Translations under genes and position numbers: made by a program | The notes under the pieces: generated by a model | Seen by the model: the letters and a program-made list of their open reading frames with translations, nothing else | What the model was told of the DNA's origin: nothing | Databases searched by the model: none | DNA from: a virus | Lineage: Duplodnaviria; Heunggongvirae; Uroviricota; Caudoviricetes | Direction: 5' to 3' (one strand) | Length of the DNA: 8,796 nucleotides | IMG/VR virus record: IMGVR_UViG_2693429555_000008 | In this document: positions 1 to 8,796 of the stretch, in pieces | Position numbering within the stretch: position 1 is the stretch's first letter | How the letters are laid out: every line of letters begins with the position of its first letter

Positions 1-302
1 GCGTATGGTCAACCTGACAACCCGGTGTCCTCAACGGGGGAAGGAATAACCCCGCCATACTTACCGCCGCGCCATTTCGCGGATTGCCACAACCGGAAGC
101 GCACGGTCGACGAAAATTTAACGACAGGCTATCTATGAACCAGCTACCTCGCCGTGCGCTTTCGCGTTATGGTCTGACTTTTCAGGGAAATATCCTTTCA
201 GTAAACTGTCAATGCCGGATGCTCACCCGTGTCCGGCGCACGCATTCCACCTCACCCGTGGAGAACTCCTTAATTACTAACCTTAGCTTTGTTGATTAGC
301 TA

Positions 303-521
303 CTAACGCGGGTATGTAATCATTCTGGCAATGCTTAATGCCGCTGCTTTTTCCAGATTGGTGATATCCTGCTCCAGAGCGGACAGATTTTCAGCCTGCT
401 TAGCTCTGGCTTCATTGGCCCATTTCAGATCCTGCGCTGCATTAATTTTCTGGTGCATCCACTCATAAAGTTCATCATCGGTATAGTCTGGCGCGATGAT
501 GACGGGTTCTCGTTTCTGCAT
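303..521 (-). CDS. ydfC: Small prophage early-left protein, 72 aa (YdfC-like)
   Basis: ORF MQKREPVIIAPDYTDDELYEWMHQ...ARMITYPR; ATG at 521..519 with GAGGA Shine-Dalgarno about 5 nt upstream (532..528); last of three co-directional small genes downstream of the repressor. Size and order match ydfA(51)-ydfB(42)-ydfC(72) of the E. coli Qin dicB operon as I recall it; symbol assigned by synteny and size, not by search. Confidence 0.55.
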   Translation of the reverse strand: MQKREPVIIAPDYTDDELYEWMHQKINAAQDLKWANEARAKQAENLSALEQDITNLEKAAALSIARMITYPR

Positions 522-550
522 ACTGATTCCTCGCGGTGCTGTTTCGCTTA

Positions 551-679
551 TCAGCCGTTAGATTTTGCCGAACTGGAAAGCGCCTGTTTAAATTCGTTGA
601 AGCTGAGAGCTTCTTCGCCTTCGGCAAGACCTTCGAAGTATTCTTCGTAAGCCTTTTCCATGATTGTGTCGAAATCCAT
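551..679 (-). CDS. ydfB: Small prophage protein, 42 aa (YdfB/YdaG-like), acidic
   Basis: ORF MDFDTIMEKAYEEYFEGLAEGEEALSFNEFKQALSSSAKSNG, too short to appear in the supplied ORF track. ATG at 679..677 lies one nt after the TGA (683..681) of the upstream gene, with AGGTGA Shine-Dalgarno inside that gene, suggesting translational coupling. Confidence 0.5.
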   Translation of the reverse strand: MDFDTIMEKAYEEYFEGLAEGEEALSFNEFKQALSSSAKSNG

Positions 680-680
680 A

Positions 681-836
681 TCACTCACCTGAGTTTCTTT
701 CCAGCCAGCGACGGGCACCATTTTCGGTTTTAAACGTTTTGCTTTTGGTATACGTCATCGCGGTGAACGTACCGTCCTGGTTGGGAAACACGCCGTACAC
801 CAGAGATTCGTTGTTGCCAAGATCGATAGTATCCAT
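681..836 (-). CDS. ydfA: Small prophage protein, 51 aa (DUF1391-like, YdfA/YdaF-like)
   Basis: Internal Met of track ORF 681..917; MDTIDLGNNESLVYGVFPNQDGTFTAMTYTKSKTFKTENGARRWLERNSGE. GAGG Shine-Dalgarno 5-8 nt upstream of ATG 836..834; the upstream in-frame extension has no ribosome-binding site. First gene of the leftward early operon. Confidence 0.6.
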   Translation of the reverse strand: MDTIDLGNNESLVYGVFPNQDGTFTAMTYTKSKTFKTENGARRWLERNSGE

Positions 837-1020
837 GTTGACCTCATTTCCCCTTAACGCCGGGGTAGCGGAACAAAAACCTGCTGCATAGTTATTAAAG
901 TTGAACCCTGCCGTCATGTTCTTACGCCTCGGGCTGGCTACTTAACCCCTGACCACTGCCTGGTAACTCGAAGTATTGCCCTGCATTCTGTGGGGTGGGG
1001 TGGGTTGGTATGAAAGGAAG

Positions 1021-1060
1021 GATACCCATGGGTATCCAAAAAGTAAATACCCATGGGTAA
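1021..1060. promoter_or_regulatory. OL-like operator pair: two copies of the 12-bp palindrome TACCCATGGGTA (1023..1034 and 1048..1059), centres 25 bp apart
   Basis: Perfect palindromes read directly; the first extends to the 16-bp GATACCCATGGGTATC. They sit between the repressor 3' end and the leftward small-gene operon and overlap a candidate leftward promoter (-35 TTTACT / -10 TATCCT on the minus strand). A T6 run at 1061..1066 follows the second copy on the plus strand, with a U-rich stretch after it on the minus strand, so a terminator role for the repressor transcript is also possible. Confidence 0.45.
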
Positions 1061-1101
1061 TTTTTTGATGTGTCTTAACTGGTGACTGGTTGTTTGGTGA
1101 G

Positions 1102-1521
1102 TTATGATGCGTTTTGTGCTTTCTTTTTACGGATTTCTTCGTAGATCATATTGTAATACTGTTTTTTCTCTTCAAGAGTTTTTAATAAGTTATCCGCTTC
1201 ACTTTCTGGCAGTTCGTCTAAGAGATCTAAAAAAATACGTTGTCGTGGCGTTAGAACCCTTGTTTCATAATTGGAGGCTGTGTTCGTTGATGATGAAACG
1301 ATACCATCCATCCATCCCCGGGGTAACCCAAAGGACTCTTCTATAATCTCCACCATATCATCAGCGATCCGTTTTTTTCCTTTTTTCCCCTCTGGGTACA
1401 ACATTCTTGATACATAAGAAGGCTCGCGACCGATCTTTCTGGCCACGTTAACCGCTTTACCATCGCATTTCTCATCACGAATTTTGATGAGTTGTTGTCG
1501 TCTAAATTCATATTTGTCCAT
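1102..1521 (-). CDS. Prophage repressor, XRE-type HTH, DicA/RacR-like, no peptidase domain (139 aa from first ATG)
   Basis: Track ORF 1102..1563 begins at a TTG; the first ATG is at 1521..1519 (MDKYEFRRQQLIKIRDEKCDGKAVNVARKIGREPSYVSRMLY...). HTH segment GKAVNVARKIGREPSYVSRM. C-terminal LTPRQRIFLDLLDELPESEADNLL resembles the DicA C-terminus as I recall it. Divergent from a Cro-like gene. No Shine-Dalgarno before the ATG and a TATTAT -10 (1533..1528) 6 nt upstream suggest a leaderless transcript. Confidence 0.75.
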   Translation of the reverse strand: MDKYEFRRQQLIKIRDEKCDGKAVNVARKIGREPSYVSRMLYPEGKKGKKRIADDMVEIIEESFGLPRGWMDGIVSSSTNTASNYETRVLTPRQRIFLDLLDELPESEADNLLKTLEEKKQYYNMIYEEIRKKKAQNAS

Positions 1522-1556
1522 AGGTAAATAATAGATGCGATTACCGCAAGGTAAAC

Positions 1557-1596
1557 AACCCAAGGGTATTGACTTTTGTTTACCTGTGGGTATTCT
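1557..1596 (+). promoter_or_regulatory. OR-like region: rightward promoter (-35 TTGACT 1569..1574, -10 TATTCT 1591..1596) overlapped by two operator half-palindromes (AACCCAAGGGTA 1557..1568; TACCTGTGGGTA 1581..1592)
   Basis: Hexamers with a 16-bp spacer, AAGGAG Shine-Dalgarno at 1611..1616 and ATG at 1622. Both sites match the TACCCATGGGTA palindrome at 10 of 12 positions and are 24 bp apart centre to centre, mirroring the OL-like pair. Confidence 0.45.
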
Positions 1597-1621
1597 TTGC
1601 TGTGTTTACTAAGGAGTAGCT

Positions 1622-1903
1622 ATGGAAGAATTAAGAATATTTCTCAATTCTCTTTCGTCAGATGAACAGCGTATGTTTGCATGTGAGTGTGGTACTAGCA
1701 TCGGTTATCTAAGAAAGGCATTGAGTAAAGGTCAAATGTTAGGGGCATCGTTATGTGTCCTTATTGAGCGAGCCAGTAATGGTGAAGTTACACGTCAGCA
1801 ACTAAGGCCTTTTGATTGGATGAATATTTGGCCCGAGCTGGAAGATACCAAAACGTTAACACAACCACTTACTAGGAGCTTGATTCATGAAAATCAAGCA
1901 TGA
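1622..1903 (+). CDS. ydaS: Cro-like HTH regulator, YdaS family (93 aa)
   Basis: First rightward gene, divergent from the repressor, with a strong AAGGAG Shine-Dalgarno. The C-terminal segment LIERASNGEVTRQQLRPFDW matches the E-R-A-x-x-G-x-V-x-R-x-x-L-R-P-x-x-W signature I associate with YdaS/Cro-like phage regulators. Its 3' end overlaps the next gene by 17 nt. Confidence 0.65.
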   Translation: MEELRIFLNSLSSDEQRMFACECGTSIGYLRKALSKGQMLGASLCVLIERASNGEVTRQQLRPFDWMNIWPELEDTKTLTQPLTRSLIHENQA

Positions 1904-2312
1904 ACACATCCGCATGGCGATGAATGCCTGGGCGCGTCCTGATGGCGAAAAAGTTCCAGCAGCTGGAATAACCCAGGCTTATTTTGAGTTGGGTATGACG
2001 TTTCCTGAACTGTATGACGACAGCCATCCGGAAGCCCTGGCTCGCAATACCCAGAAAATTTTCCGCTGGGTAGAGAAAGACACCCCTGATGCAGTTGAAA
2101 AAATTCAGGCGTTGTTACCAGCGATCGAAAAGGCAATGCCACCTTTGCTGGTGGCCAGAATGCGCAGCCACAGTTCAGCTTATTTTCGGGAGTTGGTGGA
2201 GACGCGGGAGCGACTGGTGAGAGACGCTGATGATTTTGTCGCAGTGGCAATCGCCGGTTTCAATCAGATGAACCGTGGTGGCCCGGCAGGAAATGCTGTG
2301 GCAGTACATTGA
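1887..2312 (+). CDS. ydaT: YdaT-like protein (CII-position regulator/toxin family), 141 aa
   Basis: ORF MKIKHEHIRMAMNAWARPDGEK...; AGGAG Shine-Dalgarno at 1873..1877. It sits immediately after the Cro-like gene, as in the racR-ydaS-ydaT module of the Rac prophage; the N-terminus and length (~140 aa) fit my recollection of YdaT. Confidence 0.65.
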   Translation: MKIKHEHIRMAMNAWARPDGEKVPAAGITQAYFELGMTFPELYDDSHPEALARNTQKIFRWVEKDTPDAVEKIQALLPAIEKAMPPLLVARMRSHSSAYFRELVETRERLVRDADDFVAVAIAGFNQMNRGGPAGNAVAVH

Positions 2313-2383
2313 CTGACAATAGCCATATCGAATCGCTTCCGGCAATTCGTGAGTAAAAAGATTCGGTATCAGAAGAGGTGAGT

Positions 2384-2542
2384 ATGGCTAACGCCTGGCT
2401 CAGATTATGGCATGACATGCCAAATGACCCTAAGTGGCGAACAATTGCCAGGGTGTCAGGGCAGCCAATTGCAACAGTGATGGCAGTGTATATCCACGCT
2501 CCTGGTGAGCGCGTCACGAAATGTCACGCGAGGTCACATTGA
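2384..2542 (+). CDS. Replication initiator, N-terminal fragment (52 aa ORF ending inside iteron array 1)
   Basis: ATG 2384 with GAGGTG Shine-Dalgarno; MANAWLRLWHDMPNDPKWRTIARVSGQPIATVMAVYIHAPGERVTKCHARSH, stop TGA 2540..2542. The N-terminus resembles prophage replication proteins, and the gene sits where O would be in a lambda-like early-right operon. Confidence 0.5.
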   Translation: MANAWLRLWHDMPNDPKWRTIARVSGQPIATVMAVYIHAPGERVTKCHARSH

Positions 2543-3455
2543 TGTCACGACAGAAGATTTGGCAAGTGCGCTCGACGTGACAGAAGAGGTAATTGATTCA
2601 ATTTTGCAGACGATGCAGGGGCGGGTACTTGATGGTGATTTAATCACTGGATGGGAAAAACGCCAGGTGCTTAAAGAGGACAACGGCAATATTTCGCAAA
2701 CCGCAAAATCTCCGGCAGAGCGCAAGAGGGCGCAGCGTGAGAGGGAAAGAAAGCGGGAACAAAATGGCGATTGTCACGGCGCGTCACGAAATGTCACGCA
2801 CATGTCACGACGAGTCACGACAGATAAAGATACAGATAGAGATACAGATAAAGAAGATCAAAACACTATGGTCCATGGCGTAAAAAACGCCACGAACCAT
2901 GTAGGGGATGTTCAGACCGTCACTCCTGGCCAGCCCGCAGGCACGACACCGGAAGCCGATTCAGCGTATGCGCTGAAAGCCGATTCGGGCGCTGTGCAGC
3001 AGGCGATGACCGCTGGGCCGGAGCAATCACACCAACTGCAGCAGCCTGAAGCCGATTCCGCCATTCAGCGGGAAGCCGATCGGGTAGTCCCGGAAAACAC
3101 CGGGCAGCCTGTGGGACGAGTGGATTATCCGGATGTGTTCGAACAGGTCTGGCGGGAATACCCGTTACGAGCCGGGGCAAACCCGAAGAAATCCGCTTTC
3201 AGTGCCTGGAAGGCCAGATTACGCGAGGGGGTGCCACCAGAGGCCATGCTGGATGGTGTAAGGCGTTACACAAGATACCTGGCTGCTACCGGGAAAACGG
3301 GAACGGAATTTGTTCAGCGAGCGACGACGTTTTTTGGACCGGACCGGAATTTTGAAAACCCCTGGTTGCTCCCGGTAAGCGGCACGAACAACCAGCGTTG
3401 TGTTAATCATATTTCTGAACCGGACACCGAAATTCCGCCGGGATTCAGAGGGTAA
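2505..3455 (+). CDS. Replication initiator, main ORF in the +1 frame (316 codons; GTG at 2505, no Shine-Dalgarno of its own)
   Basis: Long ORF with no ATG or ribosome-binding site; its frame opens at 2481 and overlaps the N-terminal ORF over 2481..2542, so both are most simply one gene interrupted by a +1 frame change. It contains both iteron arrays and a low-complexity basic/acidic linker (KRAQRERERKREQ; TDKDTDRDTDKED). Confidence 0.6.
   Translation: MSASRNVTRGHIDVTTEDLASALDVTEEVIDSILQTMQGRVLDGDLITGWEKRQVLKEDNGNISQTAKSPAERKRAQRERERKREQNGDCHGASRNVTHMSRRVTTDKDTDRDTDKEDQNTMVHGVKNATNHVGDVQTVTPGQPAGTTPEADSAYALKADSGAVQQAMTAGPEQSHQLQQPEADSAIQREADRVVPENTGQPVGRVDYPDVFEQVWREYPLRAGANPKKSAFSAWKARLREGVPPEAMLDGVRRYTRYLAATGKTGTEFVQRATTFFGPDRNFENPWLLPVSGTNNQRCVNHISEPDTEIPPGFRG
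2509..2549. repeat. Iteron array 1: four GTCAC(G/A) motifs starting at 2513, 2523, 2533 and 2544 (10-11 bp phasing)
   Basis: Read directly. The 21-bp block GCGCGTCACGAAATGTCACGC (2509..2529) recurs at 2779..2799. Confidence 0.6.
2771..2855. repeat. Iteron array 2 (putative ori core): five GTCACG motifs at 2773, 2783, 2793, 2804 and 2814, followed by three 12-bp repeats ACAGATA(A/G)AGA(T/A) at 2820..2855
   Basis: Read directly; helical-turn phasing of short direct repeats next to an A-rich repeat block, inside the initiator gene, as for the lambda origin within O. Confidence 0.6.
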
Positions 3456-3492
3456 CAGATTTCAGGTCATGGGGTAATTTTCAGGAGGGCTT

Positions 3493-3768
3493 GTGGCAAA
3501 AGTTTTTACTCCCGAACTGCGGGAAGAAGTGAAGGCGCGCATTGTGGAACTGGTACGCAGAGATGGGCGAAAAACGCGTAAACAACTGGAAAATGAAACC
3601 GGGGCGACGAGACACCTGATAGAAGTTCTGGTGAAAGAGCTGGTAGTTAGTGGCGCAGTATATGGTTCAGGACATGGAATATTTCCTTCGGAGCAGGCTC
3701 GTAAGGACTGGGGAAAAGCCCGCAAAAAAAATGTCGAGAGCGGCAGTGAAAAAGAAGAGCGACCCTGA
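3493..3768 (+). CDS. Hypothetical small basic protein with winged-helix-like segment (91 aa)
   Basis: GTG 3493 preceded by a strong AGGAGG Shine-Dalgarno (3483..3488), 37 nt after the initiator stop. RKTRKQLENETGATRHLIEVLVKELVVSG looks HTH-like. An A8 run (3724..3731) lies near the 3' end where an overlapping +1 ORF continues to 3901. Confidence 0.5.
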   Translation: MAKVFTPELREEVKARIVELVRRDGRKTRKQLENETGATRHLIEVLVKELVVSGAVYGSGHGIFPSEQARKDWGKARKKNVESGSEKEERP

Positions 3769-4045
3769 CCTGATTTATTCATTGCTAGATGGCGAAATAC
3801 GCCGTTACAACAGACGACAGAATATAATTTGTCGCGAGTGTCGTCAGAGCGAAGTTATGCAGCGCATACTGGAATTTTATCAGGGAAATGTTCGGTATTA
3901 ATTGAAGTGACGAAATTAAAGAGCATTAGTTCAGATATTAATTGACACTTCGATGGCACAGGCCCAGACCTAGTCTGGTTGTCAGCTTTGAGCTAGGTGA
4001 ACGTTGGTATCGTTAGTTTGTATTAATCAACGGAGAATAGGCCAA

Positions 4046-4076
4046 ATGACTTTTCTTTGCCTCTTTTAATTATAAT
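4046..4076 (+). promoter_or_regulatory. Candidate promoter for the 932-aa gene (-10 TATAAT 4071..4076; weak -35 ATGACT 4046..4051, 19-bp spacer)
   Basis: Good -10 hexamer in a ~240-bp AT-rich intergenic region; the -35 is poor, so placement is tentative. AAGGA Shine-Dalgarno at 4132..4136 before ATG 4145. Confidence 0.25.
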
Positions 4077-4144
4077 TCAAGTTCAATTGATTACATTGAA
4101 GTACTAATGTGAGTCCGTCAAACAAATAGCTCAAGGAATAGGTC

Positions 4145-6943
4145 ATGTGGGGAAGTGAAAACAAACAAAATCTGGACGTACTGGATCCTGTGCAGTTGGT
4201 GCGTATCGAAGCGGTACACCGGGGGTTCCTTTACCAGCATCTTTACGCTGTAGGCTGCTTACTTTTGGCGCAGAGGGCAGCTATGGACTCAGTAACTGTC
4301 GAGCTTGATGAGGATATTGAGCTGAAATCCAAACAGGAACGTCTCTACATTCAGGTTAAAACCCGTTCAAAACCTATTATGCCCAACGATGTGTCGGGGG
4401 CTCTGGAGCGATTTGTAAAGCTCAGAAATGAGCATACTTCGGCAAACCGCGAAGGGGTGGCTTCTTTTGTGATTATTGTAAACCAGGCGCCTGGACCGCT
4501 GCTTCAGAAGATGATTGACGATAAAAAGCTTCCTTCTGATGTTCTTATTGTCTGGCCCCAGTCGACAGCTGGACGTCACCCGGCACTTCCGCCCGCATGG
4601 AGTACTCTGGCTGATGCGGCCACATGGTGTATCGCAGAAGCAGAAAAGCTGAAATTTTCACTATTGTCCCCAGAATCCTTGATTTGGAAGTTAGCAGGAT
4701 TGGTTCAGCTTGCCGCCACCGGAGGCGATACCAATGGACAACATACGTTTTTCACGGAAGAACTTACTGAACTATTTGAACAGTTGATCGTTCAGCTACA
4801 GGACTTTCCTGCACCACCAGCACTGTACCGCCCACAGAACGAAGAACCTTCTCTCACATCTGGTGAGCGGATCCGTATCCTTTGTGGACTCTCAGGTGCA
4901 GGCAAGACAGCTTGGGCCGCACAGGCCGCATTACACTCCACTGCACTTTGTGCTTATTACGACACCGGTGATCTTCCCGGTCCAGCTCTGGCCAGTACGC
5001 TGGTGCGCGAGATGGCTGCTAGATTTACAGCCCGTGACCAAGACGGTTTGCGCAGGATTTTGCTCCCCGGTGCCAGTGGTTTTGAGGCTCTTAGGAGTTT
5101 TGATACCTACCTGAAAGAGCAGGGTACCACCTTGGTGCTGGTTCTGGATAACGCCCATCGTGTACCTGCGGAAAATCTACTGGATGTTCTGAATGCAACT
5201 ACACATATTCGTTTTGTGCTGTTGTGCCAGCCTCACGAAAACGTTCGCGAACTGGAGGTCATGACGGGGCTACAGCGCGAGGGCCTGCAGGGATGGAATC
5301 TCGATACGGTAGCTGTCGTTGTAAACGATATCGGAGGATTTGCCACCGCTATGGGATACGAGCAGCTACGGGCTTACACTGGTGGTCTTCCCCTGTATGT
5401 AGAGAGCGCCGCAAAAATCGCCGTTTCTGATTATGAGCGTAATGTCGATGCTCTGTGTGCTGAACTCCAGCAACAAACCCATACTGCGGAAACCGCCCAA
5501 GAAATTATTCTGTCACGTGTATTTCAGGGATTTGAATCACTACTTCAGAGCGCGCTGGCATTGTTCAGTCTCTCTGACGTAGGGCTGAGTCGCGAAGAGA
5601 TTTCTACGCTCCTAATCAATTCGCTGAACATTTCACCAAGCAGTGCTGCTTCTTTAATTAGGAAAATGCGCGCTACTGGCACTATTGAAATTTATGGAAA
5701 CCAGACCCTGAAGGTACATGATGCTGTCAGGGGGCTAGGACTGCAACATCTGGAACTGATGGATCAGGGTATATCGAACAAAGCGCTACTAGCGCTGAAA
5801 GACCTTTTAGTTGAAAGTCTTCATAATACCCGCAATACAAAACGGTTATCGTTGTTGACTCAACTTTATATTAAGCTCAATGATGTCACGACGTTGATCG
5901 AACTCTCAGGCCAAGAAATGTTTTATGAGATGGGCGTGACGGTCGACATTCTTGCAAGCTTGGAGCGTGCTGCAACATCGGACTTATTGGGACCTGTTCA
6001 TAAATTCTGGGCATTGGATGGCCTTGTTTTCGTTGAGCTTAAAGACGGAATATCCGACCACATTGCTCAGAGGTTAAACATCATGGGAGCTTTACTTGCG
6101 GAGCACAAGTTCGGCTATCAAGAAGAGATGGCCTATGCAATGAAACGAATGTTATTTTCGGCAGAAAGCAATGATGCACGAGAAGTTCAAAAGCTGGCAC
6201 AGGAAGTCCGCCCCCAACTCCCAGATGAAGAACATAAACGCATCTTTGACTACAACCATGCCATTGCACTCTGGAGATTAAAAAAACTCAAGGATGCTGA
6301 AACATTAAGCTGTAATGTTATACAAGGGTACTATTCTTTATTTGGTATCACACCTGCTGATGTCATAGGAAAAAACGCCGACGCATTATGGAAAACTATT
6401 AATCATTCCGAAAATATGCAGGAACACTTTAAACATATGGCTGATGCTCTGGAGTTGCTGGCCAGAATTCGTGATGCGCAGGGAAAACTGTCACCATTAC
6501 TGCGTATTCATTCGATGAAGTTCTACAATCTGGCCATGGCCCCGGAATCCATGGTCAGGGTGGGCCAAGATCTGGCGGATGAGTTTGTTGCCATAAAGGA
6601 TTACGACGGTGCCAAGGAAGTCATGGAGCAACATGTCCTGCCGGTTGTCAATGAGGCAGGTCTAGTACATCGACTGATTCAGGTTCGAAGCCAATACGCA
6701 GTCATATTAGCACTATCGGGTCAGCATAAAGCAGCTGATGTCGAAATGCAGCGCCTTGCTCCCTATATCGAAGGCCTCACAGGTGTACAGCGTCAAGAAA
6801 TCCAAAATCAATCAAATTACATCGTACAGCTTGCCCATAAAGCAGCAAAGACTAAATTAACTGAAGTTTTTGGTGCGGTCGGCCGGAATGAACAATGCCC
6901 CTGTGGCTCGGGAATAAAGTACAAAAAATGTCACGGTGCCTGA
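4145..6943 (+). CDS. STAND/NB-ARC-like P-loop NTPase, 932 aa, with nuclease-like N-terminal domain, helical C-terminal region and terminal SEC-C zinc motif; candidate anti-phage defence protein
   Basis: Uninterrupted 2.8-kb ORF with its own Shine-Dalgarno. Walker A GLSGAGKT (4886..4909); Walker B-like LVLVLDNAH (5132..5158); HIRFVLLCQPHE resembling an NB-ARC RNBS-B/TTR motif; GGLPLYV resembling the GLPL motif (5381..5398); C-terminal CPCGSGIKYKKCHG (6896..6937) matching the SEC-C metal-binding motif. N-terminal GFLYQHLY and D/E-rich strand followed by QVK are compatible with a PD-(D/E)xK fold. GC content looks lower than in the flanking phage genes. Confidence 0.9.
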   Translation: MWGSENKQNLDVLDPVQLVRIEAVHRGFLYQHLYAVGCLLLAQRAAMDSVTVELDEDIELKSKQERLYIQVKTRSKPIMPNDVSGALERFVKLRNEHTSANREGVASFVIIVNQAPGPLLQKMIDDKKLPSDVLIVWPQSTAGRHPALPPAWSTLADAATWCIAEAEKLKFSLLSPESLIWKLAGLVQLAATGGDTNGQHTFFTEELTELFEQLIVQLQDFPAPPALYRPQNEEPSLTSGERIRILCGLSGAGKTAWAAQAALHSTALCAYYDTGDLPGPALASTLVREMAARFTARDQDGLRRILLPGASGFEALRSFDTYLKEQGTTLVLVLDNAHRVPAENLLDVLNATTHIRFVLLCQPHENVRELEVMTGLQREGLQGWNLDTVAVVVNDIGGFATAMGYEQLRAYTGGLPLYVESAAKIAVSDYERNVDALCAELQQQTHTAETAQEIILSRVFQGFESLLQSALALFSLSDVGLSREEISTLLINSLNISPSSAASLIRKMRATGTIEIYGNQTLKVHDAVRGLGLQHLELMDQGISNKALLALKDLLVESLHNTRNTKRLSLLTQLYIKLNDVTTLIELSGQEMFYEMGVTVDILASLERAATSDLLGPVHKFWALDGLVFVELKDGISDHIAQRLNIMGALLAEHKFGYQEEMAYAMKRMLFSAESNDAREVQKLAQEVRPQLPDEEHKRIFDYNHAIALWRLKKLKDAETLSCNVIQGYYSLFGITPADVIGKNADALWKTINHSENMQEHFKHMADALELLARIRDAQGKLSPLLRIHSMKFYNLAMAPESMVRVGQDLADEFVAIKDYDGAKEVMEQHVLPVVNEAGLVHRLIQVRSQYAVILALSGQHKAADVEMQRLAPYIEGLTGVQRQEIQNQSNYIVQLAHKAAKTKLTEVFGAVGRNEQCPCGSGIKYKKCHGA

Positions 6944-7016
6944 GTCTTTGTACGACCATGCGGGCCTTATTGTCTTGCTATTGCTCTTATGGTTCGCCTT
7001 TCTGATTGATTTCATA

Positions 7017-7045
7017 TTGGCGAGGTGACGGGAGTTAAGTAGAAT
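7017..7045 (+). promoter_or_regulatory. Candidate hok/mok mRNA promoter (-35 TTGGCG 7017..7022, -10 TAGAAT 7040..7045)
   Basis: 17-bp spacer. The predicted start near 7052 would give a ~110-nt leader and a ~420-nt transcript ending at the terminator 7445..7471, the size expected for hok-family mRNAs. Confidence 0.35.
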
Positions 7046-7098
7046 GGCTGCGGGTGCTTGAGGCTATCTGTCTCAGGCATGAACACCAAAGGCAGATA

Positions 7099-7172
7099 GA
7101 GAAAAGCCCCAGTTAACATTACGCGTCCTGCAAGACGCTTAACATTAATCTGAGGCTCAATCTATGAACGGC
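7099..7172 (-). ncRNA. sok: Candidate Sok-like antisense RNA
   Basis: Minus-strand promoter -35 TTGCCT (rc of 7202..7207) and -10 TAACCT (rc of 7179..7184), 17-bp spacer, start near 7172. The transcript would be complementary to the mok Shine-Dalgarno and start codon (7152..7166), contain hairpin GCGTC-CTGCAA-GACGC (7123..7138) and end in a U-rich tract (rc of 7099..7105). Boundaries are approximate. Confidence 0.35.
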
Positions 7173-7376
7173 AAATCTAGGTTAGCCTCTTACGTGCCGA
7201 AAGGCAAGGAGAAGCAGGCTATGAAGCAGCAAAAGGCGATGTTAATCGTCCTGATCGTCATCTGTTTAACCGTCATAGTGACGGCACTGGTAACGAGGAA
7301 AGACCTCTGCGAGGTACGAATCCGAACCGGCCAGACGGAGGTCGCTGTCTTCACAGCTTACGAACCTGAGGAGTAA
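7164..7376 (+). CDS. mok: Mok-like reading frame (70 aa), an in-frame N-terminal extension of hok
   Basis: ATG 7164 with GAGG Shine-Dalgarno 8 nt upstream; in frame with hok and sharing its stop, as I recall for chromosomal mokC/hokC. Its start region is the predicted Sok target. Confidence 0.5.
   Translation: MNGKSRLASYVPKGKEKQAMKQQKAMLIVLIVICLTVIVTALVTRKDLCEVRIRTGQTEVAVFTAYEPEE
7221..7376 (+). CDS. hok: Hok/Gef-family type I toxin (51 aa membrane peptide), HokD/RelF-like
   Basis: Translation MKQQKAMLIVLIVICLTVIVTALVTRKDLCEVRIRTGQTEVAVFTAYEPEE is nearly identical to the E. coli HokD/RelF sequence as I recall it; hydrophobic transmembrane helix followed by the conserved RKDLCEV...GQTEVAVF core. 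Confidence 0.9.
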   Translation: MKQQKAMLIVLIVICLTVIVTALVTRKDLCEVRIRTGQTEVAVFTAYEPEE

Positions 7377-7444
7377 GAGATCAGGCGGGGGAGAAATCCC
7401 TCGCCACCTCTGATGTGTCAGGCATCCTCAATGCACCCGCACTT

Positions 7445-7471
7445 AACCCGCTTCGGCGGGTTTTGTTTTTT
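7445..7471 (+). terminator. Intrinsic terminator of the hok transcript
   Basis: Stem AACCCGC (7445..7451), loop TTCG, stem GCGGGTT (7456..7462), then TTTTGTTTTTT to 7471. Confidence 0.7.
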
Positions 7472-7543
7472 CCTGGCATTCTGGTTTACAATTCGCACGC
7501 CAGCCTGAACAACTGGCACCTGCTGCGCCAGCAGAGACAACCG

Positions 7544-7822
7544 ATGGCGCACGATACCAAATTACACAATTCTAATGATTCTGCTGTCTTTGCCAGCAGG
7601 TGCGGACGGCGTTTTCACGCATTCACATCAGACTGGTTCCAGCATCCTCCATGCACTGAAGAGCAGGCTGAATGGATAATTCAGTGTTACCGCAGGCGTG
7701 GATACGAGGTTAAGAAAGCTCTTAGTCTCGACTATCGTCACTGGATAATCTCAGTCAGACTCCCTTACTCCGAACGCCCACCGCGTCCGTCCCGCACATT
7801 CCAGCAACGCATCTGGAGGTAA
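7544..7822 (+). CDS. Hypothetical 92-aa protein, paralog copy 1 (Cys/His/Arg/Trp-rich; Rem-like position after hok)
   Basis: Track ORF 7415..7822 contains the hok terminator, so the start is placed at ATG 7544 (MAHDTKLHNSND...WFQHPPCTEEQAEWIIQCYRRRGYEV...). Near-identical to the 8145..8423 product over the C-terminal ~65 residues. In the Qin prophage hokD is followed by rem then ydfU; assignment is by synteny only. Confidence 0.55.
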   Translation: MAHDTKLHNSNDSAVFASRCGRRFHAFTSDWFQHPPCTEEQAEWIIQCYRRRGYEVKKALSLDYRHWIISVRLPYSERPPRPSRTFQQRIWR

Positions 7823-8039
7823 CGTGCGGGTATTACTTCGACCTGTTCTGGTACCGGAACTCGGGCTGGTGATCGTTAAGCCGGGCCGTGAATCCATGCC
7901 GGTATTCCACAATACCCGGGTACTGGTGGAGCCGGAACCGAAAAGCATGCGTAATCTGCCGTCCGGGGTCGTTCCTGCCGTTCGCCAGCCGCTGGTGGAA
8001 GACAAAACATTGCTGCCGTTTTTCAGTAACGCACGGGTA
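7616..8039. repeat. Tandem direct repeat, unit A (424 bp, ~95% identical to unit B)
   Basis: Base-by-base comparison with 8217..8640, offset exactly 601 bp, with a handful of substitutions. Confidence 0.85.
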
Positions 8040-8078
8040 GGAATAAAAGCAGGCTTTTCAGCTTTTGCAGAAGAATAA
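7824..8078 (+). pseudogene. Truncated copy of the downstream Cys/His-rich gene (DUF968/YdfU-like?), 84 codons
   Basis: GTG 7824 two nt after the upstream stop, with GGAGG Shine-Dalgarno. The first ~72 codons (MRVLLRPVLVPELG...FFSNARV) are near-identical to the 8425 gene; the sequence then diverges at 8040 and terminates (…GIKAGFSAFAEE), at the end of duplicated unit A. Confidence 0.5.
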
Positions 8079-8144
8079 ACTCATCTACAATCTTGCGCGG
8101 GGCTGAACTCCCGCTGAGTAACACCGTGCCACCGGAGAAAACCG

Positions 8145-8423
8145 ATGGCACGCAACGTAAAATATTACAATTCTGATAATTCGCCCGTTCTTGCCTGCAC
8201 GCACGAGCGGTATTCTCACGCATTCAAGTCTGAATGGTTCCAGCACCCTCCATGCACTGAAGAGCAGGCGGAATGGATAATTCAGTGTTACCGCAGGCGC
8301 GGATACGAGGTTAAGAAAGCTCTTAGTCTCGACTACCGTCACTGGATAATCTCAGTCAGATTGCCTAACTCCGAACGCCCACCGCGTCCGTCCCGTACAT
8401 TCCAGCAACGCATCTGGAGGTAA
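8145..8423 (+). CDS. Hypothetical 92-aa protein, paralog copy 2
   Basis: ATG 8145 with GGAGA Shine-Dalgarno (8134..8138); MARNVKYYNSDNSPVLACTHERYSHAFKSEWFQHPPCTEEQ.... The N-terminal ~25 residues differ from copy 1; the rest is near-identical. Confidence 0.6.
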   Translation: MARNVKYYNSDNSPVLACTHERYSHAFKSEWFQHPPCTEEQAEWIIQCYRRRGYEVKKALSLDYRHWIISVRLPNSERPPRPSRTFQQRIWR

Positions 8424-8640
8424 CGTGCGGGTATTACTTCGACCTGTTCTGGTACCGGAACTCGGGATGGTGGTCGTTAAGCCGGGCCGTGAATCCATGC
8501 CGGTATTCCACAATACCCGGGTACTGGTGGAGCCGGAACCGAAAAGCATGCGTAATCTGCCGTCCGGGGTCGTTCCTGCCGTTCGCCAGCCGCTGGTGGA
8601 AGACAAAACATTGCTGCCGTTTTTCAGTAACGCACGGGTA
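8217..8640. repeat. Tandem direct repeat, unit B
   Basis: See unit A. Confidence 0.85.
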
Positions 8641-8796
8641 ATTCGTGCTGCTGGTGGTGCTGGTGCATTGTCTGACTGGCTGTTGTGCCATATTAAATCC
8701 TGCCAGTGGCCACACGGCGATTATCATCACAGCGAAACCGTCATTCACCGTTATGGTACCGGCGCAATGGTGTTGTGCTGGCACTGCGACAACCAG
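8425..8796 (+). CDS. Cys/His-rich phage protein, 5' part (DUF968/YdfU-like?), continues beyond the window
   Basis: GTG 8425 translationally coupled to the upstream gene (GGAGG 8416..8420); open to the window end (124 codons). ...IRAAGGAGALSDWLLCHIKSCQWPHGDYHHSETVIHRYGTGAMVLCWHCDNQ contains C/H clusters suggesting a metal-binding domain. Confidence 0.6.
   Translation, partial: MRVLLRPVLVPELGMVVVKPGRESMPVFHNTRVLVEPEPKSMRNLPSGVVPAVRQPLVEDKTLLPFFSNARVIRAAGGAGALSDWLLCHIKSCQWPHGDYHHSETVIHRYGTGAMVLCWHCDNQ

Follow-up and report, generated by a model that had tools for sequence, protein, structure and literature searches.

Palindromic TACC-N4-GGTA sites on both sides of a short repressor gene as very probable operators of a lambdoid prophage carrying the dicB operon

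In phage lambda, OR2 precedes the PRM start by about 42 bp, and from such a position CI activates its own promoter. The mRNAs of lambda cI and of PaaR2, the repressor of CP-933P, are leaderless (PMC8630535). In CP-933P both PaaR2 and YdaS bind the intergenic region and regulate PR and PRM as well as PL with its OL sites, and the published PaaR2 operators are composed of GTTTAGTAA half-sites (PMC8630535); for RacR of the Rac prophage the operator was published as TAGGC-n3-GCCTA (PMC9638921). A YdaT site, TTGATT-N6-AATCAA, was described at the ydaS/ydaT junction (PMC9986795). DicA of the Qin prophage represses dicBp via operators at both dicCp and dicBp (PMC10448788), an arrangement resembling the one reported below, and the Shiga-toxin phage 933W possesses five natural operator sites over OR and OL (PMC3317979).

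In the present study the immunity region of a lambdoid E. coli prophage was analyzed within the window, which is the whole stretch of 8,796 nucleotides under investigation. Its repressor (WP_000362152.1, 139 aa, 1102-1521, minus strand) consists of a helix-turn-helix domain (residues 1-75) belonging to no Pfam family, a disordered linker (residues 77-87) and a helical hairpin (residues 89-138) homologous to the C-terminus of DicA. The model of the helix-turn-helix domain is confident (pLDDT >90), and the recognition-helix region REPSYVSRMLY is near-invariant among homologues, which matches the invariance of the half-sites described below. Pfam gave no match for the repressor even at E up to 1 with 23 homologues included, the sole domain recognized being S24 in the long forms. 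Solved structures searched with the repressor sequence returned chance-level matches only (e.g., the ADAR Z-alpha domain, E 0.08), and a Foldseek search of the PDB retrieved weak, generic matches to Xre-type repressors, the best of which was 5d50 (E 6e-4, TM 0.44), the antirepressor-controlled Rep of a Salmonella phage. These Foldseek matches suffice to assign the domain a predicted helix-turn-helix repressor fold and are too weak for assignment to a family.

The Cro analogue, a 93-aa protein of the YdaS type (1622-1903, plus strand), is part of the same exchangeable immunity module. At the ydaS/ydaT junction a perfect YdaT site (TTGATT-N6-AATCAA) was observed. To the left, the minus strand carries ydfA (DUF1391, 836-681) as the first gene of the operon assigned to PL, followed by ydfB (679-551) and ydfC (521-303), with dicF and dicB directly left of the window; DicF was located by Rfam at L001 8060-8111, and within the window Rfam recognized sok only. 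The initial annotation had likened this operon to the dicB operon under DicA. The likeness goes further than stated there, as the operon is truly ydfA-ydfB-ydfC-dicF-dicB, backed by the RefSeq annotation of a 100%-identical locus, the Rfam match to DicF and DUF1391, and the C-terminal domain of the repressor is the part homologous to DicA.

Five palindromes, given without strand, are found around the repressor gene. Two perfect copies of TACCCATGGGTA lie 3' of it, OL1 at 1023-1034, which is the core of a 16-bp perfect palindrome (GATACCCATGGGTATC), and OL2 at 1048-1059; three sites lie at its other end, OR3 (TACCGCAAGGTA, 1542-1553), OR2 (AACCCAAGGGTA, 1557-1568) and OR1 (TACCTGTGGGTA, 1581-1592). 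The initial annotation had reported the two perfect copies, two 10/12 variants at the rightward promoter (here OR2 and OR1) and a spacing of 24-25 bp within each pair, and coordinates and letters proved exact, the left pair (1023/1048) being 25 bp and the right pair AACCCAAGGGTA/TACCTGTGGGTA (1557/1581) 24 bp apart from start to start. Its further claim of a lambda-like OL/OR architecture stands with regard to the common site family and the promoters overlapped on both sides, but the right operator comprises three sites instead of two, with 3 bp between the cores of OR2 and OR3 (centres 15 bp apart). The lambdoid number of three sites per operator is thus present in OR only, OL having two in the window as well as in 30 homologous loci; upstream of OL2 only A-rich sequence was found, and neither the window nor the alignment of 30 loci shows a third OL site.

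Allowing up to two mismatches, TACCCATGGGTA is matched four times in the window against 0.20 expected, and none of 200 shuffles reached four matches. The looser core TACC-N4-GGTA, which adds TACCGCAAGGTA, likewise has four perfect matches in the window (0.08 expected). When the motif was searched for elsewhere in the prophage, as had been proposed in the initial annotation, the whole 49.9 kb (L047) contained no perfect copies beyond these four, with 0.28 expected. The same site therefore occurs on both sides of the repressor gene above chance (4-5 sites vs 0.08-0.28 expected), and the predicted operator family has the consensus T-TACC-YRYR-GGTA-A.

Two of the promoters concerned were found by a promoter scan, namely PR (1569-1596, plus strand; -35 TTGACT at 1569-1574, 16-bp spacer, -10 TATTCT at 1591-1596), which is sigma-70-like, has a start predicted at about 1603 and drives the ydaS-like cro gene and ydaT, and PRM (1528-1555, minus strand; -35 TTTACC at 1555-1550, 16-bp spacer, -10 TATTAT at 1533-1528). 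The predicted PL, equivalent of dicBp (1019-1047, minus strand; -35 TTTACT at 1047-1042, 17-bp spacer, -10 TATCCT at 1024-1019), has a start predicted near 1011-1012; its hexamers agree with the sigma-70 consensus at 8/12 positions, which is under the scan threshold, and were read from the sequence. The PL and PR modules are alike, each with O2, the -35 hexamer, 6-7 bp and then O1 running into the -10 hexamer, and this layout also matches PL in 30 homologous loci. There, TTGA(C) directly follows the OL2-equivalent sites (T in 30/30, T in 26/30, G in 23/30 and A in 24/30), and at the OL1-equivalent sites, present in 30 of 42 loci, GG-TA runs into a hexamer TAnnnT that invariably ends in T (30/30). 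In Tritos a scanned promoter occupies the position aligned with the predicted PL, and homology of the window to Tritos and 666R9 resumes just past the predicted PL start.

As expected of lambdoid operators, the left sites overlap a promoter reading away from the repressor, OL1 lying within the spacer of the predicted PL and overlapping its -10 hexamer and OL2 abutting its -35 hexamer, and the right sites overlap the divergent PR and PRM, with OR1 on the PR spacer and -10 hexamer, OR2 between the two -35 elements and OR3 on the PRM -35 hexamer. The predicted PRM start coincides with the A of the repressor ATG at 1521, which would yield a leaderless mRNA with no Shine-Dalgarno sequence. A TAnnnT hexamer precedes the repressor ATG by 6-7 nt in 20 of 42 loci and by 5 nt in one more, and a Shine-Dalgarno-like sequence is absent at the repressor start in 35 of 42. 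The centre of OR2 is situated 41.5 bp upstream of the predicted PRM start, much as in lambda.

From this map we infer binding, cooperativity, activation of PRM and the transcription starts. Repressor dimers would bind each site through the N-terminal helix-turn-helix domain, and bound at OL1 and OL2 they would, by the placement of these sites, shut RNA polymerase out of PL and silence the ydfA-ydfB-ydfC-dicF-dicB operon and the genes beyond. At OR1 and at OR2, just upstream of the PR -35 hexamer, they would silence the lytic operon of cro (ydaS-like) and ydaT; OR2 would further be suited to activate PRM from its position ahead of the leaderless start, and occupation of OR3 would turn PRM off at high repressor levels. 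The spacing of 24-25 bp in each pair would suit cooperative binding by adjacent dimers, simultaneous occupancy of OR2 and OR3, which are set more tightly than in lambda, may be doubtful, and competition for these sites by the YdaS-type Cro is probable.

The window was compared with 41 loci possessing the same N-terminal domain (35-82% identity) from Yersinia, Edwardsiella, Klebsiella, Pantoea, Aeromonas, Neisseria, Paraburkholderia, Xanthomonas and others. Together these 330 kb contain 121 perfect TACC-N4-GGTA sites, where about 5 would be expected at uniform base composition; 61 occupy the fixed offsets -73/-48/-33 relative to the repressor ATG, 53 form downstream pairs with a spacing of 25-26 bp, and only 7 are found elsewhere. 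Most of the 41 loci display the same 3+2 arrangement at fixed positions, with an OR1-equivalent site at -73 from the ATG in 36/42 loci, an OR2-equivalent site in 33/42 (one half-site being weakened family-wide, with positions 11-12 variable) and an OR3-equivalent site at -33 in 33/42. The phages mEp043, CharmingMan and Mannheimia 587AP2 combine the same 3+2 pattern with the same N-terminal domain. Absence of the sites from immunity regions sharing the repressor, which the initial annotation had named as an argument against operators, was hence not what was found, as most of the 41 loci and these three phages carry them.

The repressors of Tritos and 666R9 present the converse case: their C-terminal ~50 aa are common with those of the repressor studied here, but the N-terminal domain is unrelated and no related cro is present. 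In Tritos the dicB operon is likewise the same, and its ydaT is 98% identical. The TACC-N4-GGTA motif was not found in Tritos or 666R9, and Tritos instead shows ATGTACT-N5-GTTCA at all five positions with 24-bp spacing. The motif is thus present with the N-terminal domain and replaced at both operators when the domain is replaced, as immunity specificity demands, and the sites co-occur strictly with the DNA-binding domain. The TACC-N4-GGTA palindromes on both sides of the gene are very probably binding sites of the repressor in a lambda-like arrangement; that all five are operators of this 139-aa protein is given a probability of roughly 0.88.

A different reading concerns the left pair, which might mainly constitute an intrinsic terminator of the repressor gene (1023-1059), with two palindromic copies pairing in the RNA and stopping PRM transcripts before the toxic dicB operon, and with the likeness to the right-hand sites being secondary. 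A terminator scan indeed flags 1059-1023 on the minus strand, with a 16-bp stem followed by TCCTTCCTTT, and the RNA hairpin of the pair (16 bp) has -24.2 kcal/mol and z = -4.6; no other terminator-like hairpin was seen in the 42 bp between the repressor stop codon (1102) and OL2, and Tritos and 666R9 possess an extra ~40-bp segment between repressor and operator that is absent from the window. However, the tail UCCUUCCUUU is a poor U-tract, hairpins predicted in other loci are weak (-5 to -16 kcal/mol), and in many loci the pair is situated 1-4 kb past the repressor gene with other genes between. The central 4 bp of the 30 homologous pairs show no excess of complementarity over shuffled pairings (mean 2.63 vs 2.54 mismatches) and are often direct copies (TATG/TATG in L005, TACA/TACA in L028); what is conserved at the left pair are the half-sites and the -35 and -10 hexamers. 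A terminator as the conserved role of the pair was ruled out by this permutation test, as no compensatory change was seen in homologues, and as its main role here it is quite improbable. Less far-fetched, if still unlikely, is an additional terminator in this prophage only, where the two identical OL palindromes may double as a device insulating the repressor transcript from the dicB operon.

It could also be assumed that the repressor does not bind the sites at all and that their only ligand is the Cro-like YdaS or some other factor of the module. In 32/41 loci and mEp043 the sites are accompanied by a cro homologue divergent from the repressor gene, and in Tritos cro has been exchanged along with the motif. 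As repressor and cro are found together in most loci, most of the evidence leaves the two proteins unseparated; in CP-933P the footprint of YdaS falls in the intergenic region that PaaR2, the repressor, also binds (PMC8630535). Yet five Klebsiella loci (L008, L009, L011-L013) have kept the repressor domain, along with sites on both the upstream and the downstream side of its gene, with no cro homologue, which suggests that the repressor rather than Cro binds them. Moreover, if no repressor bound the left operator over PL, dicB would escape repression in the lysogen, and in every studied lambdoid switch both proteins share sites (PMC8630535, PMC10448788), so that binding by Cro or another factor alone ranks as very improbable, below even the terminator. 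Finally, short palindromes do arise by chance, the left copies could be a local duplication and CCATGG is an NcoI site, but a chance or restriction-site-like origin with no regulatory role is practically negligible given the shuffles, the invariant TACC/GGTA arms around a central CATG that varies among homologues, and positions relative to the ATG and the promoter hexamers that stay the same in several orders of Gamma- and Betaproteobacteria.

As operators of the repressor, the TACC-N4-GGTA sites very probably keep the dicB operon, encoding a cell-division inhibitor, and the lytic genes off. The switch is of an ordinary kind, and its binding sequence is without a description found in the literature searched: outside subscription journals, the operator strings retrieved unrelated primer sequences only and no prior description, and no published operator analysis was found for mEp043, CharmingMan or Mannheimia 587AP2. 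With an architecture straight from the textbook, the gain is one of annotation and of a useful model system, not of a new principle. A repressor so far annotated merely as 'hypothetical protein' thereby receives a precise predicted operator, TTACC-YRYR-GGTAA, and a map of its promoters; of 5,426 complete E. coli genomes, about 820 contain a match to this 851-bp region with a coverage of at least 80%. The 41 loci and three phages could serve as the starting set for a family model of this DNA-binding domain, which is outside Pfam. Exchange affects left operator, DNA-binding domain, right operator and cro together as a unit, although the repressor's conserved C-terminal domain is situated between the exchanged parts.

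More tentatively, the N-terminal domain (MDKYE...REPSYVSRMLY...LPRGWMDG) might define one very large immunity group with fixed DNA specificity. The same half-sites, 3+2 layout and promoter geometry occur from E. coli to Xanthomonas, Neisseria and Paraburkholderia, also where protein identity is ~45%, and the domain recombines freely with different C-terminal modules, either of the S24 self-cleaving type or the DicA-type helical hairpin, the latter form presumably needing an antirepressor. Fixed specificity in so large a group would be out of the ordinary, since the immunity specificities of phages as a rule diverge quickly, and if true it would mean wide cross-immunity among otherwise unrelated prophages.

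Compared with lambda, the locus shares palindromic operators on both sides of the repressor gene, a pair spacing of about 24 bp, three sites on the divergent PR and PRM and, by prediction, the leaderless repressor mRNA. It differs in operator sequence and helix-turn-helix domain, in an OL of two sites, in OR2 and OR3 cores only 3 bp apart and in a PL that drives the dicB operon, not N; as the repressor has no S24 self-cleavage domain, RecA-driven cleavage is, unlike in lambda, not expected. In 933W the operator sites are split three plus two, the same count as here, but its repressor has an S24 domain, another operator sequence and reportedly non-cooperative binding.

With DicA, DicC and dicBp of Qin (E. 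coli K-12) the locus has in common the operon ydfA-ydfB-ydfC-dicF-dicB in the same gene order and a short repressor without cleavage domain. BLASTP aligned only residues 89-134 to DicA (33% identity over 46 aa, E 1e-7), and NCBIfam NF007257 matched only residues 84-136, at 24 bits against a cut-off of 101; a DicA orthologue was ruled out, as the match is C-terminal only and the DNA-binding domain unrelated. The Qin intergenic regions, as read by eye, contain TGTTAG/CTAACA-type repeats, and they have no TACC-N4-GGTA, so the operators here are not of the DicA type; of the dicA-ydfA spacer only about the last 50 nt are common with the window, and the cro gene is DicC there and YdaS-type here. PaaR2/YdaS/YdaT of CP-933P and RacR/YdaS/YdaT of Rac likewise have a repressor divergent from ydaS-ydaT. 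Operators of the RacR or PaaR2 type were rejected, neither consensus being present in 1520-1600 or 1015-1065, and unlike in CP-933P and Rac no toxin-antitoxin pair lies downstream of this repressor. The cI of mEp043, with an N-terminal domain 76% identical, and the CIs of CharmingMan and Mannheimia 587AP2 are true relatives, and these phages have the TACC-N4-GGTA operators, the same 3+2 layout and a homologous cro. The three proteins differ from the present repressor in an S24/LexA-type C-terminal domain (about 228 aa), and in mEp043 PL drives the N antiterminator gene.

The repressor gene (139 aa, annotated as 'hypothetical protein'; 1102-1521, minus strand) is flanked on both sides by the same palindromes in a lambda-like OL/OR arrangement, a reading supported by site statistics, geometry and covariation with the DNA-binding domain. 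The four palindromes of the initial annotation were recovered at exactly their coordinates, namely OL1 (TACCCATGGGTA, 1023-1034, core of the perfect 16-bp palindrome GATACCCATGGGTATC) and OL2 (TACCCATGGGTA, 1048-1059, 25 bp from OL1) on the left, and OR2 (AACCCAAGGGTA, 1557-1568) and OR1 (TACCTGTGGGTA, 1581-1592, 24 bp from OR2) on the right. The left-hand pair stands as described, but the right-hand one had to be extended to three sites by OR3 (TACCGCAAGGTA, 1542-1553), found with the arms-only pattern TACC-N4-GGTA; the PRM transcript, the leftward operon and the composition of the repressor were likewise corrected. Allowing up to two mismatches, the 12-bp palindrome occurs four times in the window versus 0.20 expected, and none of 200 shuffles reached this number. 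The arms-only pattern gave four perfect copies (0.08 expected), and a search for further sites across the whole prophage (49.9 kb; 0.28 expected) returned no other perfect copy.

A promoter scan detected the rightward promoter PR (plus strand; -35 TTGACT 1569-1574, 16-bp spacer, -10 TATTCT 1591-1596) and the repressor promoter PRM (minus strand; -35 TTTACC 1555-1550, 16-bp spacer, -10 TATTAT 1533-1528). The predicted leftward promoter PL (minus strand; -35 1047-1042, -10 1024-1019) was read from the layout and is absent from the scan list because it scores only 8/12. OR1 lies inside the PR spacer and extends into the PR -10, OR2 adjoins the PR -35 with its centre 41.5 bp upstream of the predicted PRM start, and OR3 overlaps the PRM -35. 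The left-hand region reads TACCCATGGGTA-TTTACT-TTTTGGA-TACCCATGGGTA-TCCT on the minus strand, and PR reads AACCCAAGGGTA-TTGACT-TTTGTT-TACCTGTGGGTA-TTCT; common to both is the order O2, -35, 6-7 bp, and O1 extending into the -10. The repressor would presumably bind these sites cooperatively and activate PRM from OR2, with start sites of PL, PR and PRM as predicted, and any looping between OL and OR would span ~530 bp. Because 6 nt separate the end of the PRM -10 from the repressor ATG (1521) and a Shine-Dalgarno sequence is missing, the repressor mRNA is predicted to be leaderless, a property also reported for lambda cI and PaaR2 (PMC8630535).

The stretch 850-1700 is 100% identical to an E. 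coli chromosome, and at least 80% of it was matched in ~820 of 5,426 complete genomes. The prophage is lambdoid, adjoins a tRNA-Ser gene and carries tail, head, lysis and Q genes together with type III effector cargo. Rightwards follow a YdaS-type cro (1622-1903, plus) and a YdaT-type cII analogue (1887-2312, plus); leftwards, on the minus strand, ydfA/DUF1391 (681-836), ydfB (551-679) and ydfC (303-521) are found. Since DicF (Rfam, 76.7 bits) and dicB lie beyond ydfC, just left of the window, the leftward small-gene operon, previously only likened to the dicB operon, is a true dicBF operon, with the gene order of the E. coli K-12 prophage Qin. The predicted PL transcript has a leader of ~175 nt before ydfA (836-1011, minus), beginning with the C-rich run ACCAACCCACCCCACCCCACAG. 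This leader is kept in Tritos and 666R9, phages whose repressors share the C-terminal part only, and mostly missing from Qin; some records annotate a 78-aa YdfA from an upstream in-frame ATG at 917 within it. At 1880-1897, TTGATTCATGAAAATCAA perfectly matches TTGATT-N6-AATCAA, an inverted repeat identified by footprinting of YdaT in CP-933P, and both copies occupy the same place at the ydaS end and ydaT start. A 12/12 match is rare by chance (even with up to two mismatches, 0.61 expected), and the repeat is probably a PRE-type establishment promoter site.

Further genes of the window were also noted. The DUF977 gene (3493-3901, plus) consists of two overlapping ORFs and is frameshifted according to the annotation of the identical genome, a sign of prophage decay. 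Between replication genes and hok/sok, a candidate prophage-borne anti-phage defence gene (4145-6943, plus) encodes a 932-aa protein whose N-terminus is of the Cap4 nuclease type and which also has an AAA ATPase region and, at its C-terminus, a SEC-C motif; its weak PADLOC match to LmuA of Lamassu (E 5e-7) covers the N-terminal ~100 residues only. The hok/sok type I toxin-antitoxin locus (7052-7376, plus; sok RNA by Rfam, 110 bits) includes a Hok-family ORF (7164-7376), named hokD in the identical genome. A 300-nt repeat (7527-7826 and 8128-8427; 601 bp apart, 86% identity) duplicates an ORF ending ...EWIIQCYRRRGYEVKKALSLDYRHWIISVRLP.SERPPRPSRTFQQRIWR; because the identical genome annotates one such gene only, the window may differ here from that strain.

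The repressor had no match in a Pfam search and matches PHROG 5736, 'transcriptional regulator'. AlphaFold places residues 1-72 in a confident helical N-terminal domain (pLDDT >90) with a helix-turn-helix at 23-40, followed by a disordered linker at 77-87 that leads into a helical hairpin at the C-terminus; Foldseek returned generic Xre-type repressors only, headed by the Salmonella phage repressor Rep, which is under antirepressor control (E 6e-4). Many S24/LexA-type CI proteins of 220-240 aa, from Salmonella, Edwardsiella, Klebsiella, Pantoea and others, have N-termini 50-85% identical to the first 75 residues of the repressor; its residues 84-136 are homologous to the DicA C-terminus (NCBIfam NF007257, E 2.5e-5, far under the cut-off; BLASTP 33% identity over 46 aa, E 1e-7). 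The repressor is therefore a chimera, in which a widespread DNA-binding domain lacking a Pfam family is joined to a DicA-type tail. Elsewhere, S24/LexA-type self-cleaving domains are fused to the same N-terminal domain; RecA-driven self-cleavage would not be expected here, because the S24 domain is missing.

Phages with this domain carry the sites as well. In mEp043 (domain 76% identical), TACCTGCCGGTA-aat-AACCTATGGGTA-TTGATT-6 bp-TACCTACAGGTA lies between cI and cro, and the annotated putative PL carries TACCTACAGGTA and TACCTATAGGTA; CharmingMan and Mannheimia phage 587AP2 (45% identical) likewise have the 3+2 pattern. A genome scan, with one genome per species, added 41 loci from Enterobacterales, Aeromonas, Neisseria, Burkholderiales, Xanthomonas and others. 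Together with the window they hold 121 perfect TACC-N4-GGTA in 330 kb versus ~5 expected, a rough figure assuming uniform base composition; 61 lie near offsets -73, -48 and -33 from the repressor ATG, 53 in downstream pairs spaced 25-26 bp, and only seven elsewhere. OR1 is present in 36, OR2 and OR3 each in 33 and the OL pair in 30 of the 42 loci, some contigs being too short to judge. Instead of being missing where the repressor domain is shared, which would have spoken against the initial annotation, the sites were thus found in phages and most of the 41 loci. Their arms are invariant, the centre favours Y-R-Y-R, and one half-site of OR2 is weakened across loci with the same domain. TTGA comes after OL2, and OL1 extends into TAnnnT, in which the last T is invariant; both features are signatures of a conserved -35 and -10. 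Of the 42 loci, 20 have a strict TAnnnT hexamer 6-7 nt ahead of the repressor ATG and one more has it at 5 nt, looser nAnAAT hexamers occur in most remaining loci, and a Shine-Dalgarno-like sequence is missing in 35 of 42; a leaderless repressor mRNA seems to be a conserved trait of these loci. Klebsiella loci L008, L009 and L011-L013 keep domain and sites and lack a cro homologue, so that the sites are tied to the repressor, not to Cro. There an S24 protein of 242 aa carries the domain, the upstream sites number only two (40 bp apart), OR2 is missing, and the downstream pair persists in most; the repressor may be used in a simpler way in these loci, or outside prophages. Variant sites that keep the arms but have roughly one extra helical turn between them were seen in mEp043 (TACC-N14-GGTA, 1643-1664 of locus L004, near PL) and in Advenella L041 and L045 (ATACCG-N10-CGGTAT at -60 to -35 from the repressor ATG, without standard sites), the most distant relatives (35-38% identity); they possibly represent an alternative binding mode or diverged specificity.

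As two identical palindromes also form an inverted repeat, the left pair could act as a terminator. In RNA reading through from PRM, the two copies would pair in a 16-bp hairpin (-24.2 kcal/mol, z -4.6) with UCCUUCCUUU after it, no other terminator-like element was seen between the repressor stop codon and OL2, and Tritos has an extra segment between its stop codon and the OL2 equivalent. However, central bases in 30 homologous pairs show 2.63 mismatches versus 2.54 in permuted pairings, no excess of complementarity, and homologous pairs are frequently direct copies with weak hairpins. In these comparisons, conservation lies in protein-type half-sites and promoter hexamers rather than in the hairpin; in this prophage the pair may still have a secondary insulating role.

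The operator reading is supported by Tritos and 666R9, whose 139-aa repressors (37% identity overall) have the C-terminal ~50 residues in common with that of the window and an unrelated N-terminal domain. Tritos shares the ydfABC-dicF-dicB operon with this prophage, and its ydaT is 98% identical; 666R9 has a Rac-type left arm (kil, sieB) and a distant ydaT (31%). Both are without a related cro. DNA homology to the window stops at ~1008, just past the predicted PL start, and restarts within the part of the repressor gene that encodes the C-terminal half. No TACC-N4-GGTA was found in the corresponding region of either phage, and Tritos shows ATGTACT-N5-GTTCA at all five equivalent positions, spaced 24 bp, with a scan-detected promoter aligned to PL. 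OL, the DNA-binding domain, OR and cro thus behave like a single unit that is exchanged as a whole, inside which the conserved C-terminal coding segment sits, between OL and the DNA-binding domain.

A literature search, with most subscription journals outside its scope, did not find TACC-N4-GGTA operators or the mEp043 switch described. The kind of switch is already well known, and the value of this case lies mainly in annotation and in a clean example of modular exchange; five sites in total have a precedent in 933W (PMC3317979). The logic of the switch is that of lambda OL/OR, which is known in short-repressor form from Qin (DicA/DicC/dicBp; PMC10448788), CP-933P (PaaR2/YdaS/YdaT; PMC8630535) and Rac (RacR; PMC9638921). 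However, the published operators of RacR and PaaR2 are unlike TACC-N4-GGTA, and the Qin intergenic regions, as we read them, carry TGTTAG/CTAACA-type repeats instead.

Follow-up and report, generated by a model that had tools for sequence, protein, structure and literature searches.

A predicted replication origin embedded in the initiator gene of a lambdoid E. coli prophage

Do the two clusters of short, phased repeats inside a prophage initiator gene form the origin from which that prophage replicates? We addressed this question in the window, the whole stretch of 8,796 nucleotides that was analysed, for which the first-pass annotation had proposed a probable prophage origin with iterons and an unwinding element inside the initiator gene. 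Comparison with related genes supports this proposal at the sequence level, and the region is very probably where a lambdoid prophage of E. coli (Qin/Rac-like) has its replication origin, within the gene of its own initiator. It represents a further case of a known kind, the origin embedded in a phage replisome-organizer gene. The locus comprises the following elements.

2384 to 3455, plus strand: replication initiator gene (PHROG 3729, 'replication initiation protein'), frameshifted in the window
2384 to 2669, plus strand: region coding for the winged-helix domain at the N-terminus (intact protein, residues 1 to ~95)
2498, plus strand: extra G (1-bp insertion), which breaks the initiator frame after codon 38
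2513 to 2549, plus strand: array 1, four direct GTCAC(G/A) sites starting at 2513, 2523, 2533 and 2544
2576 to 2581, minus strand: single inverted GTCACG site, 27 bp 3' of array 1
2703 to 2762, plus strand: region coding for a basic helix, residues 107-126 (AKSPAERKRAQRERERKRE), directly upstream of array 2
2773 to 2819, plus strand: array 2, five direct GTCACG sites starting at 2773, 2783, 2793, 2804 and 2814
2820 to 2866, plus strand: A-rich, purine-rich tract, three ACAGATAAAGAT 12-mers plus GATCAAAACAC
2868 to 2900, no strand assigned: imperfect 33-bp palindrome, directly after the A-rich tract

Both arrays, the inverted site and the A-rich 12-mers all lie inside the initiator gene, as the first-pass annotation had stated for the arrays, but the gene itself turned out to be interrupted by the G at 2498. 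This insertion, located 15 nt upstream of array 1 and outside any homopolymer run, alone separates the sequence from L001, the closest E. coli relative; it is missing in all three close relatives aligned (L001, L002 and L003, which is phage Tritos). Over 1200 record bases, with a query of 1201 bases, the two best matches in E. coli show 99.9% identity. The intact product of L001-L003 has 356 aa (examples of the intact initiator are WP_001262378.1 and the TRITO_36 product of Tritos) and ends in the C-terminal tail EPDTEIPPGFRG; the window translation changes frame at 2498. RefSeq names the relatives 'phage replisome organizer' or 'hypothetical protein'. The initiator gene is positioned downstream of a cI / cro / cII-like early region, and in the window as in close relatives it is followed by a DUF977 / Ren-like gene. 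Of 5426 complete E. coli genomes, 3385 contain DNA related to the gene region, with up to four related places per genome; such DNA also occurs in Pseudomonas and Aeromonas phages and in Bordetella genomes.

All nine GTCAC(G/A) hexamers described earlier were located, spaced by 10, 10 and 11 bp in array 1 and by 10, 10, 11 and 10 bp in array 2, while the tenth, inverted site was newly seen. The 21-nt sequence GCGCGTCACGAAATGTCACGC occurs twice without change, at 2509-2529 and at 2779-2799; with an offset of 270 nt both copies are in the same frame, so that each encodes ASRNVT, in agreement with the earlier observation. The local enrichment of the motif, which had been suggested as a check, was borne out in the 8.8-kb window, where 10 of the 15 GTCACR sites sit in the two clusters. 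Across the whole window, 5-mer chains with at least three copies at 10-11 bp spacing occur only as the two arrays, and the longest phased chain in 5000 codon shuffles of the gene never exceeded 3 copies, against the observed 4 and 5. Array 1 lies ~260 bp upstream of array 2 (~230 to 350 bp among relatives); since 260 bp corresponds to 24.8 turns at 10.5 bp per turn, we do not claim an exact helical register between the arrays. As placed by the structure model, array 1 encodes residues 43-55 (ASRNVTRGHIDVT), which form the end of helix 1 and the next loop of the winged helix, and on this placement we rejected the idea that array 1 encodes the recognition helix. Array 2 falls in a disordered linker (pLDDT below 50), and its hexamers are read in three frames (CH, SR and VT).

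A synonymous-site comparison of 22 non-redundant species, with a locus GC of 0.34-0.69, indicates that the repeats are under selection at the nucleotide level. Specifically, eight synonymous third positions in the array-1 hexamers, including those of the rare codon pair TCA-CGA, are 91-100% conserved, compared with a mean of 55% for 56 other conserved codons (Mann-Whitney p = 5e-6). All 19 species with valine at residue 65 use the same codon, GTG, which carries the inverted site, and in most homologues this site is found at gene nt 193. The proposal of an origin had been made dependent on homologous initiator genes carrying the repeats, and arrays were indeed found in 33 of the 38 related genes compared. 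Clear arrays were not seen in the other five (L034, L036, L041, L042 and L044), and the low-GC relatives L034, L036 and L041 show no clear repeat of any kind; L043 has partial arrays only. The array-2 place holds 3-5 copies in homologues, where the linker peptides vary between phages while the DNA sites persist. These relatives, from beta- and gamma-proteobacteria, share 57-70% protein identity, with ~70% DNA identity in the two phages checked. In a viral contig set, 120 contigs contain three GTCACG sites at 10-11 bp spacing, and these phased triplets are located mostly in genes of the initiator's protein family: 57 hits fall in close homologues and at least 23 further ones in distant replisome-organizer ORFs. 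Profiles were matched by 32 hits, 9 of which are among the sequences used to build the A4 profile.

The two arrays also change together. GTAACG replaces GTCACG in both arrays at once in L028, L030, L038 and L040, and CGAACG does so in L035, L037 and L039. The 5-mer that is most frequent in a gene's array-1 region is found again 3.7 times on average in the linker of that gene, but 0.37 times in the linkers of other types. Residues 43-55 are the most variable segment of the otherwise highly conserved N-domain and vary with the hexamer. This loop is not the sole co-varying segment, because the basic helix before array 2 differs too. The basic helix, modelled at residues 110-126, is kept across the superfamily and differs between hexamer types; we infer that residues 107-126 are a candidate DNA-contacting element.

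Natural exchanges further separate the two halves of the gene. In Pseudomonas phage phita81A and in Aeromonas phage pAEv1818, the N-domain with both arrays is combined with different C-terminal domains and different partner genes, the latter being a primase-helicase in phita81A and DnaC in pAEv1818. Shigella phage POCJ13, which also has a neighbouring DnaC, carries the window's C-terminal domain with another N-domain and no GTCAC arrays, and in the natural recombinant P0004 the sequence switches right after the A-rich tract. These comparisons indicate that arrays and N-terminal domain are inherited as a unit, independent of which C-terminal domain or partner gene follows; for array 1 this linkage is trivial, because array and domain are the same DNA. 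Many members of the family, though not all (TP901-1 is an exception), have an adjoining loader or helicase gene; none was found next to the initiator in the window.

To which family does the initiator belong? Aligned by hhalign, the proteobacterial N-domains (A2) and PF09681-type proteins (A4) match with a probability of 98.1% and an E of 7.7e-14 over 118 columns. Two A4 members hit PF09681 at 2.6e-52 and 5e-38, and the window protein alone reaches 12.8 bits (E 0.12) where the Pfam cut-off is 23.3. Judged by these profiles, the initiator is a distant relative of the PF09681-like phage replisome organizers, below Pfam-level membership. Its modelled N-terminal fold is a DnaD-NTD-like winged helix, and the DnaD N-terminal domain is the closest structural relative, at a sequence identity of 9-10%. 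DnaD is a host (Bacillus) replication-initiation protein and is not known to have an origin in its own gene. The solved structure of its N-terminal domain is a tetramer (PDB 8ojj), and in the winged helix of the initiator residues 67-77, the predicted 'recognition helix', are acidic; both points count against the origin reading. A PDB sequence search with the N-domain profile gave no match, and a Pfam search of the initiator with E up to 1 gave no match to an O-type family. No sequence similarity to lambda O was detected and homology to it is ruled out; 'DNA replication protein O' in some phage records is a name only.

The three tandem ACAGATA(A/G)AGA(T/A) 12-mers noted earlier after the second cluster are present at 2820-2855. 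Among the 40-mers of the gene, the one starting at 2824 is the least stable (dG -42.8; gene mean -57.4, sd 4.0), and it ranks in the top 0.4% of the window for low stability. Moreover, (GATAAA/CAGATA)n tracts homologous to the 12-mers come after array 2 in nearly all relatives. We regard the tract 2820-2866 as a probable DNA unwinding element. The palindrome that follows has a dG of -9.5 kcal/mol (z -3.05), its stem is preserved in phage POCJ13 via a paired T/A to A/T change, and it may be part of the origin. A scan for DnaA boxes showed no enrichment, and every candidate near the arrays had at least two mismatches, which gives no indication of a DnaA-dependent origin. The promoter scan, which covered 1000-4200, gave signals at chance level only.

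We then compared the locus with known systems. SPP1 oriL consists of G38P-bound repeats and an AT-rich unwinding element inside gene 38 and allows replication in vitro (PMC5737612, PMC6316719). The short repeats of gene 38 (GAAAC/AGACAC) show ~11 bp phasing and are followed by A-rich tandem 9-mers. As with array 2 and the 12-mers, the repeats are placed between the N- and C-terminal domains with the A-rich tandem repeats next, and a second organizer-bound region is present, whereas the repeat sequences differ from the GTCACG found here. The N-terminal part of G38P has no Pfam PF09681 match, and the likeness described here is one of layout. The second G38P-bound region, oriR, is proposed to stall forks, not to initiate (PMC6316719); it is intergenic and ~13 kb away, whereas array 1 of the window sits 260 bp ahead of array 2, within the part of the gene that encodes the N-domain. 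SPP1 also encodes its own loader and helicase, neither of which adjoins the gene in the window prophage.

Homology of the N-terminal domain extends to the organizers of Staphylococcus phages phiPV83, 29 and 71 (PF09681, Phage_rep_org_N). These share the order of winged helix, W-E-K-x-Q motif, basic helix, three to four GTCACG sites at 10-11 bp and purine tract, the last consisting of purine-rich (GATAAA/GAAGA)n repeats at ~400 nt from the gene start. Unlike the window, Firmicutes PF09681 genes usually have the linker array only and no N-domain array. We found no experimentally defined origin for phiPV83, 29 or 71. The organizers ORF13 of TP901-1 and Rep2009 of Tuc2009 bind a repeat-rich origin region inside their own genes (PMC8965321). 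The TP901-1 rep gene resembles the window in having repeats and then an A-rich stretch in the mid-gene linker, but both phages use another N-terminal domain family (HTH_36 plus DnaB_2) and other repeat sequences. For 80alpha, an ORF20 mutant showed no trans complementation, and the authors suggest an embedded origin (PMC5499656).

The lambda origin likewise lies in the middle of its initiator gene, with iterons adjoining an AT-rich tract (PMC7466680), and array 2 matches this position, which in lambda falls between the DNA-binding N-terminal part and the C-terminal part. The label 'lambda-like' given by the first-pass annotation therefore holds for the layout, but neither for the family nor for the iterons, which in lambda are 19-bp imperfect inverted repeats (PMC7466680) and in the window 6-7-bp direct repeats one turn apart, with no 19-bp palindromes. 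The window further differs from lambda in having two separate arrays and no P gene. Iteron plasmid replicons (RepA / pi / TrfA) are characterized by 17-22-bp iterons at a spacing of ~two helical turns and by a WH1-WH2 Rep protein that binds them, features absent here. Our literature search found no binding, footprint, origin-cloning or marker-frequency data for the element or close relatives, and work on the hexamer as an iteron, on origins of related phages and on Stx-phage 'Eru' types does not describe this origin.

How might such an origin work? The initiator would bind the GTCACG sites, whose 10-11-bp spacing puts them on one helix face, so that a cooperative protein array could form on array 2. 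On supercoiled, transcribed DNA, this complex would melt the adjoining A-rich tract, 2820-2866, and the C-terminal domain of the initiator would then recruit the host helicase. Array 1, with its four direct sites and one inverted site, would serve as a second binding platform for the same initiator, and it may either be brought to array 2 by looping, giving a larger initiation complex, or serve control. The binding itself, the part of the protein that binds, a melting that begins in the tract and the contribution of array 1 are all proposals. Specific binding of the repeats by the initiator has indirect support in the joint change of the two arrays and in their linkage to the N-domain.

Other explanations of the arrays have to be weighed against initiation. 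The repeats could be a by-product of the protein sequence, namely of the repeated peptide ASRNVT, or of chance, with no function in the DNA. The encoding of ASRNVT by both arrays in the same frame would fit, and a degree of DNA conservation would be seen at array 1 in any case, given that a conserved protein domain is encoded there. However, the synonymous sites of the hexamers stay near-invariant over a locus GC of 34-69% where other synonymous sites vary, three frames are used, the linker peptides vary where the sites stay, codon shuffles never yield such chains, and the hexamer changes jointly in both arrays. An artefact of recent common ancestry is likewise argued against by the identity levels, 57-70% in protein and ~70% in DNA (two phages), across beta- and gamma-proteobacteria. 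An origin in protein sequence or chance is thus extremely improbable. Alternatively, the arrays could bind a protein for a purpose other than initiation, such as autoregulation or an early-operon transcription roadblock, handcuffing copy control, fork arrest, a centromere-like function or packaging. Plasmid centromeres, too, typically have short direct repeats at a spacing of one helical turn, which speaks for such a role. SPP1 oriR offers a precedent for fork arrest (PMC6316719). Array 1 has no adjoining A-rich tract, so at least this array may be regulatory. On the other hand, an easily melted purine-rich tract follows array 2 in nearly all relatives, the layout fits origins that experiments have defined within the same protein family (PMC5737612, PMC8965321), neither a partition nor a terminase gene is linked, and phages with different early genes next to the initiator still have the arrays. 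We consider a purely non-initiation role quite unlikely and prefer the replication origin.

A different matter is whether this origin, true for the family, is a dead relic in the window's own genome. The G insertion at 2498 points in this direction, and given this frameshift the window's initiator copy is probably inactive in cis. The DUF977 ORF is also shortened, to 91 aa as against 140 aa in L002 (the copy of the closest relative is annotated as frameshifted), and the neighbours match dicB, ydfC and hokD, which we take to be genes of the defective Qin prophage of K-12, as in a cryptic prophage. Yet the cis elements show no damage and match exactly those of relatives whose gene is intact, and the G insertion might be a sequencing error. 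With the initiator frameshifted, the origin could fire only with a matching initiator in trans, which the up to four related places per E. coli genome could supply. We see the chances that the window holds a relic as evenly balanced.

Within the origin reading, array 1 could be more than a set of spare iterons: loop 43-55 may help to read the sites, possibly with basic helix 107-126. We hold this to be rather unlikely, but if the loop does read the sites, binding site and part of the specificity determinant would be the same DNA. Gene conversion between the arrays could then shift the origin sequence and the initiator specificity in one step, a built-in route to new replication-specificity types. 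In a weaker version, the arrays may loop over ~260 bp to form a bipartite origin with the 5' part of the initiator gene wrapped inside, so that initiator expression and origin firing would be coupled.

Our finding leaves the general view of the working of such origins unchanged. What it provides is a sequence-level origin prediction for a very common family of enterobacterial prophages, together with a search rule: 10-11-bp phased GTCACG-type hexamers, then a (GATAAA)n tract, ~390 nt into a replisome-organizer gene. It seems to apply across a range that extends from Staphylococcus phages to E. coli prophages. Possible uses are origin annotation, the prediction of replication-specificity (incompatibility) groups among co-resident prophages, and the design of origin-based interference, comparable to the phage-encoded resistance described for lactococcal phage origins.

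The region lies in a lambdoid (Qin/Rac-like) E. coli prophage, within its early-right operon, and has these features:

1020-1059 (-), long terminator-like inverted repeat with a 16-pair stem, TACCCATGGGTA...TACCCATGGGTA
1102-1563, minus strand, repressor-like gene
1622-1903, YdaS/Cro-like gene
1887-2312, YdaT-family gene
2384-3455, + strand, replication (initiator) gene
2868-2900, imperfect 33-bp palindrome (dG -9.5 kcal/mol, z -3.05), directly 3' of the A-rich tract
3493-3768, + strand, DUF977/Ren-like gene, truncated
4145-6943, + strand, gene for a 932-aa SEC-C/AAA/Cap4-nuclease protein
7164-7376, hokD

The inverted repeat lies about 45 nt past the 3' end (1102) of the minus-strand repressor-like ORF, near a (GTGGG)n mini-repeat at 990-1008. 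The 932-aa protein has a Cap4-like dsDNA nuclease domain at the N terminus, where there is also a weak PADLOC match to LmuA, and a SEC-C motif at the C terminus, together with an AAA ATPase domain; its gene is a candidate for anti-phage defence. The slot between the DUF977 gene and hokD is occupied by a sce7726-family gene and a 'beta family protein' in a second E. coli relative and by another hypothetical gene in phage Tritos; since its contents differ among relatives, it looks like a variable cargo hotspot.

Within the replication gene, the first-pass annotation had described two clusters of GTCAC(G/A) hexamers at 10-11 bp spacing, three A-rich 12-mers after the second cluster, and the peptide ASRNVT encoded by both arrays in the same frame, all of which were recovered. 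Specifically, the hexamers start on the + strand at 2513, 2523, 2533 and 2544 (array 1) and at 2773, 2783, 2793, 2804 and 2814 (array 2), with a single inverted site at 2576-2581, and three copies of ACAGATA(A/G)AGA(T/A) occupy 2820-2855. The two arrays share an identical 21-nt block encoding ASRNVT, at 2509-2529 and at 2779-2799. The motif is locally enriched: the window contains 15 GTCACR sites, and 10 fall within the two clusters. The two arrays are the only places in the 8.8-kb window where any 5-mer is repeated three or more times in a chain with steps of 10-11 bp, and in 5000 codon shuffles of the gene the chain length never exceeded three copies.

The repeats are conserved among homologues, whose lack of them would have spoken against an origin. 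A search with the N-terminal 160 residues gave 838 protein matches, and 39 genomic loci, one per species, were compared from beta- and gamma-proteobacteria, plus phages phita81A (Pseudomonas) and pAEv1818 (Aeromonas). About 25 species carry GTCAC sites at gene positions 129, 139, 149 and 160 and also near 389, 399, 409 (and 419), and these positions hold over a locus GC of 0.34 to 0.69. We then considered synonymous positions, restricted to codons with a conserved amino acid across 22 non-redundant species. Eight third positions inside the array-1 hexamers are 91-100% identical, compared with a mean of 55% for 56 other conserved codons (Mann-Whitney p = 5e-6); the codons GTC, ACG, GGT and CAC are used in 22/22, and Val65, whose codon bears the inverted site, is GTG in 19/19. 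Because the 10-bp period is not a multiple of three, the array-2 hexamer is read in three frames, as Cys-His, Ser-Arg and Val-Thr, and the linker peptides vary between phages while the DNA sites persist. These two observations exclude a repeat maintained purely at the protein level.

In divergent lineages the hexamer itself is altered, and altered in both arrays alike. Among the homologous loci it reads CGAACG in L035, L037 and L039 (e.g. at 131, 141, 151 and 362, 372), GTAACG in L028, L030, L038 and L040, and a rearranged GTCACG in L032 and L033. For the most frequent 5-mer of the array-1 region, the mean number of further occurrences is 3.7 in the linker of its own gene and 0.37 in the linkers of genes with an unrelated motif. 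The joint change of the arrays and the shared 5-mer argue that one factor reads both and that its specificity has drifted. Clear arrays were absent from five genes, namely L034, L036 and L041 from low-GC hosts and the N-domain fusions L042 and L044, and were partial in L043. In L042 (Serratia MAG) and L044 (Pantoea), with the match at 2501 onward, the conserved N-domain, which spans the first ~100 residues, continues downstream into a different domain carrying …YVYYV…GISRNPWAR…, with no hexamer arrays there; this N-domain may be re-used outside replication initiation.

Within the A-rich tract, the probable unwinding element, the 40-mer from 2824 is the least stable duplex of the gene. Its nearest-neighbour dG is -42.8 kcal/mol, whereas the gene averages -57.4 (sd 4.0), which places it in the top 0.4% of the window. 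It is 75% purine on the coding strand, and equivalent (GATAAA / CAGATA / GAAGA)n tracts lie just 3' of array 2 in nearly all relatives examined. In Shigella phage POCJ13 a paired substitution of T/A by A/T (GGCGT...ACGCC to GGCGA...TCGCC) keeps the inner stem of the adjoining palindrome. Since this stem is preserved at the cost of two amino-acid changes, selection on DNA or RNA structure is suggested.

Phages phita81A and pAEv1818 keep the N-domain and both arrays, while their C-terminal domains are unrelated to that of the window and the gene after the initiator encodes a primase-helicase in the former and DnaC in the latter. In POCJ13 the C-terminal domain is that of the window, the N-domain is a different one and there is no GTCAC array. 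The naturally occurring E. coli variant P0004 shows no difference up to the end of the A-rich tract, after which it continues into another C-terminal domain. These domain patterns indicate that the N-domain, both arrays and the A-rich tract form a single exchange unit. Such modularity is known for lambdoid initiators with their origins.

Pfam assigned the initiator to no family above threshold; PHROG 3729, named 'replication initiation protein', has it as type member. An AlphaFold2 model was built from 43 sequences for P0004, whose C-terminal domain differs from that of the window; the confident part of the model covers residues 11-90. It shows a winged helix, made up of helices at 29-45, 56-63 and 67-77 and a hairpin at 78-86. 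Next in the chain are a disordered stretch and a basic helix (110-126), and a disordered linker (128-172) separates the latter from a helical C-terminal domain. Array 1 codes for the end of helix 1 and the next loop (residues 43-55); array 2, together with the A-rich tract, codes for the disordered linker. The classical recognition helix is acidic, and both the array-1-encoded loop and the basic helix before array 2 vary with hexamer type. The C-terminal tail ...EPDTEIPPGFRG (3417-3455) resembles the C-terminus of E. coli DnaT (NCBIfam NF002770, E 0.0015) and could be a short motif for docking onto the host primosome. Related tails close several unrelated alternative C-terminal domains (P0004, P0049, P0103), which together with the DnaT likeness hints at helicase entry through the host primosome pathway. 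This prophage has no helicase-loader gene adjoining the initiator.

A scan of viral contigs for three GTCACG sites 10-11 bp apart returned at least 120 contigs and hence a sample. Among the matches listed, at least 57 lie in close homologues and at least 32 more in ORFs fitting organizer-family profiles, of which 9 had been used to build the A4 profile of PF09681-type organizers, leaving at least 23 independent; most of the remainder are arrays between genes or sit in unclassified ORFs. Contigs L214, L244, L167, L147, L161 and L235, also among the matches listed, are unrelated and bear phased triplets in apparently non-coding stretches (e.g. GTCACGGAAAA three times), which could represent ordinary intergenic iterons belonging to other replicons. 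The distant organizer members include Staphylococcus aureus phages phiPV83, 29 and 71; in these and in further PF09681 organizer genes of Firmicutes phages (L225, L224, L152, L163, L180), three to four GTCACG sites recur at 10-11 bp, partly as GTCACGTGAC palindromes, with a purine-rich tract after them about 400 nt into the gene, which repeats the module of array 2. The hexamer seems common to very distant hosts. Genes of the distant members share the order of winged helix, W-E-K-x-Q motif, basic helix, three GTCACG sites and a purine-rich tract about 400 nt in, but unlike the window gene they usually have no array inside the N-domain, so the second array is mainly a proteobacterial-clade feature.

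For several characterized phage initiators the origin is reported to lie within the initiator gene. SPP1 oriL lies within gene 38 and comprises G38P-bound repeats and an adjoining AT-rich unwinding element, and a 356-bp fragment supports in vitro replication (PMC5737612, PMC6316719). The TP901-1 and Tuc2009 organizers bind repeats in their own genes, and these repeats are the origin (PMC8965321); for 80alpha, in which an ORF20 mutant could not be complemented in trans, the study's authors propose that the origin is embedded (PMC5499656); in lambda, iterons and an AT-rich tract lie mid-gene O (PMC7466680). In the SPP1 sequence we found five short repeats phased at 11 bp, then A-rich 9-mers, between two protein domains. 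The window element would work like these origins, and it belongs to the organizer group. The first-pass reading of a lambda-like origin inside the initiator gene is supported as to the origin, with amendments; membership in the lambda O/ori-lambda type is ruled out by the absence of O homology, 19-bp palindromic iterons and a P gene.

The first-pass annotation missed a frameshift. An extra G at 2498 is absent from three close relatives and is the sole difference from the closest E. coli chromosome across 2300-3500; the other two are a second E. coli chromosome (99.5%) and phage Tritos (96.7%). It shifts the initiator frame after codon 38, 15 nt upstream of array 1, the intact product having 356 aa. 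A sequencing error is possible, but the G lies outside any homopolymer run and so may be a real inactivating mutation. The DUF977/Ren-like gene has 91 codons, against 140 in the second E. coli relative, and is annotated as frameshifted in the closest one. Given the initiator frameshift and this truncation, the prophage copy is probably decaying.

We propose that initiator molecules would bind the hexamers along one helix face, bending the array-2 DNA or wrapping it, and would melt the adjoining A-rich tract, whereupon the C-terminal domain would recruit the host helicase; array 1 would serve as a second platform for the same initiator and may either stimulate or restrain initiation. The element is a well-defined addition to a known kind of phage origin, beside a broken initiator gene in the window. 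Two points go beyond the ordinary: two arrays evolve in concert, one of which lies where the gene encodes the winged helix of the initiator itself, and the module of GTCACG sites plus purine tract recurs in Firmicutes phages as well as in proteobacterial prophages.

Follow-up and report, generated by a model that had tools for sequence, protein, structure and literature searches.

A lambdoid prophage initiator gene with internal origin-like DNA, very probably pseudogenised by a single inserted G in an Escherichia coli lineage

Is a replication initiator that is spread over two overlapping reading frames a pair of genes, a gene rejoined by recoding, a broken gene or a mistake in the sequence? 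The question is raised by positions 2384-3455 of the window, the whole 8,796-nt stretch of Caudoviricetes DNA analysed here (IMG/VR record IMGVR_UViG_2693429555_000008), in which the original prediction had described an initiator split by a +1 frame change. Its account of the frames was accurate. The first ORF, led by a Shine-Dalgarno-like GAGGTGA that can be read directly from the sequence (2375..2381, + strand), runs from the ATG at 2384, which is also the annotated start of the intact coding sequence in three relatives (L001, L002 and L003), to the TGA at 2540-2542. Its 52 codons (2384..2542, +) comprise 38 native codons (MANAW...MAVYIH) and 14 out-of-frame codons (APGERVTKCHARSH) before the TGA. 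The second frame is closed by a TGA at 2478-2480, opens at 2481 and extends to the stop codon at 3453-3455; it holds native codons 39-356 (2499..3455, +), now in the +1 frame. As had been claimed, this 316-codon ORF has no ATG start and no ribosome-binding site: its earliest possible start, at which gene callers begin it, is a GTG at 2505 (316 aa) with no Shine-Dalgarno sequence ahead of it. The two frames overlap solely in the 62 nt from 2481 to 2542 and differ by a shift of +1. The two ORFs together are one gene, not two.

We aligned the window with strains Z1322HEC0003 and ST866 and phage Tritos, and compared it in addition with strain Z1323HEC0108. In four relatives, including the phage record of Tritos, the gene is a single unbroken coding sequence of 1071 nt and 356 aa, not a pair of separate genes. 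Between CAC and CTC, at window position 2498 (CAC-G-CTC; 2498..2498, +, placed by alignment to the relatives and by the list of differences), Z1322HEC0003, ST866 and Tritos all lack exactly one G, and the other 240 alignment columns are identical save for one Tritos substitution upstream of the start codon. Deleting G2498 in silico restores a 1071-nt ORF whose 356-aa product is identical to WP_001262378.1 and equals that of the intact coding sequence in two of the relatives (L001 and L004), with MAVYIH|LLVSASRNVT at the repaired junction. Skipping one base does join the frames, as had been suggested, but the lesion lies at 2498 and not at 2499-2504, and the proposed junction, MAVYIHA|LVSASRNVT, is not the native one; the placement of the lesion at the start of the first iteron array was approximately right, the first GTCACG repeat lying at 2513, 15 nt downstream of the G. 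Over 8,038 bp, the window differs from Z1323HEC0108, its closest relative, by the G and two window-private SNPs, with no other indel. At position 245, where the window has T, all 8 G-bearing loci that cover the site have C, as does the intact sister allele; at 7381, again T in the window, the base is C in all 7 loci that cover it and in the sister.

An indel of one base that no complete E. coli genome searched contains could be a sequencing or assembly error with no counterpart in real DNA. A 1,201-nt query around the gene matched 3,385 of 5,426 complete E. coli genomes, with the best matches spanning 1,200 nt, one base short of the query. A 61-nt probe across the site matched 1,728 complete E. 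coli genomes, every match being 60/61 and none having the G, and the G was likewise absent from all seven phage records that carry the 61-nt stretch. By exact protein look-up, however, the 316-aa product is on record in 16 contigs of public assemblies, and each of the ten loci fetched from these (L006-L015) contains the G-bearing 28-mer; the G-less 27-mer is present in five intact relatives. The ten fetched carriers are six NCBI draft isolates (GCA_037641125.1, GCA_002459455.1, GCA_001284205.1, GCA_001285225.1, GCA_001277395.1 and GCA_014408525.1) and four metagenome contigs from ENA, including one of Hadza gut origin, and they represent several countries and sample types. Because independent reads and assemblers, from six isolate projects and four metagenome studies, share the identical G in 10 of 10 loci, a sequencing artefact, one of the causes that had been put forward, is excluded, and we regard its probability as next to nil. 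The G is also outside any homopolymer. No other indel separates the window from its closest relative over 8 kb, so the assembly is not prone to such errors.

From 1872 to 7156 the carriers all have a single core haplotype in common, with variation confined to the flanks; this points to one origin and later recombination in the flanks. A mutational hotspot with recurrent events was considered and rejected, all carriers lying on this one haplotype. The insertion is recent, since the carrier GCA_037641125.1 and the intact Z1323HEC0108 differ over 20 kb by no more than the G and 10 SNPs. The comparison thus identifies the insertion as real, inherited, recent, of single origin and lineage-specific. 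That none of the 5,426 complete genomes has the allele, when 16 draft or metagenome contigs do, is a little surprising, but compatible with a lineage of which the collection contains no complete genome. The 52-aa N-terminal product gave no record in an exact look-up, which is uninformative because gene callers do not call such an ORF.

The 62-nt frame overlap, a 0-frame that ends in UGA as it does in prfB, a rare AGG codon at 2531 and a Shine-Dalgarno-like hexamer, GGTGAG, at 2504-2509 could be read as signs of programmed +1 ribosomal frameshifting, which in the manner of prfB would join the frames into a full-length initiator. A codon-by-codon inspection of 2480-2542 makes this extremely unlikely, however: only AAA-T at 2519 can re-pair in +1, with a common codon next to it, CAT-TGA and GCG-AGG are not slippery, and any shift downstream of 2498 would replace conserved residues. 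Unlike prfB, the window has no slippery codon, no correctly spaced Shine-Dalgarno sequence and no conservation of the arrangement, and with an unbroken gene in the four aligned relatives and the seven phage records, and no frameshift in 1,728 complete genomes, no relative needs recoding. We therefore reject programmed frameshifting, and the cause that is upheld among those originally offered is a pseudogenising 1-bp insertion in a cryptic prophage, the intact homologues being single 356-aa ORFs minus one G and the surroundings those of a decaying lambdoid element.

The profile phrog_3729, ‘replication initiation protein’, is matched by the repaired protein from end to end (positions 1-356 of 356, E 5.5e-253), and this match, together with the GTCACG arrays described below, supports the original call of a replication initiator with internal iterons. 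WP_001262378.1 is named ‘phage replisome organizer’ or ‘hypothetical protein’ in RefSeq, and family members in phages include gp36 of Escherichia phage Tritos and the ‘DNA replication protein O’ of vB_EcoS-640R1. The N-terminal part, residues 1 to about 160-190, matches other initiator, replisome-organiser and DnaD-like-loader PHROGs, and residues from about 186-200 to 356 (~170 residues) match a second set of PHROGs that includes phrog_18526 and phrog_1701. At E<=0.01, neither the intact protein nor either fragment had a Pfam match; Phage_rep_org_N (PF09681) matched residues 5-123 below threshold (E 0.017, 15.6 bits against a 23.3-bit cut-off), the match spanning profile positions 1-119 of 121. 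Because of the N-terminal PHROG matches and this weak Phage_rep_org_N match, we place codon 39 within the N-terminal domain. For the initiator family as a whole, the searches found no above-threshold Pfam family and no solved homologue beyond the C-terminal tail.

That tail deserves separate mention. The last 24 codons of the initiator (3384-3455), ...NHISEPDTEIPPGFRG, closely resemble the extreme C-terminus of E. coli DnaT (PDB 6aep, 2ru8 and 9zbt; NF002770; E 0.0015-0.07), and the matches in NCBIfam and PDB sequence searches are confined to these ~24 residues. The resemblance suggests that the phage protein may mimic a DnaT contact to recruit host replication proteins, and the DnaT-like tail accounts for the ‘Primosomal protein I’ annotations in some phage records. 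One further match in these searches, to a designed-repeat protein, is spurious.

Whereas phrog_3729 calls for one uninterrupted ORF of ~356 codons, the window has two overlapping ORFs, and because the extra G at 2498 splits the ORF, the gene is a pseudogene of phrog_3729 and not a functional member. It agrees with the WP_001262378.1 loci in every residue once G2498 is removed, and in its position after YdaS/YdaT and before DUF977, but differs from them in the break after codon 38, of which there is no example among the complete E. coli genomes and the phage records searched. We consider it very probable that 2384-3455 is the initiator gene of a lambdoid (Qin/Rac-like) E. coli prophage, with internal origin-like DNA, that was pseudogenised by G2498; as such, the case is an ordinary frameshift pseudogene of an already catalogued phage initiator family. 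The course of events starts with the insertion of a single G at 2498, after codon 38, in one E. coli lineage. Translation from the ATG at 2384 would then yield a 52-residue peptide of 38 native and 14 nonsense residues that ends at 2542; the other 318 codons are shifted into the +1 frame, where they lack a ribosome-binding site. Since it is the conserved N-terminal ‘replisome organiser’ domain that is interrupted, no full-length initiator would be made. We infer that initiator activity would be lost and that the prophage would be unable to fire its own origin; the N-terminal domain probably binds the iterons in the intact protein, and productive iteron binding would be lost with it. Because no further decay has accumulated in the initiator gene, relaxed selection is not demonstrable from the sequence.

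A point against a simple pseudogene is that low-level re-initiation at the in-frame GTG 2505, TTG 2559 or ATG 2613 could yield an N-terminally truncated protein, possibly with some residual activity. Such a product, made by re-initiation after 2542 or from the GTG at 2505, would keep the C-terminal domain with its DnaT-like tail and might even be useful, perhaps as a dominant-negative against related phages or by binding a host factor. The availability of the three starts fits this idea, as does the conservation of the C-terminal 170 residues as a module in their own right (phrog_18526, phrog_1701). The 316-codon frame is moreover intact in 10 of 10 loci, but with a mutation so recent this intactness is uninformative. 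No Shine-Dalgarno sequence precedes any of the candidate starts, there is no precedent among relatives, and the product would lack part of the N-terminal domain; a useful truncated protein is thus very unlikely, and loss of the initiator by a frameshift remains the preferred reading.

The gene broken by the G also contains DNA that resembles a replication origin. The window has 14 copies of the hexamer GTCACG where 3.9 are expected, and a count of 14 was reached in 0 of 200 shuffles. Nine of the copies fall within 2513-2819, one inverted and the other eight on the + strand in a 10-11 nt phase. A first iteron-like array (2513..2549, +) has GTCACG at 2513, 2523 and 2544 and the variant GTCACA at 2533, with 10-11 nt spacing, and is followed closely by the single inverted copy (2576..2581, - strand). 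A second array (2773..2819, +) has GTCACG at 2773, 2783, 2793, 2804 and 2814. When the GTCACA variant is counted, 9 of 10 repeats of the phased set from 2513 to 2819 are on the + strand. Directly after the second array lies an AT-rich stretch (2820..2867, +), a candidate unwinding element that includes three tandem 12-nt units, ACAGATAAAGAT, at 2820-2855; the G+C minimum of the gene, 0.33, falls at 2810-2869. The AT-rich stretch is in turn directly followed by an interrupted 33-nt palindrome (2868..2900, strand undefined), which was picked up by a terminator scan and which as a DNA hairpin reaches -9.5 kcal/mol (z -4.6; 0 of 200 shuffles as good). The inserted G itself turns TCCACC into TCCACG at 2493-2498, a 5/6 match to the GTCACG iteron core that stands exactly 20 nt, or two helical turns, upstream of the first GTCACG; this is probably a coincidence.

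The layout of 2513-2900, with two arrays 260 nt apart, an AT-rich stretch and a palindrome, invites comparison with bacteriophage lambda. In ori-lambda, a palindrome follows the high-AT region. The lambda O gene contains four iterons and then a 39-bp high-AT region, and small insertions in O abolish initiation (PMC6022878). Both genes thus have origin-like DNA inside an initiator gene and the same order of iterons, AT-rich DNA and palindrome, and two features of a lambda-type replicon, phased direct repeats within the coding sequence and an adjacent AT-rich region, are seen in the window gene. The differences are nevertheless considerable. The lambda O protein has no detectable sequence relationship to the window protein, and Pfam Phage_rep_O did not match the repaired protein even at E<=10. 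The lambda iteron is an 18-19-bp palindromic sequence, whereas in the window gene a core of 6 nt recurs with a 10-11 nt phase, in two arrays 260 nt apart. Directly downstream, neither a P-like nor a DnaC-like helicase loader was found: the frameshifted DUF977 gene and the gene for the 932-aa SEC-C protein come next, and the initiator itself ends in the DnaT-like tail instead.

As a whole, the window represents the early region of a lambdoid E. coli prophage. It begins with ydfC, ydfB and DUF1391 homologues, continues with a divergent repressor (1102-1563, - strand), a YdaS-like Cro (1622-1903), YdaT (1887-2312) and, beyond the initiator gene, DUF977 and the 932-aa SEC-C protein (4145-6943), and ends with sok/hokD and the start of a DUF968 gene. 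The DUF977 gene (3493..3901, +) is itself frameshifted into ORFs 3493-3768 and 3650-3901; PGAP flags it as ‘frameshifted’ in sister strains, and it is intact (417 nt) in AR_0089. Its frameshift offers independent evidence of decay in this prophage module. The sister prophage in Z1323HEC0108 (NZ_CP148374.1 955000-1004500) is ~46 kb long and is located at tRNA-Ser/mtfA, next to nleB2. It has a frameshifted tail-fibre gene, a terB with an internal stop and, in the late region, an IS1203 insertion with the SASA esterase and holin genes on either side. Its int is flagged as frameshifted by PGAP, but the catalytic His...Tyr region is kept and only the extreme C-terminus, beyond the catalytic Tyr, is affected (L017 2940-4028). 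The initiator gene is accordingly disrupted relative to intact orthologues, in a heritable form and at a locus with other disrupted genes, as is typical of a pseudogene in a degrading prophage.

The cryptic prophages Rac, Qin and DLP12 likewise have several frameshifted or IS-interrupted genes, as does this sister lambdoid prophage at its tRNA gene, and Qin and Rac share its type of early region, with dicB, ydfABC, ydaS and ydaT homologues. Unlike Rac, Qin and DLP12, however, the prophage is far earlier in decay, with ~46 kb and a full set of head and tail genes.

The insertion may be real and inactivating and still not be neutral, if it was selected for preventing lethal in-situ origin firing (‘replicative killing’) and thereby locked in a useful prophage. 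In lambda, a derepressed prophage that cannot excise replicates in situ and thereby kills its host; the cells that survive have small insertions or deletions in O, P or ori (PMC6022878). Because these survivors carry lesions of this kind, a selective advantage is plausible, and the flagged int and the other defects of the sister prophage, as well as the occurrence of the allele in several countries and sample types with recombined flanks, point in the same direction. On the other hand, the integrase retains its catalytic His...Tyr region, with only the extreme C-terminus hit, so that excision may still be possible, intact alleles persist in equally decayed sister prophages, and a single event cannot demonstrate selection; we therefore consider a selected loss unlikely.

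Its fullest form, in which the G would be an adaptive ‘locking’ mutation that leaves the initiator dead and the origin DNA intact and fixes cargo of use to the host, namely the LmuA/Cap4-like SEC-C protein, hokD and the adjacent nleB2, seems quite unlikely to us. If it were true, the host would be protected from in-situ origin firing by a decaying prophage and would retain the cargo. In a less likely variant, the re-initiated 316-codon frame would give a truncated, DnaT-tailed protein that interferes with incoming related phages. The ordinary frameshift pseudogene thus stays the reading on which we rely.

For annotation, this reading means that the two ORFs should be merged into one frameshifted pseudogene and treated neither as two genes nor as a recoding site. 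The allele is also a convenient clonal marker, as one G separates draft and metagenome E. coli from near-identical sisters (8,038 bp compared), and the two alleles provide a natural pair of isogenic prophages with and without the initiator, in which a host benefit of lost replication could be tested. The initiator family is of greater interest than the frameshift, given its phased arrays, its AT-rich stretch and palindrome, its DnaT-like tail and the lack of a loader gene.

Several observations concern the remainder of the window. The 932-aa protein (4145-6943), whose gene separates hokD from the replication module, carries a SEC-C zinc motif at its C-terminal end. It matches LmuA or Cap4-type nuclease weakly at the N-terminus (PADLOC E 5e-7; Pfam weak) and has a weak match to AAA_22; PADLOC gave only weak LmuA and SEC-C-motif matches for this neighbour. 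We regard it as a candidate prophage-borne defence gene. A sok antisense RNA at 7052-7226 (Rfam RF01794, 110 bits) and the hokD toxin ORF (7164-7376) overlap, and the sok/hokD type I toxin-antitoxin module appears intact. At the right end, 7438-8038 and 8040-8796 hold a 92-aa ORF with a DUF968-start segment and its second, ~7% diverged copy. This extra copy is absent in Z1323HEC0108 and present in the draft assembly GCA_001284205.1 (L008), and it is either a genuine mosaic duplication or the place where two copies of the prophage join.

Follow-up and report, generated by a model that had tools for sequence, protein, structure and literature searches.

The window analysed in this study is the whole stretch of 8,796 nucleotides in the IMG/VR record IMGVR_UViG_2693429555_000008, and it comprises the immunity, replication and nin-like region of a Qin/Rac-type lambdoid prophage of E. 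coli. It was found to be 99.8% identical to NZ_CP148579.1 over positions 1-8038 and 100% identical over positions 3400-7400. The features discussed below are listed in Table 1. The DUF977 gene is frameshifted in the window and is covered by two ORFs (3493-3768 and 3650-3901), which match positions 1-83 and 70-133 of the Pfam DUF977 profile, respectively; the gene is labelled 'frameshifted' by RefSeq in the 100%-identical genome and is unbroken in AR_0089 and EC13.

Table 1. Coordinates of the genes, spacer parts and candidate signals in the window
Feature	Position	Strand	Remarks
ydfC, ydfB and DUF1391 genes	leftmost in window	-	
DicA-like repressor	1102-1563	-	
YdaS-like Cro	1622-1903		
YdaT-like gene	1887-2312		
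Replisome organiser	ends 3455		
DUF977 gene	3493-3901	+	Pfam; last conserved backbone gene left of the cargo slot
Spacer	3902-4144	+	DUF977 stop (3901) to ATG of the 932-aa ORF (4145)
Backbone half of spacer	3902-3993	+	92 bp; degenerate copy of a ~85-nt conserved non-coding element
Transition zone	3964-4048	+	homology to island cassette copies starts here (3964-4001)
Cassette-side half of spacer (AT-rich leader of the 932-aa gene)	3994-4144	+	151 bp, 33.8% GC
Sigma-70-like promoter candidate	4046-4076	+	ATGACT (4046-4051), 19-nt spacer, TATAAT (4071-4076); predicted start ~4083
Inverted repeat TTCAAT-N7-ATTGAA	4082-4100	+	just 3' of the -10
Shine-Dalgarno AAGGA	4133-4137	+	7 nt before ATG, read from sequence
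932-aa cargo gene	4145-6943	+	
Residual 3' tail of cassette	6944-6966	+	23 bp retained
Right backbone flank	6967-7462	+	flank homology
3' remnant of small hydrophobic ORF	6967-7009	+	
sok	7052-7226		Rfam sok, 110 bits
mok/hok ORF (hokD)	7164-7376	+	Pfam HOK_GEF
First predicted + strand terminator in right flank	7445-7462	+	
rem-like and DUF968 genes	right of sok/hokD		

The spacer between DUF977 and the 932-aa gene is AT-rich, as the initial annotation had noticed: it has 37.0% GC where the whole window has 48.9%, and no more than 2.2% of the 243-bp windows are equally AT-rich, which places it at the second percentile. Only the 151-bp leader of the gene (3994-4144) deviates in composition. The initial annotation had also assigned a lower GC content to the 932-aa gene and taken it as a sign of foreign origin. 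Upon the GC and codon-usage check, the gene was found to match its neighbours (48.0% GC against 48.4% for all the sequence to its left and 47.2% for DUF977; GC3 of 0.45 within the neighbours' range of 0.31-0.68) and to bear no foreign signature in its base composition. The compositional argument fails because the GC content of the gene equals that of its neighbours, and GC content and GC3 were thus excluded as signs of foreign origin.

Three motifs had drawn attention to the spacer, and all of them lie where they were reported (TTGACA at 3942-3947, TATAAT at 4071-4076 and CCAGAC-CTA-GTCTGG at 3964-3978). The two hexamers had been cited together as a promoter. With a distance of 16-18 (15-19) bp between -35 and -10 hexamers as the sigma-70 criterion, they do not form one promoter because they are 123 bp apart, and neither is more frequent in the window than in shuffles (three exact TTGACA against 5.7 expected, and four exact TATAAT against 2.9). 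The best -10 able to pair with TTGACA at 3942 is CAGACC, with a score of 6.4, and the consensus scan detected no + strand promoter in the spacer. The hairpin at 3964-3978 had been offered as a further clue to the boundary or its regulation. In 351 bp there are 15 six-nt inverted repeats, of which it is one. Its folding energy (-7.7 to -10.7 kcal/mol, z = -0.7) was equalled by 44 of 200 shuffles, and it is directly followed by TTGTCAGC, with no T-run or U-tract; a search of 3902-4144 for intrinsic terminators yielded no terminator-like site. The hairpin is missing in the backbone relatives, degraded in the island copy L010 (described below) and weakened to a G.U pair in EC13, and was consequently dropped, its stability being at shuffle level and its sequence not conserved. 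Small spacer ORFs of 21-40 aa were likewise without support.

Five prophages with other cargo, namely phage Tritos (L001), vB_EcoS-813R8 (L002) and three E. coli chromosomal prophages (L004-L006), were compared with the window. Homology extends to position 3993 (3893 in L002) and begins again at 6967 (7033 in L002). Prophages with 90-97% identity in both flanks hold different cargo at this slot. Seven annotated slot variants were examined, and the contents in the relatives include an opposite-strand FRG-domain protein, unrelated hypothetical proteins, a two-gene unit, a QueH-like gene and several small ORFs. Of six alternative cargoes, one, the FRG-domain protein, corresponds to the PADLOC candidate PDC-S15 at E = 7e-99, a second has a weak N-terminal HEPN/RES match, a third is QueH-like and the rest match nothing. 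IMG/VR contigs sharing the element at the left edge displayed 25 distinct continuations after it, among which 18 reached the hok flank after ~0.7-7 kb. At least 20 unrelated cargoes were recorded in the DUF977-hokD slot of Qin/Rac-like prophages. The 932-aa gene itself was found in 16 of 5,426 complete E. coli genomes, each time between DUF977 and hokD. In 50,697 phage records it was absent except for two metagenomic records at 34-39% identity, and no close homologue was detected in phage isolate genomes.

According to these comparisons, the spacer forms the left border of a slot for exchangeable cargo in an E. coli prophage of the Qin/Rac type. The slot is situated after the replication module and DUF977 and before hok/sok, and its conserved flanks surround highly variable content, as in defence hotspots. 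They also bear out the horizontal acquisition of the 932-aa gene that had been claimed, given the other cargo between nearly identical flanks and the small number of E. coli genomes with the gene. Base composition would have missed this acquisition, the GC content of the gene being that of the phage, and the rule of the initial annotation that uniform GC should refute an insertion would have wrongly discarded the idea. In a common E. coli prophage family, the exchange point of the cargo was thereby narrowed down to ~30 nt at the left end and to 1 nt at the right end. The features of an att-type cassette site were not observed: a conserved element is present at the left edge only, the right junctions differ (6967 and 7033), the window contains no tRNA or att duplication, and no recombinase gene adjoins the slot. 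The junction itself is ordinary prophage mosaicism. A limited text search of PMC9122126 and PMC9519451 revealed no description of a DUF977-hokD slot.

The left 92 bp of the spacer belong to the phage backbone. A conserved non-coding element of ~85 nt is located after DUF977 in this phage group and corresponds to ~3915-3996 of the window. Identity to the prophages with other cargo is 84-87% over 3902-3963 and 77% over 3964-3993. The consensus of the element is GATTAAAGnGCATTAGTTCAGATGnnAATTGACA...TGGCACAGGGTAGAGCTAGCGTGGTTGTCCGCTTTGTGCCAAnAGCGGACAT, with a core of GTGGTTGTCYGCTTTG-N6-AAAGCRGACAT in which two overlapping inverted repeats are found. The AATTGACA block, which contains TTGACA, is kept in 19 of 20 aligned copies, and in none of the copies is this TTGACA followed by an acceptable -10. 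In the alignments, TTGACA and the hairpin fall on the backbone side of the boundary and TATAAT alone on the cargo side, and the first two are not the functional parts of the spacer. In the relatives the inverted repeats are 90-95% paired, and the intact element of L001 folds with a dG of -18.4 kcal/mol (z = -2.6). Both stems are lost in the copy of the window, in which the hairpin at 3964-3978 is a lineage-specific substitute. In the commonest variant of the element, which accounts for 33 of 94 contigs, the 3' arm is disrupted, and covariation of the two candidate stems was not above that of shuffle controls (85/500 and 301/500). With Rfam, the window and the intact L001 element yielded only spurious sub-threshold matches in the spacer. 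The element and the island junction were also considered as possible tRNA or att remnants, and a tRNA-like reading of GGTAGAGC...TGTGCCA was rejected upon negative ARAGORN results in the window and in the island copy L097; ARAGORN reported only an unrelated upstream tRNA-Leu in L010. Another reading, prompted by WLSALxQKQT in L093, in which the element would be a methyltransferase relic or the terminal part of a small ORF, was also excluded, since a stop codon interrupts the frame in L091-type prophages.

The right part of the spacer belongs to the cassette of the 932-aa gene. BLAST of the window against L010, a Logan contig, showed 91.8% identity over 3964-6967, and against L097, an IMG/VR contig, 93% identity over 4001-6967. 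The L010 cassette lies directly after a P4-type integrase and adjoins DUF4365 and a type I restriction-modification system, and the L097 cassette lies after another, different P4-type integrase; the same leader of 140-180 bp thus travels with the gene into two different integrase islands. The transition zone is partly common to prophage backbones of the L001 and L005 types. The L010 and L097 leaders share a local alignment of 73 nt with L001 and L005, in the 3' part of the phage element, and its score of 20-23 was reached by none of 1000 shuffles (null 8.7 +/- 1.3). This similarity is absent from the leaders of distant homologues. Beyond ~4048 the leader has no counterpart in the prophages with other cargo, and ~4049-6966 was found only together with the 932-aa gene. 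The left junction is accordingly a graded zone from 3964 to ~4048 common to the phage backbone and the cassette lineage, which fits a homology-assisted crossover. Since the boundary is graded, transfer may have proceeded either way, from island to phage or from phage to island. The AT-rich spacer had been interpreted as an insertion boundary, and this interpretation stands in part: a boundary is present within it, at ~3964-3996, and the spacer as a whole is not the boundary.

Leader identity to L010 and L097 is 84-90%, with 84-85% over 3994-4144, and that of the four-fold degenerate sites of the gene is 82-85%. The similarity of the leader is about equal to that of these sites and thus reflects recent ancestry rather than demonstrated constraint, so leader conservation was dropped as proof of selection. 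The distant homologues, from Serratia (81% amino-acid identity), Enterobacter and Rahnella (both 73%), retain just ~10-40 nt around the ribosome-binding site, where the block CAA(G/A)TA(A/G)C..A(A/G)GGAA is kept in all three genera.

At the right end, at least ~70 bp past the stop codon are common to L010, L097 and the Serratia locus L007, and the window keeps only 23 bp of this tail. The backbone homology is back at 6967 with a 1-nt microhomology at the junction (6966/6967). A small hydrophobic ORF is whole in the prophages with other cargo, and only its 3' end follows the junction in the window. The right junction looks like an illegitimate join that truncated both partners.

The 932-aa protein was analysed with Pfam, which identified a Cap4-type nuclease domain (25-77, just above the cut-off), AAA_22 (239-364) and SEC-C (914-931). 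In its architecture, a Cap4-like PD-(D/E)xK nuclease is combined with a STAND NTPase, TPR-like helical repeats and, at the C terminus, a SEC-C zinc motif. Among 23 aligned homologues with 49-81% identity to the query, no variation occurs in the PD-(D/E)xK-type residues D55, D57, E59, Q70 and K72 or in the Walker A motif (G248-T255). The NTPase is nearest in structure to MalT, PH0952, Apaf-1 and plant NLRs. The features by which Avs proteins are defined are all present: a Cap4-like effector at the N terminus, a STAND NTPase with Walker A and B motifs in the middle and a TPR part at the C terminus. According to bioRxiv 10.64898/2026.01.04.697583, an N-terminal Cap4-like nuclease is found in SeAvs3 and SeAvs7, and the 932-aa protein shares the architecture of these Cap4-bearing proteins; unlike them, it has an extra SEC-C zinc motif at the C terminus. 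The accession of the 932-aa protein, WP_000264572, was not found in two of the supplementary files of that preprint. Unlike the named Avs families, the protein matched no Avs model of PADLOC v2 (E <= 0.01), in which only a weak N-terminal match to LmuA was obtained. NCBIfam and PDB sequence searches returned no named family, and the PDB matches were to the SEC-C motif only.

More than 900 matches make up the homologue family; they are usually of exactly 932 aa and come from Gamma-, Beta- and Alphaproteobacteria as well as from outside these classes. In 82 homologue loci compared, the GC content of the gene follows that of the host (39-67%). The homologues are located on chromosomes, in integrase islands and on large plasmids, and their neighbours include AbiGi, restriction-modification and conflict-system genes or domains. 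Taken together, an anti-phage role of the protein seems rather likely. As a much less probable reading, it might be the first member of a new Avs-like family characterized by a SEC-C zinc tail. The nuclease-STAND-TPR-SEC-C protein is therefore put forward as an anti-phage candidate that is widespread in Proteobacteria and matches no full PADLOC model.

Expression of the gene was considered from the promoter candidate in the leader and from the early operon. A simple PWM scan, with hexamer frequencies as in E. coli promoter compilations, gave the candidate ATGACT-19-TATAAT a score of 10.2 (consensus 17.6), and 25% of spacer shuffles score as high. It ranks fourth in the window, behind a hok promoter-like site (7017/7040), TTGATT-17-TGTAAT at 292-320 and a pR-like site (1569/1591). 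The 19-nt spacing is suboptimal. L010 and L097 have GTGACT-19-TATATT at the same distance from the ATG, and in the EC13 lineage a natural 12-bp deletion clips the -35 of the candidate. The inverted repeat TTCAAT-N7-ATTGAA is identical in the window, AR_0089, EC13, L010 and L097. It could be an operator, a 5' stem or a product of chance; about one 6-nt inverted repeat is expected by chance in AT-rich DNA by our estimate, so that its occurrence is within chance. No + strand terminator was predicted between 1596 and 7445, and since none lies on the way from pR to the gene, transcription of the early operon probably continues into it on induction.

The organization that we consider probable, with good confidence, is a composite junction in which a decayed phage element is joined to the leader of a mobile single-gene cassette, probably Avs-like, with a weak promoter of its own in addition to read-through. 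The left part (3902-3993) is the decayed end of the ~85-nt element that marks the left edge of the slot, and the right part (3994-4144) is the leader of a cassette that extends from ~3964/3994 to 6966 and whose product is probably an Avs-like anti-phage sensor. The left join may have arisen via 30-80 nt of homology (3964 to ~4048) between phage element and cassette leader, and the right join would be illegitimate, the native 3' tail being cut at 6966/6967 inside the small backbone ORF. In the lysogen, transcription would start from the weak sigma-70 promoter at ~4083, giving a leader of ~62 nt with the Shine-Dalgarno AAGGA. On induction, read-through from pR would be added, with no terminator intervening.

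Within this proposal, the presence of a promoter in the leader is somewhat favoured over its absence. The gene might instead lack its own promoter and be simply the next gene of the early pR operon, expressed on induction only, the spacer being ordinary intergenic DNA left by recombination. The uninterrupted path from the pR-like site (1569-1596) to the gene agrees with such an arrangement, as do a candidate promoter that does not rise above chance and has an altered -35 in the EC13 lineage and a leader that changes at about the neutral rate. Against it, the leader accompanies the gene in two integrase islands without an upstream phage early operon, and a TATAAT/TATATT -10 is kept at constant distance from the ATG. 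As a rule, moreover, lysogens express the defence-type cargo of their prophages (Cumby 2012, cited in PMC9122126). Because the same leader serves the gene outside phage surroundings as well, a promoter of its own is the likelier option, and induction-only expression is regarded as a doubtful though serious possibility. Xenogeneic silencing, for which the initial annotation had allowed and in which the spacer would be an H-NS nucleation site that keeps the acquired gene off, is unlikely. The A/T tracts and low GC of 3994-4144 would suit it, and the DNA upstream of the enterobacterial homologues L007, L008, L010, L011 and L025 is AT-rich as well; however, AT-rich upstream regions of 150 bp are normal for promoters, and the gene body, at 48% GC like its surroundings, differs from typical H-NS-bound islands.

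Further possibilities concern the boundary and the status of the gene. It is rather improbable that the post-DUF977 element is more than shared ancestry and acts as a functional junction, for example a recombination 'linker' or structured site, by which new cargo is time and again directed to the DUF977-hokD slot; if it were, its occurrence before the 932-aa cassette in islands would be a record of defence-cargo traffic between lambdoid prophages and P4-type islands. That the hairpin at 3964-3978 or the element serves as a terminator, processing site or recombination site defining the boundary is similarly improbable. The start of the island homology exactly at the hairpin (3964), the strongly paired repeats of the relatives with the z score of L001, and the divergence of at least 20 cargoes just past the element speak for a structure of this kind. 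They are countered by the shuffle-level stability of the window hairpin, its missing U-tract and its absence or decay in backbone relatives and L010, and, for the element, by stem covariation within the shuffle controls, the broken 3' arm of the commonest variant and the lack of any Rfam match. Finally, the spacer could be an ordinary conserved intergenic region and the 932-aa gene a core lambdoid gene, as the GC content and GC3 alone might suggest. The initial annotation had named conservation as a core component among the observations that would count against an insertion. The gene is missing from all close phage relatives, from 5,410 of the 5,426 E. coli genomes and from the phage records apart from the two distant metagenomic ones; it is not core, and this possibility has next to no probability.

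With the composite junction as the preferred reading, the 932-aa gene belongs functionally with the morons, or with the defence cargo of prophage hotspots, which are known kinds of locus. Morons of lambdoid phages have reportedly been described by Juhala et al. 2000. Lambdoid morons are accessory transcription units between conserved genes (Cumby, Davidson & Maxwell 2012, as cited in PMC9122126). Like morons, the 932-aa gene is present or absent between conserved genes in close, near-identical prophages; its leader is AT-rich and includes a -10-like TATAAT, and a benefit to the lysogen is plausible. Unlike morons, the composition of the gene body is that of the phage rather than distinct, and no terminator of its own is predicted, none being present before 7445-7462; the cassette in the window lacks one because its tail is truncated. 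The own promoter typical of morons is here represented by a weak candidate only.

Hotspots of defence genes in prophages and satellites are well documented in P2 and P4 and have been noted for other prophages (Rousset et al. 2022, PMC9122126; Vassallo et al. 2022, PMC9519451). As in the P2/P4 hotspots, conserved flanks surround many unrelated cargoes of 0.7-7 kb, some of which match defence candidates, and the same cassette also occurs beside P4-type integrases. Unlike them, the slot lies after the replication module and DUF977 of a Qin/Rac-like lambdoid phage type, and most of its cargoes are without known defence annotation. With its at least 20 different cargoes, the slot is a practical hunting ground for new anti-phage genes. 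The Qin prophage of E. coli K-12, which is not known to contain the replication/DUF977 module, has relBE upstream of hokD. The cargo of the window resembles it in being accessory and immediately upstream of hokD in a Qin-type prophage, and differs from it in that relBE is a toxin-antitoxin pair.

A conserved ~85-nt non-coding element immediately 3' of the DUF977 gene, at the left edge of the variable cargo slot, was found in 94 IMG/VR contigs, with 25 distinct continuations beyond it. This element contains a pair of inverted repeats that overlap each other, GGCACAGG.../...CTTTGTGCC and TGTCCGCTTT/AAAGCGGACA; covariation in these repeats was not significant, and the element had no match in Rfam. 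In HannyBb-type phages (L093:4096-4302; L109 type), a truncated DNA-methyltransferase ORF takes the place of the 5' part of the element and continues into its GTGGTTGTCTGCTTTG core, and because of this replacement the ~32-nt core has breakpoints on either side.

In the adjoining DUF977 gene (3493-3901), which has an A-run near 3721-3730, a frameshift leaves two ORFs that overlap; RefSeq labels the gene 'frameshifted' in the identical genome. Its stop (3899-3901) is TAA, whereas relatives have TTA and a stop 9 nt later. The gene was found to be intact (417 nt) in AR_0089 and EC13, two genomes with the same cassette.

At the other end of the slot, the right junction falls within a small hydrophobic ORF that is not annotated (VLVLKCALAIAAVMAIYCLAVVLMDRLSD), of which a remnant is left at 6967-7009. 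This ORF directly precedes hok/sok and is common to prophages with different cargo. Alternative cargo includes a 444-aa FRG-domain protein that matched PDC-S15, a candidate system in PADLOC (E = 7e-99).

Locations of features in the window and in related loci
Feature	Location	Strand	Remark
~85-nt element, window copy	about 3915-3996		
~85-nt element, intact copies (examples)	L001:4424-4500; L125:2349-2440; L148:10625-10716		
Small hydrophobic ORF, full-length example	L001 (phage Tritos), about 6470-6560		
FRG-domain protein gene	L004:2258-3592 (E. coli chromosomal prophage)	-	Equivalent gene in phage Tritos, L001:4651-5985
pR-like site, TTGACT-16-TATTCT	1569-1596	+	Directly upstream of cro-like gene
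Sigma-70-like site, TTGGCG-17-TAGAAT	7017-7045	+	Directly upstream of hok/sok locus

The homologue of the 932-aa gene in Providencia rettgeri (L008) adjoins AbiGi, AAA_23, MC2 and CTD6 genes, and a 68-aa XRE-type HTH gene (L008:5767-5973) is located 28 bp upstream of it, which hints at a dedicated regulator for some members of the family. In one genome (H41, NZ_OZ546984.1), the 932-aa gene is interrupted by an ISEc52 (IS3-family) element. The leader of the EC13 lineage, which comprises four complete genome records (two sharing identical length and coordinates), carries a 12-bp deletion (AATAGGCCAAAT; window 4036-4047) that changes the candidate promoter's -35-like hexamer.

Among the window's three best plus-strand sigma-70-like sites, one was located just upstream of the cro-like gene and another just upstream of hok/sok; no plus-strand terminator was predicted downstream of the pR-like site before 7445-7462. 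A rem-like ORF together with the 5'-terminal part of the DUF968 gene is present as two diverged tandem copies (7446-8038 and 8128-8796), and the ORFs 7415-7822 and 8145-8423 have a near-identical C-terminus in common. This unit occurs as a single copy in two related genomes (L003 and L099) and in a more complex arrangement in a third (L100).

Follow-up and report, generated by a model that had tools for sequence, protein, structure and literature searches.

The 932-aa protein encoded at positions 4145..6943 (+ strand) of the analyzed stretch of DNA (8,796 nt, hereafter the window) is likely to be a one-protein antiviral STAND immune receptor (Avs-type, bacterial NLR-like) carried as prophage cargo and, as a candidate, very probably works as an anti-phage suicide switch. 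The assignment draws on profiles, fold searches, invariant catalytic residues, the TIR domain that one relative has instead of the N-terminal nuclease and the defense-island neighbors of family members, all of which bear out the tripartite Avs-like organization proposed in an earlier sequence-only reading. The carrier is a mosaic Rac/Qin-like lambdoid prophage of E. coli, in which the gene occupies a variable slot as cargo. The ORF, complete from its ATG to the stop codon, was the longest of the window (three times any other), and a run of 932 codons free of stops would arise by chance with a probability of ~1e-21 at the local composition. RefSeq carries an identical CDS, and all the motifs previously quoted were present in this ORF.

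The gene points in the same direction as the early-right operon. Its position between replication genes and a sok/hok module had been correctly recognized, as evidenced by RefSeq, Pfam and Rfam annotations. The left flank, where the replication module of the prophage ends, is a frameshifted DUF977 gene (3493..3901, +), both ORF halves of which match PF06163 and which is a RefSeq pseudogene; the right flank (7052..7376, +) comprises the sok antitoxin RNA (7052-7226; Rfam RF01794, 110 bits) and the hokD toxin gene (7221-7376; Pfam HOK_GEF, 1e-22; RefSeq hokD). The AT-rich upstream region was confirmed (37% GC for the intergenic positions 3902-4144), together with an AAGGA Shine-Dalgarno at 4133-4137, 7 nt 5' of the ATG. 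The gene itself did not prove more AT-rich than its neighbors, as had been supposed (48.0% GC vs. 48.5% upstream and 48.9% in the whole window), and a foreign origin by composition was dropped; the one lower value was that of its C-terminal half (45.2%). No sigma-70 consensus promoter was detected on the + strand of the upstream spacer, and no signal in the promoter/terminator scan exceeded the shuffled expectation. The gene, oriented like the early-right operon, might be expressed mainly on induction instead of in the lysogen, which counts against the receptor reading.

As cargo, the gene forms a cassette of its own (~3991–6966) within the DUF977→sok/hok slot. Homology to two related prophages without the gene stops at 3990, and homology to other prophages resumes at 6967-6987, which delimits an AT-rich, cassette-specific spacer (3991..4144, +) upstream of the start codon. 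The view that this is an accessory (moron) position held when related prophages were compared: the flank was found in at least 1,516 E. coli genomes vs. 16 for the 932-aa allele, and the contents of the slot vary, including QueH, small ORFs, IS1, two unknown genes and an FRG/PDC-S15 candidate defense gene. In the closest complete-genome copy, the prophage integrase is a pseudogene. Besides prophages, family members were located on IncHI1B plasmids, on megaplasmids of Pseudomonas and in islands, in a horizontal spread of the lone ORF. In the plasmid copies, homology starts at the start codon and stops at the stop codon, this being the only ORF common to the contexts, and no conserved neighbor gene was found across the loci compared. 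Gabija-like OLD-TOPRIM + UvrD pairs adjoin family members in Vibrio, Yersinia and a second E. coli allele, and AbiH adjoins a member in Pseudomonas and lies nearby in Vibrio. The locus is a clean natural example of a defined cargo slot in which a lambdoid prophage carries a probable NLR-like suicide receptor and, since other candidate defense genes sit there too, the DUF977→hok slot should be useful for mining new systems.

Profile matches, two structure models and searches by fold resolved four parts in the protein, namely a nuclease, a STAND NOD module, a TPR-like solenoid and a SEC-C tail. Three Pfam families scored above their gathering thresholds: SEC-C (PF02810; 38.8 bits, cutoff 20.4), AAA_22 (32.6 bits) and Cap4_nuclease (27.1 bits, cutoff 26.2). 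The N-terminal part was identified by profiles and fold matches as a PD-(D/E)xK nuclease domain of the Cap4/LmuA/DUF4297 type (aa ~22-216; 4208..4792, +). Its nuclease-like character, already suspected, was thus upheld, while the length of ~150 residues given for it was too short, the domain spanning about 200-225 residues according to the structure model and fold search. Its best profile and fold matches were LmuA and HamA, with a fold match to Cap4 as well; the PADLOC LmuA model matched aa 26-119 only, and that of HamA gave a weak N-terminal match (E 0.0064). NCBIfam and PHROGs yielded no full-length family, with matches to the SEC-C tail only, besides one weak, sub-threshold match of the N-terminus to DUF4297 in NCBIfam (E 2.9e-4). 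Conservation points to D55, D57 and Q70-x-K72 (nt 4298-4366, +) as putative catalytic residues.

The central NTPase with NB-ARC-like motifs was recovered by profiles, fold searches and invariant residues as a STAND NOD module (aa 227-540; 4823..5764, +) comprising an NBD, a helical domain and a winged helix. Its motifs occur in the expected order: Walker A (G248-T255), Walker B (D335-N336), GxP (G414-P416) and an MHD-like H525-D526. The motifs quoted earlier map to aa 248-255 (GLSGAGKT), 330-338 (LVLVLDNAH), 354-365 (HIRFVLLCQPHE) and 413-419 (GGLPLYV), and to aa 918-931 (CPCGSGIKYKKCHG) at the C-terminus. Walker B is usually D-D/E in STAND proteins and D-N in this one, so ATP hydrolysis may be weak, another point against the receptor reading. 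Reading the AAA_22 match as a replication-initiator/TniB/MuB-like AAA+ protein was ruled out, as STAND NODs scored far higher.

The NOD module is followed by a TPR-like alpha-solenoid of ~370 residues (aa 541-909; 5765..6871, +), the presumed sensor, which was all-helical in both models; overall, the C-terminal ~470 residues were all-helical in the structure model, as anticipated for this region. When modeled alone, the sensor reached a pLDDT of 88 and a pTM of 0.84, and a Foldseek search against the PDB returned generic TPR solenoids only (LGN, APC5, Rap phosphatases; E ≥ 7e-4, TM < 0.5).

The family is a large one: 933 homologues were found, the 120 best listed being nearly constant in length, and at E ≤ 1e-30 there were matches in 392 clusters defined by 50% identity. 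Residues D55, D57, Q70, K72, G251, G253, K254, D335 and P416 were invariant in 60 representatives sharing 27-47% identity, and H525-D526 was at least 90% conserved in the same set. The architecture was almost fixed, with one alternative effector among 150 representatives: in one relative (P0336), a ThsB-like TIR domain (1e-25) replaces the Cap4 nuclease, the NOD, sensor and SEC-C parts being the same. In two others (P0284 and P0315), a PD-T7-1-like domain was found instead of the SEC-C tail. No match to the 932-aa protein was obtained in the INPHARED phage collection.

The protein ends in a SEC-C (SecA-type) zinc-binding motif (aa 914-931; 6884..6937, +; Pfam 8e-10), as the sequence-only reading had noted, with the form CxCx8C[H/C] and located at a flexible C-terminal end, where pLDDT drops past the last helix. 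When PDB sequences were searched with the protein and with a profile of 41 sequences, in a set of structures that did not include SeAvs7, SecA/YchJ zinc peptides alone were retrieved, namely two peptides of the SecA C-terminal zinc domain (1sx0, 1ozb) and YchJ-C 9l6b; the last 20 residues (VGRNEQCPCGSGIKYKKCHG) aligned with the SecA zinc-domain peptide. Residues C918, C920, C929 and H930 were conserved in those relatives where the tail exists. Since only 66 of 104 full-length representatives have it, the tail is optional, and it would have an accessory role, possibly in docking or regulation. SEC-C-type ends recur on defense-associated proteins (PADLOC E2, E1-E2 and PDC-S12, and lactococcal Rugutis); the literature search retrieved no text on a SEC-C tail of a STAND protein, lactococcal Rugutis being the only relevant result for SEC-C and anti-phage activity. 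SEC-C domains are described to bind host SecB and ribosomes and, in SecA, to be part of protein export. We regard as possible, albeit doubtful, that the family is an unnamed Avs clade with a functional SEC-C tail, which, in the manner of the SecA metal-binding domain, would either dock the receptor on SecB or the ribosome or serve as a metal/redox switch. A host factor would then join the sensing complex, as EF-Tu does, being built into the Avs7 complex, and SEC-C on CBASS E2-type proteins, PDC-S12 and Rugutis would mark a shared, unrecognized host-factor docking module of bacterial immunity. The tail, which about two-thirds of the members have, is a testable lead on whether host chaperones or ribosomes are recruited by the immune receptors of bacteria.

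By analogy with SeAvs3 and SeAvs7, the protein would persist in the uninfected cell as an ADP-bound, auto-inhibited monomer, until a protein of the infecting phage binds the solenoid. The His-Asp lock of the winged helix domain would then open and ADP be exchanged for ATP, allowing the NOD modules to oligomerize, probably into a tetramer, in which the juxtaposed nuclease domains could cut dsDNA indiscriminately. Infection would be aborted in this way, with protection of the lysogen population and the prophage. These steps are carried over from analogues, not close homologues, because no similarity was found to the Avs2, Avs3, Avs4 and Avs7 NTPase seeds or to the solved Avs chains searched.

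The trigger is where another explanation comes closest. Lamassu and Hachiman, with the same nuclease type, sense nucleic-acid states or host perturbation, and the protein could likewise be a nuclease-NTPase defense protein that responds to a disturbed host or to DNA damage, DNA ends or replication intermediates, rather than to a phage protein directly. The preference of the N-terminal domain for LmuA and HamA and the generic TPR matches of the sensor are consistent with this, SEC-C binding of SecB or ribosomes would suit a guard-type sensor, and Avs22-24 defended in a published screen that yielded no phage-protein trigger for them. Nevertheless, we consider it unlikely, as the protein combines a STAND NOD with a long solenoid and has no SMC or helicase partner, and Avs3, Avs7, Avs8 and Avs10-21, of the same layout, are reported to detect phage proteins via the solenoid. 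Direct sensing of a phage protein by an Avs-type receptor is the preferred reading. That the gene is not anti-phage, serving instead the mobile element as a STAND signaling/regulatory, addiction or competition module (for example, in the control of prophage induction, or by killing cells that lose it or that other mobile elements invade), seems highly improbable. Least probable is a decaying or inactive remnant in this prophage, as might be suspected from the frameshifted DUF977 neighbor, the integrase pseudogene of the closest complete-genome copy and the IS3 element that splits the gene in one of the 16 genomes, since the ORF is intact in the other 15 at 99.3-100% identity and all catalytic residues are kept.

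The description of the gene as an undescribed system did not hold. In the catalog of 656 curated defense-related STAND NTPase seeds of Lee et al. 2026 (bioRxiv 10.64898/2026.01.04.697583; Nature, PMC13581612), WP_021564393.1 is seed #193 of Table S1, identical at 207 of 209 positions over aa 227-435 (99%), and the same protein occupies the same prophage slot in strain TUM13064. "Undescribed" is therefore overstated given this 99%-identical NTPase module, and the architecture is also that of Avs3 and Avs7. If taken to begin where the NTPase seed ends, the sensor region (aa 436-932) measures ~497 aa, over the ≥400 aa that Lee et al. set as criterion. On the other hand, no 2023 PADLOC model covers the protein, no mention of SEC-C on a STAND protein was found in the literature searched, neither architectures nor accessions of Avs11-24 are given in the text of Lee et al. 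2026, and literature searches by WP_000264572 and WP_021564393 returned no relevant report. The PADLOC v2 models used date from 2023, and the Avs10-24 families post-date them.

In comparison with known systems, the nuclease domain is homologous by profile and fold to those of Lamassu LmuA, CBASS Cap4 and Hachiman HamA, with the D...QxK signature conserved. Control in these three comes from a separate SMC protein (LmuB), from a SAVED domain with a cyclic-oligonucleotide signal and from a helicase (HamB), respectively, whereas in the 932-aa protein the controller is the fused STAND NOD and solenoid. Lamassu was rejected, as only the nuclease domain matches LmuA and no SMC gene was found in the window or the annotated locus, and so were a CBASS Cap4 effector (no SAVED or CD-NTase match) and Hachiman (weak HamA match, no adjacent helicase in the prophage). 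The best structural matches for aa 227-540 were MalT, Apaf-1, PH0952 (6MFV) and plant NB-ARC proteins, which share Walker A/B, GxP ('GLPL') and the winged helix His-Asp ('MHD'-like) in the same order; yet their outputs are a LuxR HTH, CARD or coiled coil, not a nuclease, and they are not mobile defense cargo. A MalT-type transcription factor was discarded, the protein having no HTH and ending in SEC-C; among 36 relatives, a single one showed an HTH profile match (HTH_Crp_2, E 4e-4). The likeness to the SecA metal-binding domain, YchJ and YecA is confined to the tail, which in SecA serves export, while about a third of the STAND relatives have no SEC-C.

The protein combines the class-level traits of antiviral STAND proteins, namely a NOD module, an exchangeable defense-type N-terminal effector, a long TPR-like C-terminus and a mobile single-gene context. 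Among the Avs families, Avs1-5 (AVAST types I-V) were rejected, as no model matched the protein at E ≤ 1 or the 36 relatives at E ≤ 1e-3; the NTPase seeds of Avs2, Avs3 and Avs4 showed no similarity to it, Avs1 and Avs5 being compared through HMMs only. None of the 36 members matched any PADLOC Avs/NLR model or PADLOC Dsr1, the SeAvs7 and Dsr1 sensors being outside the comparison set, and there was no match to PD-Lambda-4 (Avs8), a model assumed to be present in PADLOC v2. SeAvs3 (PDB 8DGC), reportedly a terminase sensor of ~2,000 residues from the 2022 work of Gao et al., shares the architecture of Cap4 nuclease, STAND and TPR, as does Avs7, but the Avs3 NTPase seed has no sequence similarity to the 932-aa protein, which has no PADLOC AVAST match. 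Avs7 at the NTPase level was likewise rejected: the best BLASTP hit to WP_079981830.1 (261-469), out of register, covered 20 residues at an E of 0.19, and the match of the family profile to this seed was non-significant and limited to the P-loop. According to Lee et al. 2026 (PMC13581612), the bilobed Avs7 sensor is combined with at least 20 effectors, and with SIR2 in Dsr1, in contrast to the almost fixed architecture found here, and no SEC-C tail is reported for Avs7. In the same source, a phage protein bound to the SeAvs7 sensor leads to an ATP-dependent tetramer and to dsDNA cleavage by Cap4. SeAvs7 (PDB 9N00/9N01/9YIX) is one polypeptide running from Cap4 nuclease to STAND NTPase to TPR sensor, as the 932-aa protein is, and the nuclease boundaries are close (residues 2-225 vs. 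~1-226). With this organization, the 932-aa protein fits the established Avs paradigm.

The open reading frame (ORF) at 4145-6943 (+) was confirmed as the one long ORF of the window: it comprises 932 codons, the second longest in the ORF scan being 316 aa, and the probability of such a stretch without a stop is about 1e-21 at the base composition of the window. An identical coding sequence is deposited in RefSeq as WP_000264572.1, named "SEC-C metal-binding domain-containing protein". An AAGGA Shine-Dalgarno sequence lies 7 nt 5' of the ATG and the 243-nt upstream spacer is AT-rich (37% GC), both as described in the sequence-only reading; searching that spacer for a sigma-70 consensus promoter gave no match. 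All the motifs quoted in that reading were located at their expected positions in the product; two of its estimates had to be corrected, since the gene does not stand out from its surroundings as AT-rich (48.0% GC vs. 48.5-48.9%) and the N-terminal domain comprises about 200-225 residues rather than ~150.

Matches above the Pfam gathering score were obtained for Cap4_nuclease (aa 25-77), AAA_22 (aa 239-364) and SEC-C (aa 914-931), with AAA_16 sub-threshold. PADLOC matches were only at the domain level (N-terminal LmuA/DUF4297/HamA nuclease and SEC-C tail), and neither the window protein nor a set of 36 diverse relatives matched any of its Avs, AVAST or NLR models. From 41 homologues, AlphaFold2 gave a model (pLDDT 79) which in Foldseek resembled the STAND+TPR protein 6MFV (3.9e-12), plant NLR resistosomes and EfAvs5, and the fold of the N-terminal domain matched LmuA (11.8), AbCap4 (11.3) and HamA. 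In the predicted structure, residues 541-909 form a TPR-like solenoid; the sensor region modelled separately (pLDDT 88) recovered generic TPR proteins only, and no specific neighbour, among solved structures that did not include SeAvs7. The final ~25 residues constitute a low-confidence tail with a SecA-type zinc motif, which aligned at nearly every position with the C-terminal peptide of SecA. Profile and fold searches upheld the proposed layout of nuclease, STAND NTPase and helical sensor, and the structural and functional interpretation attached to it is supported.

The family is large and coherent. A word-index search returned 933 homologues, of near-constant length (~932 aa) among the 120 best listed, from Enterobacterales, Vibrio, Shewanella, Alteromonas, Aeromonas and Pseudomonas, and an exhaustive profile search yielded 392 clusters at the 50%-identity level (E ≤ 1e-30). 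Among 60 representatives sharing 27-47% identity with the window protein, the invariant positions were D55, D57, Q70 and K72 in the nuclease, Walker A G251/G253/K254, Walker B D335 and GxP P416 in the NTPase, and otherwise only G193 and Y271; the His-Asp pair of the WHD (H525-D526) was at least 90% conserved. Given this invariance of catalytic residues, both the nuclease and NTPase centres are under purifying selection.

The architecture of the family is almost fixed, and the exchanges detected affected its ends. In the homologue P0336 (893 aa), a ThsB-type TIR (aa 11-154; 1e-25) replaces the Cap4 nuclease, with NOD, sensor and SEC-C tail kept, while in P0284 (1010 aa) and P0315 (1054 aa) a ~100-residue domain homologous to the PD-T7-1 N-terminus replaces the tail, suggesting that the C-terminal position, too, serves as a slot for modules. 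Of 104 full-length representatives, 66 have the SEC-C tail and the others lack it; it is thus accessory, and a third of the family can dispense with it. SEC-C-type zinc motifs also occur near the C-terminal ends of the PADLOC models PDLC00833, PDLC00865, PDLC00870-872 (E2, E1-E2) and PDLC04917 (PDC-S12), and the validated lactococcal Rugutis protein carries a SEC-C at its N-terminus. The literature searched contained no discussion of these ends on defence-associated models, nor of STAND or Avs proteins that bear a SEC-C motif. In SecA, the motif is described as binding SecB and ribosomes (bioRxiv 10.1101/613315). Because EF-Tu is reported as part of the Avs7 complex (Lee et al. 2026, PMC13581612), docking of a host factor by the tail is conceivable, yet this idea is speculative and rather improbable.

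The prophage of the window is Rac/Qin-like and lambdoid; its integration site adjoins a tRNA-Ser gene and mtfA. As had been proposed, the gene lies between replication genes and the hok module: cI/cro-like and YdaS/YdaT genes, the replisome organiser and a frameshifted DUF977 gene precede it, and sok/hokD, DUF968, rusA and Q follow. A divergent 153-aa repressor-like ORF without Pfam match (1102-1563, minus strand) precedes the overlapping YdaS-like/YdaT-like pair (1622-2312; PF15943, PF06254); this immunity region is not alike between carriers of the STAND gene. The DUF977 gene is broken by its frameshift into two ORFs that overlap (3493-3768 and 3650-3901), both matching PF06163; it is a RefSeq pseudogene in the closest genome and intact in the carriers TUM13064 and SC418. 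The STAND gene is directly followed, at 7052-7376, by sok and hokD, which together form a complete type I toxin-antitoxin module (Rfam sok, 110 bits; Pfam HOK_GEF, 1e-22); in K-12 Qin, relBE presumably occupies the equivalent position upstream of hokD. Beyond hok, a tandem duplication (7527-7826/8128-8427, extending to 8796; 86% identity, 601-nt spacing) contains a hypothetical protein and the DUF968 5' end in diverged copies, the first DUF968 copy being truncated at 8078. Since 8128-8796 aligns back to 23383-24051 of the closest complete-genome copy (L001) at 93%, the window has an extra diverged copy which that genome lacks.

The DUF977-hokD position is a genuine prophage cargo slot. Of 5,426 complete E. 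coli genomes, 1,516 contained the upstream 1.6 kb (coverage ≥80%) and only 16 this allele of the STAND gene, in the same slot every time, which bears out the suspected variability of the site; in one of the 16 (NZ_OZ546984.1, 361511-365562) the gene is split by the IS3-like ISEc52 and annotated as two fragments. The carrier prophages are mosaic, with varying integrase, immunity and late modules. Homology to prophages without the gene stops at 3990 and restarts at 6967-6987, delimiting a cassette of approximately 3991-6966. Alternative contents were QueH, small-ORF strings, IS1, an FRG-domain gene (E. coli g1-11, L018 6176-7510, in opposite orientation; PADLOC candidate PDC-S15, 7e-99) or two unknown ~320-aa genes (strain PU-1, L017 6111-8090), which have no PADLOC match and are possible further defence cargo. 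In two other loci (L002, L016), DUF977 is the last gene of the related prophage, and BCCT transporter, DUF2254 and LysR genes come next; these are truncated remnants in which the deletion ends at the left edge of the slot.

Outside this slot, a second allele (~72% identical) was found in about 35 further E. coli genomes, and in the one inspected its immediate neighbour is a Gabija-like nuclease/UvrD pair, on an island that carries an integrase. Such pairs (OLD-TOPRIM ATPase and UvrD helicase) stand immediately 5' of family members in Vibrio cholerae, Yersinia enterocolitica and the second E. coli allele (L006 5754-9778, L011 6511-9655, L020 5511-8655), co-oriented in Vibrio and divergent in Yersinia and E. 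coli. AbiH adjoins family members in four Pseudomonas island loci (L007-L010) and is nearby in the Vibrio locus. These recurrent adjacencies may reflect co-transfer or functional pairing. Further copies are carried by IncHI1B plasmids and by megaplasmids of Pseudomonas, and homology there spans exactly from start codon to stop; no conserved neighbour was found across contexts, indicating a one-gene module.

The analysis documented the domain layout, the conservation of catalytic residues, the exchange of effectors as modules, the mobility of the gene and its defence neighbours; beyond this, a mode of action can be proposed from SeAvs3 and SeAvs7, described with the same Cap4-STAND-TPR layout (Lee et al. 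2026, PMC13581612). By analogy with both, the resting protein would be a monomer, auto-inhibited and with ADP bound; capture of a phage protein by the solenoid would be followed by nucleotide exchange and by oligomerisation, assembling the Cap4 domains as an active dsDNA nuclease, with abortive infection as the outcome. The usual STAND Walker B has the form D-D/E; that of the window protein is D-N, so that it may bind ATP with little hydrolysis. The window protein is quite probably an Avs-type defence protein working broadly in this manner.

Regarding known systems, membership of Avs7, Avs2, Avs3 or Avs4 by NTPase was ruled out, since the corresponding seeds of Lee et al. 2026 (bioRxiv 10.64898/2026.01.04.697583; Nature, PMC13581612) showed no significant similarity to the window protein; Avs7 is defined there by a sensor found on several NTPase clades. 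As to the sensor, the Dsr1 model of PADLOC matched neither the window protein nor the 36 relatives, and the family architecture is almost fixed, but the solved structures searched were a set without SeAvs7. Lamassu, CBASS-Cap4, Hachiman and MalT-type assignments were rejected, as partner or output domains fail. The description of the system as undescribed was overstated: Table S1 of the same study lists as seed #193 the NTPase (227-435) of Escherichia WP_021564393.1, which strain TUM13064 carries in this very slot, and 207 of its 209 residues are identical to the window protein, so that the family is already catalogued. According to that work, the seeds combine defence STANDs predicted earlier with sequences found by BLAST from known STANDs and from Cap4, Mrr and other effectors; it distinguishes 589 clades and 684 sensor clusters, and ~110 systems were cloned (Avs8, Avs10-24). 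The window protein is predicted, from sequence and model, to be a member of the already known Avs or bacterial NLR-like kind, carried in a prophage cargo slot.

Follow-up and report, generated by a model that had tools for sequence, protein, structure and literature searches.

The locus and its product

The window, that is, the whole stretch of 8,796 nucleotides analysed here, contains an open reading frame at 4145..6943 on the forward strand whose product of 932 aa corresponds to WP_000264572.1, a database entry labelled "SEC-C metal-binding domain-containing protein". The gene possesses an AAGGA ribosome-binding site 9 nt upstream of its ATG and the start position is the same in homologs. 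A scan for promoters and terminators around the gene gave no candidates above shuffled expectation; a perfect TATAAT at 4071-4076, upstream of the gene, was spotted by eye only. An AF2 model of all 932 aa was obtained with a pLDDT of 91.6 and a pTM of 0.77. A single polypeptide here joins an N-terminal effector (a Cap4 nuclease) to a C-terminal repeat region presumed to be a sensor. The individual features are collected in Table 1. Searches of PADLOC, NCBIfam and PHROGs returned no full-length family for this protein.

Table 1. Features of the 932-aa gene and its product; coordinates are those of the window.
Feature	Coordinates	Strand	Remarks
Whole gene	4145..6943	+	932 aa; Cap4-nuclease / STAND NTPase / TPR-like sensor / SEC-C
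Cap4-like PD-(D/E)xK nuclease domain, N-terminal	4145..4822	+	residues 1-226
H25-R-G27-F28-L-Y30-Q31-H32 motif, first core helix	4217..4240	+	G27, Q31, H32 invariant
Acidic cluster E53-L-D55-E56-D57-I-E59, beta1/beta2 turn	4301..4321	+	D55, D57 invariant
Q70-V71-K72 on beta3, (D/E/Q)xK element	4352..4360	+	Q70, K72 invariant
Proline-rich linker (…PPALYRPQNEEPSL…)	4823..4870	+	residues 227-242; Y228, E234, P235 conserved
STAND NTPase module (NBD, helical domain, winged helix)	4871..5764	+	residues 243-540; Pfam, hmmsearch, Foldseek
Walker A G248-LSGAGK254-T255	4886..4909	+	G251, G253, K254 invariant
Walker B L331-VLVLD335-N336	5135..5152	+	D335 invariant; N336 conserved in at least 90%
GxP motif (presumed) of STAND helical domain, G413-G-L-P416-L-Y-V	5381..5401	+	P416 invariant
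MHD-like His motif K523-V-H525-D526-A-V-R529, end of winged helix	5711..5731	+	H525, D526 at least 90% conserved
TPR-like alpha-solenoid, presumed sensor	5765..6871	+	residues 541-909; AF2 helical hairpins, Foldseek
SEC-C zinc-knuckle tail (VGRNEQCPCGSGIKYKKCHGA)	6878..6940	+	residues 912-932; Pfam PF02810

The N-terminal domain is a Cap4-like nuclease fold

The original prediction had proposed a PD-(D/E)xK-like domain, either Mrr-like or Cap4-like, at 4145-4600 (residues 1-152), based on a pattern within residues 20-77 (RIEAVHRGFLYQHLYAVGCLLLAQRAAMDSVTVELDEDIELKSKQERLYIQVKTRSKP) and the core strand FVIIVN (108-113); the quoted strings and the numbering of D55, D57, E59, K61, Q70 and K72 agree with the ORF translation. 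Structure prediction had been suggested as a check on the fold, and the AF2 model indeed exhibits a helix at 29-42, strands at 49-54, 57-61 and 65-72, a helix at 80-98 and a strand at 105-112: this is the alpha-beta-beta-beta-alpha-beta order of the restriction-endonuclease core, followed by a helical half that extends to about residue 220. The nearest structures belong to the Cap4 family, with moderate TM-scores of 0.5-0.56. The domain is also recognised by PF14130 (Cap4_nuclease), for which the Pfam gathering score is 26.2, both within the whole protein (E 5.9e-6, 27.1 bits) and when isolated (E 1.5e-6, 29.0 bits), as are all 18 of 18 homolog N-domains (best E 1.4e-8). PADLOC matches were obtained to LmuA (E 5e-7) as well as to DUF4297 and HamA, and NCBIfam assigns the protein to DUF4297_antiphage. 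In case of sequence-only searches of the PDB, using the protein and profiles, just SecA peptides, PH0952 and weak HamA/LmuA matches were returned, so that such searches alone cannot place the nuclease. The Cap4-like half of the prediction is supported by PF14130 and the structure match, while the Mrr-like half was abandoned: no similarity of the Mrr_cat type, as found in the Avs4 effector, was detected with Pfam, PADLOC, NCBIfam or structure comparison. The predicted span holds the catalytic core but falls short of the entire domain, which reaches approximately residue 226 (4145-4822).

Conservation among homologs, the second check suggested, distinguishes between the candidate catalytic residues. 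D55, D57, Q70 and K72 are unchanged across 108 full-length homologs (28-81% identity), a degree of conservation equal to that of the P-loop K254 and the Walker B D335, and they are kept in 145-149 of 148-150 cluster representatives. This upholds the reading of Q70 and K72 as the (D/E/Q)xK element; E59/K61 as a catalytic pair, i.e. an E59-x-K61 motif, could not be retained, since homologs have V, L, A, I or R at position 61. We therefore propose E53-x-D55-E-D57-x-E59 ... Q70-V-K72 as the predicted active-site motif, in which D57, where beta2 begins, is likely the "PD" aspartate; this combination of acidic residues and QxK lies well past chance. The glutamine stands where (D/E)xK motifs usually have D or E, and in principle this substitution might reduce or change the activity.

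NTPase switch and TPR-like sensor

The nuclease domain is followed by the linker, without regular secondary structure in the AF2 model, and then by a STAND NTPase in which Walker A, Walker B, GxP and the winged-helix histidine are all present. Pfam matches in this module are AAA_22 and AAA_16, whilst hmmsearch identified the STAND-TPR protein PH0952 (6mfv_A; E 3.3e-5, residues 234-541); Foldseek returned 6mfv_A (2.3e-13), plant NLR resistosomes, ORC/Cdc6 and Avs4. The MHD-like motif was assigned by inspection, as was G413-G-L-P416-L-Y-V, which on established knowledge of NB-ARC and STAND proteins we take to be the GxP motif. Walker B reads D-N instead of D-D/E, and ATP hydrolysis may be slow or absent. 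Residues 541-909 consist entirely of helical hairpins in the AF2 model, with Foldseek matches to APC/C TPR subunits and LGN.

The SEC-C tail

The protein terminates in a SEC-C motif (PF02810, E 8e-10 in Pfam) that is matched by the SecA C-terminal peptides 1sx0 and 1ozb in a PDB sequence search; the zinc-binding peptide 1sx0 is near-identical to the tail VGRNEQCPCGSGIKYKKCHG (E 3e-5). The motif is the C-terminal metal-binding domain of SecA, YecA and YchJ; here it ends a STAND protein, of which it is the sole unusual feature. Of 108 diverse homologs, 78 carry the tail and approximately 28% lack it; among the three tail-less members carrying an organism name (Pseudomonas fluorescens, Pseudoalteromonas and Streptomyces), its loss did not track with taxa that lack SecB. 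Other defence proteins also end in SEC-C, namely those of the PADLOC models CBASS E2 / E1-E2 and PDC-S12, and lactococcal Rugutis.

In SecA, the SEC-C motif binds SecB and the ribosome in protein export (bioRxiv 10.1101/613315). We consider it a speculative and rather improbable idea that the tail here recruits such a host factor, either allowing the sensor to sample nascent phage proteins where they are synthesised or with the factor acting as structural cofactor or guard, as EF-Tu does for SeAvs7. Were this true, a second bacterial pattern-recognition receptor would be found to repurpose a host factor, by a mechanism distinct from that of SeAvs7, and it might account for other defence proteins ending in SEC-C as well.

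Genomic context and distribution

The carrier is probably a Rac/Qin-like lambdoid prophage with the 932-aa gene as a moron in its early region. In an E. coli prophage at tRNA-Ser (one annotated locus), the gene lies between replication genes and hokD/DUF968/RusA/Q, with DUF977 and hokD as its immediate neighbours. Elsewhere, Gabija-like OLD-TOPRIM + UvrD pairs adjoin the homologs of Vibrio cholerae and Yersinia, AbiH adjoins those of Pseudomonas, and the Variovorax homolog has DruA, a DruE-like helicase and an HNH gene in its vicinity. Within this small sample of five contexts (the E. coli prophage and four other genera), an association with defence islands and mobile elements was found, through the prophage itself and through Gabija-like, AbiH and Druantia-like neighbours. 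As these neighbours differ at every locus, the gene constitutes a single-gene system. A near-identical E. coli protein, WP_021564393.1, is seed 193 in Table S1 of Lee et al. (2026, PMC13581612), a census of STAND proteins related to defence; its NTPase (residues 227-435) differs from that of the 932-aa protein at 2 of 209 positions.

Proposed function and alternative explanations

With a probability of roughly three in four, we interpret the gene as encoding an antiviral single-protein STAND receptor of the Avs type, equipped with an N-terminal Cap4-family PD-(D/E)xK endonuclease and carried as a prophage moron. The basis for this is the ORF, its fold, the conservation of its residues, its domain architecture and its defence-island context. 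By analogy with SeAvs3 and SeAvs7, catalysis, ATP gating, oligomerisation, a trigger and an antiviral phenotype would be expected to follow one sequence of events: at rest the protein would be an ADP-bound monomer with an inactive nuclease; a product of a superinfecting phage would bind the TPR-like sensor and cause the NTPase to open; ATP binding would then lead to oligomerisation, through which the Cap4 domains would meet and form an active dsDNA nuclease. Here D57, together with D55, E53 and E59, would bind Mg2+, with Q70-x-K72 completing the active site, and the activated enzyme would cut phage and host DNA so that the infection is aborted. This Avs model offers no explanation for the SEC-C tail. 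Literature searches (Cap4/STAND/SEC-C, DUF4297 prophage, anti-phage SEC-C and both accessions) returned neither a name nor a phenotype, a trigger or any experimental work on this family.

The nuclease might instead be active while the STAND/TPR part answers a cue other than phage proteins (DNA ends, a nucleotide, a signal of host stress or the loss of some host factor that SEC-C binds), or the protein might be an ATP-dependent restriction-like enzyme. We regard this as unlikely, even though no trigger for the family is given in the literature searched and, in Lee et al. (PMC13581612), Avs22-24 and bNACHT20 are described as defending without an identifiable phage-encoded activator. The SecB- and ribosome-binding ability of SEC-C modules (bioRxiv 10.1101/613315) would suit such a cue, as would the solenoid of approximately 370 aa, which is small compared to the SeAvs7 sensor (past residue 1361). 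However, wherever the trigger of an Avs family is known, it is a phage protein to which the TPR-like sensor binds directly, and apart from the nuclease no DNA-binding or nucleotide-sensing domain was found with Pfam, PADLOC or NCBIfam.

It is very unlikely that the N-terminal domain is a dead Cap4-like fold serving only oligomerisation or DNA binding, with the effector elsewhere in the protein. The replacement of the acidic (D/E)xK residue by glutamine would be in keeping with this, as would the limited PF14130 alignment, in which just some 60 of 200 profile positions (7-68) are matched; against this, dead domains lose their active-site residues, whereas D55, D57, Q70 and K72 are as invariant as the P-loop over 108-150 diverse sequences. 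The E..DDI(D/E)...QVK pattern is moreover common to HamA (8zue_A), in which a GF(L)(Y/F)Q motif aligns with the first-helix motif and "VQVK" with Q70-V71-K72, albeit in a weak alignment (E 1.3), and no second effector-like domain was detected in the protein with Pfam, PADLOC or the AF2 model.

Position between replication-region genes and the hok/DUF968/RusA/Q module could also indicate that the gene serves the replication, recombination or lysogeny control of the prophage itself rather than defence. We give this explanation still less credence: homologs reside in chromosomal defence islands and other mobile elements with prophage genes absent around them, and the gene is rare, being carried by 16 of 5426 complete E. 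coli genomes (chromosomal every time) and having homologs in 2 of 50,697 phage records (metagenomic, 34-39% identity). In one strain the copy is naturally disrupted by ISEc52, which likewise argues against a function in prophage biology. Finally, an accidental D...QxK match in an unrelated fold, conceivable given how common short acidic/lysine patterns are and that PDB sequence-only searches reach merely E ~1, is refuted by residue invariance in the 108 homologs, the PF14130 matches in 18/18 N-domains and the structure comparison.

If the Avs-type receptor model is right, the protein would be a compact (932 aa), prophage-borne member of this class whose trigger would extend the list of sensed phage patterns or cues, and its small size would make it convenient for structural work. 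The nuclease assignment as such adds little, given that Pfam and NCBI already mark homologs as Cap4 or dsDNA nuclease domain proteins; the SEC-C tail is the only feature able to teach something new.

Comparison with known systems

The nearest solved relative of the NTPase and TPR part, PH0952 from Pyrococcus horikoshii (PDB 6MFV), has neither a nuclease effector nor a SEC-C tail and is not a known defence protein. CBASS Cap4 (AbCap4 6VM6/6WAN, EcCap4 7YIB), the founder of PF14130, binds cyclic oligonucleotides through a C-terminal SAVED domain, whereas the 932-aa protein would be regulated by a STAND NTPase; neither a SAVED domain nor a CD-NTase was found in the protein or the window, which argues against a CBASS Cap4 effector. 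Lamassu LmuA (9UX8, 9NXX, 9HQX) pairs with the SMC-like LmuB and Hachiman HamA (8ZUE) with the helicase HamB, but no LmuB or HamB partner gene was present in the window or beside homologs, and an assignment to either system is accordingly not supported. For its dsDNA nuclease activity, DUF4297-HerA depends on its PD-(D/E)xK residues and on dimerisation of the nuclease domain (PMC11291478).

Within the Avs proteins, no AVAST model (Avs1-Avs5, AVAST I-V, PADLOC 2.0) matched at E <=1, and PDB sequence searches at the same threshold found no similarity to the solved Avs3 or Avs4 chains. SeAvs3 (PDB 8DGC), an Avs with a Cap4 nuclease and the large terminase as its trigger, is 2028 aa long as opposed to 932 aa and its sensor is different. 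SeAvs7 from Salmonella enterica (Lee et al., Nature 2026, PMC13581612) is, as described, much longer, with sensor residues cited up to N1361 against 932 aa in all here, and this length speaks against membership of the 932-aa protein in Avs7. SeAvs7 furthermore uses EF-Tu as structural cofactor and has its Walker A lysine at K292, against K254 here, and a SEC-C tail is not mentioned in its description. On the other hand, both are single-gene systems and have in common the order of Cap4 nuclease, STAND NTPase and TPR-like sensor, with nucleases of equal size (residues 2-225 in SeAvs7, 1-226 here). The SeAvs7 nuclease is described there as cutting dsDNA only once tetramerised with trigger and ATP. 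The nuclease-STAND-sensor design of the 932-aa protein is one already catalogued as the Avs architecture of bacterial antiviral receptors.

Nuclease domain and predicted catalytic residues

The original prediction placed a PD-(D/E)xK-like nuclease, either Mrr-like or Cap4-like, at the N-terminus of the 932-aa protein, and this is supported by four independent lines of evidence: profile matches, predicted fold, structure comparison and conservation. On the whole protein, Pfam Cap4_nuclease (PF14130) matched residues 25–77 (E 5.9e-6, 27.1 bits) above its gathering score of 26.2; the isolated domain reached 29 bits, and 18/18 homolog N-terminal domains tested matched the same profile (best E 1.4e-8). 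Matches were also obtained with the PADLOC models LmuA (E 5e-7, residues 26–119), DUF4297 and HamA and with NCBIfam DUF4297_antiphage. AlphaFold2 prediction of residues 1–226 with 18 homologs (pLDDT 81.7, pTM 0.82) gave the element order of a restriction-type core: helix 29–42; strands 49–52, 58–61 and 65–72; helix 80–98; strand 105–112. The core is identical in order in the full-length model (108 sequences, pLDDT 91.6), and Foldseek comparison of the domain with Cap4-family structures returned E values of 1e-6 to 3e-3 and TM of about 0.5–0.56.

The N-terminal sequence behind the prediction had been quoted exactly, with correct numbering of D55, D57, E59, K61, Q70, K72 and FVIIVN (108–113). 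Across 25 homologs with identities as low as 49%, there is no variation at E53, D55, D57, E59, Q70, V71 and K72. Among 150 cluster representatives at 50% identity, conservation was found for D57 (148/148), Q70 and K72 (149/150 each), D55 and E53 (145/148 each), E59 (141/149) and Q31 (146/146). In an alignment of 108 full-length homologs, with identity falling as low as 28%, only 14 columns were invariant: seven of these sit in the nuclease core (G27, Q31, H32, D55, D57, Q70, K72), the others being K182, the P-loop residues G251/G253/K254, Y271, Walker B D335 and P416. Position 61 is V, L, A, I or R in the cluster representatives; the 'ELK' alternative (E59/K61) is therefore wrong and was dropped as catalytic element. 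By topology of the model, the predicted 'PD' aspartate is D57, which opens the second strand; the predicted (D/E)xK element is Q70-V-K72 in strand three, where glutamine takes the acidic position, and E53, D55 and E59 are further acidic residues around the putative metal site. The original reading is supported once the triad is amended to D55/D57 ... Q70-x-K72 and the family specified as Cap4-like. A weak sequence alignment with HamA 8zue_A (E 1.3) has the pattern GF(L)(Y/F)Q ... E..DDI(D/E) ... QVK in common, and the DUF4297-HerA triad D41/E59/K61 is said to resemble that of Cap4 (bioRxiv 10.1101/2024.10.24.620088). Both K182 and H200 (the latter kept in at least 90% of the 108 homologs) fall outside the Pfam-matched core, in the second, helical half of the domain, and may serve in DNA contact or at an interface.

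NTPase, presumed sensor and SEC-C tail

By inspection, GGLPLYV is the GxP motif and KVHDAVR the MHD-like motif of STAND/NB-ARC proteins, and Pfam AAA_22 and AAA_16 match the NTPase part. The family profile matches archaeal STAND-TPR PH0952 (6mfv_A; E 3.3e-5, residues 234–541) and, weakly, MalT; Foldseek with the full-length model found 6mfv_A (E 2.3e-13) as well as wheat/tomato NLR resistosomes, ORC/Cdc6 and Avs4. Residues 541–909 are modelled as helical hairpins resembling TPR proteins, in agreement with Foldseek. The D-N Walker B, also present in other listed seeds of the STAND census of Lee et al. (2026; e.g. seeds 4, 7, 32), suggests that nucleotide binding, not rapid hydrolysis, is what matters.

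The SEC-C tail, the sole feature of the protein worth a second look, is present in 78/108 diverse homologs; about 28% stop directly past the final helix, and the tail is therefore accessory, unlike nuclease and P-loop. Some tail-less homologs (P0157, P0204, P0253) end instead in a stretch of basic residues or an additional C-terminal domain. The same knuckle terminates the PADLOC CBASS E2 / E1-E2 and PDC-S12 models, and the lactococcal Rugutis protein carries one, there at the N-terminus (PMC11381338). In SecA, SEC-C binds SecB and ribosomes (bioRxiv 10.1101/613315). Considering the EF-Tu finding for Avs7, the tail might recruit a host factor; since the named tail-less members span Pseudomonas, Pseudoalteromonas and Streptomyces, there is no simple taxonomic argument for this.

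Gene, family and neighbourhood

The gene is the single long ORF of the window, with an AAGGA ribosome-binding site upstream of its ATG and a start position that agrees with the aligned homologs. It occurs at 99.4–100% identity in 16/5426 complete E. coli genomes, chromosomal in every case, where it is annotated as 'SEC-C metal-binding domain-containing protein'. In NZ_CP148579.1 it lies inside a lambdoid (Rac/Qin-like) prophage with an integration site adjoining tRNA-Ser/mtfA, in the order frameshifted DUF977, 932-aa gene, hokD, DUF968, RusA, Q. In NZ_OZ546984.1 (361511–365562) the gene is interrupted by the IS3-family element ISEc52; PGAP labels its N-terminal fragment 'dsDNA nuclease domain-containing protein', a name also carried by several Vibrio, Alteromonas and Pseudomonas homologs. 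In the NZ_CP148579.1 prophage the stretch duplicated in the window is present once, and the second window copy matches it at only 93% identity; this suggests that two related prophage modules recombined.

Features of the window, the 932-aa protein and the homolog loci (window nucleotides unless stated)
Feature	Position	Remark
Prophage immunity region	1102–2312	dicB, ydfC, ydfB farther upstream in reference genome
cI-like repressor ORF	1102–1563 (-)	faces YdaS-like and YdaT-like ORFs
YdaS-like ORF	1622–1903	
YdaT-like ORF	1887–2312	
DUF977 gene	3493–3901	upstream; split into overlapping ORFs 3493–3768 and 3650–3901; frameshifted in reference annotation
932-aa ORF	4145–6943 (+)	
K182	4676–4690	
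H200	4742–4744	
Proline-rich linker	residues 227–242	conserved; between nuclease domain and P-loop NTPase
Walker A GLSGAGKT	residues 248–255	
Walker B LVLVLDN	residues 331–336	
GGLPLYV	residues 413–419	
KVHDAVR	residues 523–529	
SecA-type zinc knuckle	6878–6940	final 21 residues; Pfam SEC-C E 8e-10; SecA peptides 1sx0, 1ozb
hok/sok type I toxin-antitoxin	7052–7376	directly 3' of 932-aa gene
sok RNA	7052–7226	Rfam RF01794, 110 bits
hokD ORF	7164–7376	annotated hokD corresponds to 7221–7376
Tandem duplication	7527–7826 / 8128–8427	spacing 601 bp, copies 86% identical; small hypothetical ORF (…FQHPPCTEEQAEWIIQCYRRRGYEVKK…) and 5' end of DUF968 gene
Vibrio cholerae neighbours		PIN gene, AbiH, OLD-TOPRIM + UvrD pair (Gabija-like)
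AbiH, V. cholerae island	contig L002 2465–3424	
Yersinia enterocolitica neighbours		OLD-TOPRIM + UvrD pair (Gabija-like)
Pseudomonas neighbour (AbiH)	contigs L003 10860–11762, L004 8882–9784, L005 7307–8014, L006 10860–11762	directly 3'; on metal-resistance mobile element
Variovorax neighbours		DruA, DruE-like helicase, HNH gene

A full-length search gave 933 matches; the 120 listed are mostly of 880–960 aa and come from Enterobacterales, Vibrio, Shewanella, Aeromonas, Alteromonas, Pseudomonas, Variovorax and Methylophilaceae, and a Streptomyces member was also found. The N-domain-only profile hit about 410 clusters (50% identity) among 1.8 billion representatives: among the clusters listed, short fragments aside, nearly all are proteins of about 880–980 aa, so this Cap4 version is essentially specific to the architecture. 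The neighbours of the homologs in Vibrio cholerae, Yersinia enterocolitica, Pseudomonas and Variovorax are typical defence genes, and as they vary between loci a one-gene system is indicated. In each of four independent Pseudomonas contigs, an AbiH-family gene lies 60 nt downstream of the homolog; AbiH beside homologs may reflect functional pairing or mere defence-island clustering. Three Shewanella xiamenensis homologs (P0082, P0081, P0085; 764 aa) begin at the equivalent of residue 169 and hence miss the nuclease core, perhaps through decay of the gene or because the start was miscalled.

Proposed mechanism and relation to known systems

Cap4 nuclease, STAND NTPase and TPR-like sensor together are the architecture of Avs receptors, which suggests that the 932-aa protein works like an Avs. 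As described by Lee et al. (PMC13581612), Salmonella enterica SeAvs7 (Cap4 domain: residues 2–225) is autoinhibited as apo protein. Once it has bound the major capsid protein of the phage and ATP, it assembles into a tetramer for which the Cap4 domains act as scaffold; dsDNA is degraded only by this complex, and both toxicity and defence are lost when Cap4 is deleted or mutated. DUF4297-HerA is a dsDNA-specific nuclease requiring the PD-(D/E)xK residues and nuclease-domain dimerisation (PMC11291478). On the basis of this architecture and these data we propose the same scheme, each step reasoned by analogy from the parts and conservation observed here: a superinfecting phage's product would bind the solenoid, the NTPase would be opened, ATP binding would lead to oligomerisation, and the clustered Cap4 domains would cut DNA, after which infection would be aborted.

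CBASS Cap4 was ruled out because neither a SAVED domain nor a CD-NTase is present in the protein or the window, and LmuA or HamA by the absence of the partner genes from the window and from the homolog loci. The PADLOC AVAST (Avs1–5) models gave no match, so the protein is not a member of Avs1–5 as modelled there, and in PDB searches sequence similarity to the solved Avs3 and Avs4 was undetectable. In Table S1 of Lee et al., the defence-related STAND set includes as seed 193 WP_021564393.1 (Escherichia), whose 209-residue NTPase sequence (227–435) differs from our protein at 2 positions, and the seeds of that census included BLAST finds with Cap4, Mrr, Trypco2 and MBL effectors (PMC13581612). 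A literature search for WP_021564393.1 and WP_000264572.1 found neither accession mentioned in the papers covered. The family is already flagged by Pfam, NCBI annotation and the published census, and the 932-aa protein is apparently an uncharacterised member of a well-known kind, which could correspond to EcAvs19, EcAvs22, EcAvs23 or EcAvs24.

Follow-up and report, generated by a model that had tools for sequence, protein, structure and literature searches.

Locus and predicted protein

The window, by which we mean the whole stretch of 8,796 nucleotides that was analyzed, carries an open reading frame at 4145..6943 (+; stop codon included) whose product of 932 amino acids is laid out, from N- to C-terminus, as a nuclease, a STAND NTPase, a TPR sensor and a SEC-C tail. 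The coding sequence is a 100% nucleotide match to the CDS of WP_000264572.1 in NZ_CP148579.1, which RefSeq names "SEC-C metal-binding domain-containing protein", and the exact 932-residue sequence is present on 383 public contigs. Publicly, the gene goes by that name or by "AAA family ATPase", and these labels hide the nature of a widespread gene. A second RefSeq protein, WP_021564393.1, is identical at 928 of the 932 residues (99.6%) and departs from the window by N9H, Q139R, L346R and N433S; at residue 346 the window has Leu, where WP_021564393.1 and the family consensus have Arg.

Three small overlapping frames, at 4863..5114 (+), 4931..5158 (-) and 5224..5430 (+), were set aside as by-products of the long ORF. 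A scan for promoters and terminators flagged no sigma-70 consensus promoter upstream and nothing convincing for the 932-residue gene. Full-text literature searches returned no mention of WP_000264572.1 or WP_021564393.1, and no experiment on the protein was found in the literature.

Motif series of the central NTPase

The initial annotation had picked out four motifs in the central part of the protein and read them as an NB-ARC-like series. All four are borne out, in a single frame of the long ORF, and lie within the range that it gave (4880-5400), save that the end of this range trims the last motif by one base. Residue conservation was assessed here across 93 full-length sequences, each representing one cluster at 50% identity, with a median identity to the query of approximately 30-45% per domain. 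The Walker A motif or P-loop, GLSGAGKT (residues 248-255; 4886..4909, +), keeps each of G251, G253, K254 and T/S255 in 93 of 93. The Walker B motif, LVLVLDNAH (residues 330-338; 5132..5158, +), is of the "DN" variant: D335 is invariant (93/93), and N336 is found in 88, with D in five. Strand beta-4, RFVLLCQPHE (residues 356-365; 5210..5239, +), places Q362 at the sensor-1 position, that of the Arg in the RNBS-B "TTR"; in these diverged representatives the position is occupied by Q in 77 of 93, by H in eight and by R in seven, and P363 is kept in 88. The GLPL or GxP motif, GGLPLYV (residues 413-419; 5381..5401, +), retains P416 in all 93, L417 in 89 and G414 in 85.

A fifth motif, overlooked by the initial annotation, is the "VHD" of the winged helix, which resembles MHD. 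It reads K-V-H525-D526-A-V-R529 (5711..5731, +) and was assigned from its conservation (H525 in 92/93; D526 in 84/93, with E in nine; R529 in 75/93) and from its position in the AlphaFold model, in which V-H525-D526 follows the wing hairpin and the motif opens the last helix of the winged-helix domain. From this position and from established knowledge, we take H525 to be the counterpart of the histidine in the plant MHD and Apaf-1 LHD motifs.

When the protein was shuffled 200,000 times, a Walker A motif arose in 3,440 shuffles, but the series of Walker A, hhhhD[DEN] and G-h-P-h at the observed spacing arose in none, which rules out a chance origin of the motif series. The spacing itself (81 residues from K to D, 27 from D to Q and 54 from Q to the P of GLPL) agrees with the claim that it resembles that of NB-ARC/STAND proteins, the corresponding values being 79/30/55 in the NB-ARC of the tobacco N protein and 74/28/58 in a rice NLR. 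The hhhhDN form of Walker B also occurs in six of ten NB-ARC-type seeds (alignment A3).

STAND proteins combine a P-loop nucleotide-binding domain (NBD) with a helical and a winged-helix domain (WHD), where AAA+ proteins have an NBD and a lid, and they are further marked by a GxP motif, an MHD or LHD histidine that touches the bound ADP, a sensor-1 Arg, and oligomerization that depends on ligand and ATP. The superfamily was reportedly delineated by Leipe, Koonin and Aravind in 2004. The present protein has a Walker A of the form GxxxxGK[ST], a Walker B of the form hhhhD, the NBD/helical/WHD module and the GxP motif; at the end of strand 4, in place of the "TTR" Arg, it has Gln362. This Gln is a variant feature and no ground for exclusion from the superfamily. 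With a Walker B that lacks the second acidic residue and with no sensor-1 Arg, the protein may run a nucleotide cycle that differs from that of textbook NLRs, and these same two features suggest that ATP hydrolysis is slow or absent and that the module is a binding and exchange switch as opposed to a motor.

Fold and classification of the module

In the AlphaFold model, residues 225-545 form a three-part module consisting of an NBD (residues ~240-384; 4862..5296, +), a helical domain, HD1/ARC1, which carries the GLPL motif (residues ~385-445; 5297..5479, +), and a WHD (residues ~446-540; 5480..5764, +). As modeled, the module adopts the STAND fold and is closed, in a conformation like that of the resting state. 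The initial annotation had proposed looking for the sensor and winged-helix subdomains in a predicted structure: the WHD is indeed there, together with the NBD and the helical domain, and TPR folds are found downstream of the module. A Foldseek search with the full model returned SeAvs3 at the top (1.3e-12) and then PH0952 (3.6e-12), with two plant resistosome NLRs next in rank. In structural comparison AAA+ proteins formed a second tier, with comparison scores of at most 12.8 for ORC/Cdc6 AAA+ proteins; NACHT proteins scored approximately 10.

Profile comparisons point the same way in part. With hhalign, the family aligned to ten NB-ARC-type seeds at 94.1% probability, with all four motifs of the initial annotation in register, FVLLCQ being paired with IIITTR/ILxTSR and GGLPLYV with GLPLA of the seeds; NACHT-type seeds gave 86.8%, and the controls gave 6.8% (ABC ATPase) and 0.8% (UvrD helicase). 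Against one Salmonella Cap4-STAND seed, whose strand has a similar "TQP", the probability was 6%, but with a one-sequence profile as target this figure is uninformative. Against PDB sequences, the diverse family profile (A5) reached PH0952 over the whole module (E 4.3e-5), whereas a search with the single protein or with the profile of close homologs (A1) found SecA tails only. The reading of the region as NB-ARC/STAND-type and not ABC or AAA+ is thus upheld by the modeled fold, by the hhalign contrast and by the PH0952 match. The expected affinity to NB-ARC and NACHT profiles, on the other hand, held in hhalign but not in Pfam, where neither NB-ARC nor NACHT matched the query at E<=1 or any of 52 diverse relatives at E<=0.01; among the positive controls, NB-ARC was matched by nine of ten NB-ARC-type seeds and NACHT by all seven NACHT-type seeds. 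The best Pfam P-loop matches are the generic AAA_22 and AAA_16 families, the former at 32.6 bits against a cut-off of 27 and also found in 48 of the 52 relatives. Since seven of ten true NB-ARC seeds match AAA_22 as well, and nine match AAA_16, these matches are no argument against STAND. The 932-residue protein is hence a STAND protein by fold and profile and not a member of Pfam NB-ARC.

Effector, sensor and SEC-C tail

Residues ~15-215 (4187..4789, +) are predicted to form a Cap4-type PD-(D/E)xK dsDNA nuclease domain, the putative effector, with the catalytic core E53-x-D55-E-D57-x-E59 ... Q70-V-K72 at 4301..4360 (+). Among the diverged representatives, D57 and K72 are present in 93 of 93, D55 and Q70 in 92, and E53 and E59 in 91. 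To judge by its sequence, then, a Cap4-type nuclease with an intact catalytic core flanks the STAND module. PADLOC models for LmuA, DUF4297 and HamA match the N-terminus of the nuclease, and its other matches are SEC-C fragments only; NCBIfam yielded SEC-C-type tails and a weak DUF4297 match, and nothing else.

On the other side of the module, residues ~541-909 (5765..6871, +) make up an all-helical, TPR-like solenoid that is the predicted sensor. Its median identity to the query (0.30) is about that of the WHD (0.29) and HD1 (0.31), so that these values give no sign of a fast-evolving recognition surface. The protein ends in a SEC-C zinc-binding motif (residues 914-931, CPCGSGIKYKKCH; 6884..6937, +; Pfam SEC-C 8e-10), which sits on a flexible tail, pLDDT being low across the last ~20 residues of the model. 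This tail matches the SecA C-terminal peptides 1sx0 and 1ozb (E 3e-5 to 5e-5) and was all that PHROGs matched. SecB and the ribosome are the partners of the SecA tail, to which the SEC-C tail described here is near-identical. The motif is present in 63 of the 93 representatives; its absence from about one third of the family indicates that the tail is not essential to the core mechanism. No paper connecting SEC-C with anti-phage STANDs was found in the literature.

Genomic context and distribution

The E. coli copy belongs to a lambdoid prophage, where the replication genes lie to one side of it and hokD to the other. The same prophage slot, bounded by DUF977 and hokD, was found in three E. 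coli genomes with differing immunity regions, and the gene for WP_021564393.1 occupies it too. Ten IMG/VR viral contigs carry the gene, and homologs are present on 54 plasmids. Gabija adjoins the homologs of V. cholerae and Yersinia, AbiH those of Pseudomonas and Alteromonas, and DruA and an HNH gene lie close to the Variovorax homolog; PIN genes, toxin-antitoxin genes and Tn7 cargo are among the other neighbors. This gene, in short, travels in prophages, plasmids and defense islands, an observation from a sample of seven contexts and not from a test of statistical enrichment.

A HMMER search with the module profile against 1.84 billion representatives gave 301 matches at E<=1e-3, of which 263 were at <=1e-10, and the best 150 of the 301 held no bridge to other STAND families. 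The family, of approximately 300 clusters at 50% identity, is sharply bounded. Among sequenced phages megablast gave no match, and tblastn found only two unannotated fecal phage contigs, at 34-39% identity.

Relationship to characterized STAND proteins

By sequence, the protein is of a known kind: a near-identical protein is already included in the STAND census published in 2026, where WP_021564393.1 is listed as defense-related seed #193 with its NTPase at residues 227-435 (Lee et al., Nature 2026), the very region flagged by the initial annotation. The main text of the census gives no accession for EcAvs19, 22, 23 or 24. Several features by which Avs proteins are recognized (sensu Gao 2020/2022; Lee 2026) are present: an effector, a STAND NTPase and a repeat sensor in one polypeptide, an effector of a recognized defense type, association with defense islands and mobile elements in the seven contexts, and the listing of a 99.6%-identical sequence in the census. 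PADLOC, however, matched no Avs, bNACHT or Dsr1 model, and the protein is therefore not one of Avs1-5; as the PDB sequence and profile searches also returned no sequence match to solved Avs chains, we place it in a separate family.

The closest parallel in structure is SeAvs3 (PDB 8DGC), the best Foldseek match of the full model, which shares with SeAvs7 and with the present protein the same three-part order and an N-terminal Cap4-type nuclease; in SeAvs7 the Cap4 domain covers residues ~2-225, a span similar to that of the nuclease here. SeAvs3 is far longer (2028 residues against 932), and the present protein carries a SEC-C tail, which has no counterpart in characterized Avs proteins. The plant NLR NB-ARC modules of NRC2 (8RFH) and NRC1 (6S2P), together with Apaf-1 (1Z6T), resemble it in the order and spacing of the motifs, in GLPL and in the MHD-like His, but identity is 12-14%, Pfam NB-ARC does not match the present protein, Gln stands for the sensor-1 Arg and DN for the DD of Walker B, a nuclease serves as effector, and TPRs, rather than LRR or WD40 repeats, build the sensor. 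No solved STAND protein other than PH0952 (PDB 6MFV), an archaeal STAND-TPR protein, was reached by sequence profile; in it, as in MalT (8BOB), the winged helix leads straight into a TPR-type sensor. A nuclease effector is missing from both: MalT activates transcription and bears a LuxR DNA-binding domain, and the entry description of PH0952 assigns no effector.

Discussion

We consider it probable that the region is the NBD/helical/WHD oligomerization module of an Avs-type, single-polypeptide immune sensor, and that a lambdoid E. coli prophage carries the gene as a moron. The anti-phage activity, trigger, oligomeric state and nuclease activity that we attribute to the protein are drawn by analogy from its relatives, and the signal-dependent oligomerization suggested by the initial annotation would likewise follow from the behavior of the family; SeAvs7 and SeAvs3 are reported to couple ATP-driven tetramerization to Cap4-mediated DNA cleavage (Lee et al., 2026). 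We propose the following mechanism because solved Avs3, Avs4, Avs7 and NLRs work in this manner. In the lysogen, the protein would rest as an ADP-bound monomer, with H525 of the winged helix clamping the nucleotide and the nuclease sequestered. On superinfection, binding of a conserved phage protein by the TPR sensor would open the module, ATP would replace ADP, and the NBDs would oligomerize, probably as a tetramer. The Cap4 domains, brought together in this way, would become an active dsDNA nuclease and destroy both phage and host DNA, an abortive infection that would protect the lysogen population and the prophage with it. The gene would hence add one more single-gene abortive-infection sensor carried by temperate phages to exclude competitors, and it illustrates that reading raw sequence alone can correctly spot an NLR-like switch.

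A nuclease of this architecture might instead guard a host factor, or sense the state of the cell, and dispense with direct recognition of a phage protein; SEC-C could, for example, attach to SecB or to the ribosome, with the TPR monitoring how phage perturbs that partner. Several lines are consistent with such a guard, including the presence of SEC-C in 63 of the 93 representatives and its closeness to the SecA peptide crystallized with SecB (1ozb_I, E 5e-5), the built-in host factors EF-Tu in SeAvs7 and DnaJ in bNACHT25, and the four Avs families that Lee et al. (2026) report to defend without a phage-encoded activator. We nonetheless hold the guard to be unlikely: about a third of the family members do without SEC-C, the NCBIfam and PADLOC matches show that SEC-C ends many unrelated bacterial proteins, and most Avs families of known trigger are described in the same census as binding phage proteins directly.

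Two further readings concern the class of the NTPase and its role. The first starts from AAA_22, which is the best Pfam P-loop match of the query and is also matched by 48 of the 52 relatives; this would suit an AAA+ ATPase of the ORC-Cdc6 or TniB-MuB type acting on DNA, within a restriction-like nuclease-NTPase machine that has no ligand-triggered NLR switch. AAA_22 does not discriminate, however, as it matches seven of ten genuine NB-ARC seeds, and the near-invariant GLPL and MHD-like motifs are characteristic of STAND proteins, as is the winged helix; HMMs of the AAA+ class match, but the AAA+ fold is not the best structural match, and the PDB protein reached at the sequence level (PH0952) is itself a STAND protein. 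We find this account very unlikely. A regulatory STAND of the MalT kind, with a housekeeping or prophage-regulatory role and no part in immune sensing, seems to us extremely improbable: the protein shares the TPR-after-winged-helix order of MalT but has no DNA-binding output domain, its output domain being a Cap4-type nuclease whose catalytic core is conserved, its neighbors are Gabija, AbiH, Druantia and toxin-antitoxin genes, and the census authors list a near-identical protein as a defense-related STAND seed.

Returning to the Avs-type sensor that we favor, the conserved SEC-C tail might serve it as a docking peptide through which a host factor, SecB or the ribosome, joins the immune complex as co-sensor, guardee or assembly cofactor. 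This suggestion is made by analogy with EF-Tu in SeAvs7 and DnaJ in bNACHT25, and we think it quite improbable; if true, the machinery of protein export or of translation would be linked to an NLR-like phage sensor.

Identity of the NTPase

The initial annotation read a series of motifs at 4880-5400 as that of an NB-ARC/STAND ATPase rather than an ABC or AAA+ ATPase. All four motifs fall at the positions it gave and in one frame: the Walker A GLSGAGKT (residues 248-255, nt 4886-4909, +), the Walker B LVLVLDNAH (330-338, nt 5132-5158, +), the strand RFVLLCQPHE (356-365, nt 5210-5239, +) and the GLPL motif GGLPLYV (413-419, nt 5381-5401, +). The interval lies inside a single 932-codon ORF (4145..6943, +), whose product, WP_000264572.1, is named in RefSeq only as a "SEC-C metal-binding domain-containing protein". 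Small ORFs that overlap it on the opposite strand or in different frames were rejected as by-products of the long ORF. When the protein was shuffled 200,000 times, the three-motif series at the observed spacing did not occur once, and it is not a product of chance. That spacing (81 / 27 / 54 residues) agrees, as had been proposed, with bona fide NB-ARC domains such as those of tobacco N (79 / 30 / 55) and rice (74 / 28 / 58).

In a search of 1.84 billion representatives, a profile of the module picked out a family with sharp limits, comprising about 300 clusters at 50% identity, and more than 900 homologues across the gamma- and beta-proteobacteria share the same layout of about 932 residues. 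Among 93 full-length representatives, one per cluster, K254, D335 and P416 are invariant, N336 and P363 are each kept in 88 and L417 in 89, while position 362 is Gln in 77, His in eight and Arg in seven. A fifth motif, K-V-H525-D526-x-x-R529, had been overlooked; it lies just past the wing hairpin, at what we take to be the position of the plant MHD and Apaf-1 LHD motifs, with H525 kept in 92 of the 93 and an acidic residue (D/E) at 526 in all. Two features depart from the textbook NB-ARC domain: the sensor-1 Arg is replaced by Gln, and Walker B has the hhhhDN form, whose DN is common to 6 of the 10 NB-ARC-type seeds. As judged from the sequence, this DN, together with Gln at sensor-1, suggests that ATP hydrolysis is weak or absent, in which case the protein would act as a binding and exchange switch.

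Sequence libraries alone leave the class assignment ambiguous. Pfam matches the protein to AAA_22 (1.2e-7) and AAA_16 (4e-4), but in a control these models also matched 7/10 and 9/10 genuine NB-ARC sequences, respectively, and are hence generic companions of STAND domains rather than evidence for AAA+. The expected profile resemblance to NB-ARC/NACHT was borne out in part: Pfam detected neither family in the protein at E<=1 nor, at E<=0.01, in any of 52 diverse relatives, but profile-profile comparison gave a probability of 94.1% against NB-ARC-type seeds, in an alignment that keeps Walker A, Walker B, GLPL and the Q362 strand in register, the last opposite the TTR/TSR arginine, and of 86.8% against NACHT-type seeds, in an alignment that does not include the GLPL region. 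Controls reached 6.8% (ABC ATPase) and 0.8% (UvrD helicase), and a diverse family profile reached the PH0952 sequence over the entire module (E 4.3e-5).

The predicted structure is decisive in settling the NTPase as STAND-type. An AlphaFold2 model of residues 225-545 (pLDDT 85) comprises a five-stranded nucleotide-binding domain, a GLPL-bearing helical bundle and the anticipated winged helix, with a beta-hairpin wing. Its best match is resting-state plant NRC2 (score 18.8, 288/321 residues aligned), and MalT (18.7), the STAND-TPR protein PH0952 (17.0), ADP-bound Apaf-1 (16.1) and the NRC1 NB-ARC (14.7) all score above Cdc6/ORC, MuB and TnsC (<=12.8, about 185 residues aligned) and NOD2 and NLRP3 (10.4 and 9.9). 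Since the top-scoring structures are in closed, inactive states, the model represents a resting conformation. Fold and profiles thus support the distinction from ABC and AAA+ ATPases, and the NTPase is STAND/NB-ARC-like by both, without being a Pfam NB-ARC member.

This identity has a precedent. Lee et al. (Nature 2026) list 656 curated STAND "seed" NTPase domains in their Supplementary Table 1, among them, as entry 193, residues 227-435 of the Escherichia protein WP_021564393.1. In NZ_CP135653.1 the gene for this seed protein occupies the same slot of the prophage, and its product is identical to ours at 928/932 positions; a STAND assignment for this very gene is thus already in print, and the protein is already known from that table as a catalogued defence-type STAND. 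The window allele has Leu at codon 346 (nt 5180-5182; ENLLDVL), in the helix after Walker B, where Arg (NLRD) stands both in the published seed protein and in the consensus of the family.

Prophage setting and distribution

The window comes from a lambdoid (Rac/Qin-like) E. coli prophage, of which it is the early region; its positions 1-8038 match NZ_CP148579.1 at 99.8%. The STAND gene is flanked on one side by a replication module (replisome organiser, DUF977) and directly downstream by a hokD/sok type I toxin-antitoxin locus (7052-7376), made up of sok (7052-7226; Rfam match, 110 bits) and the hokD CDS (7221..7376; in the ORF list and the matching genome). The upstream DUF977 gene (3493-3901) is broken into overlapping frames at 3493..3768 and 3650..3901; the annotation of the matching genome treats it as a frameshifted pseudogene, but it is intact in two other prophages with the STAND gene. 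A perfect TATAAT hexamer lies at 4071-4076, about 70 nt 5' of the STAND ATG in an AT-rich intergenic region of 243 nt; the consensus scan called no promoter there because no -35 hexamer occurs at 16-18 nt spacing.

The gene is present in 16 of 5,426 complete E. coli genomes, occupying the same prophage slot in all three inspected despite differing immunity regions, and in 10 IMG/VR viral contigs. The immunity region of the window (1102-2312) holds a 153-aa repressor-like ORF (1102..1563, -) and YdaS-like and YdaT-like genes; that of another prophage with the gene (L008, 1777-3170) holds a Cro/CI gene and an HTH repressor that differs in length. It is thus with the replication/nin module, and with no particular immunity type, that the STAND gene is linked. 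One E. coli copy (NZ_OZ546984.1) is interrupted by the IS3-family element ISEc52, and on one IMG/VR contig (L021, 6001-10049) the match is drawn out over 4,049 nt, as would fit an insertion of that kind; this suggests occasional inactivation.

Homologues also occur on 54 plasmids. Gabija (GajA/GajB) adjoins them in V. cholerae and Yersinia, DruA and HNH genes lie close by in Variovorax, and an AbiH-family gene (PF14253) is adjacent or two genes away in V. cholerae, Pseudomonas and Alteromonas (L002 2465-3424, L003 10860-11762, L011 9822-10781 and L012 3061-4020 among the homologue-bearing loci). Neither AbiH nor Gabija neighbours the copy in the E. coli prophage. Because neighbour orientations vary, the gene behaves as a stand-alone unit travelling with other defence genes, and these associations may reflect island co-travel rather than functional pairing.

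Proposed mechanism and alternatives

The protein combines a STAND switch, its nucleotide-binding motifs intact, with a repeat sensor and an N-terminal nuclease whose catalytic core is intact, in a mobile-element and defence context. The nuclease (residues ~15-215) is a Cap4-type PD-(D/E)xK dsDNA nuclease by a Pfam match above cut-off, and its D55, D57, E59, Q70 and K72 are essentially invariant among the 93 representatives. PADLOC matched no Avs model and ruled out Avs1-5 membership, and sequence and profile searches found no relation to solved Avs chains; Foldseek with the full model returned SeAvs3 as the best match. We consider the protein a probable Avs-type (NLR-like) STAND nuclease sensor, triggered by phage. 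By analogy with Avs3, Avs4, Avs7 and NLRs, it would rest as an autoinhibited, ADP-bound monomer until the TPR bound a conserved phage protein during infection; exchange of ADP for ATP would then lead to oligomerisation, probably as a tetramer, and the assembled Cap4 domains would cleave DNA indiscriminately, resulting in abortive infection.

The trigger might instead be a host factor or guarded component sensed through the SEC-C tail, which we regard as unlikely. The zinc motif occupies the last 20 residues, is a low-confidence and presumably flexible tail in the model, and occurs in about two-thirds of the family. A DNA-dependent nuclease-ATPase of the AAA+ type, the class named by the Pfam matches and outscored in the structural comparison, is very improbable, and a MalT-like regulator, close as the MalT fold is to the model, is more improbable still in a protein with a conserved nuclease.

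Direct repeat at the right end

A 300-nt direct repeat (7527-7826 and 8128-8427, 601 nt apart, 86% identity) contains a second, diverged copy of a 92-aa ORF (8145..8423) and the start of a DUF968 gene, whose first copy (7824..8078) meets a stop after 84 codons. In the reference prophage the repeated sequence occurs once; window positions 1-8038 match that prophage at 99.8% and 8128-8796 at 93.3%. The arrangement resembles a scar left by recombination between two variants of lambdoid prophage.

What the first reader, a model, noticed from the sequence alone, without database searches (positions are those of the whole stretch)
7017..7471. Complete hok/mok/sok type I toxin-antitoxin locus immediately downstream of the candidate defence gene
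Hok is unambiguous at the protein level, and the surrounding non-coding features fit the canonical locus: an in-frame Mok leader ORF, a convergent Sok-like promoter whose transcript would cover the mok start, and a strong terminator. In Qin, hokD follows relBE; here relBE is absent and the large NTPase gene occupies the upstream position. Hok may stabilise the island, or the two genes may form a co-selected defence/addiction pair.
Basis: partly seen in the sequence, partly recalled or inferred. Interest (0 to 1): 0.55.

Follow-up and report, generated by a model that had tools for sequence, protein, structure and literature searches.

The report
Intact hokD-type hok/mok/sok toxin-antitoxin locus
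This is a complete, ordinary copy of the textbook hok/sok "host-killing" toxin-antitoxin cassette carried by a lambda-like E. coli prophage; near-identical copies occur in about 72% of complete E. coli genomes, and it is not specifically tied to the defence-like gene upstream.

Summary
Window 7017-7472 holds every sequence element of a hok/mok/sok type I toxin-antitoxin locus.

- **Coding:** a 51-aa Hok (Pfam HOK_GEF, 81 bits) and an in-frame 70-aa Mok.
- **Leader:** Rfam RF01794 scores 110 bits against a threshold of 59.
- **Antisense gene:** its promoter is base-for-base identical to the mutationally defined sokW promoter of phage 933W/Sp5. The predicted 71-nt Sok covers the mok ribosome-binding site and start codon.
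- **mRNA switch:** the boxes tac, ucb, dcb and fbi are present. Folding reproduces the closed full-length form and the open 3'-trimmed form described for plasmid R1.
- **Covariation:** tac/fbi pairing shows compensatory changes across 52 hok loci.

The locus is already known. RefSeq annotates the toxin as hokD, and at least 80% of the 455-bp locus is matched in 3,928 of 5,426 complete E. coli genomes. Its 93%-identical relative hokW-sokW has been characterised experimentally. E. coli K-12 hokD is the truncated form, with homology starting only at window 7207.

Nine contexts show nine different upstream contents while downstream synteny is largely kept. The gene+hok stretch occurs in only 16 genomes. 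Interest is low.

The parts
7017..7045 (+). hok/mok mRNA promoter: -35 TTGGCG (7017-7022), 17-nt spacer, -10 TAGAAT (7040-7045)
   Evidence: Consensus scan, 9 of 12 positions. The -10 hexamer is conserved in the prophage-type loci, while the -35 region varies. The inferred transcription start at 7052 coincides with position 1 of Rfam RF01794.
7052..7472 (+). Full-length hok mRNA, about 420 nt (ends inferred)
   Evidence: Runs from Rfam model position 1 at 7052 to the terminator. MFE -170.6 kcal/mol, z = -5.98.
7052..7063 (+). tac (translational activator element), GGGUGCUUGAGG
   Evidence: Pairs with fbi in the full-length fold and with ucb in 3'-trimmed folds. Four of the 12 tac/fbi pairs show compensatory changes across 52 loci.
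7064..7099 (+). 5' hairpin of the leader
   Evidence: Present in all folds. Three pairs show changes on both sides across 52 loci.
7104..7110 (+). ucb (upstream complementary box, the anti-SD of mok), AAGCCCC
   Evidence: Pairs with the mok SD in the full-length fold and with tac in trimmed folds. Invariant in 52 loci, although it was not part of the search pattern.
7102..7172 (-). Sok antisense RNA, 71 nt: 5' single-stranded tail, long hairpin, U-tract
   Evidence: Coordinates transferred from the sokW misc_RNA of AF125520. 64 of 71 nt identical to sokW. The 80-nt stretch 7172->7093 that contains it folds at -33.3 kcal/mol, z = -5.67. The sokW RNA itself was detected by northern blot in Sp5 (PMC8621323).
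7179..7207 (-). Sok promoter: -35 TTGCCT (7207-7202), 17-nt spacer, -10 TAACCT (7184-7179)
   Evidence: 29 of 29 nt identical to 933W. Mutagenic primer YO-421 of PMC8621323 replaces exactly this -10 in the promoter-less sokW construct that lost antitoxin activity. The generic scan does not call it.
7152..7155 (+). mok Shine-Dalgarno sequence, GAGG
   Evidence: Lies 8 nt upstream of the mok AUG. Conserved in nearly all of 52 loci. Alternately pairs with ucb or dcb.
7164..7376 (+). mok ORF, 70 aa, in frame with hok (an N-terminally extended Hok)
   Evidence: ORF list. Same layout as mokW of 933W.
7184..7189 (+). dcb (downstream complementary box); overlaps the Sok -10 on the other strand
   Evidence: Pairs with the mok SD (7152-7157) in trimmed folds ending at 7425, 7410 and 7406. 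This matches the helix in the Rfam consensus structure.
7206..7211 (+). hok Shine-Dalgarno sequence, AAGGAG; overlaps the Sok -35 on the other strand
   Evidence: Lies 9 nt upstream of the hok AUG.
7221..7376 (+). hok CDS, 51-aa membrane toxin
   Evidence: PF01848, 81.2 bits. 50 of 51 residues identical to K-12 HokD and 46 of 51 to HokW. RefSeq annotates it as hokD in a 99.8%-identical genome.
7384..7405 (+). G+C-rich 3' hairpin, the presumed 3' end of the processed (truncated) mRNA
   Evidence: Present in all folds. Four pairs show compensatory changes across 52 loci. The R1 equivalent protects the truncated mRNA from 3' exonucleases (PMC9841398).
7426..7438 (+). fbi (fold-back inhibitory element), CCUCAAUGCACCC
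   Evidence: Pairs with tac at -21.1 kcal/mol; 5 of 2000 shuffles reach this. It is the best tac partner in the whole window apart from tac's own complement. Covaries with tac.
7445..7472 (+). Intrinsic terminator: 7-bp stem (5 G-C pairs), 4-nt loop, T-run
   Evidence: Terminator scan.

Best explanation
[quoted passage not shown] It sits in the early-right (replication-to-Q) region of a Qin/Rac-like lambdoid prophage of E. coli. The mechanism below is taken from plasmid R1 and checked here at the sequence and folding level.

1. A promoter at 7017-7045, a partial match to consensus (9 of 12), makes a ~420-nt mRNA starting near 7052.
2. In the full-length RNA the 5' end (tac, 7052-7063) pairs with fbi (7426-7438). 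The mok ribosome-binding site (7152-7157) is held by ucb (7105-7110). The RNA is therefore expected to be untranslated (computed fold); that this form is also stable and closed to Sok is taken from plasmid R1.
3. Slow 3' trimming back to the hairpin at 7384-7405 removes fbi. tac then switches to ucb and the mok SD switches to dcb (7184-7189). This is the translatable form that Sok can bind (computed for three of five trial 3' ends; the trimming itself is inferred from R1).
4. A 71-nt unstable antisense RNA, Sok (7172->7102), is made from TTGCCT-17-TAACCT. It pairs with the mok translation start region and blocks mok, and therefore the coupled hok translation. The duplex is cut by RNase III (shown for R1; partial RNase III and Hfq dependence shown for sokW).
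5. When Sok supply stops, Mok and Hok are made and Hok depolarises the inner membrane.

The most likely role here follows hokW-sokW of prophage Sp5, which is 93% identical in DNA. Sok disappears on prophage induction and Hok speeds lysis and phage release. Prophage retention or abortive infection are possible additional roles. The role is inferred, not tested.
For: - Hok domain, 81 bits.
- Leader covariance model, 110 bits against a threshold of 59, full length 1-157. The same model hits the hok-sense strand in 11 other intact loci but gives no hit in the truncated K-12 hokD locus.
- In-frame mok.
- Sok promoter identical to the experimentally mutated sokW promoter, and Sok 64/71 identical to sokW.
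- Sok-containing stretch folds with z = -5.7 and has a U-tract.
- The full-length MFE contains tac/fbi and ucb/SD(mok). Trimmed RNAs ending at 7425, 7410 and 7406 switch to tac/ucb and SD(mok)/dcb. These are the two states described for R1 in PMC9841398.
- tac/fbi: 88% of cells paired against 37-58% in slid controls; 4 of 12 pairs have changes on both sides, for example U-A in 36 loci and C-G in 16. The four tac variants each have a matching fbi.
- Experimental support in the closest relative: HokW is toxic, sokW was detected by northern blot, a promoter-less sokW loses protection, and deleting hokW-sokW halves phage release (PMC8621323).
- The locus is widespread and conserved.
Against: - There are no expression data for this locus. 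Transcript ends, 3' processing, toxicity and the antisense RNA are all inferred.
- The Sok promoter matches only 7 of 12 consensus positions (my count) and is missed by the generic scan.
- NCBIfam Hok models score below their curated cut-offs (49.5 against 73).
- Two of five trial 3' ends (7430 and 7420) fold into other structures rather than the open form, so the predicted switch depends on the true processing site.
- The 52-locus alignment was filtered for an intact Hok ORF and a tac/3'UTR duplex of -16 kcal/mol or better. This inflates the percentage paired, though not the compensatory changes.
- Many chromosomal hok loci, including all but hokB in K-12, are reported to be inactive (PMC12214031).
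- In 933W the locus lies near attR, in a different neighbourhood, so its role there may not transfer.
Confidence: 0.9

Rival explanations
1. The locus is a decayed or silent relic. It looks complete but is not expressed or not toxic, like most chromosomal hok loci of E. coli K-12.
For: K-12 hokA, hokC and hokE are reported to be disrupted by insertion elements and hokD by rearrangement (PMC12214031). Several loci retrieved here are visibly broken: IS421 next to L010, a frameshifted hokC in Shigella L014, and no Hok ORF in L018 and L039. The hok promoter is only a 9/12 match.
Against: No lesion is visible in this locus. The Hok and Mok ORFs are intact, and tac, ucb, SD, dcb, fbi, both promoters and the terminator are all present. 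Its tac/fbi energy of -21.1 falls within the intact class, whereas the broken loci score -9.9 to -13.7. The 93%-identical hokW-sokW is functional.
Confidence: 0.07
2. hok/sok and the upstream 932-aa nuclease-ATPase-SEC-C gene form one functional, co-selected two-gene unit, for example a sensor gene with Hok as a suicide effector or as an addiction module for that gene.
For: In all 16 E. coli genomes that carry the 932-aa gene it lies directly upstream of hok. No terminator was found between the two genes. The gene has weak matches to defence-associated domains: Cap4 nuclease, LmuA and DUF4297. The R1 hok/sok locus has been reported to exclude phage T4 (cited in PMC8621323; known to me as Pecota and Wood 1996).
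Against: At least 80% of the hok locus is matched in 3,928 genomes but the pair occurs in only 16. Homology with other hok loci begins at window 6967-7035, just after the gene's stop codon at 6943, which marks a module boundary. Nine contexts have nine different upstream contents. hok has its own promoter and a self-contained regulator. A survey found no enrichment of hok near defence systems. Constant adjacency is expected for any cargo confined to this one slot.
Confidence: 0.04
3. The molecular mechanism is the same, but the main biological role is prophage retention (post-segregational killing of cells that lose the prophage) or abortive infection against other phages, rather than faster lysis on induction.
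For: Post-segregational killing is the established role of R1 hok/sok. Phage exclusion by hok/sok has been reported (cited). hok is enriched about four-fold in prophages. The neighbouring slot often carries accessory or defence-like cargo.
Against: The only direct experiment on a prophage hok/sok of this subtype found an effect on lysis timing and phage yield after induction, and no growth effect otherwise. That study did not test retention or exclusion, so these roles are untested rather than excluded.
Confidence: 0.3

Closest known systems
hokW/mokW/sokW of Shiga-toxin phage 933W and Sakai prophage Sp5 (AF125520; Takada et al. 2021, PMC8621323)
   Same: The layout is identical: in-frame 70-aa Mok, 51-aa Hok and a 71-nt antisense RNA. 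DNA identity is 92.8% over window 7032-7448. The Sok promoter is 29/29 identical, the tac-to-ucb stretch 56/59 and fbi 12/13. Both are carried by lambdoid prophages.
   Different: Hok is 46/51 identical, with a different C-terminus. Sok is 64/71 identical, and its 5' recognition tail only 10/16. Homology ends at 7448, so 933W has a different 3' end and terminator. In 933W the locus sits near attR, not between the replication genes and Q.
hokD (relF) of the E. coli K-12 Qin prophage
   Same: Hok is 50/51 identical. DNA is 97.7% identical from 7207 to 7470. The same downstream genes follow: 92-aa ORF, DUF968 (ydfU) and an antiterminator. RefSeq uses the name hokD for this window's gene.
   Different: K-12 matches only from window 7207, where relBE abuts. 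It therefore lacks the hok promoter, tac, ucb, the mok start, Sok and the Sok -10. It gives no RF01794 hit. It is described as inactivated by rearrangement (PMC12214031). The window holds the complete form.
hok/mok/sok of plasmid R1 (the paradigm; R1-type copy read here from pKPC-LK30, L012)
   Same: The regulatory logic and all named boxes are shared: tac/fbi closure, ucb anti-SD, dcb, a Sok promoter inside the leader, and a 3' protective hairpin. The same Rfam model hits both, at 106.6 and 110 bits.
   Different: Hok is only 22/51 identical. In the R1 type mok is in a different frame from hok, whereas here it is in frame (read from the alignment). tac is GGCGC with fbi GCGCC, against GGGUGC with GCACCC here. 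The hairpin of the leader/Sok here carries an extra ~16 nt relative to the Rfam consensus. R1 is on a plasmid; this locus is in a prophage.
hokC (gef)/mokC/sokC of the E. coli chromosome
   Same: In-frame Mok, the same tac and fbi sequences, and the same Rfam model at 122 bits.
   Different: Hok is 40/51 identical. It occupies a fixed core-chromosome site between nhaA and dnaJ rather than a prophage. Its Sok hairpin is short.

Membership tests
hok/sok (Hok/Gef) type I toxin-antitoxin loci | A ~50-aa Hok/Gef-family membrane peptide | tested here: met
   PF01848, 81.2 bits against a cut-off of 22, covering the whole 42-position profile. The NCBIfam Hok models match only below their cut-offs.
hok/sok (Hok/Gef) type I toxin-antitoxin loci | An overlapping upstream mok reading frame with its own Shine-Dalgarno sequence | tested here: met
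   ORF 7164-7376 with GAGG at 7152-7155, in frame with hok as in mokW and mokC. Translational coupling itself cannot be tested here.
hok/sok (Hok/Gef) type I toxin-antitoxin loci | A cis-encoded antisense gene (Sok) with a promoter inside the leader, complementary to the mok translation start region | tested here: met
   The promoter is 29/29 identical to sokW, whose -10 was shown to be needed for antitoxin activity. The mapped RNA 7172->7102 covers the SD and AUG of mok. Hairpin plus U-tract, z = -5.7. This is met at the sequence level only.
hok/sok (Hok/Gef) type I toxin-antitoxin loci | The antisense transcript actually exists (~65-75 nt, unstable) | not testable with these tools
   Needs a northern blot or RNA-seq. 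It has been shown for the sokW relative (PMC8621323).
hok/sok (Hok/Gef) type I toxin-antitoxin loci | Long-range 5'-3' closure of the full-length mRNA (tac/fbi) | tested here: met
   12 pairs with one bulge in the MFE. Energy -21.1 kcal/mol, reached by 5 of 2000 shuffles. Compensatory changes at 4 of 12 pairs across 52 loci.
hok/sok (Hok/Gef) type I toxin-antitoxin loci | Alternative pairings: ucb/SD(mok) in the closed form, tac/ucb and SD(mok)/dcb in the open form | tested here: met
   Both states are recovered by folding the full-length and 3'-trimmed RNAs, at 3 of 5 trial ends. The boxes are conserved in 52 loci. tac/ucb never varies, so it offers no covariation evidence for or against.
hok/sok (Hok/Gef) type I toxin-antitoxin loci | Match to the curated covariance model of the locus (Rfam RF01794) | tested here: met
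   110 bits against a gathering score of 59, E 5.5e-25, model positions 1-157 of 157, on the hok-sense strand.
hok/sok (Hok/Gef) type I toxin-antitoxin loci | Slow 3' processing of the mRNA, toxicity of Hok, and killing when Sok decays | not testable with these tools
   These are experimental properties, shown for R1 (PMC9841398) and in part for hokW-sokW (PMC8621323).
hokD orthologue group (prophage Qin/Rac-type hok) | Near-identical Hok sequence and conserved downstream synteny in a lambdoid prophage | tested here: met
   50/51 identical to K-12 HokD. The 92-aa ORF, DUF968, RusA and Q lie downstream in the 99.8%-identical genome, and most recur in the other chromosomal contexts sampled.
Two-gene defence operon with the upstream 932-aa gene | Conserved co-occurrence of the two genes across genomes | tested here: not met
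   At least 80% of the hok locus is matched in 3,928 genomes but the pair in only 16. Nine different upstream contents were seen in nine contexts.

The most novel reading that the evidence does not exclude
The hok/sok cassette may be the fixed right-hand anchor of a variable cargo slot in Qin/Rac-type lambdoid prophages. No terminator separates the cargo from hok. On induction, sense transcription from the early-right operon could therefore run across the convergent Sok promoter and shut Sok off. That would explain why sokW vanishes on induction, and would tie Hok release to expression of whatever cargo sits upstream, including this 932-aa nuclease-ATPase. Separately, the hypervariable 5' tail of Sok may define specificity groups that let up to ten hok loci coexist in one genome without cross-talk.
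Probability: 0.1. Interest if true: 0.4.

Novelty: already known. Interest (0 to 1): 0.08.

Why it matters
It matters little as a discovery. The system is a textbook one. The gene is already named hokD in RefSeq, the mok/hok/sok trio is annotated in the 933W GenBank record, and a 93%-identical copy has been studied experimentally.

Its practical value is for annotation.
- It shows that the window carries the complete ancestral form of the locus that K-12 retains only as a stump.
- It marks the boundary, near window 6967-7035, between conserved prophage backbone and a variable cargo slot. That helps in reading the neighbouring 932-aa gene as independent cargo.
- It flags that the Rfam 'sok' model reports the hok-sense strand, which could mislead automated strand assignment of the antitoxin.

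Tried and rejected
- **Generic promoter scan for Sok:** it found only the hok promoter and an unrelated minus-strand site at 7596-7569. The Sok promoter was identified by homology instead.
- **Rfam hit on the antisense strand:** I expected one, but the only hit is on the plus strand. All 11 other intact loci behave the same way, so I read the model as the hok leader rather than as evidence of an unusual orientation.
- **PADLOC:** no model matches Hok.
- **NCBIfam:** the Hok models match below their cut-offs.
- **Minus-strand ORF 7190-7354 (54 aa):** no family match. Rejected as a gene.
- **Trimmed mRNA ending at 7430 or 7420:** these fold into other long-range pairings rather than the open form. 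I report this as a limit of the prediction.
- **Decayed-locus reading:** rejected because no lesion is visible.
- **Operon with the 932-aa gene:** rejected on the distribution data.
- **Not attempted:** protein homology, structure prediction and metagenome searches were not used, since DNA-level matches settled the identity. The U-turn (YUNR) motif of the Sok target loop was not tested.
Full report
**What is there.**
- Window 7017-7472 carries a 51-aa ORF at 7221-7376. It matches Pfam HOK_GEF over the whole profile (81.2 bits, cut-off 22).
- A 70-aa ORF starts at 7164 and ends at the same stop codon in the same frame. This is Mok. It is preceded by GAGG at 7152-7155.
- A sigma-70-like promoter lies at 7017-7045 (TTGGCG-17-TAGAAT). 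An intrinsic terminator lies at 7445-7462 plus a T-run.
- Rfam gives one hit in the whole 8.8-kb window. RF01794 'sok' scores 110 bits against a gathering score of 59 (E 5.5e-25), at 7052-7226, covering the model end to end.

**A point of interpretation on the Rfam hit.**
- The hit is on the plus strand, the hok-sense strand. It runs from the mRNA 5' end to the hok start codon region.
- The same orientation was found in all 11 other intact hok loci I fetched, including hokC and an R1-type plasmid hok. The truncated K-12 hokD gave no hit.
- The model's consensus helices are the tac/ucb and SD(mok)/dcb stems. Despite its name, it therefore models the hok mRNA leader.
- The hit shows the leader is intact and that the Sok-coding complement is conserved. 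It is not a direct hit to the antisense RNA.

**The antisense gene.**
- The GenBank record of phage 933W annotates mokW, hokW and a sokW misc_RNA. The window aligns to it without net indels over 7032-7448 at 92.8% identity.
- Transferring the coordinates puts Sok at 7172->7102 on the minus strand, 71 nt.
- Upstream on that strand lie TTGCCT (7207-7202), a 17-nt spacer and TAACCT (7184-7179). This 29-nt promoter is identical in the window and in 933W.
- In Takada et al. 2021 the promoter-less sokW construct was built with primer YO-421, which replaces exactly this -10. That construct lost antitoxin activity, and sokW RNA was seen on northern blots (PMC8621323).
- The 80-nt stretch 7172->7093, which contains the mapped RNA, folds into a 5' single-stranded tail, a long hairpin and a U-tract (-33.3 kcal/mol, z = -5.67). 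The mapped RNA covers the mok SD and AUG.
- The generic promoter scan does not call this promoter, which matches only 7 of 12 consensus positions (my count). Its identification rests on homology and on the experiment in the relative.

**The mRNA switch.**
- Le Rhun et al. 2022 summarise the R1 model (PMC9841398). The full-length mRNA is closed by a tac/fbi stem, with the mok SD held by ucb. After 3' trimming, tac pairs with ucb and the mok SD pairs with dcb, giving the translatable form that Sok can bind.
- Folding window 7052-7470 gives the closed state. 7052-7063 pairs with 7426-7438, and 7105-7110 pairs with 7152-7157 (-170.6 kcal/mol, z = -5.98).
- RNAs trimmed to 7425, 7410 or 7406 give the open state. 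7052-7059 pairs with 7104-7110, and 7152-7157 pairs with 7184-7189. Ends at 7430 and 7420 gave other folds.
- The tac/3'UTR duplex (-21.1 kcal/mol) is matched by 5 of 2000 dinucleotide shuffles of the 3'UTR. It is the best tac partner in the window apart from tac's own complement.

**Comparative test.**
- One pattern scan of one-genome-per-species contigs returned 55 stretches, chiefly from Enterobacterales genera including Escherichia, Shigella, Klebsiella, Citrobacter, Enterobacter, Pantoea, Erwinia, Serratia, Franconibacter and Dryocola.
- Four tac variants each have a matching fbi: GGGUGCUUGAGG with CCUCAAYGCACCC, GGCGCUUGAGGC with GCCNNAAGCGCC, GGGUGCUUAGGG with UCUUAAGCACCC, and GGGUGCUUGAGA with CUCARGCACCC. 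The fbi lies at a constant distance of 348-390 nt from the 5' end. Visibly broken loci score only -9.9 to -13.7 kcal/mol.
- On a 52-locus alignment the tac/fbi helix has 4 of 12 pairs with changes on both sides, for example U-A in 36 loci against C-G in 16. The three closed-state helices together are 87% paired, against 37-58% when partners are slid.
- The 3' hairpin has four compensatory pairs and the 5' hairpin has three. tac/ucb is invariant.
- Caveat: the alignment was filtered for an intact Hok ORF and a tac duplex of -16 kcal/mol or better. The dcb, Sok -35 and hok SD boxes were part of the search pattern, so their conservation is by construction. tac, ucb, the mok SD and fbi were not in the pattern.

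**How common it is, and the context.**
- Of 5,426 complete E. coli genomes, 4,943 hold some match to the 455-bp query and 3,928 hold at least 80% of it. The median is 2 places per genome and the maximum is 10. RefSeq labels the CDS hokD.
- It is also present in 110 phage records and on plasmids.
- The window is 99.8% identical to E. coli Z1322HEC0003 up to position 8038. The gene order there is dicB, ydfC, ydfB, DUF1391, repressor-like gene, YdaS, YdaT, replication-like gene, DUF977, the 932-aa SEC-C gene, hokD, a 92-aa ORF, DUF968, RusA, Q. This is a Qin/Rac-like lambdoid prophage with hok co-oriented with the early-right genes.
- K-12 hokD matches only from window 7207, where relBE abuts. 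This agrees with the literature statement that it lost canonical components by rearrangement (PMC12214031). The window therefore holds the complete form.

**Relation to the upstream gene.**
- The 932-aa protein has a weak Cap4-nuclease/LmuA/DUF4297-like N-terminus, a P-loop AAA domain and a C-terminal SEC-C motif.
- The gene+hok stretch is in 16 of 5,426 genomes.
- Homology between this window and other hok loci starts at 6967-7035, just after the gene's stop at 6943.
- Upstream contents differ in all nine contexts examined: this gene; relBE; an integrase fragment plus a hypothetical gene; QueH; a hypothetical gene, a methyltransferase and a SMEK-domain gene; small hypothetical and DUF551/ead-like genes; small hypotheticals; L0139-L0140 in 933W; and HP5 in phage Rac.
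- The downstream genes are conserved in the Qin/Rac-type chromosomal contexts.
- hok is therefore backbone at the edge of a cargo slot, and constant adjacency in 16 genomes is what that predicts. A recent survey also found hok enriched in prophages (23% against 5% expected) but not near defence systems (12% against 9.4%) (bioRxiv 10.1101/2025.08.07.668861).

**Verdict.**
- This is a complete, apparently functional hokD/hokW-type hok/mok/sok locus of a kind that is already known, annotated and experimentally studied.
- The molecular mechanism can be stated with high confidence by homology and folding.
- The biological role in this prophage is inferred. Faster lysis on induction is the only role tested in a close relative. 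Prophage retention and phage exclusion are untested.
- The proposed functional pairing with the upstream gene is not supported.

Noticed in passing
window 7527-8039 and 8128-8640: These two stretches form a 513-bp direct repeat at 91.6% identity. The 92-aa ORF plus the 5' part of the DUF968 gene occur twice (ORFs 7544-7822 and 8145-8423). The window follows CP148579 at 99.8% up to 8038, then switches to sequence 99.5% identical to CP043284. This looks like a recombination joint between two lambdoid prophage backbones, or an assembly chimera.
   Followed up: partly
window 4145-6943 (+): The upstream 932-aa gene has a weak Cap4-nuclease/LmuA/DUF4297-like N-terminus (residues ~25-119), an AAA_22/AAA_16 P-loop domain (239-364) and a C-terminal SEC-C motif (914-931). 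It occurs in only 16 of 5,426 complete E. coli genomes, always in this slot. One copy is interrupted by ISEc52.
   Followed up: partly
window 7157-7178: The ~20 nt between the mok SD and the Sok -10 are the hypervariable part of the locus across hok loci, flanked by near-invariant boxes. They encode mok codons 2-5 and, on the other strand, the 5' recognition tail of Sok. The window and sokW differ at 6 of 16 tail positions. This may set Sok specificity in genomes that carry up to 10 hok loci.
   Followed up: partly
window 7359-7362: The Tyr47 codon of hok is UAC followed by G, within GCUUACGAA. This corresponds to the Tyr codon said to be recoded to Cys by A-to-I mRNA editing (position 46) in HokC, HokD and HokE; editing is reported at 6% for K-12 hokD (PMC12214031). 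The motif is conserved in most of the 52 aligned loci.
   Followed up: no
window 7052-7226 (+), Rfam RF01794: The Rfam family named 'sok antitoxin' matches the hok-sense strand in all 12 intact loci tested. Its consensus structure is the open form of the hok leader. Automated annotation from this model would place 'sok' on the wrong strand and make it about twice too long.
   Followed up: yes
L027 (Dryocola clanedunensis JBBYHZ010000001) 546-2610: Four complete hok loci lie in tandem with a 561-bp period. Each has its own matching tac/fbi pair, and the Hok C-termini differ slightly.
   Followed up: no
L022, L024, L031, L047, L068 (contigs labelled Collinsella, Xanthomonas pisi, Candidatus Scatousia, Haemophilus, Veillonella): The enterobacterial hok leader pattern occurs on short contigs assigned to unrelated taxa. 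L068 carries a hokD-type locus. The likeliest cause is mis-binned or contaminating E. coli prophage DNA in those assemblies.
   Followed up: no
window 3493-3901: The DUF977 gene upstream of the cargo slot is split into two ORFs here. It is annotated as frameshifted in the 99.8%-identical genome.
   Followed up: no
L001 (phage 933W) 447-535: An Rfam RF02221 sRNA-Xcc1 hit (69 bits against a threshold of 53) lies near attR of 933W. It is unrelated to the hok locus.
   Followed up: no
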